Part shown: piece after piece, positions 1-38,416 of the stretch
How positions within the stretch are numbered: the first letter of the stretch is position 1
Layout: every line of letters starts with the position of its first letter
IMG/VR virus record: IMGVR_UViG_3300012359_000001
Coordinates: 1-38,416 of that record
From: a virus
Taxonomy: Duplodnaviria; Heunggongvirae; Uroviricota; Caudoviricetes
DNA: 38,416 nt
Strand: one strand, 5' to 3'
Made by a program: the position numbers and the translations under genes
The notes under the pieces: model-generated
What the model saw: the letters and a program-made list of their open reading frames with translations, nothing else
Database searches by the model: none
What the model was told of the DNA's origin: nothing

Positions 1-59
1 GGGATCATACAAAGTGTTCCATTTGAGCAGGTAATGTTCACAGAGAATGGAGTATATCG

Positions 60-335
60 GTGGACATCGGAACCGTGATAGTGTTTGCCGCATCTGTGGG
101 TTTATTTATCTGGCTGGTAGTCAATATTGAGCGGCACTTGCGATTATTTTATTATCAGCAGGAGTGCAAGGCTCAACAGTACAACGAATGGCAAACCAAA
201 TTGGATTACCTTTCCTGGTGCTATCAGGTCAACGAAACACCTAGTGAGGTTGGGTACTTGGCTTACAAGCTTGAGCGATCGACTGTGAAATGGAACGGGC
301 ATGGAAACGTTGAGGAGGGCGAACAGCAATTATGA
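60..335 (+). CDS. Small membrane-anchored hypothetical protein
   Basis: GTG start after GGAG; N-terminal hydrophobic helix; overlaps next start. Confidence 0.6.
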   Translation: MDIGTVIVFAASVGLFIWLVVNIERHLRLFYYQQECKAQQYNEWQTKLDYLSWCYQVNETPSEVGYLAYKLERSTVKWNGHGNVEEGEQQL

Positions 336-943
336 TGGATGCACAACTTTACCTTATTCCAGAAAGCACCATGAGGGAAGAGGTCACGCCTGTACAAAAT
401 GACCGCTGTGCTATTTATATGAAAAAACCAGTGGCGGGTACAGGATTATGGACATCGGCATACCGAGAAGAAACGGACGATAGCGCATGGGTGGAGTGGT
501 GCCATTCAGAGACGTACAGCAATCCTGATCGTCAGTACTGGCACCTGCTTACCCCACGTCATGATGCACGTATCTATACGATTGATGGTCCTAACGACTT
601 CATTGCCCTTATAGCGCGGTACCCCTATGTCTCACAAGAGTTAGAGCGTTGCCTGCCTCCTCGCGCATTCTTTCGCCATTACTATACAGGTATAGACTTT
701 GAGAAGTTGAGTCAGGATTATGACGGATTGCATTTGACAGAAGAAGGAAATGCGCAGTTACATCTCCCTTTTGACTATGATTTTGATATGAATGCCTGGG
801 ATGTAGAGTCAACCGTCTGGTTTCGCTGGTGTTTTGAAAAAGTAGAATGTATCAGGACTCCAACGATAGTTGAGACAAAGCATGAGTGCAGGGAAGAGAA
901 AGAGCAACCAGTGACATCGATACAGTTTGAGGCGATATTATGA
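332..943 (+). CDS. Phage hypothetical protein
   Basis: 203-aa ORF coupled to neighbours; DYDGLHLT...WDVESTVWF segment looks conserved. Confidence 0.75.
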   Translation: MMDAQLYLIPESTMREEVTPVQNDRCAIYMKKPVAGTGLWTSAYREETDDSAWVEWCHSETYSNPDRQYWHLLTPRHDARIYTIDGPNDFIALIARYPYVSQELERCLPPRAFFRHYYTGIDFEKLSQDYDGLHLTEEGNAQLHLPFDYDFDMNAWDVESTVWFRWCFEKVECIRTPTIVETKHECREEKEQPVTSIQFEAIL

Positions 944-1512
944 GAGAAGACATCGATAGTTCGAGTTTCATCCTGGCTGAAAAGTACTTACCAGATGGTC
1001 GCAAACTGACGATAGAACCACAGACGTTTGGTTGTGCTCGTATAGGTATAGGGGAATACCCGCCACATCAGGATAGCATGACCTATGCCGATACCTGGGA
1101 TTTTCCGAGTAAAGCTGCGGCACTTCTTGCATACGCAAACTGGAATGCTGAAGAAGAACCAACCGACTGGCATCGACATCATGCAACAGGGCGATACCGA
1201 CACGGGGGCAATCCAGATCTTGAATATATCCGATGGGAAGGGACGGACGAACAACACATCAAACACGCGATGAAAGTACTGAGAAGTGAGGAGCGTTTCA
1301 TTGTCTCGATACACGATGAAGTGCGAGAACCGTTCTCACTTCCTGACGCTCGTATCTATCTAGTGACAACAGAAAGTAATACTTGTCAGTGTAGGATACC
1401 TTGCACATGGTATGACTACGCTTACCTCTATCTTGATCGATGCGTCATCCTGAACATTGTCGATACGATGAAGATAAGTCTCGCAACCCTCAAGAAACGA
1501 TTATACGGATAA
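940..1512 (+). CDS. Hypothetical protein
   Basis: ATGA overlap with upstream stop; 190 aa. Confidence 0.7.
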   Translation: MREDIDSSSFILAEKYLPDGRKLTIEPQTFGCARIGIGEYPPHQDSMTYADTWDFPSKAAALLAYANWNAEEEPTDWHRHHATGRYRHGGNPDLEYIRWEGTDEQHIKHAMKVLRSEERFIVSIHDEVREPFSLPDARIYLVTTESNTCQCRIPCTWYDYAYLYLDRCVILNIVDTMKISLATLKKRLYG

Positions 1513-1517
1513 ATAAT

Positions 1518-2057
1518 ATGGATATTACCGATATATTTGAAACAGCCAAAGAGCAGATTTTGAAGAGTGGCGATCATACCCCGATGATCTTTGCGGAAGA
1601 AGAGAACAGACAACTTACCCTTTTCGCTCTTGCAGTGGACTTTGGCGACCATATCACGACACACGAAAAAGAAGCGATGTTCTTCAGCACCGGTCGCAAG
1701 TTCGCAAAAGAGAAAACACCACTCCCAACACTCAAGCAACTTTGTTTTGTAAGTGAAGCCTGGATCAGCTATGTAAACAAAATGGAAGAACGGAAATATC
1801 GCTTTCCATCAGATGATCCGGATAGGGAAGAAGCGCTGATGGTGCTCTCACTTGATGTACCAACCATGCAACATACCTTGCATATGGCGACGATGATCCG
1901 CTCAAAGACAGGAAAGTTATTGGAGTTGCGTCCACAACCTGACATGATGCAGAAGAGTCTGAAAAGCGACTTACTCCCTTCGTTCCTAGCTGGCGTCTTG
2001 AGTGCGAAATATACCGACTCAGAATTTAGTAAGTGGAAGAAGAGGTTAGAGCATTGA
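1518..2057 (+). CDS. Hypothetical protein
   Basis: Start trimmed to ATG 1518 (MDITDIF), just after upstream stop. Confidence 0.7.
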   Translation: MDITDIFETAKEQILKSGDHTPMIFAEEENRQLTLFALAVDFGDHITTHEKEAMFFSTGRKFAKEKTPLPTLKQLCFVSEAWISYVNKMEERKYRFPSDDPDREEALMVLSLDVPTMQHTLHMATMIRSKTGKLLELRPQPDMMQKSLKSDLLPSFLAGVLSAKYTDSEFSKWKKRLEH

Positions 2058-2275
2058 CCGCCACAACACAACTTATCTGCTCAGATAGCACCAGTATCAC
2101 TCGTAGTGGCACCAGCGCTTTCACGGTTACAGGCACACGTATAGGCAACAATGTCTCTGTACGCATGGAGTTCGATGTTGTCTCGAAAGAGGAATGCATA
2201 ACAATGGTAGGTCACAAGCTGCAAAGTTCGTTGGTTGGCTCTATAAGCGCTATGGGAATGTATCTATTCTGGTGA
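2054..2275 (+). CDS. Hypothetical protein
   Basis: TTGA overlap with upstream stop. Confidence 0.5.
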   Translation: MTATTQLICSDSTSITRSGTSAFTVTGTRIGNNVSVRMEFDVVSKEECITMVGHKLQSSLVGSISAMGMYLFW

Positions 2276-2285
2276 TCGATAGCGA

Positions 2286-2582
2286 TTAAATAACCAACTT
2301 CACCTTCACCTTTGCGCCATTGCATAACACCTTCTCAACAGTCAGTACAACCGTACTAGCGCAGTTACAAGGCGTAACAGGCGGCTTCTTTGTCGGTGGC
2401 TTGTGATGGACAGGAGGAAGGTGTACCGGTCTGTGATGAGGCTTACACGGCTTCACACAGGCATGATAGCCACTATGACAGATCGGGCTACCTCCAAGTG
2501 TTGCAGCATGTACTTGAGATGGTACGATCAGAACAAGGAACAATCCAACTATAAGCGAAATAATGACAAGATGTGTTCTCAT
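2286..2582 (-). CDS. Small secreted Cys/His/Pro-rich protein
   Basis: AAGGAG RBS; signal peptide MRTHLVIISL...VHA; 7 Cys, Pro/His/Lys-rich middle. Confidence 0.7.
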   Translation of the reverse strand: MRTHLVIISLIVGLFLVLIVPSQVHAATLGGSPICHSGYHACVKPCKPHHRPVHLPPVHHKPPTKKPPVTPCNCASTVVLTVEKVLCNGAKVKVKLVI

Positions 2583-2624
2583 GATGGTGTCTCCTTTACT
2601 TTTAGTGTAGCAAGGAGACAAAAA

Positions 2625-2663
2625 GAAAGAGCCTGGATGATATCAATTCATCCAGGCTCTTTC
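2625..2663 (-). terminator. Intrinsic terminator of the leftward early transcript
   Basis: 16-bp perfect stem GAAAGAGCCTGGATGA/TCATCCAGGCTCTTTC, 7-nt loop, T-run on minus strand. Confidence 0.8.
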
Positions 2664-2666
2664 TGC

Positions 2667-2951
2667 TTAATTGCGCTTTTCCCACTCATCGGGGTTATTC
2701 AGCCACATCTCAATGCCTGATTCCACATCATCGACATCGGCCCAGGCTGCGTCTGCTCCCCATGCAATACCAAGACGCCCATCAATGTGTACTGCCTGTG
2801 CTTTTTCGACACTACCCTCGATGTTAATAAGGTAGCAGCAAACATCATGTGAGTTCTCAATGTTTGCTACAGGTATCTCTCGTTGAAGATCGGTTGCCGT
2901 GATGAGATCGCAATCAATCTCATCAGAGGACCACATTTTACGGATCTGCAT
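2667..2951 (-). CDS. Hypothetical protein
   Basis: ORF track; AGGA upstream of ATG 2951 (2972 is an alternative start). Confidence 0.65.
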   Translation of the reverse strand: MQIRKMWSSDEIDCDLITATDLQREIPVANIENSHDVCCYLINIEGSVEKAQAVHIDGRLGIAWGADAAWADVDDVESGIEMWLNNPDEWEKRN

Positions 2952-3018
2952 TATCTTTTCCTTTCTTGCCATTTTCCATCAATTAGATGCCCATAGCATT
3001 CAGCTATGGGGTCCCTGA

Positions 3019-3354
3019 CTAGCGTTTATCTCCATGCGTGAAGTATTCAGGTGCTACACTACGCTCTCTACATTCTTGAGCATGCTTGCGCCCACGCTCC
3101 CATACGTACTCCTCATGCAGATTTGCCATGTCAGCCTTAGCCGCATTGTACCGCTTCACTGCCTGCTGTTCCTCTTCACTAATACGCAATGTCTCGCTTC
3201 CATATCGATGTGGTACACGTCTCTGGTATGCGTGCTTTGCCAGGAAGCCTGCCACACCAGACTTGATGTTCAACGCTTTGCACTGAGCAAGCGCGGCGTC
3301 GAACTCTGTCTGACGTGCTATGCCCATCTCAGTTGATTTACAGTTTTTGCACAT
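3019..3354 (-). CDS. Hypothetical protein
   Basis: ORF in leftward cluster with AAGGA RBS. Confidence 0.65.
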   Translation of the reverse strand: MCKNCKSTEMGIARQTEFDAALAQCKALNIKSGVAGFLAKHAYQRRVPHRYGSETLRISEEEQQAVKRYNAAKADMANLHEEYVWERGRKHAQECRERSVAPEYFTHGDKR

Positions 3355-3372
3355 AGATTATTCCTTTCATCA

Positions 3373-3552
3373 CTACTTAAAAAGATGATCGATACGATCG
3401 TCTGATGGCAATTGCCTGGTAAGCAATGCCTCTGTCTTGCGTAGATTGTCAATGACTAACTCTAACTCGGTCTTCTGTTGTGTCAGTTCGACGACGACAA
3501 TTTTGATATTTTCGATGGATTGCTTGATTGCTGTAATGTTTTGCTTTTGCAT
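3373..3552 (-). CDS. 59-aa coiled-coil hypothetical protein (below ORF-track cutoff)
   Basis: GAAGGG RBS, MQKQNITAIKQSIEN...DHLFK*, fills gap in cluster. Confidence 0.6.
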   Translation of the reverse strand: MQKQNITAIKQSIENIKIVVVELTQQKTELELVIDNLRKTEALLTRQLPSDDRIDHLFK

Positions 3553-3566
3553 GATAATCGTCCCTT

Positions 3567-3788
3567 CTAGATATGTAGTGTCCCTGTTCGATCGTTGTTG
3601 AGGAAATGATCCTCCTCAACAACTTGCTTCATTGGTCTACCATTGCGTACTCCATCGACTGAGACAACGGCAACCACTTTATAGCCTGCTTGTCTATCGG
3701 TTTTGTCGCAACGATCTGCATAGACGAGGTTGTAATGCTTCTCGTTCTCCAACTCATTGCGGAGTGCGATTGCTTGCTTGTAAGTCAT
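3567..3788 (-). CDS. Hypothetical protein
   Basis: GAGGTG RBS before MTYKQ. Confidence 0.6.
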   Translation of the reverse strand: MTYKQAIALRNELENEKHYNLVYADRCDKTDRQAGYKVVAVVSVDGVRNGRPMKQVVEEDHFLNNDRTGTLHI

Positions 3789-4039
3789 ACTGTCACCTCT
3801 GTCAGATTGCGTGCGCACTTGCTACACCACTGGCTTGCATCCTTCATATCGACGCGTGCTTGTGACATGCTGGTGCTACTCACCATTTGCCCATGCGCCT
3901 CACAGACGGTAATGTATTTTCCATCGGCATCAATACCCTGCTCAGCAGCAAGATAGATCACATTGTGAATAGTGGTAAGTGCGTTGATCCGACTGGCAAG
4001 ATAACCAGCGCGGTCATTAAAAGGTTTCCGGTTGGTCAT
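3785..4039 (-). CDS. Hypothetical protein with CxxH/CxxC motifs
   Basis: AAGGAG leader; VCEAHG...WCSKC. Confidence 0.65.
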   Translation of the reverse strand: MTNRKPFNDRAGYLASRINALTTIHNVIYLAAEQGIDADGKYITVCEAHGQMVSSTSMSQARVDMKDASQWCSKCARNLTEVTV

Positions 4040-4052
4040 AGTGTTTGCTCCT

Positions 4053-4259
4053 TTATTTGGCCTGATAGTATTCAACAGTAATCCATCGTCCGTCTATCAA
4101 CTCTTCAACGGAAACTTTGTTGTCGTAGGGTTCGCCATCGTCAACGGTACAACGCGATAGCCATACTCGGTACTGCCCTGTATCGACTTTCAGATCATCG
4201 GCCTGTCCAGTTGCTAATGTATCCATGCCTTCCAACTCTTCTAGAGTGTAGTGCCTCAT
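4053..4259 (-). CDS. Hypothetical protein
   Basis: Same AAGGAGCAAACACTATG leader as the neighbouring gene. Confidence 0.7.
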   Translation of the reverse strand: MRHYTLEELEGMDTLATGQADDLKVDTGQYRVWLSRCTVDDGEPYDNKVSVEELIDGRWITVEYYQAK

Positions 4260-4272
4260 AGTGTTTGCTCCT

Positions 4273-4644
4273 TTATGAATAGCGTTCCATCAAAAACGAT
4301 GGATATGCACTTGCTAAATCCCCGCTCTCAGTGAGTAGGGTATGTACGACTTCGCACAACTGGCGAATAGTCATAGCCTGTAGTGCGAGATAGGTTGCTG
4401 AAGGAAGAATGTTCCGATAGACAACCAGCCACAAGCCGTACGACGCGGGATTGTACCCGTGAGGCAGTGCATCCTCATACACGACATCACGTGCCTCGTC
4501 AAAGCGCTCACACAAGTCTCGTATCGCCGCGAGACGGTCTTCTAGTGATCGCTCAACTTGCAGGTGAGTCACGCGAGAACGCCCCATCGTCTTGACGATA
4601 TAGGAGGCGAATTGCCGTTTGCTGAGTGCTGTGATGGTTGTCAT
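4273..4644 (-). CDS. Hypothetical protein
   Basis: AAGGA RBS before MTTITALS. Confidence 0.65.
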   Translation of the reverse strand: MTTITALSKRQFASYIVKTMGRSRVTHLQVERSLEDRLAAIRDLCERFDEARDVVYEDALPHGYNPASYGLWLVVYRNILPSATYLALQAMTIRQLCEVVHTLLTESGDLASAYPSFLMERYS

Positions 4645-4648
4645 GATG

Positions 4649-4852
4649 TTATCCTTGCTTCTTTGCGATGAATGCCCTGGCTCCACGCTCCGATTTGAAT
4701 TTGTATTCCTGGTTACCAGACTTGCCTTTGTGGAGGTATCGCGCTCCATCAGCAAACATCTTGATTGGGTAGTAGAGACCGGTTTGATTTGATCGGTCAA
4801 AACCGTAGATGTCATTGATCATTGTTCGCTCGAAAATTACTTCTGCTGTCAT
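4649..4852 (-). CDS. Hypothetical protein
   Basis: GAGGG RBS; first gene after the promoter at 4894-4922. Confidence 0.6.
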   Translation of the reverse strand: MTAEVIFERTMINDIYGFDRSNQTGLYYPIKMFADGARYLHKGKSGNQEYKFKSERGARAFIAKKQG

Positions 4853-4893
4853 GTCCGTTTCCCTCTCGCTAGTCAACTCTTCTTCATGTGTTA

Positions 4894-4922
4894 AGTATAT
4901 ATCATCATGTGATGATTGTCAA
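4894..4922 (-). promoter_or_regulatory. Sigma70-type promoter with operator ATCAT-N6-ATGAT (4901-4916)
   Basis: TTGACA-N17-TATACT on minus strand; palindrome fills the spacer. Confidence 0.85.
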
Positions 4923-4960
4923 GTAAAAAGAGGCGAATAACGACCAGTTTCCAGGCACGC

Positions 4961-5380
4961 TCAAGAATTGGTTTGTTTTCGTATCCAGTTGCCTATGGTC
5001 TGTTTGCTTGTACCTAATTTTTTCGCTATGTTCTCCCTAGACATGCCAGTTGCTAGTAATCGAAAAGCCTCTTCACGTACAGTTGGTGGATACCCCTCTT
5101 TTTCTATGCTTTTTTTTCCTGCCTGGGAGGGCTTGCCTCCTCTAGATGGATCGATGCGAACAGTGTTGAGGCTGTCAACGTAGTAGTAGATCGCTGTGGG
5201 CATGCGGGTGCCTTCAATTTTACCGTCTCTAAACAGAACATACACGGTATTCCTTTTATATTCCTTTTCATACCCTGCTGCCCTCGCTCGTTCACTGAGA
5301 ATAAGGGCAGCAGGGGTAGCGGTCGTCGCCTCACGCCCATTTATAATGATCCGTTCTGGTATTTCTTGTTGATTGCTCAT
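4961..5380 (-). CDS. HTH transcriptional regulator (C-terminal HTH), candidate repressor
   Basis: EAFRLLATGMSRENIAKKLGTSKQTIGNWIR; divergent from the replication operon. Confidence 0.75.
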   Translation of the reverse strand: MSNQQEIPERIIINGREATTATPAALILSERARAAGYEKEYKRNTVYVLFRDGKIEGTRMPTAIYYYVDSLNTVRIDPSRGGKPSQAGKKSIEKEGYPPTVREEAFRLLATGMSRENIAKKLGTSKQTIGNWIRKQTNS

Positions 5381-5398
5381 TGTTCCTCCCTATGTTGC

Positions 5399-5454
5399 TT
5401 GACTTTTTCTTTTCGTTAGTATACACTATACATCATTATAGAATGATAAATCAA
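5399..5454. promoter_or_regulatory. Overlapping opposed promoters with a second ATCAT-N6-ATGAT operator (5432-5447)
   Basis: + TTGACT-N17-TACACT (5399-5427); - TTGATT-N18-TATAGT (5454-5425). Confidence 0.6.
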
Positions 5455-5631
5455 GAGGGAAGGAGACGAGTTTTTGAGTGGTGGTTTTGTAATGTGGATT
5501 GTTCAGTGAAAAAGAAAAACACCCCGGCGTCGCAACTAGGGTGCTCATCTTTTAGAAAGTGTTCTTATGAATAAGAGTAGCACGCTATTCAATGCCTGTC
5601 AATGTGCCTCTTCAGGATATGAGGTGCCAGT

Positions 5632-6921
5632 ATGGTAGCAGCACCAAAGTTAAAAGCGGTATCACGTCCTCACGAACTGGCATTTATTGAGGTTGCGCGG
5701 AAGATACGGGAGAAACAGATCACTTCTCTTGCAGATATTCCGACCGATCTCAAACAGTTTACTTCAGTTGCGCAAGCCCTCTGTACTGCAAGGATAGACT
5801 TTGATGAGGCCAATTTCTGGACAGTCTATACCTCCCTTGCCATTGATCATCCTAAGTTAGCAGAATGGCGCAAGTCGATTGAAACCAGTTCAGAAATTGA
5901 GGAAGAGGAGGAAGACCCGCGTTTTGTCACTGGTACGAATGGCAAAAAAGTGTTTCGTACTCTTTCTATGCAGGAAATAAAACAACTCCCACGTGCTGAA
6001 TGGCAGATCCCTGGTATCTATCAGAAGGTGTCTGTTTCCATGACCTACGGGGATGCAAATACAGGGAAGACCTTCGTTGACCTGGACATTGCGCTTCACC
6101 TTGCCTATGGGATGTTCTGGCAAGGTCGGCAGCTCATGCAGTCTCGCGTGCTCTATATCTATGGAGAAGGGAATGAGGGACTTGCCAACAGGGTTGAGGC
6201 ATGGCAGAGGAAGCATGGGAAGGAGGATAGCGACTACATACGGTTCATCTGTTTTCCTGTGCAACTGATGACTGAACTTACTATCCTGTGTGACACGATT
6301 GAAGATCAGGAAGAGACACCTGGACTGATTGTACTCGATACGTTTTCAGTCTGCGCTAGTGGCATCCCTGAAAACGATAATGTGGAGGTTGCAAAGTTTA
6401 TCGCCTGTGCCTCCCATATTAAACGAACGTACAAAACCAGGGTACATATCATCCATCATGCAGGGAAGAATGGCGACTATCGGGGAGCTGCCGCGTTCAG
6501 GGGAAATGTAGACACCATGACGTTACTAGTACGAGAGAGCAATGAGTCTCCAATAGTCATGGTCTGCAAGAAACAAAAGGATGCAGCCTACTTTAGTGAC
6601 ATCAAGTTACAACTTGAGCAGATCTCCCTTGGCATCGACCCAGATAGTTACGAACCGATTACCTCCTGTGTTGTGATTACGTGCGATCTGCAAACACATA
6701 CAGAAGAGAAGACAGAGCAGGAACGGGCAACTATGTTGAAGGTGCTTGCTGACAACGGGCGTATGAGCAGTGCGAAATGGAAAGATGCTTGTATCGACGC
6801 CGGGATCAGTCGCAACGTCTGGTACACACAAAAAGACTACTTGACCCAAACAGGAAAGATACAAGAGGATATTACCGGTCCAGGGAAGCCCATCTTTTAT
6901 AGTGAGAGGAAACTATCATGA
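5632..6921 (+). CDS. AAA_25/RepA-like replicative helicase
   Basis: Walker A GDANTGKT, Walker B LIVLDT, IIHHAGK and RGAAAFRG motifs. Confidence 0.9.
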   Translation: MVAAPKLKAVSRPHELAFIEVARKIREKQITSLADIPTDLKQFTSVAQALCTARIDFDEANFWTVYTSLAIDHPKLAEWRKSIETSSEIEEEEEDPRFVTGTNGKKVFRTLSMQEIKQLPRAEWQIPGIYQKVSVSMTYGDANTGKTFVDLDIALHLAYGMFWQGRQLMQSRVLYIYGEGNEGLANRVEAWQRKHGKEDSDYIRFICFPVQLMTELTILCDTIEDQEETPGLIVLDTFSVCASGIPENDNVEVAKFIACASHIKRTYKTRVHIIHHAGKNGDYRGAAAFRGNVDTMTLLVRESNESPIVMVCKKQKDAAYFSDIKLQLEQISLGIDPDSYEPITSCVVITCDLQTHTEEKTEQERATMLKVLADNGRMSSAKWKDACIDAGISRNVWYTQKDYLTQTGKIQEDITGPGKPIFYSERKLS

Positions 6922-7043
6922 ACCCTTACAGCCCTTCCCGAACCCTTCCCGGTAATGGTCGTAACCCTTACACCCCTTACACCCTCTATAGAGGGTGTAA
7001 GGGGTGTAAGGGTATGGGTACCCCTGAAGAGGCAAAACAATGA
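6918..7043 (+). CDS. 41-aa bridging ORF across the palindrome
   Basis: ATGA overlaps at both ends (helicase stop, primase start): MNPYSPSRTLPGNGRNPYTPYTLYRGCKGCKGMGTPEEAKQ. Confidence 0.4.
   Translation: MNPYSPSRTLPGNGRNPYTPYTLYRGCKGCKGMGTPEEAKQ
6964..7013. repeat. 50-bp perfect palindrome with upstream CCCTT iteron-like repeats; candidate origin
   Basis: ACCCTTACACCCCTTACACCCTCTA|TAGAGGGTGTAAGGGGTGTAAGGGT checked base by base; located between helicase and primase. Confidence 0.9.
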
Positions 7044-8114
7044 AAGATGTAGTAACGCTTGCTGAAGAAGATACGAACCTGCATAAAGCGGCAATAAATG
7101 AGCTGGCTGGTCCCTGTCCTGGCTGTGGAGGAAGTGACCGTTTTCGGGTGCGCTATAGCAGAGATACTGGTACATGGCGGTTTATGTGTCGCTCCTGCTA
7201 TGATGCCAGTCAATTCATCGCTGAGAGAGGCAAGAAACGCGGTTGGGGAGATAGCATTGACTATCTACGACACTATAGAGGAATGTCTTTTAGGCAGGCT
7301 CAGATGGTAGTAGGAGAGCAATCAGGGACAGACTACACCCCTGAAGAGGCACAACCGCGCTATCTCTCCGATACATGGCAAAAGATTACACACGACGCAA
7401 TGCAAGCACATAGAAACCGTCTATGGTCTGATGATACGTTGGCCCTGGACTATGCACGTAGCAGGGGCTTGTATGATCATACCATACAGCAATTCCAGGT
7501 AGGGTACTCCATTCATAAGAGCGTTCCCTATCTGGTGATACCTTCCATCAATGACGGATGTTATGTCACGGTCTATCGGCGTGATTTGCGTCTTGATAGG
7601 CCAGAGGGAGTACCGAGATGGAAGGATGCACCAGGGGGAGCAAAGAGCGAATTGTACCTTGCAGATTGCTTATTCTCGCGGGTCAATCTTCCTGTGGTGC
7701 TCTGTGAAGATGCGTTTTCAGCGCTTACCATCTATCAGGAATGCGGCGATCTTGTCAATGTGGTAGCAACGGGCGGCGCGGCGTGCTGCATGACAACGAA
7801 ATGGATAGCACGTCTGGCCTGTATGCCCCTGATCCTGTATGCCCCTGATCCTGGTTGCACTTGATGCAGACCGTGAGGGTGATAAACACTCCCTGGAATG
7901 GCTGAAACGCCTCAAGAACGGGCGGCGCTTGCGCCCTCTGCTCAAAGATGCCAACGATATGCTCATGGACAACTGGAACATACGCGAATGGGTAGAAGAC
8001 GGATTGAAGGAGAAGTGTGTTGTCTGCAAGGCAAGTATTGACGATCCTGAGTATGAATTTGAGTATGATGCACGCGGCGTTTTGTATTATCGCCAGCACT
8101 GCCAGCAGGCTTGA
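7040..8114 (+). pseudogene. Zn-ribbon/Toprim primase frameshifted by a 16-bp tandem duplication
   Basis: CPGCGG..CRSC zinc ribbon, LCEDAF, ATGG; LDADREG lies in the second frame; removing one CCTGTATGCCCCTGAT copy (7818-7849) restores the frame. Confidence 0.85.
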
Positions 8115-8153
8115 CGAGTTTCTAAGCAGGTTCAAAACTGATAGGGAAAGTAC

Positions 8154-8182
8154 TTGACAATCATTATGTGATGATATATAAT
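8154..8182 (+). promoter_or_regulatory. Consensus sigma70 promoter with a third ATCAT-N6-ATGAT operator (8160-8175)
   Basis: TTGACA-N17-TATAAT. Confidence 0.9.
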
Positions 8183-8243
8183 ACTTGTAGATGAGGACCA
8201 ATAAACATTCAAAAAATTACCGCCTCATCTACAGGAGAAAATC

Positions 8244-8579
8244 ATGGTAGCAGTAATTGCAAAGGTACGCAAGCCCTCACCATCCATCATTGAGCGAACG
8301 ATGGAAGCCACAATTGAGATCAATTCTCATGCTGATGTTATTTGTAAAGTCCCTGGCAAGTTGTACTTCGTGAAATCCGATACCCTCACCAATCGGTACT
8401 ATCCAGTGATGTGGAGTGAGAGCGATCATTCATGGACGTGTAGTTGCGGCGGTCGTGCTCATTTACACAGCCACACGATCAAAGCGCAACAGGCATGTGC
8501 AAGGGAGCGGATGGAGCAGAAGGATAGGGAGTATGCACAGTATCGGGCATACGAACTGAGCCTGGGGATTTACAATTGA
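8244..8579 (+). CDS. SWIM-type zinc-finger-like protein
   Basis: WTCSC..(x)..H motif; AGGAG RBS. Confidence 0.65.
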   Translation: MVAVIAKVRKPSPSIIERTMEATIEINSHADVICKVPGKLYFVKSDTLTNRYYPVMWSESDHSWTCSCGGRAHLHSHTIKAQQACARERMEQKDREYAQYRAYELSLGIYN

Positions 8580-8851
8580 ACGACCAGACATCAAGAGGAG
8601 TGGGCAACCCTCCTCAGTGGTGGAATAGTGACGAATTGAGGGATGAAATGAACGATTATTGGCAAGAGCGGAAAAACATAGAGCGTGATTATATCCAGGT
8701 TCCAGACACGAAGCCTATTACTCACACGGTGGTCGTGACCGCTCCCATACAGTTGAAGCGGTGGGCAACCAGTGAAGATGCGGCTAATCGTCTGGCAGGT
8801 GTCTATCGCCTGCGCGGGTACGCCGTCACAATTGAGCAGGGTGCGAAATAG
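8576..8851 (+). CDS. Hypothetical protein
   Basis: TTGA overlap with upstream stop. Confidence 0.55.
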   Translation: MNDQTSRGVGNPPQWWNSDELRDEMNDYWQERKNIERDYIQVPDTKPITHTVVVTAPIQLKRWATSEDAANRLAGVYRLRGYAVTIEQGAK

Positions 8852-8893
8852 AGTAATCGGGCGGGTACTCACTCCTGCTCAAAGGATACCATC

Positions 8894-9334
8894 ATGAACA
8901 GCCTATTCGAGAAGTTGAAACACGGTGAAACGATCCATGTAGTCTCTACCACGTCAGGTGTCAAGTTCAGTGTTGAGGCTGTGACGTGGGCAGGAAACAG
9001 GGTAGGGTATGCGTTCAAGGACGAACAGGGACAGGTGATACCAGGATACCGCAAGATGTTTAGTGACGAGCAGATTAAGGATGCTAGCCAGTATTGGATG
9101 GAGGTAAGTAAGATGCCAACAGTTGAAATGCGCGGATACTATCAAGTAACCATCTTCTCTGATCATGAGGAGTGGCGGCTGAGTTATACGAATGGTACGT
9201 TCAGCCAGCCAAGTGAGGTGACTGCCGAGTCAAAATTTCCTGAGTGCGTTGGGTGTCATCGCTGGTGGTCTCCCCAAGATCGTGACATCCGCTTTGATGA
9301 CAACGGACAGATGACCTGCCCTTATTGTCAGTAG
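8894..9334 (+). CDS. Hypothetical protein with C-terminal zinc ribbon
   Basis: CVGC...CPYC; AAGGA RBS. Confidence 0.65.
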   Translation: MNSLFEKLKHGETIHVVSTTSGVKFSVEAVTWAGNRVGYAFKDEQGQVIPGYRKMFSDEQIKDASQYWMEVSKMPTVEMRGYYQVTIFSDHEEWRLSYTNGTFSQPSEVTAESKFPECVGCHRWWSPQDRDIRFDDNGQMTCPYCQ

Positions 9335-9376
9335 TGTGTATTGGGCGGTTGTAACATCGCCCACGGAAGGATTACG

Positions 9377-10150
9377 ATGATGACTTTTAACCCCAAAGAG
9401 CACTTGATGCAAATATCGAAAAAAGATTATCTCCCTGTAGCATGGCGACTGGTCTGGTTTCGTGAGGAGTGTCCCAACGGAACGATTGATACGGAAGAGA
9501 TCGAGGTTGATCTTGACCGTGAGGTACAAGAAGAGATCCCTGTATGGAGTAATGAAAAGCGGCGCATGGAAAAAGTGACGAAAACTGCAAAGGGGTATGC
9601 CCGTTTTCGTGCAGTGATTACTGATGGCAAAGGTGGGAGAGCCACTGGTACCAAATCAGAGAACGCGGCTAGTTTCCCTGATTTTATTGAAAAGGCTGAA
9701 ACTGGAAGCATCGGACGAGCACTCGCCGCTCTAGGGTACGGTACACAATTTGCCCCTGAACTAGACGAGGGACAACGTATTGCTGATGCCCCTGTACAGC
9801 GTTCACCGTACTATTCTAACGATGCGCAAGACGAGACATCCAATTCTACCAATGAGGCAACAAAGGCTTCCTCTCATGCTCCTACACCCATTAACAAGGT
9901 ATCTGCTCAAAGCGTTGTCAGTGAGTCTCACGCGCAAACAAATCTGAATGACATTCCTTCTGCCAGGAAGTTACGCGAGATAGCCGCCGCGCTCGGTATC
10001 GAATGGTCATCAGTCCTTGAGGAAGCATTTGAACGCCCGATAGCAGAGGGAAAAGTCACATTGCAAGCCCTTGAGAATAAAGGTGATGACTTGCCTCCTG
10101 GGTACTGTAAACGTATCGCCTCTTACCTGCAAACAAAGCAGGCGGCATAA
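9377..10150 (+). CDS. Single-strand annealing protein (Rad52/Sak-like)
   Basis: DYLPVAWRLVWFR...EKAETGSIGRALAALGYG core plus low-complexity tail; usual position for a phage SSAP. Confidence 0.7.
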   Translation: MMTFNPKEHLMQISKKDYLPVAWRLVWFREECPNGTIDTEEIEVDLDREVQEEIPVWSNEKRRMEKVTKTAKGYARFRAVITDGKGGRATGTKSENAASFPDFIEKAETGSIGRALAALGYGTQFAPELDEGQRIADAPVQRSPYYSNDAQDETSNSTNEATKASSHAPTPINKVSAQSVVSESHAQTNLNDIPSARKLREIAAALGIEWSSVLEEAFERPIAEGKVTLQALENKGDDLPPGYCKRIASYLQTKQAA

Positions 10151-10198
10151 CCATAGCGGGTTCCCTGGTACCCTACAAACCAGGGGAAGGATTACATC

Positions 10199-10975
10199 AT
10201 GACTACCATTTCAAACCGACAACAGACTGTCAAGTCAGAAGTGCTTGACGTACTACGCAATGGACATACTACAGGGATGAGTTACTTTCTTCCAACAGGT
10301 CAACTTGACCGCAAATTGTACCAGGAAGTCAATGAAGTGCTTGAGCGGATTGGCGGCAAATGGAACCGCAAAGCAAAAGCACACCTGTTCGAGATTGACC
10401 CCGCCGCGCTATTGGACCTTGTTTCAACGACTGGTGAGATGCCGCCACGCAACCCGACTGCATTCTTTCCGACCCCTGACGCGGTGATTGAACAACTCTT
10501 ATCGGGTGTCTGTCTGCCTGAAGAGGCAAGGATACTCGAACCGTCAGCAGGCAAGGGAAACATAGCCGAGTATGTCCGTGATTACATGACCTATGCGGTG
10601 CTTGATTGCTGTGAGATTGTCCCACGCTTCCGTGAGATGCTGCAATACAAAGGATTTATCGTTCTTTCTGAGCCTGATTTCCTTGCCTACTGTCCAGGTT
10701 CAATTTATGACTTGATCGCCATGAACCCGCCCTTTGCTGTTGAGGGTGACGCCCTGGCATACGTCACGCATATAGAGCATGCGTGGTCACTGCTGGCATC
10801 AGGCGGCGTGTTACGAGCGGTTGCGCCTGCTGGTTTTGCATTCAGGGATGACAAACGTATTGTGCAGTTGCGCAACCTCGTAGAAGAGTGCGGATCGTGG
10901 GAGAAGTTGGAAAGCCAATCCTTTGCTGAGAGCGGTACAGGTGTCGCAACCGTCATCATTTCAATGCAAAAGTAA
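10199..10975 (+). CDS. Orphan N6-adenine DNA methyltransferase
   Basis: ILEPSAGKG (motif I) and MNPPF (motif IV). Confidence 0.85.
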   Translation: MTTISNRQQTVKSEVLDVLRNGHTTGMSYFLPTGQLDRKLYQEVNEVLERIGGKWNRKAKAHLFEIDPAALLDLVSTTGEMPPRNPTAFFPTPDAVIEQLLSGVCLPEEARILEPSAGKGNIAEYVRDYMTYAVLDCCEIVPRFREMLQYKGFIVLSEPDFLAYCPGSIYDLIAMNPPFAVEGDALAYVTHIEHAWSLLASGGVLRAVAPAGFAFRDDKRIVQLRNLVEECGSWEKLESQSFAESGTGVATVIISMQK

Positions 10976-11020
10976 GAGCAGTAGGTTGCCAGTCATCCTT
11001 AAACTGGCATGGAGGTTTAA

Positions 11021-11221
11021 ATGAACATCACACAAGCGAGAACTATTGTACAAGCCTACGGGTATGGGCTACGGAAACTTATCAATGTGCCAGGACACTA
11101 TAACTTGACATGGAATGGGAGAAGTTGGGTCACGCTCAACATTGCTGCATTAAACGCGACGACACTACGAGTACAGATTGAGGCAGAGCGTCCAAATATC
11201 ACCCTGGCGAATTGTCTGTAG
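11021..11221 (+). CDS. Hypothetical protein
   Basis: GGAGG RBS; followed by a terminator. Confidence 0.65.
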   Translation: MNITQARTIVQAYGYGLRKLINVPGHYNLTWNGRSWVTLNIAALNATTLRVQIEAERPNITLANCL

Positions 11222-11231
11222 CGCACACTAG

Positions 11232-11253
11232 GGAGGTCGGTGTGACCTCCTTT
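11232..11253 (+). terminator. Intrinsic terminator
   Basis: GGAGGTC-GGTGT-GACCTCC-TTT. Confidence 0.6.
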
Positions 11254-11334
11254 AAAACTGGCATGGAGGTTCTTATGTTTCTGGATATTGAAACCAAGAA
11301 GTTCCACCAACGCCCCCCCCGCAACCATAGTTAA

Positions 11335-11363
11335 TTGACATTGCTTGAGCCTTGTTTTATCCT
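11335..11363 (+). promoter_or_regulatory. Sigma70-type promoter
   Basis: TTGACA-N17-TATCCT. Confidence 0.6.
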
Positions 11364-11414
11364 ATACATAAAGAGTTTTTATTAGTGTTTCATTAACGAA
11401 ACAGAAAAAGATGC

Positions 11415-11831
11415 ATGAGGTACATTATGCAAGAAGCGTTTTCAGAGGAAGAATGGCGTGAGCGGCGGCGAGGAAACAATCAAGCCCTGAGTGATCAAAT
11501 CGCAACATCCTACTTGTACAGAAATATCAAGCAGTATTTTGGTTCTGAGCGAGGTTTAGCCATCATACGGTGGCTGCAAGTTGGTTTAGGAGAGAAGCAA
11601 ACATTTGATGAGAGATGTAAAGCCTGGTTGCTCTCAGATGACTTTGTCAACGAGGTAAGAGAAGCTGCCGATAAAACCGACTACTCTGCCTTTAGTGCTG
11701 ATGATAACGAATGGGTTCAGACTACGCAAGATCGCTACAGAGAACTGGTTGAACATCTTTTTGAAGCCTCAACTAGTGAAATCGAAGAACCGAGTAAAGA
11801 TGGTATTGTTCAGGAGGTGAAGATAGAATGA
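11415..11831 (+). CDS. Hypothetical protein
   Basis: 138-aa ORF after promoter (11427 is an alternative start). Confidence 0.65.
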   Translation: MRYIMQEAFSEEEWRERRRGNNQALSDQIATSYLYRNIKQYFGSERGLAIIRWLQVGLGEKQTFDERCKAWLLSDDFVNEVREAADKTDYSAFSADDNEWVQTTQDRYRELVEHLFEASTSEIEEPSKDGIVQEVKIE

Positions 11832-12322
11832 GCAGTACTGTCTACCCTATCGGCTACTCTGCCCCTGGTTCCCTCCCACGTATCGATGAGTTGATGCAAC
11901 AATCTCAAATGCTGCTCATTGATACCCGTTATAGTGCAAAGAGTTGGAACCCGCAATGGCAAGAGAGCACTCTACGAGAACGCTATGGTGATCGGTACAG
12001 GGTTGCAGGCCGGTACCTGGGCAATGTCAACTACAAGGGAGGTCCGATCAAACTAGCTAATCCAGAAAGAGGCATATGCGGGTTATGCCAGTACTTGGGT
12101 GAGGGCTACGATCTTATCCTGCTTTGCCAATGCAAAGAGTATGAGACATGTCATTGTAAGGTAGTGGTACAGGCGTTACAAGAGGCAAGGAGTGATGTGC
12201 AGGTGATACAGCCTGCCAGTATGACGTGTCATTGTTGCGATGTGCCAGTGACGCCGGAGACATCGGAAGTGTATGCCGATGTGCAGCACGAGTACTGGTT
12301 GTGTTTTGAGTGCATAAAATAG
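11828..12322 (+). CDS. DUF488-family protein with C-terminal zinc finger
   Basis: YPIGYS..LIDTRY...YLGN...LLC..CH pattern. Confidence 0.75.
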   Translation: MSSTVYPIGYSAPGSLPRIDELMQQSQMLLIDTRYSAKSWNPQWQESTLRERYGDRYRVAGRYLGNVNYKGGPIKLANPERGICGLCQYLGEGYDLILLCQCKEYETCHCKVVVQALQEARSDVQVIQPASMTCHCCDVPVTPETSEVYADVQHEYWLCFECIK

Positions 12323-12335
12323 GAAGGATGGAACC

Positions 12336-12611
12336 ATGTTCAAGGTTTGTCGAGAGCGGTGTGATGAGTGCTTATTCTCACCTGATAAAATCGTGAGTCA
12401 GAACCGCAAGAATGGCATCATTCGAGACTGTCTAGCCAATGATCAGTTTTTTGTTTGCCACAAGCACAGCGTAGAGGATAGCGAAGGAGGTCCGACAGGG
12501 GAGCAGGTATGTTGTAGAGGCTGGTTCGACTCCTACGGAATGGAAACCAATATCATCCGTATTGCGTCCCGCCTCCATGCGATAGAAGAAGTGGATGAGC
12601 CAAATGCGTGA
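12336..12611 (+). CDS. Cys-rich phage hypothetical protein
   Basis: CDECLF..FFVCHK..VCCRGWF. Confidence 0.7.
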   Translation: MFKVCRERCDECLFSPDKIVSQNRKNGIIRDCLANDQFFVCHKHSVEDSEGGPTGEQVCCRGWFDSYGMETNIIRIASRLHAIEEVDEPNA

Positions 12612-13011
12612 GAGAAAAGTTGACCCCTGGGAGATCCGTAACTATAAAGTGCAATCCGTTGTCTGCGGTGAAGTCTTTGGTGAGAGCGGTCTAGGCTCCC
12701 ATTGTGAGTACGATTTCCATGTATCGGGCTTGAGTGGCGGTCTGATATGGGTCGTCGATCATCTTGCCAGTGGATGCAAGATCGCGCAATTCAACGGACA
12801 GGCAAGAGTGCGTGTCTTCATAGAGGAGATTGCTGGCTATACCGATTGGACTACTTCGCTTGATGTACTCAAGTCTATCCGTGATGAGAAGTTCTGGAAA
12901 GAAGTACAAAAGGCGGCGGCACTGGCTGAAACCTGGACACCCAAAGAGGCGAAGAAGTTGCTACAAATGCGTAAACAAGTAAGCCTCTGGAAAGAGCAAG
13001 GTGTTTCGTGA
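12604..13011 (+). CDS. Hypothetical protein
   Basis: Overlaps upstream stop. Confidence 0.65.
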   Translation: MRERKVDPWEIRNYKVQSVVCGEVFGESGLGSHCEYDFHVSGLSGGLIWVVDHLASGCKIAQFNGQARVRVFIEEIAGYTDWTTSLDVLKSIRDEKFWKEVQKAAALAETWTPKEAKKLLQMRKQVSLWKEQGVS

Positions 13012-13026
13012 CGAGAGGATAAAACG

Positions 13027-13266
13027 ATGTGGATCAATAACTATGACGACCCTGAAGAGATGGATCTACAAACCGCCTTGAAGTTGTTGCAAGCGAACGG
13101 GTATACCAATTGCACAACGGAAGCGAACAAGCAGAATGGGACTGGCACCATGTATGTGTTCAACGACCCATCAGGCGAAGGTGTCCATTATTGTGATGGA
13201 GAGGAAGAGGTGATTGAACTGGTGATCAGCCAGGAACTCACCTTTCCAGAGAGTCAGGAAGGATAA
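13027..13266 (+). CDS. Hypothetical protein
   Basis: AGGATAAAACGATG leader. Confidence 0.65.
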   Translation: MWINNYDDPEEMDLQTALKLLQANGYTNCTTEANKQNGTGTMYVFNDPSGEGVHYCDGEEEVIELVISQELTFPESQEG

Positions 13267-13270
13267 AACG

Positions 13271-13564
13271 ATGATTACTGTCGATTTTGCAAGTTCCTCA
13301 GATGGAAAGCCTTGTATCACCATGACAACTGATCAAGGCAACCGCTATATACTTCTTACCACGAAGAAGGCACCATTGGCAGGCGCAATTATCAATCAAC
13401 TCAGGACTGATTTTTCTTGTGAGTCTCTTCCTGGTATCCCTCTTGATTGGAGAACATCGCTAGAACAAGGTGAACTGATCTTTCATAGCGAGTCTGGTGC
13501 AATTGGCATCTATGTTCAGGAGTCTCGTTTTGACGAACTGGTATCGATATTCAGCCACTTATAA
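13271..13564 (+). CDS. Hypothetical protein
   Basis: Same AGGATAAAACGATG leader as upstream gene. Confidence 0.65.
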   Translation: MITVDFASSSDGKPCITMTTDQGNRYILLTTKKAPLAGAIINQLRTDFSCESLPGIPLDWRTSLEQGELIFHSESGAIGIYVQESRFDELVSIFSHL

Positions 13565-13577
13565 CATGTCACTGCCT

Positions 13578-13606
13578 GGGGAGCGTGCAAGATCGCTCCC
13601 CTTTTT
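13578..13606 (+). terminator. Intrinsic terminator
   Basis: GGGGAGCG-N8-CGCTCCCC-TTTTT. Confidence 0.85.
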
Positions 13607-13751
13607 CATGCCTCCAATAGCGTGAGGTATAGGCTATTTAAATGGCTATACTATTCCCCTTGCCTGCCTATTTCATCGGCTTTTCGCTGTGTCAGAAACG
13701 GTCGTTTCCTGATCACTTTCCAACCCCATCAAAAATACCCCCTCATCCCTC

Positions 13752-13781
13752 TTGACATTGTATCAAAACTTATGTTATAAT
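13752..13781 (+). promoter_or_regulatory. Sigma70 promoter with extended -10
   Basis: TTGACA-N18-TATAAT with TGn. Confidence 0.8.
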
Positions 13782-13828
13782 CAAAGTGTTGAAACGAATG
13801 AGTTAGTGAGACAAGAAGGAGGATACTC

Positions 13829-14122
13829 ATGGCACAATACTATGTTCACTCTACCAATATCGTTGGATATACACACTCCGATGGCTACTGTCTGTGCGTC
13901 GAGCACGGAACAGATACGCAAGGGAATGAGTTACCAGATCCAGGGAATGAGACAGGTAAAGTTTTCCCCATTTTCGCAGGGGACGAAACGGATACGGATC
14001 TCATATGTGATGTATGCCTGAGTAAGGCTATCGCCAATGGGGCAGATCCCCATACGGCGATCATTCTGGCGGCTAATATTGACTCTGGTGAAGAGGCCGA
14101 ACCAGAAGGGGATTTTCTATGA
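13829..14122 (+). CDS. Hypothetical protein
   Basis: GGAGG RBS after promoter. Confidence 0.7.
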   Translation: MAQYYVHSTNIVGYTHSDGYCLCVEHGTDTQGNELPDPGNETGKVFPIFAGDETDTDLICDVCLSKAIANGADPHTAIILAANIDSGEEAEPEGDFL

Positions 14123-14172
14123 TTCCATTCGGGGTAAATGTAAGCGAGCACAAATGATCAAGGAGCGATGAA

Positions 14173-14637
14173 ATGGAAAAGGCGACATGTCAGGTTTGCG
14201 GCAGAGAGATCAAAGCCTCAACAGGGCTGATTGCCCATCATGGGTACCAGCGTCCCTATGAGGGGTGGCAAACGTCTTCTTGCGAAGGTGCCAGATATGT
14301 ATCGTACGAAGTATCTTGTGACCGTCTTCAAGAAGTCATAGAAGTGATGAGAAACTTCATCACTTCCCAGGAAGAGAAACTGGTGGTGTTCCTTGAAATA
14401 CCACCAGAAACCATTACGGTTTCTGAAAAACGTTCGGCGTGGGCAAGGGAGGAGGAAACAGTCTACGAGAAACCAGAAAACTTTAATCCAGACAGTTACA
14501 AATCTTCTAGACCGCGAACGTATGAGAACGCCTACGCTGATCGAAGATATCGTTACTATCAAACAATCAAAGCAGCGAAAGCAGACCTCTCAACTATGGA
14601 GAGACGCTTGCGAGAGTGGCATGCAGTTACCGTTTAA
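14173..14637 (+). CDS. Phage hypothetical protein with CxxC/HG/C motif
   Basis: TCQVCGR..IAHHGY..SCEG; AAGGAG RBS. Confidence 0.7.
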   Translation: MEKATCQVCGREIKASTGLIAHHGYQRPYEGWQTSSCEGARYVSYEVSCDRLQEVIEVMRNFITSQEEKLVVFLEIPPETITVSEKRSAWAREEETVYEKPENFNPDSYKSSRPRTYENAYADRRYRYYQTIKAAKADLSTMERRLREWHAVTV

Positions 14638-14672
14638 GATCAAAACTATTGCTGTAGAGGAGACCAAACGCT

Positions 14673-15224
14673 ATGAATTCTCATTTGATTTTATCAAGTT
14701 GCAATCTTGCTTACGAACTACACAAGGATCAGACAAGGCGTGAGAGTGGGCATCCATTCTTTGATGCTCACCTCGTACCGGTCGCTGAAATGGTACAAGC
14801 AAACGGTGGCGATGATCTGGCTATCGCTGCGGCTTATCTTCATGATGCTATTGAAGATATTGGACCGCATACCCGTGAGCAGATTGTGGCAATCTCGCCT
14901 GATGTACTGGCAATCGTGGAGCAATTGACCGAACGTGGAGATAGCTGGCAAGAAGAGAAAAGTGGTTATGTGGCTGGTGTGGCACAGATGGACCAACGAG
15001 CGTTACTGGTAAGCATCTGTGATAAGTTGACCAACGCTCGTGATTTTTCGGATGAATGGGAACGGGGTCAATTTGGCAAGAGACCAGTGCAAATTATCTG
15101 GTTCTTTGAGCAACTTCTCGATGCATACGGAAAACGAGATATTGCTTTAGGAGGTGCATGTAAAGGGCTATTGTGGGATCTGCATGCAAGAGTTGGATGC
15201 ATGCAAGAGTTGGAGGGGAGGTAA
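14673..15224 (+). CDS. HD-domain hydrolase, RelA/SpoT (Mesh1/SAH)-like
   Basis: HL..VA..V, AAYLHDAIED, CDKLTNAR motifs; no synthetase domain. Confidence 0.85.
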   Translation: MNSHLILSSCNLAYELHKDQTRRESGHPFFDAHLVPVAEMVQANGGDDLAIAAAYLHDAIEDIGPHTREQIVAISPDVLAIVEQLTERGDSWQEEKSGYVAGVAQMDQRALLVSICDKLTNARDFSDEWERGQFGKRPVQIIWFFEQLLDAYGKRDIALGGACKGLLWDLHARVGCMQELEGR

Positions 15225-15227
15225 GTA

Positions 15228-15551
15228 ATGGCGAGCCAGAAAGAGCAACAGGCGTGGGACGACGAACTCAGAAAAGATAATGAGCAATATCTTGCTGAAT
15301 CCGAGAAAAGCAGATACGTTCAACTTGAGATTATAGCGGCACTGAGTGCACTCATCCAAACCGCGATGAAGCACTATCCAATTGAAGATGGAGTAGCGTA
15401 TCCCCCATACCAGATATCACAAATGATCGACACACTCATCTCCTTACGTCGTACATTTCAGGAAGAAAAGATCGAGGTCTTTCTTTTAGGACAAGATGAT
15501 CCTGTATATTACGTGGATCTTCCTGAGTGGGCAAAACTCAAGGAGGTATAA
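15228..15551 (+). CDS. Hypothetical protein
   Basis: GAGG RBS, operonic. Confidence 0.65.
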   Translation: MASQKEQQAWDDELRKDNEQYLAESEKSRYVQLEIIAALSALIQTAMKHYPIEDGVAYPPYQISQMIDTLISLRRTFQEEKIEVFLLGQDDPVYYVDLPEWAKLKEV

Positions 15552-16106
15552 ATGTCTCGAATTGGGTATGCTCGTGTTTCAACGCACCTGCAAAATAAGG
15601 AACTCCAACTCGATGCACTCAACAAAGCAGGGTGTGAGCGCATCTTTGAGGATGAAGAAACAGGTTCAAAGCAAGAACGTAAGGGATTGAATGAAGCGGT
15701 TGCCTTCCTTCGTCCAGGGGATACGCTTGTTGTGTGGAAACTGGATAGAGCAGGACGGTCACTACAACACCTGATCGAACTGCTCAACACGCTAAAAATG
15801 CATTCCGTTGAGTTCCTGAGCCTGACAGAGCAGATTGACACCTCTACAGCAGGAGGAAAATTGATCTTTCATCTGATGGCGGCTCTTGCGGAATTTGAGC
15901 GCGATCTGATCAGGGAACGTACCAATGCGGGACTGGCGGCAGCTCGTGCTAGAGGCAGACTTGGAGGCAGACCGCGCAAACTACAGAATGGTAAACCTGC
16001 TATGGCGCGTCGGTTGCATGCCGATAAAACGCACTCCATCGATGAAATATGTACGACGCTAGGGATATCACGCCCGACATTGTACCGGTACCTTAGAGGA
16101 GAATAG
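15552..16106 (+). CDS. Small serine recombinase (Hin/Pin resolvase-invertase family)
   Basis: GYARVS catalytic Ser, VVWKLDR, ERTNAGLAAARARGRLGGRP, C-terminal Hin-type HTH. Confidence 0.95.
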   Translation: MSRIGYARVSTHLQNKELQLDALNKAGCERIFEDEETGSKQERKGLNEAVAFLRPGDTLVVWKLDRAGRSLQHLIELLNTLKMHSVEFLSLTEQIDTSTAGGKLIFHLMAALAEFERDLIRERTNAGLAAARARGRLGGRPRKLQNGKPAMARRLHADKTHSIDEICTTLGISRPTLYRYLRGE

Positions 16107-16110
16107 GTGA

Positions 16111-16878
16111 ATGTATGAGTTGGCTTTATGTTCCGGCATTGGAGGACTCTCGCTCGGATTGCAACGATCAGGAGTCAAACCAGCATGTTACGTTGAGCGT
16201 AATCCCTACCGAGTCAATGTCCTCATCTCACGATTCAATGATGGATCGCTCCATTCCGCTCCCATCTGGGACGACGTTACCTCATTCGACGGGCGACCCT
16301 GGTGTGGACGAGTGGATATCATCTCTGCCGGTTTCCCTTGTCAGCCATTCAGCAAGTCAGGACTTAGACGAGGGAGTGACGATGAACGGTATCTCTGGCC
16401 TGATATCTACCGAATTGTTTGCGAGGTTCAACCACGATTCGTGCTCTTGGAGAACGTCTCAGGCTTACTTGATGCCAATAAACGAGAACACTTGCCAGCA
16501 CCACTATCAGGAGTACTTGCAGACTTGGCCCGAATCGGCTTTGATGCGGAATGGCAGATGTTATCGGCTCATTCCTTTGGAGCGCCGCATGAACGCAAAA
16601 GGATCTTCATTGTTGGCTACCCCCATCAAAGCCGATGGAGAGCAATTCTATGCCCTTTCGCTGAAATCGGCATTGAAGCGTATTCAGGATGGCCGACAAT
16701 TGACATGGATACATCAAGCAGTTGTCTTCAAGCAATGGAAGATAGGACATGCCAATCCGCGATTTTCAGAGGCAATGATGGGACTGCCCATCGGGTGGAG
16801 CGACTTGCATCCATTGGAGAGTCAGTTGTTCCACAAGTCGCTGAATATATTGGAAAGTGCATCCTAAGAGGAGAATAG
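16111..16878 (+). CDS. C5-cytosine DNA methyltransferase, alpha polypeptide (motifs I-VIII and X)
   Basis: SGIGG, GFPCQPFS, ENVSG, RKRIFIVG, GESVVPQVAE; motif IX not visible. Confidence 0.9.
   Translation: MYELALCSGIGGLSLGLQRSGVKPACYVERNPYRVNVLISRFNDGSLHSAPIWDDVTSFDGRPWCGRVDIISAGFPCQPFSKSGLRRGSDDERYLWPDIYRIVCEVQPRFVLLENVSGLLDANKREHLPAPLSGVLADLARIGFDAEWQMLSAHSFGAPHERKRIFIVGYPHQSRWRAILCPFAEIGIEAYSGWPTIDMDTSSSCLQAMEDRTCQSAIFRGNDGTAHRVERLASIGESVVPQVAEYIGKCILRGE
16115..16867 (+). CDS. Nested +1-frame ORF, probable MTase beta polypeptide (motif IX)
   Basis: 250 open codons inside the MTase gene; ends HANPRFSEAMMGLPIGWSD; M.EcoHK31I-like arrangement. Confidence 0.75.
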   Translation: MSWLYVPALEDSRSDCNDQESNQHVTLSVIPTESMSSSHDSMMDRSIPLPSGTTLPHSTGDPGVDEWISSLPVSLVSHSASQDLDEGVTMNGISGLISTELFARFNHDSCSWRTSQAYLMPINENTCQHHYQEYLQTWPESALMRNGRCYRLIPLERRMNAKGSSLLATPIKADGEQFYALSLKSALKRIQDGRQLTWIHQAVVFKQWKIGHANPRFSEAMMGLPIGWSDLHPLESQLFHKSLNILESAS

Positions 16879-16882
16879 ATGC

Positions 16883-17080
16883 ATGAATAAACAGCTATCG
16901 CGTAGGATCATACGGGAGAGAGTCATCAATGTACTTGATGGTGATCTCAGTGTAGGAGGACTATCAATTTTCTTAGAGGCAGCAGGATACAGTGAGCAAG
17001 AGATAAGATTTGTTGCAAATGAGTATGAAAAGTTTGTCCACCAATTAATAGAAAAACAGCATCGAAAGAAATTAAGATAA
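16883..17080 (+). CDS. Hypothetical protein
   Basis: GAGGAG RBS. Confidence 0.6.
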   Translation: MNKQLSRRIIRERVINVLDGDLSVGGLSIFLEAAGYSEQEIRFVANEYEKFVHQLIEKQHRKKLR

Positions 17081-17148
17081 TGGGCAGAAAATAGGGTGTA
17101 AAGAAGGTTCTACTAATCAGCATTTGAAGCCCCAAAGGAAAGAAAACA

Positions 17149-17505
17149 ATGAAACTATCAGACAAGATGCTCAATACGCTGAGCCAACTGCAAGTAGGAA
17201 AAACAACGATGTTCGGTTCAACGCAAAGTACGAATAGCGCGTGTGGAGGTGCAAACTACCTCAATGCCAACACGGTCCAGGCGTTGATACGTCGTGGCCT
17301 ATTAGAGCCATGTGGAGAGGCACCTAGTGGGCATGGAGAATACTACTACCGTATCTCAGAAGCAGGGCGGCAGGTGCTCCTTGACGATGGGCAATCAATC
17401 CTGATCGAGATGGAGCCTTTTCAAGTTGATCCTGCCCTTGTGCAAATGGCGATAGACTTGCAATATCGTGACCGTTTAAAGCAATGGAAGCAGCAGCAGG
17501 TATAA
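17149..17505 (+). CDS. Hypothetical protein, possible winged-helix
   Basis: TVQALIRRGLLE...YYRISEAGRQVL. Confidence 0.65.
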   Translation: MKLSDKMLNTLSQLQVGKTTMFGSTQSTNSACGGANYLNANTVQALIRRGLLEPCGEAPSGHGEYYYRISEAGRQVLLDDGQSILIEMEPFQVDPALVQMAIDLQYRDRLKQWKQQQV

Positions 17506-17533
17506 GTATTTCAAGATGAGAGGGGCAATCAGC

Positions 17534-17797
17534 ATGGTAGCGATACCGGAAGCAAAATACAACACCTGGGGAGAAGAGATACAGGAGCGAGAGGATACCC
17601 CTGAAGAGGCAAGGGTACGCAAACTGTTACCAGTACTTGACGTTCAGACGGTGACACCCCGCGTCTGTGCAACCTGCCACTATGGACGTATCAGGAATGG
17701 AGCATTTGAGTGTCTTCGTGAGGGTGGGTATCATCACGATGTTGGAGATATGCTCCATTGGTACCACGCTTGCAAGTTCTACAGGAAAGAGAGTTAG
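17534..17797 (+). CDS. Cys-containing hypothetical protein
   Basis: VCATCHY..FEC..HACKFY. Confidence 0.6.
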   Translation: MVAIPEAKYNTWGEEIQEREDTPEEARVRKLLPVLDVQTVTPRVCATCHYGRIRNGAFECLREGGYHHDVGDMLHWYHACKFYRKES

Positions 17798-17956
17798 ATG
17801 AAAAAGAAAGCATTGCCACATCCAACGTCACGCCTCCATGTTCTCTGCCCATTCTGCAAGCATAGCGTGTATCGGTTGATGGATGTCTCTCAATTCTGTG
17901 GAAAGTGCTGTACAGAATATAGTGTAAGCAAAAACGGCACTTTGATACTGAACTGA
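17798..17956 (+). CDS. 52-aa zinc-ribbon protein (below ORF-track cutoff)
   Basis: MKKKALP..CPFC..CGKC; starts directly after upstream stop. Confidence 0.5.
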   Translation: MKKKALPHPTSRLHVLCPFCKHSVYRLMDVSQFCGKCCTEYSVSKNGTLILN

Positions 17957-18129
17957 ACCGCTACCCTATTGCAAAGATGGCAGTCAAGGTAGGTGGTATA
18001 AGGATGGAAGAGGGTTAGAGTTTGCGGTAAAGCTTTTCCAGGTACAACGAAGGACACAACAAATATGATCATGCCGTGGGAAATGAGAATATATCTCACG
18101 AATGCTGGCTACGAGAGGGTGGAAATATA

Positions 18130-18381
18130 ATGGCAACTGACACAAGACTTTTAGAAGTACGCAATGGTATCCCGTTTATCGGATGTCTTGAGACTGCACT
18201 GCATAGCGATCTGGTGAAAGAGTGGGAACGCCTCTCAGGAAAGAAGTTGTTGCCAGCCAGTCCACTTGATCGCATGATTGATAGCGCAACTGGTTATGAC
18301 ATGGTAATGATGAGAGAGTTTGCGGATTTTGTGTATGAGTACGTGTTTCTCGCTCTCCCGATAGAAAGCGAAAACAATTGA
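18130..18381 (+). CDS. Hypothetical protein
   Basis: MATDTRLLEV start after GAGGGTGG. Confidence 0.6.
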   Translation: MATDTRLLEVRNGIPFIGCLETALHSDLVKEWERLSGKKLLPASPLDRMIDSATGYDMVMMREFADFVYEYVFLALPIESENN

Positions 18382-18470
18382 ACAAGAAGTTTGCCCTCAT
18401 CCTCCTGCTTATCGCGCTTGCAGCATTTGCAATAGGTTTCTGGATTGGAAGACATCAAAATAGTGAGTGA
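18378..18470 (+). CDS. 30-aa single-pass membrane peptide
   Basis: TTGA overlap; MNKKFALILLLIALAAFAIGFWIGRHQNSE. Confidence 0.5.
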   Translation: MNKKFALILLLIALAAFAIGFWIGRHQNSE

Positions 18471-18746
18471 GTGCAAGAAATTTCCTACCCGCATGTTGCC
18501 TGATAAGTGAAACCGCTCTACAGGCCCTTTCATCAAGTAAGCGTTACCAGTAGCGCTGAGAAGCTCGTAGGACGTGCTAATTATGACCCATACAAACACC
18601 TATCCATACCCTTGTAAGACAGTCTGTTGCCCCTCCTATAGCGTCATTGTGTGAGTACGCTATAGATATTTGGTAGGAATGGTTATACTGGACTCAGGTT
18701 TCTTGGATTTGAGCCATAACCGACCAATGAGAGATCAACGACACGG

Positions 18747-18774
18747 AAATACCCCTCTTGCCAGGGGTATTTTT
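18747..18774. terminator. Bidirectional intrinsic terminator
   Basis: AAATACCCCT-CTTGCC-AGGGGTATTT-TT between convergent units. Confidence 0.8.
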
Positions 18775-18857
18775 ATTGTATCAGGGTTTACAACGTCATT
18801 ATAACTGGGAGGATACTAAGCACTCCACAATGTACTCTTGGCTGCTTGCTATCCTCT

Positions 18858-20258
18858 TTAGAATGCTCCCGCTCCCTTTGGTGTCCCCCATCCAGTAGGT
18901 CCGTCATACCCTGGCCCTGCTGTACACAAGTACTTCGGTGTACAATTCCCATTAGAGCCTGAACGAATGCTGTTGAGGTGGTTTGTGTGCGTGTAGAGAT
19001 AGTTAGGGGTGATTGTACTGGCGTTGCCTGCAAGCGCAAAGACACCCGCAATAATAGGAGCTGACGCGCTAGTACCTCCATAAGTCTGCCAGCCACTTGC
19101 CTTGTAGGAGTTGTACACGGCTACCCCTGTCTCTGGATCAGCCACGGCAGACACATCGGCAACGGTACGCTGTCCGCATCCCTTATCCTTCTGCCAGGAT
19201 GGTTTACTGACGTACTGACTGCATCCTGAACCTGACCCACTCCATGCACTTTCACTCCATCCTCGATTCGTCTCTGTTTGTATTTTGCTGAGTGTTGTCC
19301 CGCCTACAGCCACAACTGTATTCAATGCGGCAGGTAACTGGACACCATAGCCATTATCCCCTGATGAGACCGTGATGATACTGCCTGGATGGGTATAGAA
19401 ATGTGCAATAGAGGAGGCTTCTTGTTCTGTCTCATTGCTTCCGTAACTATTGCTGATCACATTTGCGCCAAGTTGTGCTGCCGTGTCTACAGCCATGCCG
19501 AGATCCGCAAAGGAGGCACTATTCGCCTCTACTAAGAGGATATGGCAATTCGGACAGATGGCACTCACCATATCCAGGTCAAGCGCAATTTCACCTGACC
19601 AACTTGTATTCGCCATAGGGTAGCGTATTGAGCCTGCTTGATTGACTTTGCGAAAACATCCGTTTGCAGAGGAGCAAGGGGGAAGATGAAAGAAGGAGCG
19701 ATACACGCGCAGATCAGATTCGGCGTGAGAATTATCATAGGCATCCACAATTGCAACGGTCTGGTTCTTGCTTGCAGTGTTTGTATCACTGTCCAGGCCA
19801 TAGGCAGATTGCAAATCGTCGGGTTTAAGGCCCGACGACGTTGTAGCAGTAGTATTATCAAGGAGACGCAAGAATGCAGAGTCAGGTGCTCGTACGCGTA
19901 TCCCTGTCCGGTCTAGGAGCACTTTGTTGCATCCTCCAATGATCACACTTGCCTTGAGCAGTGCTGTATGTGCGTCTCCTTGGAAGATTAACTGATATTG
20001 ACGCGAGATATAGAAAGCACAGATTTGATGGTTATCATGTGCCGGTAACGCTGTGAGGTGCTGATAGATCGTCTTGACTACCGTTCTATCGCTAACCGTT
20101 TGCACGGTGGTGTGCAGTCCACCTGACGGTGCAGGACTACGCACAATGGTTAAGAGAGTGGGTGTATTTGCTTGCGATTGAGCACATGCTACAGGGATAT
20201 TGATACTGAGACCGACGAGCAGGAATAGAACAAGAATAATGAGATACCGTATCTTCAA
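18858..20258 (-). CDS. Secreted S53 (sedolisin-like) serine peptidase
   Basis: Signal peptide; EIALD (Glu/Asp), SSGDNG, GGTSASAP (Ser); TTG start with GGAGG. Confidence 0.85.
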   Translation of the reverse strand: MKIRYLIILVLFLLVGLSINIPVACAQSQANTPTLLTIVRSPAPSGGLHTTVQTVSDRTVVKTIYQHLTALPAHDNHQICAFYISRQYQLIFQGDAHTALLKASVIIGGCNKVLLDRTGIRVRAPDSAFLRLLDNTTATTSSGLKPDDLQSAYGLDSDTNTASKNQTVAIVDAYDNSHAESDLRVYRSFFHLPPCSSANGCFRKVNQAGSIRYPMANTSWSGEIALDLDMVSAICPNCHILLVEANSASFADLGMAVDTAAQLGANVISNSYGSNETEQEASSIAHFYTHPGSIITVSSGDNGYGVQLPAALNTVVAVGGTTLSKIQTETNRGWSESAWSGSGSGCSQYVSKPSWQKDKGCGQRTVADVSAVADPETGVAVYNSYKASGWQTYGGTSASAPIIAGVFALAGNASTITPNYLYTHTNHLNSIRSGSNGNCTPKYLCTAGPGYDGPTGWGTPKGAGAF

Positions 20259-20348
20259 CGTTGCTTCCCTCCTTGATTGCTTCCCCTGCTGTCAGTATAG
20301 CCCTCATATCAGAATTTTTTGAGCATGGGAAACTGATAGGAAAAAGCC

Positions 20349-20378
20349 TTGACATTGTACTACAAATTGTAGTACAAT
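20349..20378 (+). promoter_or_regulatory. Sigma70 promoter overlapped by a 25-bp palindrome
   Basis: TTGACA-N18-TACAAT; ATTGTACTACAA-A-TTGTAGTACAAT (20354-20378). Confidence 0.8.
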
Positions 20379-20432
20379 GAGAATGTACCAAGTGAGGTTA
20401 CAAACAAGAGTAGCGAAACGGAAGAAGATATC

Positions 20433-20795
20433 ATGCAAGCATTAAAACAAGCCCTCGAAGCATTTCTGAAGTCCGACGACTTTGCAGAAGGTATCACGAA
20501 GTCCACAAAAGCTAGTTGGGGCGGTTCAGGGTACAGCGTAGAGTTGTTTGAAGATGAGACGTGGCGCGTGCTGTGGAACAACGAAATCGGCAACTTGTAC
20601 GAGACGCCAGGGCTTATCATGAAACTCCCCGTTTGGGACGATAGCGATTATCAAGAAACAGTCAATGCCGCCGATCCCGCTTTGCAGTTGAGCGAGGAGG
20701 AATACTTTGAACAGTGTGCTATCAACGAGAAAGACGATTTAGCACAAGAGATGCGTGACGATTTGTACGACCGGTCAGTACGCTATGCAGAATAA
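20433..20795 (+). CDS. Acidic hypothetical protein
   Basis: First ORF after promoter. Confidence 0.7.
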   Translation: MQALKQALEAFLKSDDFAEGITKSTKASWGGSGYSVELFEDETWRVLWNNEIGNLYETPGLIMKLPVWDDSDYQETVNAADPALQLSEEEYFEQCAINEKDDLAQEMRDDLYDRSVRYAE

Positions 20796-20805
20796 GGAAA
20801 CAAGC

Positions 20806-21258
20806 ATGACAGACGTTGATGAAAGCAAGTATCCCCGTATAATTCTTCGTTCAGGTGAGTATCTTAACAAGAAATTGTCGGAGCGAAGTATCCAGAATGA
20901 TGACATCGACAAAAAAAACATCAGTATGAATCAAGTCGGTAAACGCGATCTTATCCGATGGTACGAAACACTTCAAGAGGTTCTTCCTGCTTTCTCACAT
21001 GAAGAGGCACGCACTCTCTGTGCGTGCCTGAACGGGGTCAGGTGTTCAGCAAGCACTCTCTATGGCAATATTGTTTGCGCTGATGAACTGGAGTCAAACC
21101 AGTGGAACATCGATAGAACAGACCTACTTGAAAGGATTAGAGTATTGTCCACTATCGAGGCATGGGCAATAATTGACGCTGTAGAGCGTGCGTGGAACGC
21201 TCCTACGTACAGTATTGATTTGAATAAGCGTATTATGTTTGTTGGATTAGTGAAGTGA
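20806..21258 (+). CDS. Hypothetical protein, possible DNA-binding regulator
   Basis: AAGGA RBS before MTDVDE; C-terminal WAIIDAVERAW. Confidence 0.65.
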   Translation: MTDVDESKYPRIILRSGEYLNKKLSERSIQNDDIDKKNISMNQVGKRDLIRWYETLQEVLPAFSHEEARTLCACLNGVRCSASTLYGNIVCADELESNQWNIDRTDLLERIRVLSTIEAWAIIDAVERAWNAPTYSIDLNKRIMFVGLVK

Positions 21259-21476
21259 GTGCCAGCAAACAGCAAAAACTAGAATGGTACCATCGTAACA
21301 AACAACGCCTTGCGCTTGCGCGTTATGAGAAAAAGCGCAATAAGCAGTTGACGGATGAGGAGCGTCTAGCCTATGAATGGTCACTAGCGCCGTTTGTAGA
21401 AGCATTCCCATACCGGATAGAACAGGAAGAAGGATATACATTTCTCGACTTCCTGTTAGAATCAGAAACAGTATAA
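21255..21476 (+). CDS. Hypothetical protein with basic N-terminus
   Basis: GTGA overlap. Confidence 0.6.
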   Translation: MSASKQQKLEWYHRNKQRLALARYEKKRNKQLTDEERLAYEWSLAPFVEAFPYRIEQEEGYTFLDFLLESETV

Positions 21477-21493
21477 GAAAAGGAAAAGGAATC

Positions 21494-21739
21494 GTGAATT
21501 ATAGCGAATGGAGCACTGATCTTCTTATCGAGCAATATAGCGTAGCACTTCAGGCTATGCAACCTGAGTCACTGAGCGAGTCTGTAGCACACACGCATGA
21601 TGCTACAGACTCGCTCAATCTCTCTGTTTTTCTGGGATGCAAGGCAGAGCAACTTCACCCGATAACATGGGAACTACAAAAGCGAGGTGTTGAAATATCA
21701 ACCATACCAACATTACAAACAATGGTATGGAACTCCTAA
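21494..21739 (+). CDS. Hypothetical protein
   Basis: AAGGA RBS, GTG start MNYSEW. Confidence 0.55.
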   Translation: MNYSEWSTDLLIEQYSVALQAMQPESLSESVAHTHDATDSLNLSVFLGCKAEQLHPITWELQKRGVEISTIPTLQTMVWNS

Positions 21740-21822
21740 CCAATTCGTAGAAAAGTAGCAACTGGTTTGGATGTATATCTGAGCAAAATCGGGTATACAT
21801 CGAAAAAGAAAGGATAATAATC

Positions 21823-22119
21823 ATGGAAAGAATTGATTTAGCCGCATTAGCGAATGCTTGTCCTATCCTCTGTTCTCCCCAGGAGAACAGTGATGAGCGA
21901 TTAGAACAAGGATATCCCTATAGTCTTGAGAATGGATATTATGCTTTATTCATGCCCTCTGAATATCAAAACAATTGGGGCAGGATGAATATTGCCCACA
22001 CGAGTGATACAGATCGTGCTGTAATATACCGTGCTGATTGCAAAGATGCAGAGACAGGCGTTGCACAGTGGCACTGTGATACATCTGGATCAACTTCTTA
22101 TGCCCCTTATAGCGCATAG
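21823..22119 (+). CDS. Hypothetical protein
   Basis: AAAGGA RBS. Confidence 0.6.
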   Translation: MERIDLAALANACPILCSPQENSDERLEQGYPYSLENGYYALFMPSEYQNNWGRMNIAHTSDTDRAVIYRADCKDAETGVAQWHCDTSGSTSYAPYSA

Positions 22120-22211
22120 AGGCGAAACATGTTTGCAGCAGAGTTTGAAAGTTTCTATGCTGACTTGCTAGCAAGCGAGGATATCAATTCGTAAGGAAGG
22201 AAATAACCATC

Positions 22212-22409
22212 ATGGCACTTACAAGAAACAGTCAGGACGAGCCAATTTGCGACCTCTGCGGAAATAACGCGCTGTCAATGGATTTATGGTCAGATGAGCA
22301 GAAAGATCACGATGCCCCTACCGATCCATTGATAGATCACTATGTATGCAGGCATGAAGAGGAGTGCCAGGAAGCCGCAAAGTCCTGGGGGTGGCACTTC
22401 GTTCGTTAG
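22212..22409 (+). CDS. Small Cys/His hypothetical protein
   Basis: CDLC...YVCRH..C; AAGGA RBS. Confidence 0.65.
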   Translation: MALTRNSQDEPICDLCGNNALSMDLWSDEQKDHDAPTDPLIDHYVCRHEEECQEAAKSWGWHFVR

Positions 22410-22448
22410 TTGACAACAACAGGGAAGGTATGCTATTCTTTCCCTGTT
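22410..22448 (+). promoter_or_regulatory. Promoter of the CRISPR-like RNA, with inverted repeat around -10
   Basis: TTGACA-N18-TATTCT with TGn; AACAGGGAA (22418-22426)/TTCCCTGTT (22440-22448). Confidence 0.7.
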
Positions 22449-22520
22449 CCCGTTTACGGGATTGAAACATTTCTTTCTTTACACAATACATGCACTCTAT
22501 CCCGCTTGCGGGTTTACTAC
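22432..22520 (+). CRISPR. Solitary CRISPR-repeat-like unit / degenerate mini-array (no cas genes)
   Basis: TCCCG-TTTA-CGGG followed by ATTGAAAC (canonical 8-nt handle); 32 nt later a second CCCG-CTTG-CGGG hairpin plus 8 nt. Confidence 0.65.
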
Positions 22521-22569
22521 GACAACAAAAACACTTCTCCTTTTTTACAGGAGAAGTGTTTTTGTTGTC
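22521..22569. terminator. 21-bp perfect hairpin, probable bidirectional terminator
   Basis: GACAACAAAAACACTTCTCCT-N7-AGGAGAAGTGTTTTTGTTGTC. Confidence 0.8.
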
Positions 22570-22624
22570 AGGCGAAGAAATATACGTATTGCAAAACTGC
22601 AACACCTCTACCTTAAGTATATCA

Positions 22625-23191
22625 TCACAACCAGAAAATACTCATTCCTGGCATCGTTGCTCCTCCGCTAATGGTAATGCCATTCACGCATCCAACTCCC
22701 TGAGCCGGACCGACATCATACCCAAGTGGCGCGGATGTCGTAAGCATGCCCACAATTGTCCCAGAGGTTGTCGTAGCATTATCGTATGCAGCAGGCGAAC
22801 CTGCTCCAACCGTCGTTACCAGGAATCCATAGAATATTCCTGCACTAGCTTTAATGATCGTTGGCCCGGTTGCACCAGCGGCTATCGGTGTTTTGTTTAC
22901 TCCGGCAAACGCAACAGTTGACGAGCCGCCTACAGAGTCAACGATCACATGCCCGATCACATTTGTCCCGGCAGGAATGGCTGTAGTCACTTTTACTGAC
23001 GCGTTACCGGATGCGTCTATAGCAAGCTTTTGCGTTGTTGTACTGGGATCATTGATGGTAACACTACTGCTAGCCTCCGTGGTCGCGTTAATGCTCCCAT
23101 CGCTATTGATAGCCAACAAGTGCGTTATATCGGTTGGATCGGCAATAGTTACAATTCCTACGGTCCGGATTGGCTGTACTGGTGTTGTCAT
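22625..23191 (-). CDS. Thr/Ala/Gly-rich beta-type protein, probably virion-associated
   Basis: Two copies of TIxDP..T..LAIxxxG; AAGGAG RBS; last gene of the lysis operon. Confidence 0.75.
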   Translation of the reverse strand: MTTPVQPIRTVGIVTIADPTDITHLLAINSDGSINATTEASSSVTINDPSTTTQKLAIDASGNASVKVTTAIPAGTNVIGHVIVDSVGGSSTVAFAGVNKTPIAAGATGPTIIKASAGIFYGFLVTTVGAGSPAAYDNATTTSGTIVGMLTTSAPLGYDVGPAQGVGCVNGITISGGATMPGMSIFWL

Positions 23192-23535
23192 GTATCGCTC
23201 CTTTTGTTCTCATCTAGAATAGTTTGTCTCGCGTCAGCATTTCCTTTCGTATCAGGTGCACCATTTTTTGAAGTGAGAACCTCATTCCGTAAAAAATGCT
23301 GTAGAGGAATGAACGTCTCAGCCTGCAATGCAAATGTCGCGGTCACAATGATGGGCAGATCGGATACAGGGTTACCCGTTAATTGTCCCTGGATGAGTAG
23401 GTCAAGCACAACTACCAGGATAATCGTACCTGCGGCTAGCAACATATTGATCTGTTTGGGCCATGTATCACGTTGCAAGAGATACGAGACAACGAAGGCG
23501 ATAGGAGGAAGGATATCAGTAACTTGTATGTGCAT
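23188..23535 (-). CDS. Putative holin
   Basis: Small, 2-3 hydrophobic helices, charged C-terminus, in the lysis cluster. Confidence 0.6.
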   Translation of the reverse strand: MHIQVTDILPPIAFVVSYLLQRDTWPKQINMLLAAGTIILVVVLDLLIQGQLTGNPVSDLPIIVTATFALQAETFIPLQHFLRNEVLTSKNGAPDTKGNADARQTILDENKRSDT

Positions 23536-23561
23536 GAGAATACTCCTCTTTCAATAATGCA

Positions 23562-24287
23562 CTATGGCGCTCCTGGTGGCTCTCTCTTCTCAAGCAGGAC
23601 AATGGGCGTCGGTTCTGCTCTGATGTGTGCTGGCTGCTCTGGTAGAGGTGCTGCTGGTACCGTTTGTTGCGTGTGTATCCATCGTAAAAATCCGATGAAA
23701 CTGAGGATAACGAGAAGTGCGACGAGCATAACCAACACGGTTTCTATGATAAAGAGATGCCAGAATACTTCATCGATCCTTTGTTGCCAGAATATATTAA
23801 CCTGAGACATCACGATATAGTAGTTGTTTTCGTGGTCAAGCACAATTTGCAACTGGATCTTCGCTTTATCTGATTGATCGGTAGGATTAGCAAGAATATG
23901 TTGAAGCGCGGTATTGATTGAGGTGTAGTCTGATTGTGCCTGTGTAACGAGCAAGAGAATATTGGCAGGAGGGTGAGCAGGAAGTCCTAACGCGGGATCA
24001 CCTACCTGTAAGCCTTTTTGTGTTGCCTGCCAATTGGGAAGAATATTTTGTGCCTCACTTACCGCTTGTGTGAAGTCAGAAGGACCGCCCGACGTACCAG
24101 CAATGATCAATGCATCTTTCGTCAAACGCTCTACTCTGGCGCGCTGTAAACCCACCTGAGACATAACATTAGCTGCACTTCCATAAAGTACCCATACACC
24201 CAGGAAGCCCCACAAGAGCAAACAGAGAAAGAGCGTTCCTACGAAGCACATCCATACATAGGTTTTCTGTTTTTTTGACATACGCAC
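23562..24287 (-). CDS. Two-TM protein with a NarX/PilJ-like extracytoplasmic helical domain and no output domain
   Basis: TM1, then VMSQVGLQRARVERLTK (resembles the NarX P-box), TM2, short Pro-rich tail. Confidence 0.65.
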   Translation of the reverse strand: MRMSKKQKTYVWMCFVGTLFLCLLLWGFLGVWVLYGSAANVMSQVGLQRARVERLTKDALIIAGTSGGPSDFTQAVSEAQNILPNWQATQKGLQVGDPALGLPAHPPANILLLVTQAQSDYTSINTALQHILANPTDQSDKAKIQLQIVLDHENNYYIVMSQVNIFWQQRIDEVFWHLFIIETVLVMLVALLVILSFIGFLRWIHTQQTVPAAPLPEQPAHIRAEPTPIVLLEKREPPGAP

Positions 24288-24288
24288 C

Positions 24289-24612
24289 TTAAAAGTAGTG
24301 AGTGATGTACGCGGTAAGAATGCTAAGTCCTACGCCGAGTGTAATTGAAATTGCTGTCCAAAGTATTTTGACATGCGCCTTTTCCTGTTCAAGCCGTGCT
24401 TGCTCCTGCTCTTTACCCATATCTTCTACTCTTGACTTCATGCCAGTCAGTTCCGTCTCAAGACGTGCAATAATCTCTTGCATATGTTGTAACTTGAGTG
24501 TATTTTCCTTGACTGGCTCATAGGCTGTAAGTTGCATCTTGAGTTGTGCAAAGTCCTTTTCCATCATGGAAACACGGTACAGAAGCACTTCAAGCGATTC
24601 TGGCATGGTCAT
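24289..24612 (-). CDS. Coiled-coil protein with C-terminal TM (XhlA/holin-like accessory lysis protein)
   Basis: ATGA overlap; heptad pattern then ILWTAISITLGVGLSILTAY. Confidence 0.65.
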   Translation of the reverse strand: MTMPESLEVLLYRVSMMEKDFAQLKMQLTAYEPVKENTLKLQHMQEIIARLETELTGMKSRVEDMGKEQEQARLEQEKAHVKILWTAISITLGVGLSILTAYITHYF

Positions 24613-24950
24613 CCCTTTTGCATCTTTTCTTGTTCTCGAATAAGGGCATCGAGCGTAAAGTTCCACGTTAGTTTCAGTTCAGGGTGTCGGCGCTCAAAGA
24701 GTTCAGTAAGCGAGATGATCGTACTTGCAATACTGTCGCGCAGTCTACCGATAGCATATTTCTGTTCGCTATCCAACCGTTCCCACTCTTTTGATAGTGA
24801 TGAGTGGGTATGACCAGGACATAGCCCTTGATCCGGTATGGATTTCGGTTCGTGGCGTACTTCATGGGGCGAACACTGCTCAAATACTAGTGTCCACTCA
24901 AAGCGTAACAATCCCCCGCACTGCTTACAAATGTTCTCTTGCTCACTCAT
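24609..24950 (-). CDS. Hypothetical protein
   Basis: ATGA overlaps at both ends; CKQCGG. Confidence 0.6.
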   Translation of the reverse strand: MSEQENICKQCGGLLRFEWTLVFEQCSPHEVRHEPKSIPDQGLCPGHTHSSLSKEWERLDSEQKYAIGRLRDSIASTIISLTELFERRHPELKLTWNFTLDALIREQEKMQKG

Positions 24951-25915
24951 TTCTTTGAGGCTTTGAGATCTGCTATCTGTTTTTGTAGTCCCTCTACCAG
25001 TTTCATGTATGCATAGATCTCTTCGCCTGAACTGCACACAACCACACCGCGATCAGGATAATACACGAGTTTCTCGTTCTTCAGGATAACAAAGGAACCT
25101 TGTTTTGGGTCAAGATGTATTTCTGGATGTGGAGAACCGACTTCCTCCATAAGTGGTTCGTCATCAGGGGGCCACGTGGGCGCGTCAAGCACGTGCTGTC
25201 TGAAACCATGTTCCAGATAGTGCCCATTCTTTGCAGTAAGTTTTCCGTCTTTATCAGTCCATCCGGCGGGTACTGGCATGGTATCTCCTCCTGTTGGTGG
25301 TGTATTGTTTGCAGGTCGTGGCATCCAGGGTGGCACGATTACGGTTGCAGACACGAATCGTAAACGCGATGCGTCATAATGGCGCGGTCCAGGTCGTAGC
25401 GAGTTTGGGTTATATAGATTGGTACAATTTGCAGGATCACGCACAACAAAGTTTCCATCAGGGAGTACGCCTGTCATGAGGAAGATGTGATTACCTGCTG
25501 GATTCCAGGGATAGGGGTTATGTCCTAATCCCAAATCAAACACCGATGTCTCTGCAACGGCTACGACGATAGGGTACCCTGCCTTGAGCCAGCCTTGCAT
25601 GACATGAATGTCGAGTGGCAAACCCTGATAGTGCAATCCCAGGTGTTGCAAGAGATCGTATTCCTCTTGCATAGACATACCTGCTGTATTAGTGCCAAGA
25701 TTATTTCCATGATCTTTTGCATACCACGCTTCAGCCTGATCAATGACCTCTCGTACACTCAGTACTGGATTTTGCCCGACCGTTGCCATACTCTTTGCCA
25801 TCACGCAAGAAAAGTAGCCGCAGGCGTACTCGGTAAGTGGCTTCCCGTTACTCCACTGAAACTGTGATACCTCTAATACATCCACTATCTCTAATGTGCT
25901 GTTTAACTTGACCAT
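24947..25915 (-). CDS. C39-like cysteine peptidase, putative endolysin
   Basis: ACG Cys, GNHIF His, VRDP Asp; Pro-rich linker; GAGG RBS before MVKL; heads the TM/holin cluster. Confidence 0.75.
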   Translation of the reverse strand: MVKLNSTLEIVDVLEVSQFQWSNGKPLTEYACGYFSCVMAKSMATVGQNPVLSVREVIDQAEAWYAKDHGNNLGTNTAGMSMQEEYDLLQHLGLHYQGLPLDIHVMQGWLKAGYPIVVAVAETSVFDLGLGHNPYPWNPAGNHIFLMTGVLPDGNFVVRDPANCTNLYNPNSLRPGPRHYDASRLRFVSATVIVPPWMPRPANNTPPTGGDTMPVPAGWTDKDGKLTAKNGHYLEHGFRQHVLDAPTWPPDDEPLMEEVGSPHPEIHLDPKQGSFVILKNEKLVYYPDRGVVVCSSGEEIYAYMKLVEGLQKQIADLKASKK

Positions 25916-26018
25916 GCATTCCTCCCTTGACTGATTGCTTCCTCTCTTAGCATACACCTGACCGAACAACGAGTTTGACGGATGTTGGGAAGTTGGGATG
26001 ATATTGGTCTAAAATCCA

Positions 26019-26047
26019 TTGACAATCTGTACATTATGATGTACAAT
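26019..26047 (+). promoter_or_regulatory. Sigma70 promoter with palindrome
   Basis: TTGACA-N17-TACAAT; TGTACAT-N4-ATGTACA (26028-26045). Confidence 0.8.
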
Positions 26048-26088
26048 ATGAGAGTAGAAGAGAGTACAAATAACGAAGGGAAACGGAC

Positions 26089-26460
26089 ATGACAGCACAG
26101 ACAACTACCGACACATTCAGGGTCATTTATACATGCAGGAACCGCAACTGCACACATATATGGGCGTTGGAGTATCGCAACGAGGGTACAGACCGTTTCG
26201 GTCTTCCCTATGGCACGCGTGAATTAAAAGCACATGAGACAGCAACAGCGTATGATATCCGTGATCGTGGGCGATCACATCAGGCTGATGTTATGGGTGA
26301 CTTGCGTTGTCCTAAATGTACTTGCAATCTGCCAAAGAGTGTGCGTGTGAACGGACACTATAGTGAAGCCCATAAATGCGATGCAAGGTGTATGGGAGCA
26401 AAGGGACCTAATTGTGATTGTCAATGTGGTGGAGAGAACCACGGCGCGAGTTATCTCTAG
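26089..26460 (+). CDS. Cys-rich phage hypothetical protein
   Basis: HKCDARC..A.GPNCDCQCGGENHG motif. Confidence 0.75.
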   Translation: MTAQTTTDTFRVIYTCRNRNCTHIWALEYRNEGTDRFGLPYGTRELKAHETATAYDIRDRGRSHQADVMGDLRCPKCTCNLPKSVRVNGHYSEAHKCDARCMGAKGPNCDCQCGGENHGASYL

Positions 26461-26520
26461 CAATTGAGACAATTGAGTACCGTTCCTGGTACTCAATGGA
26501 TGGAAGGGAAAATAACAGTT

Positions 26521-26898
26521 ATGACCAAAGCGAACGAAATTGCATCGAAGTTTTTAGTGCAGGCACTCGACCATGCCAAAGAGCGTCTGGTCTTTTGGAT
26601 TGAGGATAACAATCTGAACATCATTGATGATGTGTGTTCCTTCGGCCTTGTCTCTAATCTCCTTACTGCAAAGCAGGGAGATTGGATTGAGAATGTGATC
26701 AAGGCGACACCAGGGTTTCGCAACAAAGAGATCTTTTGTACGTTCGATGGTGAGAGAGTCGGAACGTGGAAGTTGAGGGAGTTCAACTATCACCTCTACA
26801 TCGACTTTGAATTAAGTGTGGAGTTTGTAACCCGATACCTGCAAGTCGATCCTGAGATTGTGGCAACTGCAAGAAGGGAGAGCAAGTATGCAGTCTAA
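26521..26898 (+). CDS. Hypothetical protein
   Basis: ORF track, start trimmed to MTKANE. Confidence 0.6.
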   Translation: MTKANEIASKFLVQALDHAKERLVFWIEDNNLNIIDDVCSFGLVSNLLTAKQGDWIENVIKATPGFRNKEIFCTFDGERVGTWKLREFNYHLYIDFELSVEFVTRYLQVDPEIVATARRESKYAV

Positions 26899-27241
26899 CT
26901 ATCAAGAGAGTTACGCTGCTGGTGTGCAGTACGGCAAAAACTACCGCCGTACATACCGCACATGGTCAAGCGATACAGGAGTAGCGCGTAGAGCCACTGA
27001 CGCGATCATGGGTGCTTATGATTACTCAGGCTTCTTCAATGGTGTTATTAAAGGGTTGCAGCCGCTTTGTTCTCAGGACTTTGACCGTGTGTTTAAGCAA
27101 AATGAACAGAGCGCCTCTTACAAGGCACAGGCACTTCTGAATGGAGCAAGGTTGCAGGTTGCCACTCAAGACGCAACACACTATGACGCGACGCTTGAGC
27201 ACTGGCAGAAGATAGGCGCACTGCTTGTGGTTGCGTCGTGA
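26888..27241 (+). CDS. Hypothetical protein
   Basis: GGGAG RBS before MQSNYQ. Confidence 0.6.
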   Translation: MQSNYQESYAAGVQYGKNYRRTYRTWSSDTGVARRATDAIMGAYDYSGFFNGVIKGLQPLCSQDFDRVFKQNEQSASYKAQALLNGARLQVATQDATHYDATLEHWQKIGALLVVAS

Positions 27242-27504
27242 AAGACTATACCACAAGCGAGGTTGCTATCATTCTCGGCATGCAACCCGAAACAATCACA
27301 CGGTACGTCAAGCGGGGAGTGATTGAAGGTGTCAAGCGAGGACGTGACTATTTTGTCACTCAGCAGACGCTAGAAGCGTACCAGCAAAAACGACGACGTG
27401 CAGAGAGAGCCAGGAAAATGCATGCTGAAGGTATCTCTGCTCAAGAGATTTGTAAAGTATTGAAGATAGCAGAAGGTACCTTGTATCGGTACCTGAAAGG
27501 ATAA
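27238..27504 (+). CDS. Double-HTH protein (excisionase-like HTH plus Hin-type HTH)
   Basis: YTTSEVAIILGMQPETITRYVKRG; ISAQEICKVLKIAEGTLYRYL. Confidence 0.8.
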   Translation: MKDYTTSEVAIILGMQPETITRYVKRGVIEGVKRGRDYFVTQQTLEAYQQKRRRAERARKMHAEGISAQEICKVLKIAEGTLYRYLKG

Positions 27505-27510
27505 ATAATC

Positions 27511-28542
27511 ATGAAAACAATCACACTGCTGTATGCCAGTGAGGATGCATCCTACGCACAGCAACTAGAGCGTCAACTACTTCACGCAACCAATCGCACG
27601 GTACGCATCCGTCATAATGATGGTTCTATCCCTGGCAACGAGATCGCGCAAGCCTGGAATGAGAGTCTGTACGGTTCACATCTTTTCGTTGTGCTGGTGA
27701 GTGCCGATCTCTCCAATGCAACAAAGAAGTTAGCCTATATACAGCAAGCGAACACACTAGCACCTGATCGAATAGTAGCCGTTTACTTGCGTCCCTGTTG
27801 GATTGAGGGAGGGAGATTTGAAGGGATAGCAGTCATGCCCTCAAAGCCGATCACCTCTTACTCAGGGTATGCCAAAGAAGAGGCGTGGGTACACATCGTA
27901 CAACACATCATCGGCATGGTTGCACAAGTGAATGATAGTGATTTGCCAATACGACCCGTAACTAGAAGGGATCAGGTATCTTCTTCTCCCGCAAAACAAC
28001 ACCCCTGGCAACGAATGCAAGAACCAGTTGAGGTGTGCGTGCAAAAGAATAGAACCGTTGAGAAGAAGGTAGAGCCAATTGTGTTTAAGCCTGAGCGAGA
28101 AGTACAGGAGTGGGATTGCACCTTGCTCTATGCATCTCAGGACGAGCGGTGGATACCTCTTGTTGAGCGTACATTACGGGTACTACAGCGTGGTATCAAA
28201 ATACGGTTCACTATTCTAAAACCAGCAGACGTTGAACAAGCAATAGAACAAGTACAGCACTCACGCCTCACATTAGCACTGCTTTCACCCGACTTTCTTG
28301 CTTCTGATTGGATGGAGCATTACAAATACCTTAGCATGTTACTAGAGAGGAAGGAACAGGTCATCGTTCCAGTAAAGTTACGCGATTGCCAATGGACAAG
28401 GACTGTGAGCGTGCCACGTCAGGGAGCCATAGGCAAAACAGGCAATGATGCTCTATGGAGTGAAGTATCTCAGGAGATCATAGCGGTATTGCGTAAGAAC
28501 AACCCTGACGATATCCCACCTGCTAATCCGTATTCCAGATAG
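27511..28542 (+). CDS. Tandem TIR-like domain protein
   Basis: Two LLYAS.D starts; LLSPDFLASDW and VIVPVKLRDCQW are typical of bacterial TIR_2. Confidence 0.75.
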   Translation: MKTITLLYASEDASYAQQLERQLLHATNRTVRIRHNDGSIPGNEIAQAWNESLYGSHLFVVLVSADLSNATKKLAYIQQANTLAPDRIVAVYLRPCWIEGGRFEGIAVMPSKPITSYSGYAKEEAWVHIVQHIIGMVAQVNDSDLPIRPVTRRDQVSSSPAKQHPWQRMQEPVEVCVQKNRTVEKKVEPIVFKPEREVQEWDCTLLYASQDERWIPLVERTLRVLQRGIKIRFTILKPADVEQAIEQVQHSRLTLALLSPDFLASDWMEHYKYLSMLLERKEQVIVPVKLRDCQWTRTVSVPRQGAIGKTGNDALWSEVSQEIIAVLRKNNPDDIPPANPYSR

Positions 28543-28580
28543 CAGCAAGAGAGAGTGACATCAAACACCGCTCTCTCTTA

Positions 28581-28904
28581 TTATTTTGCTGCAACATCCC
28601 ATATCCCTAACAGAAACGGCTCAGTACCCCCAGAATACGCAACCCACACTCGTACCTCATACATCCCCGCGCTAGCAGTGTCGGCAACCGATGGTGCAAA
28701 CGTGATCGTTCCATTATTCGGTTCTCCTACAATCTGCACAGTGCCGGTCATGGTACGCTCAACACCGCTAGACACATTTTTCATCGTGAGCGTGATACTA
28801 CTGGCAAGGATAGTGGTCAGGTCAATGGATGCGCCGCTATCATCAACAAGCGGAATAGTCCATACAGGTATTTGTTGTGTCGTGAGCCACGGATTAATTG
28901 GCAT
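28581..28904 (-). CDS. BppU-like Ig-fold tail/baseplate protein
   Basis: IDLT..SITLTM..NGTITF..DTASAGMYEV pattern. Confidence 0.65.
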   Translation of the reverse strand: MPINPWLTTQQIPVWTIPLVDDSGASIDLTTILASSITLTMKNVSSGVERTMTGTVQIVGEPNNGTITFAPSVADTASAGMYEVRVWVAYSGGTEPFLLGIWDVAAK

Positions 28905-28908
28905 ACGG

Positions 28909-31242
28909 TTAGTTTCCCCTTCCTGTAACTACTGCATCCCTGCCTATCGCTTCTCCTGAGCCTGATGGTGCTACACCGATTACATGTGCATCCTTGCCTA
29001 TTGCTCCTACAGAGGTGTGAGGTGTCCGATCTGGCTGCAAACAAAACCTGCTCATGGCATCATGCCCGATCACACCCGATTTTTGAGCAAAGAGTAGAGA
29101 GACATTCAGGGAGAGTGAGAATGATTGCAGACCTAGCCTGAGTGCGATAGTGTGAACCGACGTATCGAGCAAACGAAATCGTGTAAGCGCATTGACTGAT
29201 CGTGCTATCGCCTGCTGTAAACAAAACCGTGTGAGACTGTCCAGGGATTGAAGCGCAGACTGAAGACGGTACCGTGCTACGAGGTCATACGGATGGACAC
29301 TTGATTGTTGTCTATAGCGAAGTTGACCATCCCGCTGTGTTTCTGCAAGTTGTCGAAACCGTGCAGCAAGTGAGAGCAATTGAAGAGACGACTGCACACG
29401 AAATCGGGCGATCAGGTCATGGAACGAGGTACCCGATTGCATACCGAGACGAACCTGAATATCCTGCAAGAGAAGGGCAGATTGTAAACGATAGCGAGAA
29501 GCAATACTTCCACTCGTCGCAACAAGTAATCTGAAGCGCGCAATGAAGTCCAGCGTCTTGACCAGTCTGAACCGTGCGAGAACATCTGATGCTTTGACCA
29601 ATGAGAAACGAGCAATCAGGTCATGCAACGTGTCGCCCGACTGCACACGAAATCGAGCTTGCACATCCTGTAGAGTTTGAACGGACTGCACACGAAATCG
29701 GGCGGCGAAGTCAAGCGCCTGTACCACTCTGAACCGTAGGAGCGCATCAAGTGATTTGACTAACCTGAACCTGCTGACAAGGGTATGATAGGTGTCCCCT
29801 GACTGTTGACGAAATCGCGTGAGTGCATCAATCACCACCTGATTGACCACTTGTAGTCTAAATCTACTGACGAGATCGTGATAGGCCGTACCACTCTGCA
29901 AAGAGAACCGTGTGAGCGTATCTGTCAGGCGCGTGATGACCAATGAGAAACGAGCAACTACATCATGTAAGGTTGCACCGCTCTGCTGTCGAAATCGGCT
30001 TACAACGTCTCTATTCTGTATAGCAGATTGAACACGAAAACGAGCAACCAGATCGTGGAAGGTGCCACCTGACTGTACTCTGAAGCGTGCTTGCAAGTCT
30101 CCTGTCTTCACTAGTGAGAAGCGTAAGAGGGCATCCAGGGACTTGACGAGTCTGTAGCGCGCTACAAGATCGTGATAGGCCGTACCACTCTGAAGACGAT
30201 ATCTTGCAAGCGCATCCTTGAATTGAAGTGCAGACTGTAACCGGTACCGTTGAGCAAGATTAAGGGTGGCAGTAGCGAGTAACCGGTATCTGGCTTGTAC
30301 ATCGTGATTAATGACACCACTCTGTTGCCTGAACCGAGCGATGAAGTCCAGTGTCTTGACTAAGCGGAACCGCGCAAGGAAGTCTAGTGATTTGACGAGT
30401 CTGTAGCGTGCTACGAGATCGTGATTGAGCACTCCTGATTGCTGTCGAAATCTGGCAACTGCATTGACACTCTTTGCAACAAGCAAACGGTACCGTGCCT
30501 GGACATCATGATTGAGTACTCCACTCTGTTGCCTGAACCGTGCTTGCAGGTCATGATTAATGACACCACTCTGCACCCTGAAACGCGAAATTGCATTGAC
30601 ACTCTTGGAGACAAGTAATCTGAAGCGTGAACCGATGTCGTTGTAGTTGACTGCATCTGTGATCGTGAGGCTATCAAAGTCCCAGGTGCCTGATGTCGCT
30701 GTTGCATTTATAGTGATACCAAACCCACCCGCTCCTGTGATACTGCCATCCGTTCCGCTCACACTCCAACTTGTGGGTTCAGTGTTCCCGTCGAGCCAGA
30801 TTTTACACCCCAGAAATGTCCCGACTGCTCTGAAGCGTATCCAGTAAAATGAGCCAGTGGTAATAGTCAGGGATGTCGTGAACAAGTCGGTATTGGTGCC
30901 GGTTACAACCTTACTGATAGCAATACCGATAGTGGAGTTATTGGCTGATAGGCGTCCCATGTAGTACGTATTCGTTGCGGTTTGTCGTAGAGAGATACCA
31001 GCTCGTGTAACAACCGAAGAATTAACCTTGACGCGTACCAGACCTTCAGCATTCGCGCTTGTAGTTGATCCCAGTTGGATGTTAGCGGCAGCAGAGATGC
31101 CCGTTGCATGCAGTTCATTGGACGCGATGGAGAGCGTAGGAGACCCTTGTGTCGTGGCCCAGGTATCCCCGCCTGATGACGTGCCCCATCCTGATTGATT
31201 TGCGCGTGTCCCTGTATCGCTACCGATTGTTTTTGTGCTCAT
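28909..31242 (-). CDS. Putative tail fibre-like protein: N-terminal lectin-like beta domain plus about 37 R[FY]R repeats
   Basis: Repeats read directly from the translation; position in tail cluster. Confidence 0.85.
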   Translation of the reverse strand: MSTKTIGSDTGTRANQSGWGTSSGGDTWATTQGSPTLSIASNELHATGISAAANIQLGSTTSANAEGLVRVKVNSSVVTRAGISLRQTATNTYYMGRLSANNSTIGIAISKVVTGTNTDLFTTSLTITTGSFYWIRFRAVGTFLGCKIWLDGNTEPTSWSVSGTDGSITGAGGFGITINATATSGTWDFDSLTITDAVNYNDIGSRFRLLVSKSVNAISRFRVQSGVINHDLQARFRQQSGVLNHDVQARYRLLVAKSVNAVARFRQQSGVLNHDLVARYRLVKSLDFLARFRLVKTLDFIARFRQQSGVINHDVQARYRLLATATLNLAQRYRLQSALQFKDALARYRLQSGTAYHDLVARYRLVKSLDALLRFSLVKTGDLQARFRVQSGGTFHDLVARFRVQSAIQNRDVVSRFRQQSGATLHDVVARFSLVITRLTDTLTRFSLQSGTAYHDLVSRFRLQVVNQVVIDALTRFRQQSGDTYHTLVSRFRLVKSLDALLRFRVVQALDFAARFRVQSVQTLQDVQARFRVQSGDTLHDLIARFSLVKASDVLARFRLVKTLDFIARFRLLVATSGSIASRYRLQSALLLQDIQVRLGMQSGTSFHDLIARFRVQSSLQLLSLAARFRQLAETQRDGQLRYRQQSSVHPYDLVARYRLQSALQSLDSLTRFCLQQAIARSVNALTRFRLLDTSVHTIALRLGLQSFSLSLNVSLLFAQKSGVIGHDAMSRFCLQPDRTPHTSVGAIGKDAHVIGVAPSGSGEAIGRDAVVTGRGN
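29030..30645 (-). repeat. Coding repeat array of 12/14/15/16-aa units
   Basis: e.g. ARFRQQSGVLNHDLV, ARFRLVKTLDFI; dispersed identical DNA blocks such as AGATCGTGATAGGCCGTACCACTCTG. Confidence 0.95.
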
Positions 31243-31245
31243 TGG

Positions 31246-31734
31246 CTACAACCTCAAACCGAGCACATCAGCACTCAACCGACCAAGTGGCAAGACACCT
31301 GCACGCCATGCACCGAACGCATACACGGAAGAGTGAAAGAGGATAAGGCCGAGTTGCCTATCCCAGATGTAGCAATCACACGCCCCGCTCAATTTATCCA
31401 TTACTTTGCCAATGAGATGAGACTGTACTGTTCTCATGCCTGTCATGGTACCGAGACTGGCAATCTTGAGTTGAAACACGGTTCCAGGTTCTTCTATCGC
31501 AAGTGAGGCGATTTGCCCATTAGGACAGTGAAGTGACACTTCTTTGATCTTGTAGATATCCCCTGTTGACACGACATCCAAACTCCAATCAATTGGGCGT
31601 AACCCTCCATAAGCTATACCAAAGACCACATCCCGTTCTGTGATCACTCTGCTTGTTGAGAGCGTGCATGTCCAATAGGAATGTGTCGGATCGGTGACAG
31701 TACTGATAGCCGTGAGACTTGACCTGATACCCAT
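31246..31734 (-). CDS. Hypothetical protein in tail region
   Basis: GAGGTG RBS; co-oriented and tightly spaced with tail genes. Confidence 0.7.
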   Translation of the reverse strand: MGIRSSLTAISTVTDPTHSYWTCTLSTSRVITERDVVFGIAYGGLRPIDWSLDVVSTGDIYKIKEVSLHCPNGQIASLAIEEPGTVFQLKIASLGTMTGMRTVQSHLIGKVMDKLSGACDCYIWDRQLGLILFHSSVYAFGAWRAGVLPLGRLSADVLGLRL

Positions 31735-31740
31735 TCATTG

Positions 31741-31763
31741 CACCTCATAAAAATTATGAGGTG
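31741..31763. repeat. 10-bp hairpin at the left edge of the HNH cassette
   Basis: CACCTCATAA-AAA-TTATGAGGTG; covers the RBS of 31246..31734. Confidence 0.85.
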
Positions 31764-31776
31764 ATAGGGGATAAAC

Positions 31777-31805
31777 TTGCTTTACAAGTGGGTTTGTGGT
31801 ATACT
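31777..31805 (+). promoter_or_regulatory. Promoter of the HNH gene
   Basis: TTGCTT-N17-TATACT with TGn. Confidence 0.6.
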
Positions 31806-31890
31806 TGAGTGGTAATAAATGTTCAGCCTGAAAGGTGCTATCAACACCAATCAGACCTAAGCGACGTATCTGAATTGGAGACACGAAGCT

Positions 31891-32745
31891 ATGACCAAAG
31901 TATACCACATTATCCAACTGAGTCTCATCCCCCTTACTACTCCTACACGCATCTGTAAGACATGTGGAATTGATCAACCTCTGGAAGAAAACTTTCACAA
32001 GCAAATGGTAAGAGGCAAACTTATGTATAGGGTACATTGCAAAGTTTGCCGATCTAAAAAAGCAAAAGCCCTTCCACCTCGTCAAGAATGGGTAGAAGTT
32101 ACTTCTAAAGTTTGCCTGACATGTGATCCTCCAACCGAAAAACCTATCAGTGAATTTGCATTGAACAAAAGCAGTCGAGATGGGCATTGCTGGAAATGCA
32201 GAGTATGTCAGAGCAAATGGGCAACTAGTGAGGAGCAAAAAGCAAAAGCGCGCGAACGATTGCGTAGGAATAACCTTGATCCTGAGTTCCGACGTGCGAC
32301 ACAAGAGGGACAAAAAGCGTGGAGACAGCGAAATATTGAAAAATTGCGTATTCAGTGGCGTGAAAAATATGCAAATGACCCTGAGTATGCAGCACGTATG
32401 CGTAAACATGCACGGAAGTGGATTGAAGAACACCAGGATGAAATGAATGCCCACCAGCAAAAACGCAAAGCAATATTGCGCGGAGTAGAGGCAGAAGTTG
32501 TAGACTACCAGGAAGTTTTGAAATACTACGGACCCTGGTGTTACATCTGTGAGTCTCAAATCCTTGTGTCCCATAAACTTGAGTTCGATCATGTAGTACC
32601 ACTCATTCCACGTACTGGTGATCCACAGGGAACACATACATTTTCCAATATTCGCCCAACCCATAAGATTTGCAATGCACGCAAGACAAATAGACGTCTT
32701 GAAGACATGACTCCTTTTGATCGTCGCGGTCCCGATGTCTCTTAA
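31891..32745 (+). CDS. Free-standing HNH endonuclease with two N-terminal zinc-binding repeats
   Basis: CKTC..HCKVC and CLTC..KCRVC repeats; CYIC..FDHVVP..N..TH..CN HNH motif. Confidence 0.9.
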   Translation: MTKVYHIIQLSLIPLTTPTRICKTCGIDQPLEENFHKQMVRGKLMYRVHCKVCRSKKAKALPPRQEWVEVTSKVCLTCDPPTEKPISEFALNKSSRDGHCWKCRVCQSKWATSEEQKAKARERLRRNNLDPEFRRATQEGQKAWRQRNIEKLRIQWREKYANDPEYAARMRKHARKWIEEHQDEMNAHQQKRKAILRGVEAEVVDYQEVLKYYGPWCYICESQILVSHKLEFDHVVPLIPRTGDPQGTHTFSNIRPTHKICNARKTNRRLEDMTPFDRRGPDVS

Positions 32746-32751
32746 CTAACA

Positions 32752-32790
32752 TTACTCTTATTCGTAGAATAATTCTACGAATAAGAGTAA
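32752..32790. terminator. 19-bp perfect inverted repeat between convergent genes
   Basis: TTACTCTTATTCGTAGAAT-A-ATTCTACGAATAAGAGTAA; one arm includes the last codons of 32775..33509. Confidence 0.7.
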
Positions 32791-33509
32791 GACCATACGA
32801 TTACAGGTAACATCGCCGAACTTGTAGACATGTTCGGACCAGTCCACAAGGATAACGAGAAATATGCTCTATTTGCTGTAGTAGCAGCAGGAGTAGTACG
32901 AGCGGTTATAAACTGCACAGAACCTTGCAGACTTTGCCACGTAGTCAGCCATGCCGCCGAACCTGGACTCACGCTACCAGCGGTACCCGACGTGACCAAC
33001 AAGGTTGTACCCGCCGCGCCTGCACTTAAGTTTGCCGTTTGGAACGTATCGAATAGGTTTCCCTTCAGGTAGGAGGTGCTTGATGTATCAGTGGCATGCC
33101 CGTTAATGATCGGTGATCCGCTTTCCGTTCCAGGTTGCGTACCAGCAGAAGGAGCGGCATGTGTCGTGTCTGAGTAAGCAGTGAGGCTAGGAGCCGCCGC
33201 ATACGTTCCCAGATTATCCCAATCTATCCTAAAGACGTTGGAATTTGTCTTATCCCCGTCATAGGTTCCTACCTTCACACCGGTAGTATTTGCGGAGAAT
33301 GCCCAACACTCTACAACTTTTTGTGTACTTCCAGGTCGGGTATACAGGGGCCATGATGCCGATGCGGTACTGCCTGCACCTGCACCTGATGATGCAAAGC
33401 GGTACTCGTTTGCTCCCGCCGAACCCGAAAACGCGATACTCGCCCAGGTTCCAGGTGATGCATCTGTTCCTGGTGCATACTGCGATTGCAAGGTAGTAAA
33501 GTCCGAAAT
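32775..33509 (-). CDS. Ser/Thr/Ala/Gly-rich putative virion protein; probable ATT start
   Basis: GAGG is 8 nt before in-frame ATT (MSDFTTLQSQY); ORF track uses TTG 33491. Confidence 0.75.
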   Translation of the reverse strand: MSDFTTLQSQYAPGTDASPGTWASIAFSGSAGANEYRFASSGAGAGSTASASWPLYTRPGSTQKVVECWAFSANTTGVKVGTYDGDKTNSNVFRIDWDNLGTYAAAPSLTAYSDTTHAAPSAGTQPGTESGSPIINGHATDTSSTSYLKGNLFDTFQTANLSAGAAGTTLLVTSGTAGSVSPGSAAWLTTWQSLQGSVQFITARTTPAATTANRAYFSLSLWTGPNMSTSSAMLPVIVWSYSYS

Positions 33510-33672
33510 TTTATTTTCCTCATTTCTTCTACAGAACCGTCTTATATGCTCGTTCTGTGATATAGCTATATTAACTTCTATTGCAGGTTATCTATCTATC
33601 ACGCACTACCGTACAACAGTAAGATCGGCTGTTTGTCTCTCTTTTTCAGCATACACCCAGACATAGATATTT

Positions 33673-33855
33673 TTAATGTACTAACCTGAGCACCAGAAAC
33701 ACAATGTCAAGCACAATCGTTATAACGGTAATAATGACCATAATGATGTTGAGCACATTACTTCGTGTACCCTGATACGTCCCGCTTGCAGGCCATAACG
33801 CAATCACAAAGAGATTGAGAATGACGAGAAACTCGAAGTCGAGTAATGAATGCAT
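33673..33855 (-). CDS. 60-aa two-TM membrane protein
   Basis: GAGG RBS before MHSLLD; two hydrophobic helices. Confidence 0.6.
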   Translation of the reverse strand: MHSLLDFEFLVILNLFVIALWPASGTYQGTRSNVLNIIMVIITVITIVLDIVFLVLRLVH

Positions 33856-34014
33856 ACTATCCTCACTTGCTTTCTTTCTTCTCAGTATAGTCTTCATGCC
33901 TACAAGATGAACACCTGACAACCAAACGTAAGTACATCTTGACAAAAGAGAATAAATGGTGTAAATAAAGGAATAGGCCATTTGAGACATATGTAGTATA
34001 AGAAAGGGAAATAC

Positions 34015-34239
34015 ATGAAATGTATCGTTAAGAGTACGGTGATCGACTGGCAAGAGAAAACAATGGAGGTTAAGACCGTGGATGGAGAGGCACATACTAT
34101 CCCGCTTGACACGACCATCACCGTTACGATGGTTGGCTATCCGGATCGTGAGCAGAAGACAATGCTAGCACGAGAGTTAGGGGAGTACATGGGTAAAGGG
34201 TACACGATTGAACAGATTGAACATGAGGAGAGCAGGTAA
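34015..34239 (+). CDS. Hypothetical protein
   Basis: AAGGG RBS; TTGACA at 33939. Confidence 0.65.
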   Translation: MKCIVKSTVIDWQEKTMEVKTVDGEAHTIPLDTTITVTMVGYPDREQKTMLARELGEYMGKGYTIEQIEHEESR

Positions 34240-34472
34240 TGAATAGTCATCTTTGCCATACTAGCGCACGGTGTGATCTTAATCAACCAATCAAGCGCTT
34301 GGATAAGAGAGAGGATCAAGCGACCGTTCACAACGTTAGGCAGATGAAAGATGGTATTGATCCTCTCGTCAAGTCAGACCATCGCTTCAGAGGCTTTACC
34401 AAAGATGAGCAAGGGCACCGTCACGGTGTCTACAGACTTATAGGAACAGTAATCTGGATTGAAGAACTATAG
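34239..34472 (+). CDS. Hypothetical protein
   Basis: TAATG overlap. Confidence 0.55.
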   Translation: MNSHLCHTSARCDLNQPIKRLDKREDQATVHNVRQMKDGIDPLVKSDHRFRGFTKDEQGHRHGVYRLIGTVIWIEEL

Positions 34473-34480
34473 GAGAGACA

Positions 34481-35422
34481 ATGAATAATCTAGAGCATGC
34501 ACTCAAGGCAATGAACGATTTTCAGACAGGTATGGAAGCGATACAGACCGGTACAGGAGAGTCAGCGAACGATATGAAAGAGATAGGTAATACTCTTTTG
34601 CGGCTGGCAACACCAGAAGTATCCGTACTCGACTTACCAATAGCAAAGTTACAGATTGTCCAGTCACATGATACCGTCGAATCAGACTGGCTCAAACGCG
34701 GGATGCTAGAACCAGCACTTGCGCAAAACACTGATGGGCTATGGGTACTCTCAGTCCGGAGACAGGGAGAGCATAGCAAATTCGAGATCCCCTTTATTGG
34801 AAGTGAAATCATCCTTGCTGATGCTGAGTTGGGACTCGTTGTTGTGCTTGTAGGCTATCATGGTTCATCTACTGAGAAGTATGGACGCCTGGGATACATG
34901 ACACAAAAAGGCCAGTTCTACCGCTACTACCGACAAGAGGCTAGCGGTGATTGGACTACGGTTGCATGGCGCAATCTCAACGACGAACTACGCTCATTCA
35001 TCATTTCAACGATAGAGGAGAGCGGACTCGCTTGGGCACGAAAACCAGGAAAGTTACAGGCAGAACGCAACTCGCCTACAGTGTACCCGACGATGACTAC
35101 CTACAAAGTAGTGAGGCTGATTGAGAAACGGTACTACTCGCTCTATGATCCAGCTCAGGAGTACGTGTTAGGGGAAAAGGTAAAAGAGCCTGTCAAGAAA
35201 CATCATGGAGGCGGGTTTTTCTCTTATCCAACTATCGAAATGGGGCAAAAGTACTTTGCTGATTGCCTCACATCCATCCCGTTTCATGCAGAAGTAGACA
35301 CATCACAACTTGCTTTGTTGGAAGTTGAAATTGGCGGTAAGTGCATTAATTACGGACATAAGATGTGCTCTACCTACCTACGCCCAATGAAGGTACTAGA
35401 GATACGGGATATCCAGAACTAG
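34481..35422 (+). CDS. Hypothetical protein
   Basis: 313 aa; GGAG RBS. Confidence 0.75.
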   Translation: MNNLEHALKAMNDFQTGMEAIQTGTGESANDMKEIGNTLLRLATPEVSVLDLPIAKLQIVQSHDTVESDWLKRGMLEPALAQNTDGLWVLSVRRQGEHSKFEIPFIGSEIILADAELGLVVVLVGYHGSSTEKYGRLGYMTQKGQFYRYYRQEASGDWTTVAWRNLNDELRSFIISTIEESGLAWARKPGKLQAERNSPTVYPTMTTYKVVRLIEKRYYSLYDPAQEYVLGEKVKEPVKKHHGGGFFSYPTIEMGQKYFADCLTSIPFHAEVDTSQLALLEVEIGGKCINYGHKMCSTYLRPMKVLEIRDIQN

Positions 35423-35432
35423 TTGGCACCAC

Positions 35433-35477
35433 TTGCAAATTGAGCACGTTTGCCTTATACTGAGAACAAGCGTGCTC
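35433..35477 (+). promoter_or_regulatory. Promoter of the tRNA-like RNA, with inverted repeat flanking -10
   Basis: TTGCAA-N17-TATACT (35433-35461); GAGCACG (35442-35448)/CGTGCTC (35471-35477). Confidence 0.7.
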
Positions 35478-35566
35478 TTATAGCAAGAACATACAAACAT
35501 TGTCCAATGGTAGGACAGAAGCCTTTTAAGCTTTGCATTACAGGTTCGACTCGCACGCTTAACCCA
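35468..35566 (+). ncRNA. tRNA-Lys(UUU)-like RNA (pseudo-tRNA or mimic)
   Basis: D arm GTCC-AATGGTA-GGAC, anticodon arm GAAGC-CTTTTAA-GCTTT, GGTTCGACTC T-loop without T-stem, closing stem AAGCGTGC/GCACGCTT, 3' CCA. Confidence 0.65.
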
Positions 35567-38416
35567 CTACTGATCCACAAAGACCTTGCTCCAATCCCCT
35601 ACGTTCGGACCTGACGTGCATTGAACTGTGTAAAAAACTAATGTTGAAGCATCAGAACTACCTTGCTTTATAATAGTATTTACGTCCGTGACGAGCACTA
35701 GCAGGTCATTCAACGAATATTCCGGACAGAAGATACTCAAGAGTTGCCCTGATTTTAAACCCGCTCGTAAGGTAGTAAAGTTCCAATCCTGAGAGAGTAT
35801 TGCGTACTGAGCAACCCGCGAGTCAGCAAGGTTTTGCGCCGCCACTGCATCAAGCCCTGCAACGGTTTCAACCACCTCTACAATACCGGACGAGCCTCCA
35901 CCTTCTAACGCCGCGAGTGCTGTTTGTTGCGTAAGGCTCTCGGATGTCTTGACGACTGGTTGCTGTCCGTAGTAGTTGAAGGTAAAGGTGTCTGTATCAG
36001 ATGGAGGCGTGAGCGTCGTATCTTGCGTGATGGTCTTACTACCCACTTGATAGTAAAAGTCCATGCCAGTATCTACTCCTTGCACTCCATAGGTTGCAGG
36101 TTGTCCGTTGAGTGAGATGGAAGAGACGCTATCCACAGGATAGGCAAGTATCCAGGTCTGTGTAAAACTGTCGCCTGTGCGTGTATCGGGGATGATTGCA
36201 GTAGCGTCCATCCCTCCTACCACGACATGCCTATTGCGGTACAAGGGAGAGTACTTTTTGAGTGTTGGCTGTGTTGACCACTGGATATCCCCGTTGACGG
36301 TGGCAAGAGGCCAATCAGCCGGTACCGCTTGATGTGATTGAAAAGTGAGTACGCCTGTATCCGTGATACCATCGGTATAATTGGGACTCTTCTTGGCAAG
36401 GTCATCTAAAGCCGCTAGCACGCTACTGGTATACTGATACGCCGTTACCCCGACCACGGACCCGCTCATCAATTGTTGACCCCTCACGCTCGTTACAAGG
36501 TCACTCACGCCAGGTGTCAAGGTAGGATCGGTAGAGGTGAGGGTTTGTTTTGTCCACACACTCTTACCCGTTACGTCGTCTCCAAACTGCTGCCCACGCA
36601 CACTATACCAGTTAGTTGCAATGGCACTACTTTGCAGAAACCCGGCACTCCCTACTGAAGATAATCCTGAGTCAGTCACACTGGCTACGCTCACACCATC
36701 GAAATAGACTATGATCGCGGTACCAATCATCGTGATACGCAAATTATGGTATTGTCCACGCACAAAAGAGATCGTACCTGTTGCCAGGACTGCACTGGTA
36801 ACACTGGCTACTCGCTTGTAGATCTTGACCGTGTTGGGGTTAGAACCTGCACTAGCATCGGCAATCACCACAAAGTAGAAGTTATTAGCATCGGTATAGC
36901 GCCATGTCAACCCTGCCGATCCTGCTTGATTGAGTATCGCTTCAATCTGCATATCTTTTGCACTGAGTTGGTTCCAGACGTACAGGCCATTGGTCCCATT
37001 CGTCCCAACTAAGCGACTATTGGACGTGTCAAAAGTCCAGGTTGCATTCACGCCTGCTGCATAATTGGTTGAAGTGAAGTTACCCGAACTACTCACGGCA
37101 AACGTATCACTCACACTTGCAGGCTGACTCGTGATGGTAGGGATAGCCGCGCCACTGGTAGCAGTTGTCCATGCCCCTGTAGCACCGATAAGAGACTCCT
37201 CAGTAAGTAGGGTGGTACCAGAGGGTACATCAGCAGTCCAGGTGATTGATGACGAGCCTACACGTCCCACCGCGCCAATAGCAAGCGATGGTGAGACACG
37301 TGTACCGGTTGCGCTATAGTTGCCGATCACAAACACCCCGATACCGGTTAAGATCGGGCTGCTATTGGCATTCTGGGTAGTCAGTGTTTCTCTAATGAGG
37401 AGTGATACACCGGACACGTTCGTTCCTGGTGTCAAGTTAGGAATAACCGCATTATTGGTACAGGTCTGATAACTACTACCCCCATTGATGCTACTCTCAA
37501 TCAGAAGCGCCGTGTTGCCAGGGGTGGTTGCATTCCAGTGGATCAGTGAGTTCTCGACCGTTGAGAGTGCCGTCAGTGAGAGTGAGGAGTGGACACGGCT
37601 TGCAGTAAAGGCGCTACTCATTACGCCAAAGTTATCAAAAAAGGCAGAGATACGAGTTGACGTGTTGTTATACAATCTTGCGCCGAGATAGCCAGATCCG
37701 CTAAAGGTGCTATCAGTGGAGTTGATATAACGAATGTTGTTAACATACACTTGATGGGATGACCCGCTCACAATAATTTGAACGTGATACGCCGCGCCTG
37801 CTACCCATCCGACCGTCGTACGCTGTATAAGCGTAGATGATCCCGCTCCACTACTGCTATTGGTCCCTCTCACGAGCGCAATGCTCGTACTTTCCATCTG
37901 AACACAGTAGGCATAGGTATCATTATTGTTTTGCCAACCAGTCGTACGGTAGACTATTCCATTATTTATGTTTGACGTAGTATCAGTGTAATGGGTAATA
38001 TCCACTTCACAGATAAAGTTTTGCCATTGCCCTGCAAAGTTGAACTGACTCCTCATCTCATCAGGTGGAGAGGATGAACCACAGCGTAACTCTAGTTGCC
38101 CATTCTCAATAGAGGTATCAGGGTTGCCGCCTGAGTCTCCATATTGTGTCTGACTCGCAAGGCTACCATCTTGCCATCCTTTATAACTACCAGTTATTTG
38201 CTCCCCTATCCCGGTAGTGTACTGCACATTAGTACGCGTCCCGGTTCCAAAGTCGGTACTATTCGCGTCAAAGTCGAATGCATCTGTTTTCGTGACAGCA
38301 TAGGAAGGTGAAATAGAAAAGGTAACATCATTGAGGACAGGAGTAATCTCAGGGTTCGGACCTCCCAGGTTGAGCGTTTCCCGTAGCGTGATTGTTCGTG
38401 ATGTCAGGTTCATACC
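35567..38416 (-). CDS. Large tail/baseplate protein with lectin-like inserts (5' partial)
   Basis: Over 948 aa, frame open to window edge, Ser/Thr/Gly-rich, repeated RETL..P.L module ends, two ConA/DUF1080-like domains. Confidence 0.85.
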   Translation of the reverse strand, partial: GMNLTSRTITLRETLNLGGPNPEITPVLNDVTFSISPSYAVTKTDAFDFDANSTDFGTGTRTNVQYTTGIGEQITGSYKGWQDGSLASQTQYGDSGGNPDTSIENGQLELRCGSSSPPDEMRSQFNFAGQWQNFICEVDITHYTDTTSNINNGIVYRTTGWQNNNDTYAYCVQMESTSIALVRGTNSSSGAGSSTLIQRTTVGWVAGAAYHVQIIVSGSSHQVYVNNIRYINSTDSTFSGSGYLGARLYNNTSTRISAFFDNFGVMSSAFTASRVHSSLSLTALSTVENSLIHWNATTPGNTALLIESSINGGSSYQTCTNNAVIPNLTPGTNVSGVSLLIRETLTTQNANSSPILTGIGVFVIGNYSATGTRVSPSLAIGAVGRVGSSSITWTADVPSGTTLLTEESLIGATGAWTTATSGAAIPTITSQPASVSDTFAVSSSGNFTSTNYAAGVNATWTFDTSNSRLVGTNGTNGLYVWNQLSAKDMQIEAILNQAGSAGLTWRYTDANNFYFVVIADASAGSNPNTVKIYKRVASVTSAVLATGTISFVRGQYHNLRITMIGTAIIVYFDGVSVASVTDSGLSSVGSAGFLQSSAIATNWYSVRGQQFGDDVTGKSVWTKQTLTSTDPTLTPGVSDLVTSVRGQQLMSGSVVGVTAYQYTSSVLAALDDLAKKSPNYTDGITDTGVLTFQSHQAVPADWPLATVNGDIQWSTQPTLKKYSPLYRNRHVVVGGMDATAIIPDTRTGDSFTQTWILAYPVDSVSSISLNGQPATYGVQGVDTGMDFYYQVGSKTITQDTTLTPPSDTDTFTFNYYGQQPVVKTSESLTQQTALAALEGGGSSGIVEVVETVAGLDAVAAQNLADSRVAQYAILSQDWNFTTLRAGLKSGQLLSIFCPEYSLNDLLVLVTDVNTIIKQGSSDASTLVFYTVQCTSGPNVGDWSKVFVDQ

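Follow-up and report, generated by a model that had tools for sequence, protein, structure and literature searches.

What could a phage do with a piece of a CRISPR repeat placed behind a predicted promoter of its own? The question arises from a short non-coding unit in a window of 38,416 nucleotides, the whole stretch of DNA analysed here, which forms the first 38 kb of a complete phage record of 102,416 nt from soil, with 123-nt terminal repeats and 47% G+C. The DNA of this phage is present in two soil metagenome runs, which may be its source; no RNA data set is among the runs that contain it. Few of its proteins have family matches. A first reading, made from the sequence only, had described the unit as mimicking a CRISPR repeat although the phage has no cas genes, and had proposed that its RNA could sequester or redirect the CRISPR proteins of the host. 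The absence of cas genes holds for the two families that were searched, Cas6 and Csc2: neither was found in this phage, nor in the two distant relatives, G528 and G537, to which we return below.

The unit sits between two convergent open reading frames (Table 1). The one upstream has no Pfam or PHROG match and no homologue in related phages. It is small and acidic, with four cysteines, and it is placed like the anti-CRISPR genes that stand beside Racrs, a likeness of position alone. On the other side, the minus-strand block 3' of the unit has weak Pfam matches, and a related phage has a block in synteny with it. Close relatives of the phage were sought via two flanking proteins, and none was found. 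Two other accounts of the locus were rejected: a TTG-started ORF (22462-22671) that runs across the terminator extends into the convergent gene and lacks conservation in G528, and the unit is not an end of the phage's TnpB element, whose ends are unrelated to it.

Table 1. Positions of the unit, of its neighbours and of the related features discussed in the text
Feature	Position	Strand	Remark
65-codon ORF upstream of the unit	22212-22409	+	
-35 hexamer TTGACA	22410..22415	+	part of the sole sigma-70-like site in 21800-23300, 10/12 matches with TG
Imperfect inverted repeat around -10	arms 22418-22431 / 22435-22448	.	14-nt arms, 86% complementary
-10 hexamer TATTCT	22434..22439	+	TG at 22431-22432 upstream; promoter scan, prediction only
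Predicted transcription start	~22446	+	3 nt 5' of hairpin 1; placed from the usual spacing
Repeat-like hairpin 1, CCCG-TTTA-CGGG	22449..22460	+	stem same as in type I-D-linked host-class repeats; candidate Cas6 stem-loop
8-nt tail ATTGAAAC	22461..22468	+	candidate crRNA 5' handle; cut at 22460/22461 expected from established Cas6 and type I-D behaviour
32-nt spacer-like segment	22469..22500	+	
Repeat-like hairpin 2, CCCG-CTTG-CGGG	22501..22512	+	candidate second Cas6 site, which would set the 3' end
Degenerate tail TTTACTAC	22513..22520	+	resembles a decayed terminal repeat
Perfect 21-bp hairpin	22521..22569 (arms 22521-22541 / 22549-22569)	.	T runs in both arms
Convergent ORF downstream of the unit	22625-23191	-	
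G528 three-hairpin unit	L096:8520-8725		
G528 canonical and compact arrays	L105:1805-2080 and L105:2740-3010		
Copies of the dispersed host element	L004:3660-3760, L068:1440-1520, loci L191-L220		
Solitary repeats in cas loci	L237 (12968), L238 (10986), L240 (5104 and 16478)	L237 -; L238 +; L240 + and -, respectively	

The anatomy given by the sequence-only reading, that is, a promoter with an inverted repeat, two hairpins, 32 nt between them and a closing 21-bp hairpin, is confirmed base for base. The two promoter hexamers are separated by 18 nt, TG included, and the predicted TTGACA-N18-TATTCT promoter ends 9 nt 5' of hairpin 1. Transcription is predicted to start so close to this hairpin that the RNA would begin with the very part of the repeat that Cas6 binds. 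The inverted repeat that surrounds the -10 hexamer may be an operator, or may form a structure in read-through RNA. The hairpin with the TTTA loop is followed by exactly 8 nt, and the same geometry is found in 13 aligned repeats; the ungapped alignment of the repeat ends left their loops unaligned, and pattern counts were used, not a covariance model. Most of the 37-nt repeats found in the probable host class end in the same 8 nt as the tail ATTGAAAC, while TTTACTAC, the tail of the second hairpin, agrees with a real tail, TTTGAAAC, in 5 of 8 positions.

The 21-bp hairpin probably terminates transcription in both directions, separating the unit from the convergent minus-strand genes; a simple terminator scan missed it because its T run sits inside the long stem. 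The fold of 22446-22575 has an energy of -49.5 kcal/mol (z = -9.35). In the minimum-energy fold, hairpin 1 pairs with hairpin 2, and the two local hairpins do not form. Such pairing is to be expected of identical stems, and the local hairpins would be favoured if the RNA folds as it is transcribed. No Rfam family matches the window.

Is the likeness to a repeat an accident? The pattern CCCG-N3-5-GGG-W-TTGAAA has one site in the window and none in 100 dinucleotide shuffles, and the hairpin-plus-handle pattern has this single site in the entire phage genome. The likeness of hairpin 1 and ATTGAAAC to a repeat is not chance. One could argue that ordinary hairpins happen to look like a repeat, since the exact 20-mer formed by hairpin 1 and its handle does turn up by chance, in metagenomes as well as in a protein-coding gene that is conserved among unrelated bacteria. 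Its matches among the GTDB representatives are four single ones, two of them in that gene and two intergenic, none in an array; in the JGI metagenomes it is found in the same coding gene only, and in IMG/VR it is not found. Against such an account stand the shuffles, the second hairpin, identical to a repeat, that lies 32 nt downstream, and the recurrence of the design in related phages together with its absence from the reversed control. We consider a chance resemblance very unlikely, to the point of being negligible.

Which host could then read this repeat? The best matches of the phage TnpB protein among 401 Chloroflexota genomes, at 64-69% identity, all belong to one class, taken to be Ktedonobacteria, which points indirectly, and at class level, to a host in this class. 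It is represented by 169 species genomes, some of 10.7-13.7 Mb, and Csc2 is found in 59 of them, so that type I-D is common in the class. All tallies over the 169 genomes include two unpublished ones, G060 and G141; when both are removed, the Csc2 count becomes 57/167. Neither is the source of any sequence given in this text.

Many arrays of this class have 37-nt repeats whose last 20 nt consist of a CCC(G)/(C)GGG stem-loop followed by ATTGAAAC or TTTGAAAC. Their natural spacers measure 32-41 nt, with a mean of ~36.5, and the 32-nt segment of the phage is at the low end of this range. The array of genome G027 adjoins genes for Cas10d/Csc3, Csc2, type I-D Cas3', Cas6 and Cas1d, and the 3' half of its repeat differs by one base from hairpin 1 plus handle. 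Hairpin 2 and the 3 nt that follow it, CCCGCTTGCGGGTTT, are identical over 15 nt to a 37-nt repeat of G043, and in loci L237 and L240 arrays lie within 8 kb of csc2. The proposal that the stem and tail correspond to the 3' end of a type I-D-like repeat is thus borne out by repeats that stand beside type I-D cas genes. The comparison with host repeats that had been suggested along with it succeeds for this 3' half, but the exact repeat with the TTTA loop is found as an array neither in the GTDB representatives, nor in the JGI metagenomes, nor in IMG/VR.

The likeness is confined to the 3' side of the repeat. The 5' halves of host-class repeats vary by species, and in the phage unit the promoter stands there instead. 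The 17 nt that precede each of the two hairpins are unrelated to one another and to host repeats, and the resemblance to a repeat covers just its 3' 20 nt. The unit is therefore no normal array, and cannot be a product of adaptation. A CRISPR array search of the phage itself found none.

The same repeat family also forms ordinary arrays in two IMG/VR contigs, L100 (IMGVR_UViG_3300031520_000006) and L095; one array has at least 10 repeats, the second has 3. Genome G001 encodes, at L087:7905-9668, a TnpB/Cas12f2-like protein of 587 residues, below the family cut-off, some 3 kb (~3 kb) from an array with a ATTGAAAC-type repeat. Solitary full-length type I-D repeats also occur inside type I-D cas loci, just 5' of a ribosome-binding site and start codon (Table 1), a position that suggests Cas6 processing of cas-locus mRNAs.

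Besides arrays, the genomes of the host class contain a dispersed element of ~105 nt that consists of a TTGACC-N17-TATACT promoter-like part, a leader of ~40 nt and the 3' half of a type I-D-like repeat. It is present in 18 of the 169 genomes, and its promoter part reaches at least 23 copies in each of two of them, with none in the reversed control. Unrelated sequence comes after the repeat half, and the neighbouring genes are unrelated as well. This element is possibly a mobile element, or a family of Cas6-processed RNAs. One copy, in G001, contains the exact 20-mer of the phage, with some likeness just upstream, and another, in G019, agrees with the phage at 29 of 35 positions, from the repeat half into the first part of the 32-nt segment.

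It is natural to ask, then, if the unit has any CRISPR-directed role at all, or if it is the remnant of a host-derived array or dispersed element that acts, at most, as a small RNA or as a terminator region between convergent genes. A multi-copy host element that ends in the same repeat half is a plausible source, the G001 and G019 copies come close to the phage sequence, and the handle of the second repeat has decayed. However, when the phage is compared with a profile built from the host element, only the repeat half matches (E = 0.35), and the unit is therefore no copy of this element. A remnant also fits poorly with a promoter, two stems and a terminator that are all intact, and the preservation of the same design in phages with only 30-52% protein identity argues for selection and against a remnant. 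The host element is itself enriched in type I-D genomes: Csc2 is found in 13 of the 18 genomes that carry it, against 46 of the 151 others (Fisher p = 0.001, relatedness ignored). We regard a remnant as unlikely.

The dispersed element opens another possibility, namely that the phage mimics crRNA-like RNAs of the host, and not the repeats of its arrays. One can go further and conjecture that the dispersed units, of which there are dozens per genome, and the solitary repeats give rise to Cas6-processed, handle-tagged RNAs for gene control, and that the compact arrays of phages mimic, reprogram or jam this network, beyond classical immunity; we rate this conjecture as a long shot.

Conservation in related phages, to which the sequence-only reading had attached importance, is indeed observed. 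Five large, distant relatives were examined, and units of the same design occur in two of them, G528 and G537; the search of the three others found no such unit. The shared design comprises a TTGACA promoter and repeats cut to hairpin plus handle, which are separated by segments of 26-37 nt; the last hairpin is degenerate, and a terminator closes the unit.

Phage G528, of 109,417 nt, was found by a pattern scan of IMG/VR. Its structural and lysis genes are syntenic with those of our phage, at 30-40% protein identity, and there is no DNA similarity. The promoter of its unit, TTGACA-N17-TATGCT, has a 10-bp inverted repeat around -10; behind it come three hairpin-plus-handle repeats, 37 and 35 nt apart, the last of which is decayed, and then a terminator. 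The arms of the promoter inverted repeats (22418-22448 in our phage, L096:8526-8556 in G528) differ in sequence, complementarity being kept, and in both cases they surround TATGCTAT. The junction GGGATTGAAACATTTC, common to this phage (G000) and G528, has only unrelated, mostly coding matches in IMG/VR. G528 also carries a canonical array of 4 x 37-nt repeats and a compact array of five repeats of ~25 nt, directly behind a TTGACA promoter, with segments of 29-34 nt, a decayed last repeat and a terminator (Table 1). An assignment of the G528 array to type V-F was rejected: its other strand reads as the same type I-D-like family.

A search with the portal protein yields 56 related records, 48 of which were searched for units; a looser pattern has 3 sites in 2 of these 48 records, and none in the reversed control. 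G537, whose portal protein has 52% identity, has a unit made of a TTGACA promoter, one repeat ending in ATTGAAAT, 26 nt, a decayed hairpin that resembles hairpin 2 of our phage, and a terminator. Across the phages, the repeats are conserved and the segments between them are unrelated, as they are in arrays.

If the 32-nt segment is a guide, what does it recognize? The phage itself contains no second copy, and the best off-site match there has 10 mismatches, in agreement with the earlier observation that the window holds no protospacer. The proposal to look among host cas promoters and competing phages yields no match: there is none in IMG/VR (searched with two exact 22-mers), in the 48 related phage records, in the genomes of five related phages or in the GenBank phages, and in 25 host-class type I-D loci (252 kb) the seed matches of the segment are no better than those of shuffled segments. 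Over the 169 host-class genomes, the best match is 26/32, which is near chance. It is found in G117 (L069:1496-1527), in the coding orientation within a host gene of 192 codons, and is perfect over its first 11 nt. This match, probably a chance one, was set aside: between ~0.1 and 0.9 matches of this quality are expected over the 169 genomes, and its flank is unlike GTN, the PAM of type I-D systems. There is no cross-targeting among the segments and genomes of G000, G528 and G537, and the comparison of 427 sampled host-class spacers with six phage genomes gives only chance matches of 14-19 nt.

How could such a unit work? In type I-D and type III systems, Cas6 cuts at the 3' base of the stem, and the 8-nt handle stays on the downstream RNA. 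We tentatively hold that the unit may well be a compact one-spacer crRNA-like gene, whose RNA is cut by the host Cas6, loaded into the type I-D proteins of the host, and acts as a guide. Its promoter would start an RNA a few bases 5' of hairpin 1, made of the part of the type I-D repeat that Cas6 needs (a 4-bp G/C stem-loop and the ATTGAAAC handle), the 32-nt segment, the decayed hairpin and the terminator. The type I-D Cas6 of the host would cut after each hairpin, releasing an RNA of ~52 nt (22461-22512) with a correct 5' handle, 32 nt and a hairpin. This RNA would displace host crRNAs in the type I-D effector, which would weaken immunity against the phage. The loaded complex might also be aimed at a sequence of the phage's choosing, be it in a competing phage or in a promoter of host defence, which the collections searched do not contain.

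The same RNA could, however, be a pure decoy of the Racr type, which binds Cas6 and Cas7-type subunits, keeps them occupied in non-functional complexes, and in which the 32 nt are filler. Neither a protospacer nor a seed match of the segment turned up in the collections searched, the repeats are trimmed to their protein-binding part, the promoter is directly upstream, as in viral solitary repeat units (PMC10651486), and the G537 version has just one good repeat and 26 nt: the missing target, the truncated repeats and this one-repeat version favour a decoy. Yet a decoy has no need of a second hairpin at spacer distance, and G000 has the layout repeat-segment-repeat. Nor does it need several different spacer-sized segments, and G528 has versions with 2 and 4 segments, at a spacing of 29-37 nt. 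The segments are, moreover, fully different between phages, yet keep lengths near those of natural spacers. The layout, the near-natural lengths and the multi-segment versions of G528 favour a guide over a Cas6 sponge, and we hold a pure decoy to be doubtful, though by no means far-fetched. That the unit is a CRISPR-repeat mimic is well supported; its function we infer, and with it transcription, Cas6 cutting, loading and an effect on immunity. The unit probably supplies a fake or hijacking guide RNA to the CRISPR proteins of the host.

It remains to place the unit among known systems. In its proposed way of working it is akin to phage repeat mimics already described, namely Racr solitary repeats, viral mini-arrays and Cracr arrays. 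Compared with the type I-D repeat of G027, it has the same G/C stem-loop and ATTGAAAC, up to the single base already mentioned, and a segment whose length is within the natural range; it differs in lacking the 17-nt 5' half, replaced by the promoter, in having one segment only, and in its decayed terminal repeat. The virus mini-arrays of Medvedeva et al. 2019 reportedly have full-length repeats that match those of the host, and spacers that hit related viruses. The unit resembles them in having a spacer between repeats, in a virus without cas genes that would rely on the Cas proteins of its host. In contrast to them, its repeats are cut to ~20 nt and no related phage is matched; with neither full repeats nor a viral protospacer in the collections searched, it is therefore not a classical mini-array.

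In Racrs, or viral solitary repeat units, a repeat mimic behind a promoter competes with host crRNAs (Camara-Wilpert et al. 2023, PMC10651486); those tested concern types I-C, I-E, I-F and V-A only (PMC10651486). Our unit is similar in that a repeat mimic is found, in a phage without Cas6 or Csc2, directly behind its own predicted promoter (within 250 bp), in that it keeps the Cas-binding stem-loop and handle, and in its predicted competition with host crRNAs. It differs by its two repeat-like hairpins around a spacer-sized segment, where a Racr has a lone repeat, and by its subtype, I-D, and host group, Chloroflexota.

A Cracr consists of a repeat-like part, a spacer-like part, an optional second repeat-like part and a terminator, and may be found in arrays of 2-3 (Liu et al., bioRxiv 10.1101/2024.10.29.618823). 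Cracr spacers tend to be shorter than canonical ones, partial matches to the target suffice, and the RNAs act both as guides and as decoys (10.1101/2024.10.29.618823). By definition they match the promoter of a host cas or toxin gene over at least 9 PAM-proximal nt and show a likeness to the host CreA/CreR, and Cracrs are reported for types V-A, I-F, I-E, I-C and I-B in three other phyla, with no mention of I-D (10.1101/2024.10.29.618823). The unit has the same layout, and related phages carry multiplexed compact arrays. In the 25 type I-D loci of the host class, its segment has no promoter seed match better than those of shuffled segments; that Cracr RNAs need only partial promoter matches would explain the missing protospacer. 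As for the likeness to a crRNA-like RNA of the host, a G001 copy of the dispersed element shares the 20-mer, and the G019 copy matches in 29/35 nt; these host units are candidate regulatory RNAs.

The unit is new in its subtype, I-D, in its host group, and in having so compact a repeat. No earlier candidate for a phage repeat mimic of type I-D, or in phages of Chloroflexota, was found here. Earlier cases of RNA-based CRISPR mimicry by phages come from Pseudomonadota, Bacillota and Actinomycetota: types I-C, I-E, I-F and V-A are demonstrated, and I-B is a proposal. With about 160 nt (~160 nt) of phage DNA, the unit is a concrete object for study. If it works, its stripped design, with a repeat of ~20 nt per guide right behind the promoter, reveals how far a type I-D repeat can be cut down and still be processed and loaded, and this would benefit type I-D tools that use compact guide arrays. 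Phage CRISPR mimicry would then extend to type I-D, and to the phages of mycelial soil Chloroflexota.

Follow-up and report, generated by a model that had tools for sequence, protein, structure and literature searches.

A tRNA-derived element at the edge of an accessory cassette in the tail operon of a soil phage

A tRNA-derived element was found at the right edge of a cassette inserted in the tail operon of a soil phage, and it is probably (at a rough probability of 0.55) a fragment of a phage-type tRNA gene, comprising tRNA positions 8–61, at the recombination joint of that cassette. The window, that is the whole stretch of DNA analysed (38,416 nt), represents the first 38 kb of the complete phage genome, which is 102,416 bp long and has direct terminal repeats. 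The reading as a truncated tRNA relic is favoured because the homology to tRNA has sharp edges, the piece lies at an insertion boundary, it is unique among the relatives and databases searched, its sequence is mosaic and none of the tRNA-related genes searched for is present. A preliminary description of this DNA had presented the element as a rearranged mimic of tRNA-Lys(UUU), possibly a decoy for anticodon nucleases, and had kept a decayed tRNA as a fallback; this fallback is now the preferred reading.

The tRNA-derived core (35500–35552, plus strand) is 53 nt long and consists of U8, the D arm, the anticodon arm, a 5-nt variable region, the 5' strand of the T-stem and the T-loop up to C61. 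On the same strand the D arm (GTCC/AATGGTA/GGAC) occupies 35502–35516, the anticodon arm (GAAGC/CTTTTAA/GCTTT, with the loop CUUUUAA) 35518–35534 and the T-loop half, GGTTCGACTC, which stops at C61, 35543–35552. A search of the whole 102,416-bp genome with RF00005 gave a single match, at 35502–35534 (24 bits, E 5.5e-4), the alignment of which spans only model positions 10–42 of 71. The D and anticodon arms have a posterior probability of 1.00 in the cmscan alignment, and the 7-nt loop, U33 and a purine at position 37 are present. The score falls short of the RF00005 gathering cut-off of 29 bits. Rfam at gathering thresholds yielded nothing; when matches up to E = 10 were admitted, tRNA was the sole family matched by the element. 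GGTTCGA starts 8 nt past the anticodon stem, which is the canonical distance (the 5-nt variable region plus three T-stem bases), and this spacing, read from the sequence, adds about 1e-4 to the chance estimate for the core. Since the RF00005 match is the only one genome-wide and GGTTCGA stands at the canonical distance, the core is, judged on sequence, tRNA-derived, beyond coincidence.

The cloverleaf is incomplete on both sides of this core. The would-be T-stem strand ACAGG faces CGCAC, so that only G53–C61 can pair; ACAGG is left unpaired because CGCAC comes after the T-loop. An acceptor stem adjoining U8 is absent, and the sole flanking stem sits 24 nt from U8. As the 3' strand of the T-stem and a canonical acceptor stem are missing, the element is unable to be processed, charged or used as a tRNA, and with the T stem missing there is no L-shape. 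The preliminary description had recognized the D arm, the CU-UUU-AA anticodon arm and the unpaired T-stem, all of which were found where it had placed them, and its view of the element as non-translating is borne out by the incomplete cloverleaf. ARAGORN, which it had proposed as a check, called no tRNA anywhere in the genome, the window included, and made no plus-strand call at the element at stringencies down to 60%. The predicted fold energy, compared with that of shuffled sequences, was unremarkable on both strands (z −1.43 and −1.72).

The two arms resemble different tRNAs. The anticodon arm together with position 26 (AGAAGCCTTTTAAGCTTT) is identical at 18 of 18 positions to genuine tRNA-Lys(UUU) genes. 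It was found in 20 IMG/VR contigs and in 66 species genomes, the latter belonging to CPR bacteria, Opitutia, Gammaproteobacteria and one Anaerolineae. The D arm with position 26 (GTCCAATGGTAGGACA) is identical (16/16) to the tRNA-Gln(UUG) of four Chloroflexota genomes. The loops of Chloroflexota tRNA-Gln read CTTTGAA or CTTTGGA, and the CTTTTAA of the element is one base off CTTTGAA. With a Gln-type D arm and a loop one base away from Gln, the label 'Lys' rests on the anticodon alone, that is on one nucleotide. When 401 Chloroflexota genomes were searched with BLAST, the best real tRNAs were 75–78% identical, the best full-length matches being tRNA-Gln at 76–78%, and the matches spanned positions 10–60 of the 74-nt query and never reached the flanks. 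The four genomes with the identical D arm have a tRNA-Lys(UUU) whose anticodon stem reads TCGGG on its 3' strand, as opposed to GCTTT in the element; the arm of the element is therefore not a copy of those tRNA-Lys. The anticodon stem of the element is that of tRNA-Lys from one Anaerolineae MAG, CPR bacteria and Opitutia. The combination of a Gln-type D arm with a Lys-type anticodon arm looks like a mosaic, and would fit a drifting phage tRNA better than a copy of any single host tRNA. The tRNA homology is sharp-edged and ends at position 8 and at C61. A jumbo-phage relative (G001) encodes 11 tRNAs according to ARAGORN, including a tRNA-Lys(UUU), which was rejected as the parent of the element: their agreement is confined to the anticodon loop and the two stem pairs next to it (GCCTTTTAAGC).

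The element was not found in any of the relatives compared. Neither the element nor any tRNA-like fragment was present at the corresponding place in the 16 loci that carry a homologue of the neighbouring 313-aa gene (L002 from IMG/VR; L006–L008 and L150–L154 from Logan/ENA/JGI; L043–L049 from JGI metagenomes), and the element was not found in the relatives of the tail gene (L003–L005 and L009–L011). IMG/VR contained no match to the exact 33-mer spanning the D and anticodon arms, to a pattern of the D arm, the Lys loop and the T-loop, or to the D arm and T-loop combined with any anticodon. An exact 24-mer across the anticodon arm had no match in 185,579 species genomes, and identity to a host tRNA half, an outcome that the preliminary description had set against its own proposal, was not found there. 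With the element missing from every relative compared, neither conservation nor covariation, the latter suggested earlier as a check on the closing stem, can be invoked for it. The absence from relatives is nevertheless weak evidence against function, since the nearest tail protein found is only about 65% identical.

The surroundings of the element point to an insertion of 2,057 bp (33510–35566) between two tail genes, with genes mostly opposite to the tail operon. In L009 and L011, which have the closest relatives of the 1,386-aa tail protein of this phage (64–65% identity), the tail gene and the next gene (243–244 aa) are 21–23 nt apart. In this phage the homologue of the next gene starts at 33509, with 66% identity from residue 2 and an apparent ATT start, and the rest of the tail operon is collinear with the relatives, as shown by tblastn synteny. 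Given the gap of 21–23 nt in the relatives and the otherwise collinear operon, 33510–35566 is an insertion. Its GC content is 39–46% versus 50–53% for the flanking tail genes. The features of a moron or accessory cassette are thus present: a gap that is empty in syntenic relatives, a different composition and promoters of its own. The tRNA piece lies at the right-hand end of the insertion, with 14 nt between it and the stop codon of the tail gene. The 3' part of the gene for the 1,386-aa tail protein (35567–38416, minus strand), which has a 3-keto-disaccharide-hydrolase/lectin-like domain, is convergent with the element and continues past the window.

Within the cassette, a 61-codon hydrophobic ORF (33673–33858, minus strand) has a GAGGA ribosome-binding site and likely encodes two membrane helices. 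The sequence TATACTGAGAA is located 22 nt upstream of this ribosome-binding site; it was considered as a phage-wide promoter motif and rejected, having two full copies only and no common upstream consensus. The first plus-strand gene is orf74 (34015–34239), of which a 64% identical copy is present upstream of the 313-aa homologue in L002, the two genes being linked there. It is followed by orf77 (34239–34472, plus strand, from the ORF list), for which no relative was found among the loci compared. A tRNA search of the left edge of the cassette (33450–34100) did not find the other tRNA half, and the phage genome has no second tRNA. No integrase (PF00589) was detected in the whole 102-kb genome, while the control genomes all matched. 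Reverse transcriptase, RNA ligase (PF09414) and TROVE/Ro60 (PF05731) are also absent from the genome, and the retron, tRNA-repair and Y-RNA contexts were rejected for this reason.

The gene directly upstream of the element (34481–35422, plus strand) encodes a protein of 313 aa with no assigned family; it did not match any Pfam, PHROG or PDB sequence. An AlphaFold2 model with a mean pLDDT of 84 was obtained, for which Foldseek against the PDB returned nothing at E ≤ 0.001. With VIA-align the best hit of the model was 2aua_B (Z 9.1), followed by Arr, pertussis S1 and PARPs at Z 4–6, and in the Atlas the model falls with DUF7666 clusters. The model hints at an ADP-ribosyltransferase-like or DUF7666-like fold for the C-terminal domain (about 200–313). 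The structure and family searches of this protein gave no link to tRNA. More than 100 metagenomic homologues (48–76% identity) occur in varied contexts: in the closest one found (L006, 76% identical over the aligned part) the gene lies directly downstream of a tyrosine integrase, and in L008 and L150–L153 it precedes large genes.

A sigma-70-like promoter, TTGCAA-17-TATACT (35433–35461, plus strand), starts 10 nt past the stop codon of the 313-aa gene, with TTGCAA at 35433–35438, TATACT at 35456–35461 and a gap of 17 nt between them. It scores 9/12, and the region (2.5 kb) has 5 such sites versus 3.4 expected, which on its own is the chance level. A site of the form TTGCAx-17/18-TA(T/C)ACT is, however, also present 8–12 nt past the stop of the homologous gene in two other lineages (+8 in L150/L151 and +12 in L008), and the promoter is more credible than its own score because this position recurs. 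In L150/L151 the −10 is extended and a textbook terminator comes 23 nt on. More generally, the promoter behind the homologous gene in relatives is followed by a hairpin within 20–45 nt, which in L150/L151 has a U-tract. Promoter-like sites 30–80 nt downstream of the homologous gene are present in other relatives. This recurrence suggests that the 313-aa gene may move together with a promoter on its 3' side and a short leader, which here contains the tRNA piece, points antisense into the tail gene and has no U-tract terminator. The proposal of an own promoter for the element therefore stands as plausible by its recurring position in two lineages, but not by its score.

The start expected from this promoter falls on the 5' arm of a closing stem, AAGCGTGC (35468–35475, plus strand), which pairs perfectly over 8 bp with the 3' arm, GCACGCTT (35553–35560, plus strand). 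The 3' arm comes directly past C61 and takes the place of the 3' strand of the T-stem (position 62). A spacer of 24 nt (35476–35499, plus strand) connects the stem to the core and forms a small CUCUU/AAGA hairpin in the minimum-free-energy fold. The AACCCA tail (35561–35566, plus strand) abuts the stop codon of the tail gene (35567–35569) and has no U-tract. The promoter with its start at the closing stem, the 8-bp stem itself, the approximately 24 extra nucleotides and the AACCCA end beside the tail stop had all been described before, and all are present at the positions given then.

The chance of such a stem was estimated by sliding the same geometry (a 53-nt core with 45 nt upstream and 25 nt downstream) along the genome of this phage. 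Perfect 8-bp inverted repeats enclosed a random 53-nt core at 1.1% of positions, and did so with the 3' arm abutting the core at 0.1%. The closing stem is thus unlikely by chance, being moderately beyond it (empirical p about 0.01 or lower). It is not an intrinsic terminator, because no U-tract follows it; the stem encloses a 77-nt loop and AACCCA comes next. The sole match in a terminator scan was a weak antisense hairpin in the D arm (1 found versus 1.6 expected by chance). In L006 a hairpin/terminator 3' of the 313-aa homologue uses the words AAGCGTGCT and GCACGCTT. Homology of the closing stem to this terminator was rejected, as a shared 8–9-mer is no more than chance allows for regions of this size and the alignments lack collinearity, and so was homology of the 24-nt spacer to the small-RNA region of L006/L045, where an ungapped stretch of 15/21 is within chance and again not collinear. 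The 8-mer shared with L006 is common in these phages on account of a repeat protein, in whose gene it specifies Ala-Arg-Phe.

According to the favoured reading as a truncated tRNA relic, the fragment would have been left at the right-hand joint of the 2,057-bp accessory cassette, inserted in the opposite orientation between the tail genes. The promoter upstream of the fragment would travel with the 313-aa gene of the cassette, and the fragment would probably be transcribed as the start of a short RNA running toward the tail gene, an RNA presumably without any task related to tRNA. That the D and anticodon hairpins are intact would reflect a recent break, not selection, and the 8-bp stem may be an acceptor stem left over after two indels, a leftover promoter-proximal hairpin or a coincidence. 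A decaying pseudogene is expected to accumulate point mutations in its stems. Against a plain scar, the D, anticodon and 8-bp outer stems carry no mismatch, and the two defects coincide precisely with domain borders; moreover, the predicted transcription start is the first base of the rare 8-bp stem.

A rival reading is that the element encodes a functional, promoter-driven, tRNA-like small RNA of approximately 95 nt, in which the 8-bp stem closes a scaffold carrying the D hairpin and the Lys(UUU)-type anticodon hairpin. Such an RNA would take no part in translation and would bind or soak up a host reader of the anticodon arm, for instance a tRNA-modifying enzyme or a nuclease that cuts anticodons. 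In its favour, none of the three helices is broken, the closing stem has no mismatch and would seldom arise by chance, transcription from the promoter would begin where the stem begins, the promoter position recurs in relatives, and the anticodon arm agrees letter for letter with genuine tRNA-Lys(UUU) genes. We nevertheless consider a functional RNA rather unlikely. It has no homologue in IMG/VR, the species genomes or the relatives, and hence no covariation; its fold energy is no better than that of shuffles (z −1.43), it lacks the T stem and thereby the L-shape, and no terminator lies past it. In addition, the D arm is Gln-type with the loop one base from Gln, and the anticodon stem is unlike that of tRNA-Lys(UUU) in the Chloroflexota genomes with the identical D arm. 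It is less likely still that a stable ~95-nt RNA, kept out of translation, would serve as a decoy or sponge for an enzyme of the host, either a defence nuclease that attacks tRNA or one that modifies anticodons. Defences that target tRNA, and phage tRNAs that counter them, are well documented (PMC11464382, PMC12409363, PMC11555353). The T5 tRNA-Lys(UUU) and other T5 tRNAs neutralise PARIS/AriB (PMC11464382, PMC12409363), and phage tRNAs evade retron and other tRNA-cleaving effectors (PMC11555353). The known counter-measures are, however, working, cleavage-resistant tRNAs and not decoys (PMC11464382, PMC11555353); for none of the cited tRNAs, either of T5 or retron-evading, has a decoy mode been shown. 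E. coli AriB requires U36-A-A-U-C|A41 and U16 in the D-loop (PMC12409363), whereas the element reads U-A-A-G-C-U and has a short AAUGGUA D-loop, so that both the UAAU and the U16 determinants are absent. With a Gln-type D arm, no AriB determinants and no conservation, the earlier suggestion of a tRNA-Lys decoy against PrrC or AriB finds no support.

The closing stem may also be considered apart from the tRNA piece. The outer hairpin would then be the working part, what is left of a hairpin, either promoter-proximal or between the operons, that keeps the convergent transcripts apart by RNA stability or termination, and the tRNA piece a passenger in its loop. The position of the element exactly between convergent genes is in keeping with this, as are the hairpins 20–45 nt past the promoter in relatives (with a U-tract in L150/L151) and the use of the words AAGCGTGCT and GCACGCTT downstream of the closest 313-aa homologue (L006). 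But the stem is not followed by a U-tract on either strand, a 77-nt loop makes a poor terminator, the only terminator-like match is the weak antisense D-arm hairpin (1 versus 1.6 expected), and the 8-mer shared with L006 is within chance and lies in no collinear homology; we regard this explanation as improbable. tRNA genes are the usual targets of integration and att cores carry the 3' end of the tRNA. An att-site remnant, that is host tRNA sequence which the cassette would have retained from an ancestor able to integrate, was the other alternative in the preliminary description, and the tyrosine integrase next to the L006 homologue would agree with it. It is disfavoured, and in our estimate very unlikely, for PF00589 is unmatched in the 102-kb genome with its direct terminal repeats, the piece is internal (positions 8–61) and does not include the tRNA 3' end, an identical 24-mer is missing from 185,579 species genomes, and real tRNAs of 401 Chloroflexota genomes reach no more than 75–78% identity. 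A chance resemblance to tRNA, for which one could cite the 24 bits against a gathering cut-off of 29 bits and the ordinary fold energy, is hardly credible in view of an E value of 5.5e-4 for the sole match, genome-wide and for a single family, the exact canonical distance of GGTTCGA, and arms identical to tRNA-Gln (D arm, 16/16) and to tRNA-Lys (anticodon arm, 18/18).

Several known systems share part of the features of the element. Like the tRNA-Lys of T5, it is a phage-borne sequence with a Lys(UUU) anticodon loop. As in the resistant T5 tRNA, its anticodon stem may depart from host tRNA-Lys at positions 39–41. The T5 tRNAs are complete and aminoacylatable and replace the cleaved host tRNA, whereas the cloverleaf of the element is incomplete; it cannot replace a cleaved host tRNA because it lacks both a T stem and an acceptor stem next to U8.

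YrlA-type Y RNAs (RF02553) contain a tRNA-like module and travel with Ro60/Rsr; they mimic the acceptor, T and D part of tRNA and replace the anticodon arm. The element resembles YrlA in having tRNA-like parts closed by a long stem, but the T and acceptor parts are missing from it. The possibility that it is a Y RNA was rejected, as RF02553 was not matched up to E = 10 and a TROVE/Ro60 gene was not found.

Truncated or pseudo tRNA genes occur in mosaic phage genomes. In common with these, the element has intact internal arms and missing ends, lies at a module boundary, is missed by tRNA finders and is absent from relatives; it differs from a plain truncated tRNA scar by the perfect 8-bp inverted repeat at its flanks and the well-placed promoter, both of which are unusual. 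Morons are accessory cassettes that have been inserted among the late genes of tailed phages as self-contained units, and the insert studied here is like them in its lower GC content, its own promoters and its location in a gap of the tail operon that is empty in relatives. It is unlike them in that the cassette has no clear terminator at the right end, where the tRNA piece takes the expected place of the terminator. The element fits a component of an inserted accessory cassette, and a truncated tRNA gene at a mosaic junction is of a known kind.

If the element is a scar, it provides a cleanly documented case of the entry of an accessory cassette into a phage tail operon, in which the break falls inside the T-loop, the most conserved sequence of tRNA. 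If it were a functional RNA, it would be without precedent among phage RNAs in imitating the anticodon and D portion of a tRNA alone while not itself being one, and would offer a testable route to RNA decoys against anticodon nucleases; if the decoy were true, it would represent a new, RNA-only mode of counter-defence, distinct from the known resistant functional tRNAs. The analysis also calls for caution in naming such elements: a tRNA fragment is not a Lys mimic simply by virtue of a Lys anticodon, and here the loop is one base from that of Gln. Finally, gaps in the synteny with relatives reveal further inserted cassettes in the same tail operon.

The 313-aa gene of the cassette (34481-35422, plus strand) has relatives in metagenomes that bring its family to more than 100 members, yet its product matched no Pfam or PHROG family. 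In the AlphaFold2 model (mean pLDDT 84), the C-terminal domain (residues ~200-313) adopts an ADP-ribosyltransferase-like fold. The best structural match to the model was 2aua_B (Z 9.1), with Z values of 4-6 for Arr, pertussis S1, Rhs toxins and PARPs. A further resemblance is to clusters of DUF7666 proteins in the ESM Atlas. The conserved residues H242-G-G and Y291, with either E307 or E281-x-E283, are candidates for a catalytic set of the H-Y-E or ExE type. A link between the 313-aa gene and the tRNA piece (the tRNA-derived core at 35500-35552, plus strand) was sought, and none was found.

In several relatives, a sigma-70-like promoter lies within ~10 nt 3' of the 313-aa gene, directly after the stop codon of the homolog (L150:1817-1901, and also in the metagenomic loci L151 and L008); the corresponding promoter in the window is at 35433-35461 (plus strand). 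The order in these relatives is 313-aa gene, promoter, short leader with a strong terminator, and then large genes, one of which is weakly prohead-protease-like. The layout recalls that of a late-gene regulator encoded before its own target promoter, similar to lambda Q and PR'-tR'.

A small transcription unit is found 3' of the 313-aa homolog in L006, a 74.5-kb Logan contig (L006:5085-5200, plus strand), and is conserved in a second locus (L045:1985-2075, plus strand). It consists of a promoter, an RNA of ~80-100 nt containing GATTGTCCA...GTGGA.GATCACATAAAGA, and a terminator whose stem shows covariation between the two loci; the unit is probably an undescribed phage small RNA.

The string TATACTGAGAA is present at both ends of the cassette (33876-33889, minus strand, and 35456-35469, plus strand), 5' of the 61-codon membrane ORF and 5' of the tRNA piece, respectively, with one copy pointing outwards to the left and the other to the right. 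Since the genome has no further full copy of the string, the two may be paired cassette promoters.

The tail operon (genome coordinates 24983-43163; 24983-38416 of the window and beyond) is collinear with that of L009, a contig that lacks the cassette. Compared with L009, however, segments that are foreign or on the opposite strand break it up in at least three places: the cassette itself (33510-35566), an HNH cassette (~31735-32775) and a plus-strand block (~26089-28959). In the start region (33489-33509, minus strand) of the tail gene that follows the cassette, the apparent start codon is ATT (33509-33507), preceded at 8 nt by GAGGA, and homology to relatives starts one codon later. No in-frame ATG, GTG or TTG is present upstream of this ATT; the original start region may have been replaced by the insertion.

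L006 also carries two neighbouring odd tRNA-like genes (L006:6115-6198 and L006:6210-6345, both minus strand), neither called by ARAGORN at default settings. One scores 40.5 bits against RF00005, and its anticodon loop region is replaced by 22 nt that include the palindrome GCGTGCACGC. In the second gene, the D arm is of Glu type and both the T arm and the acceptor stem are well formed, but ~70 nt are inserted in the anticodon region.
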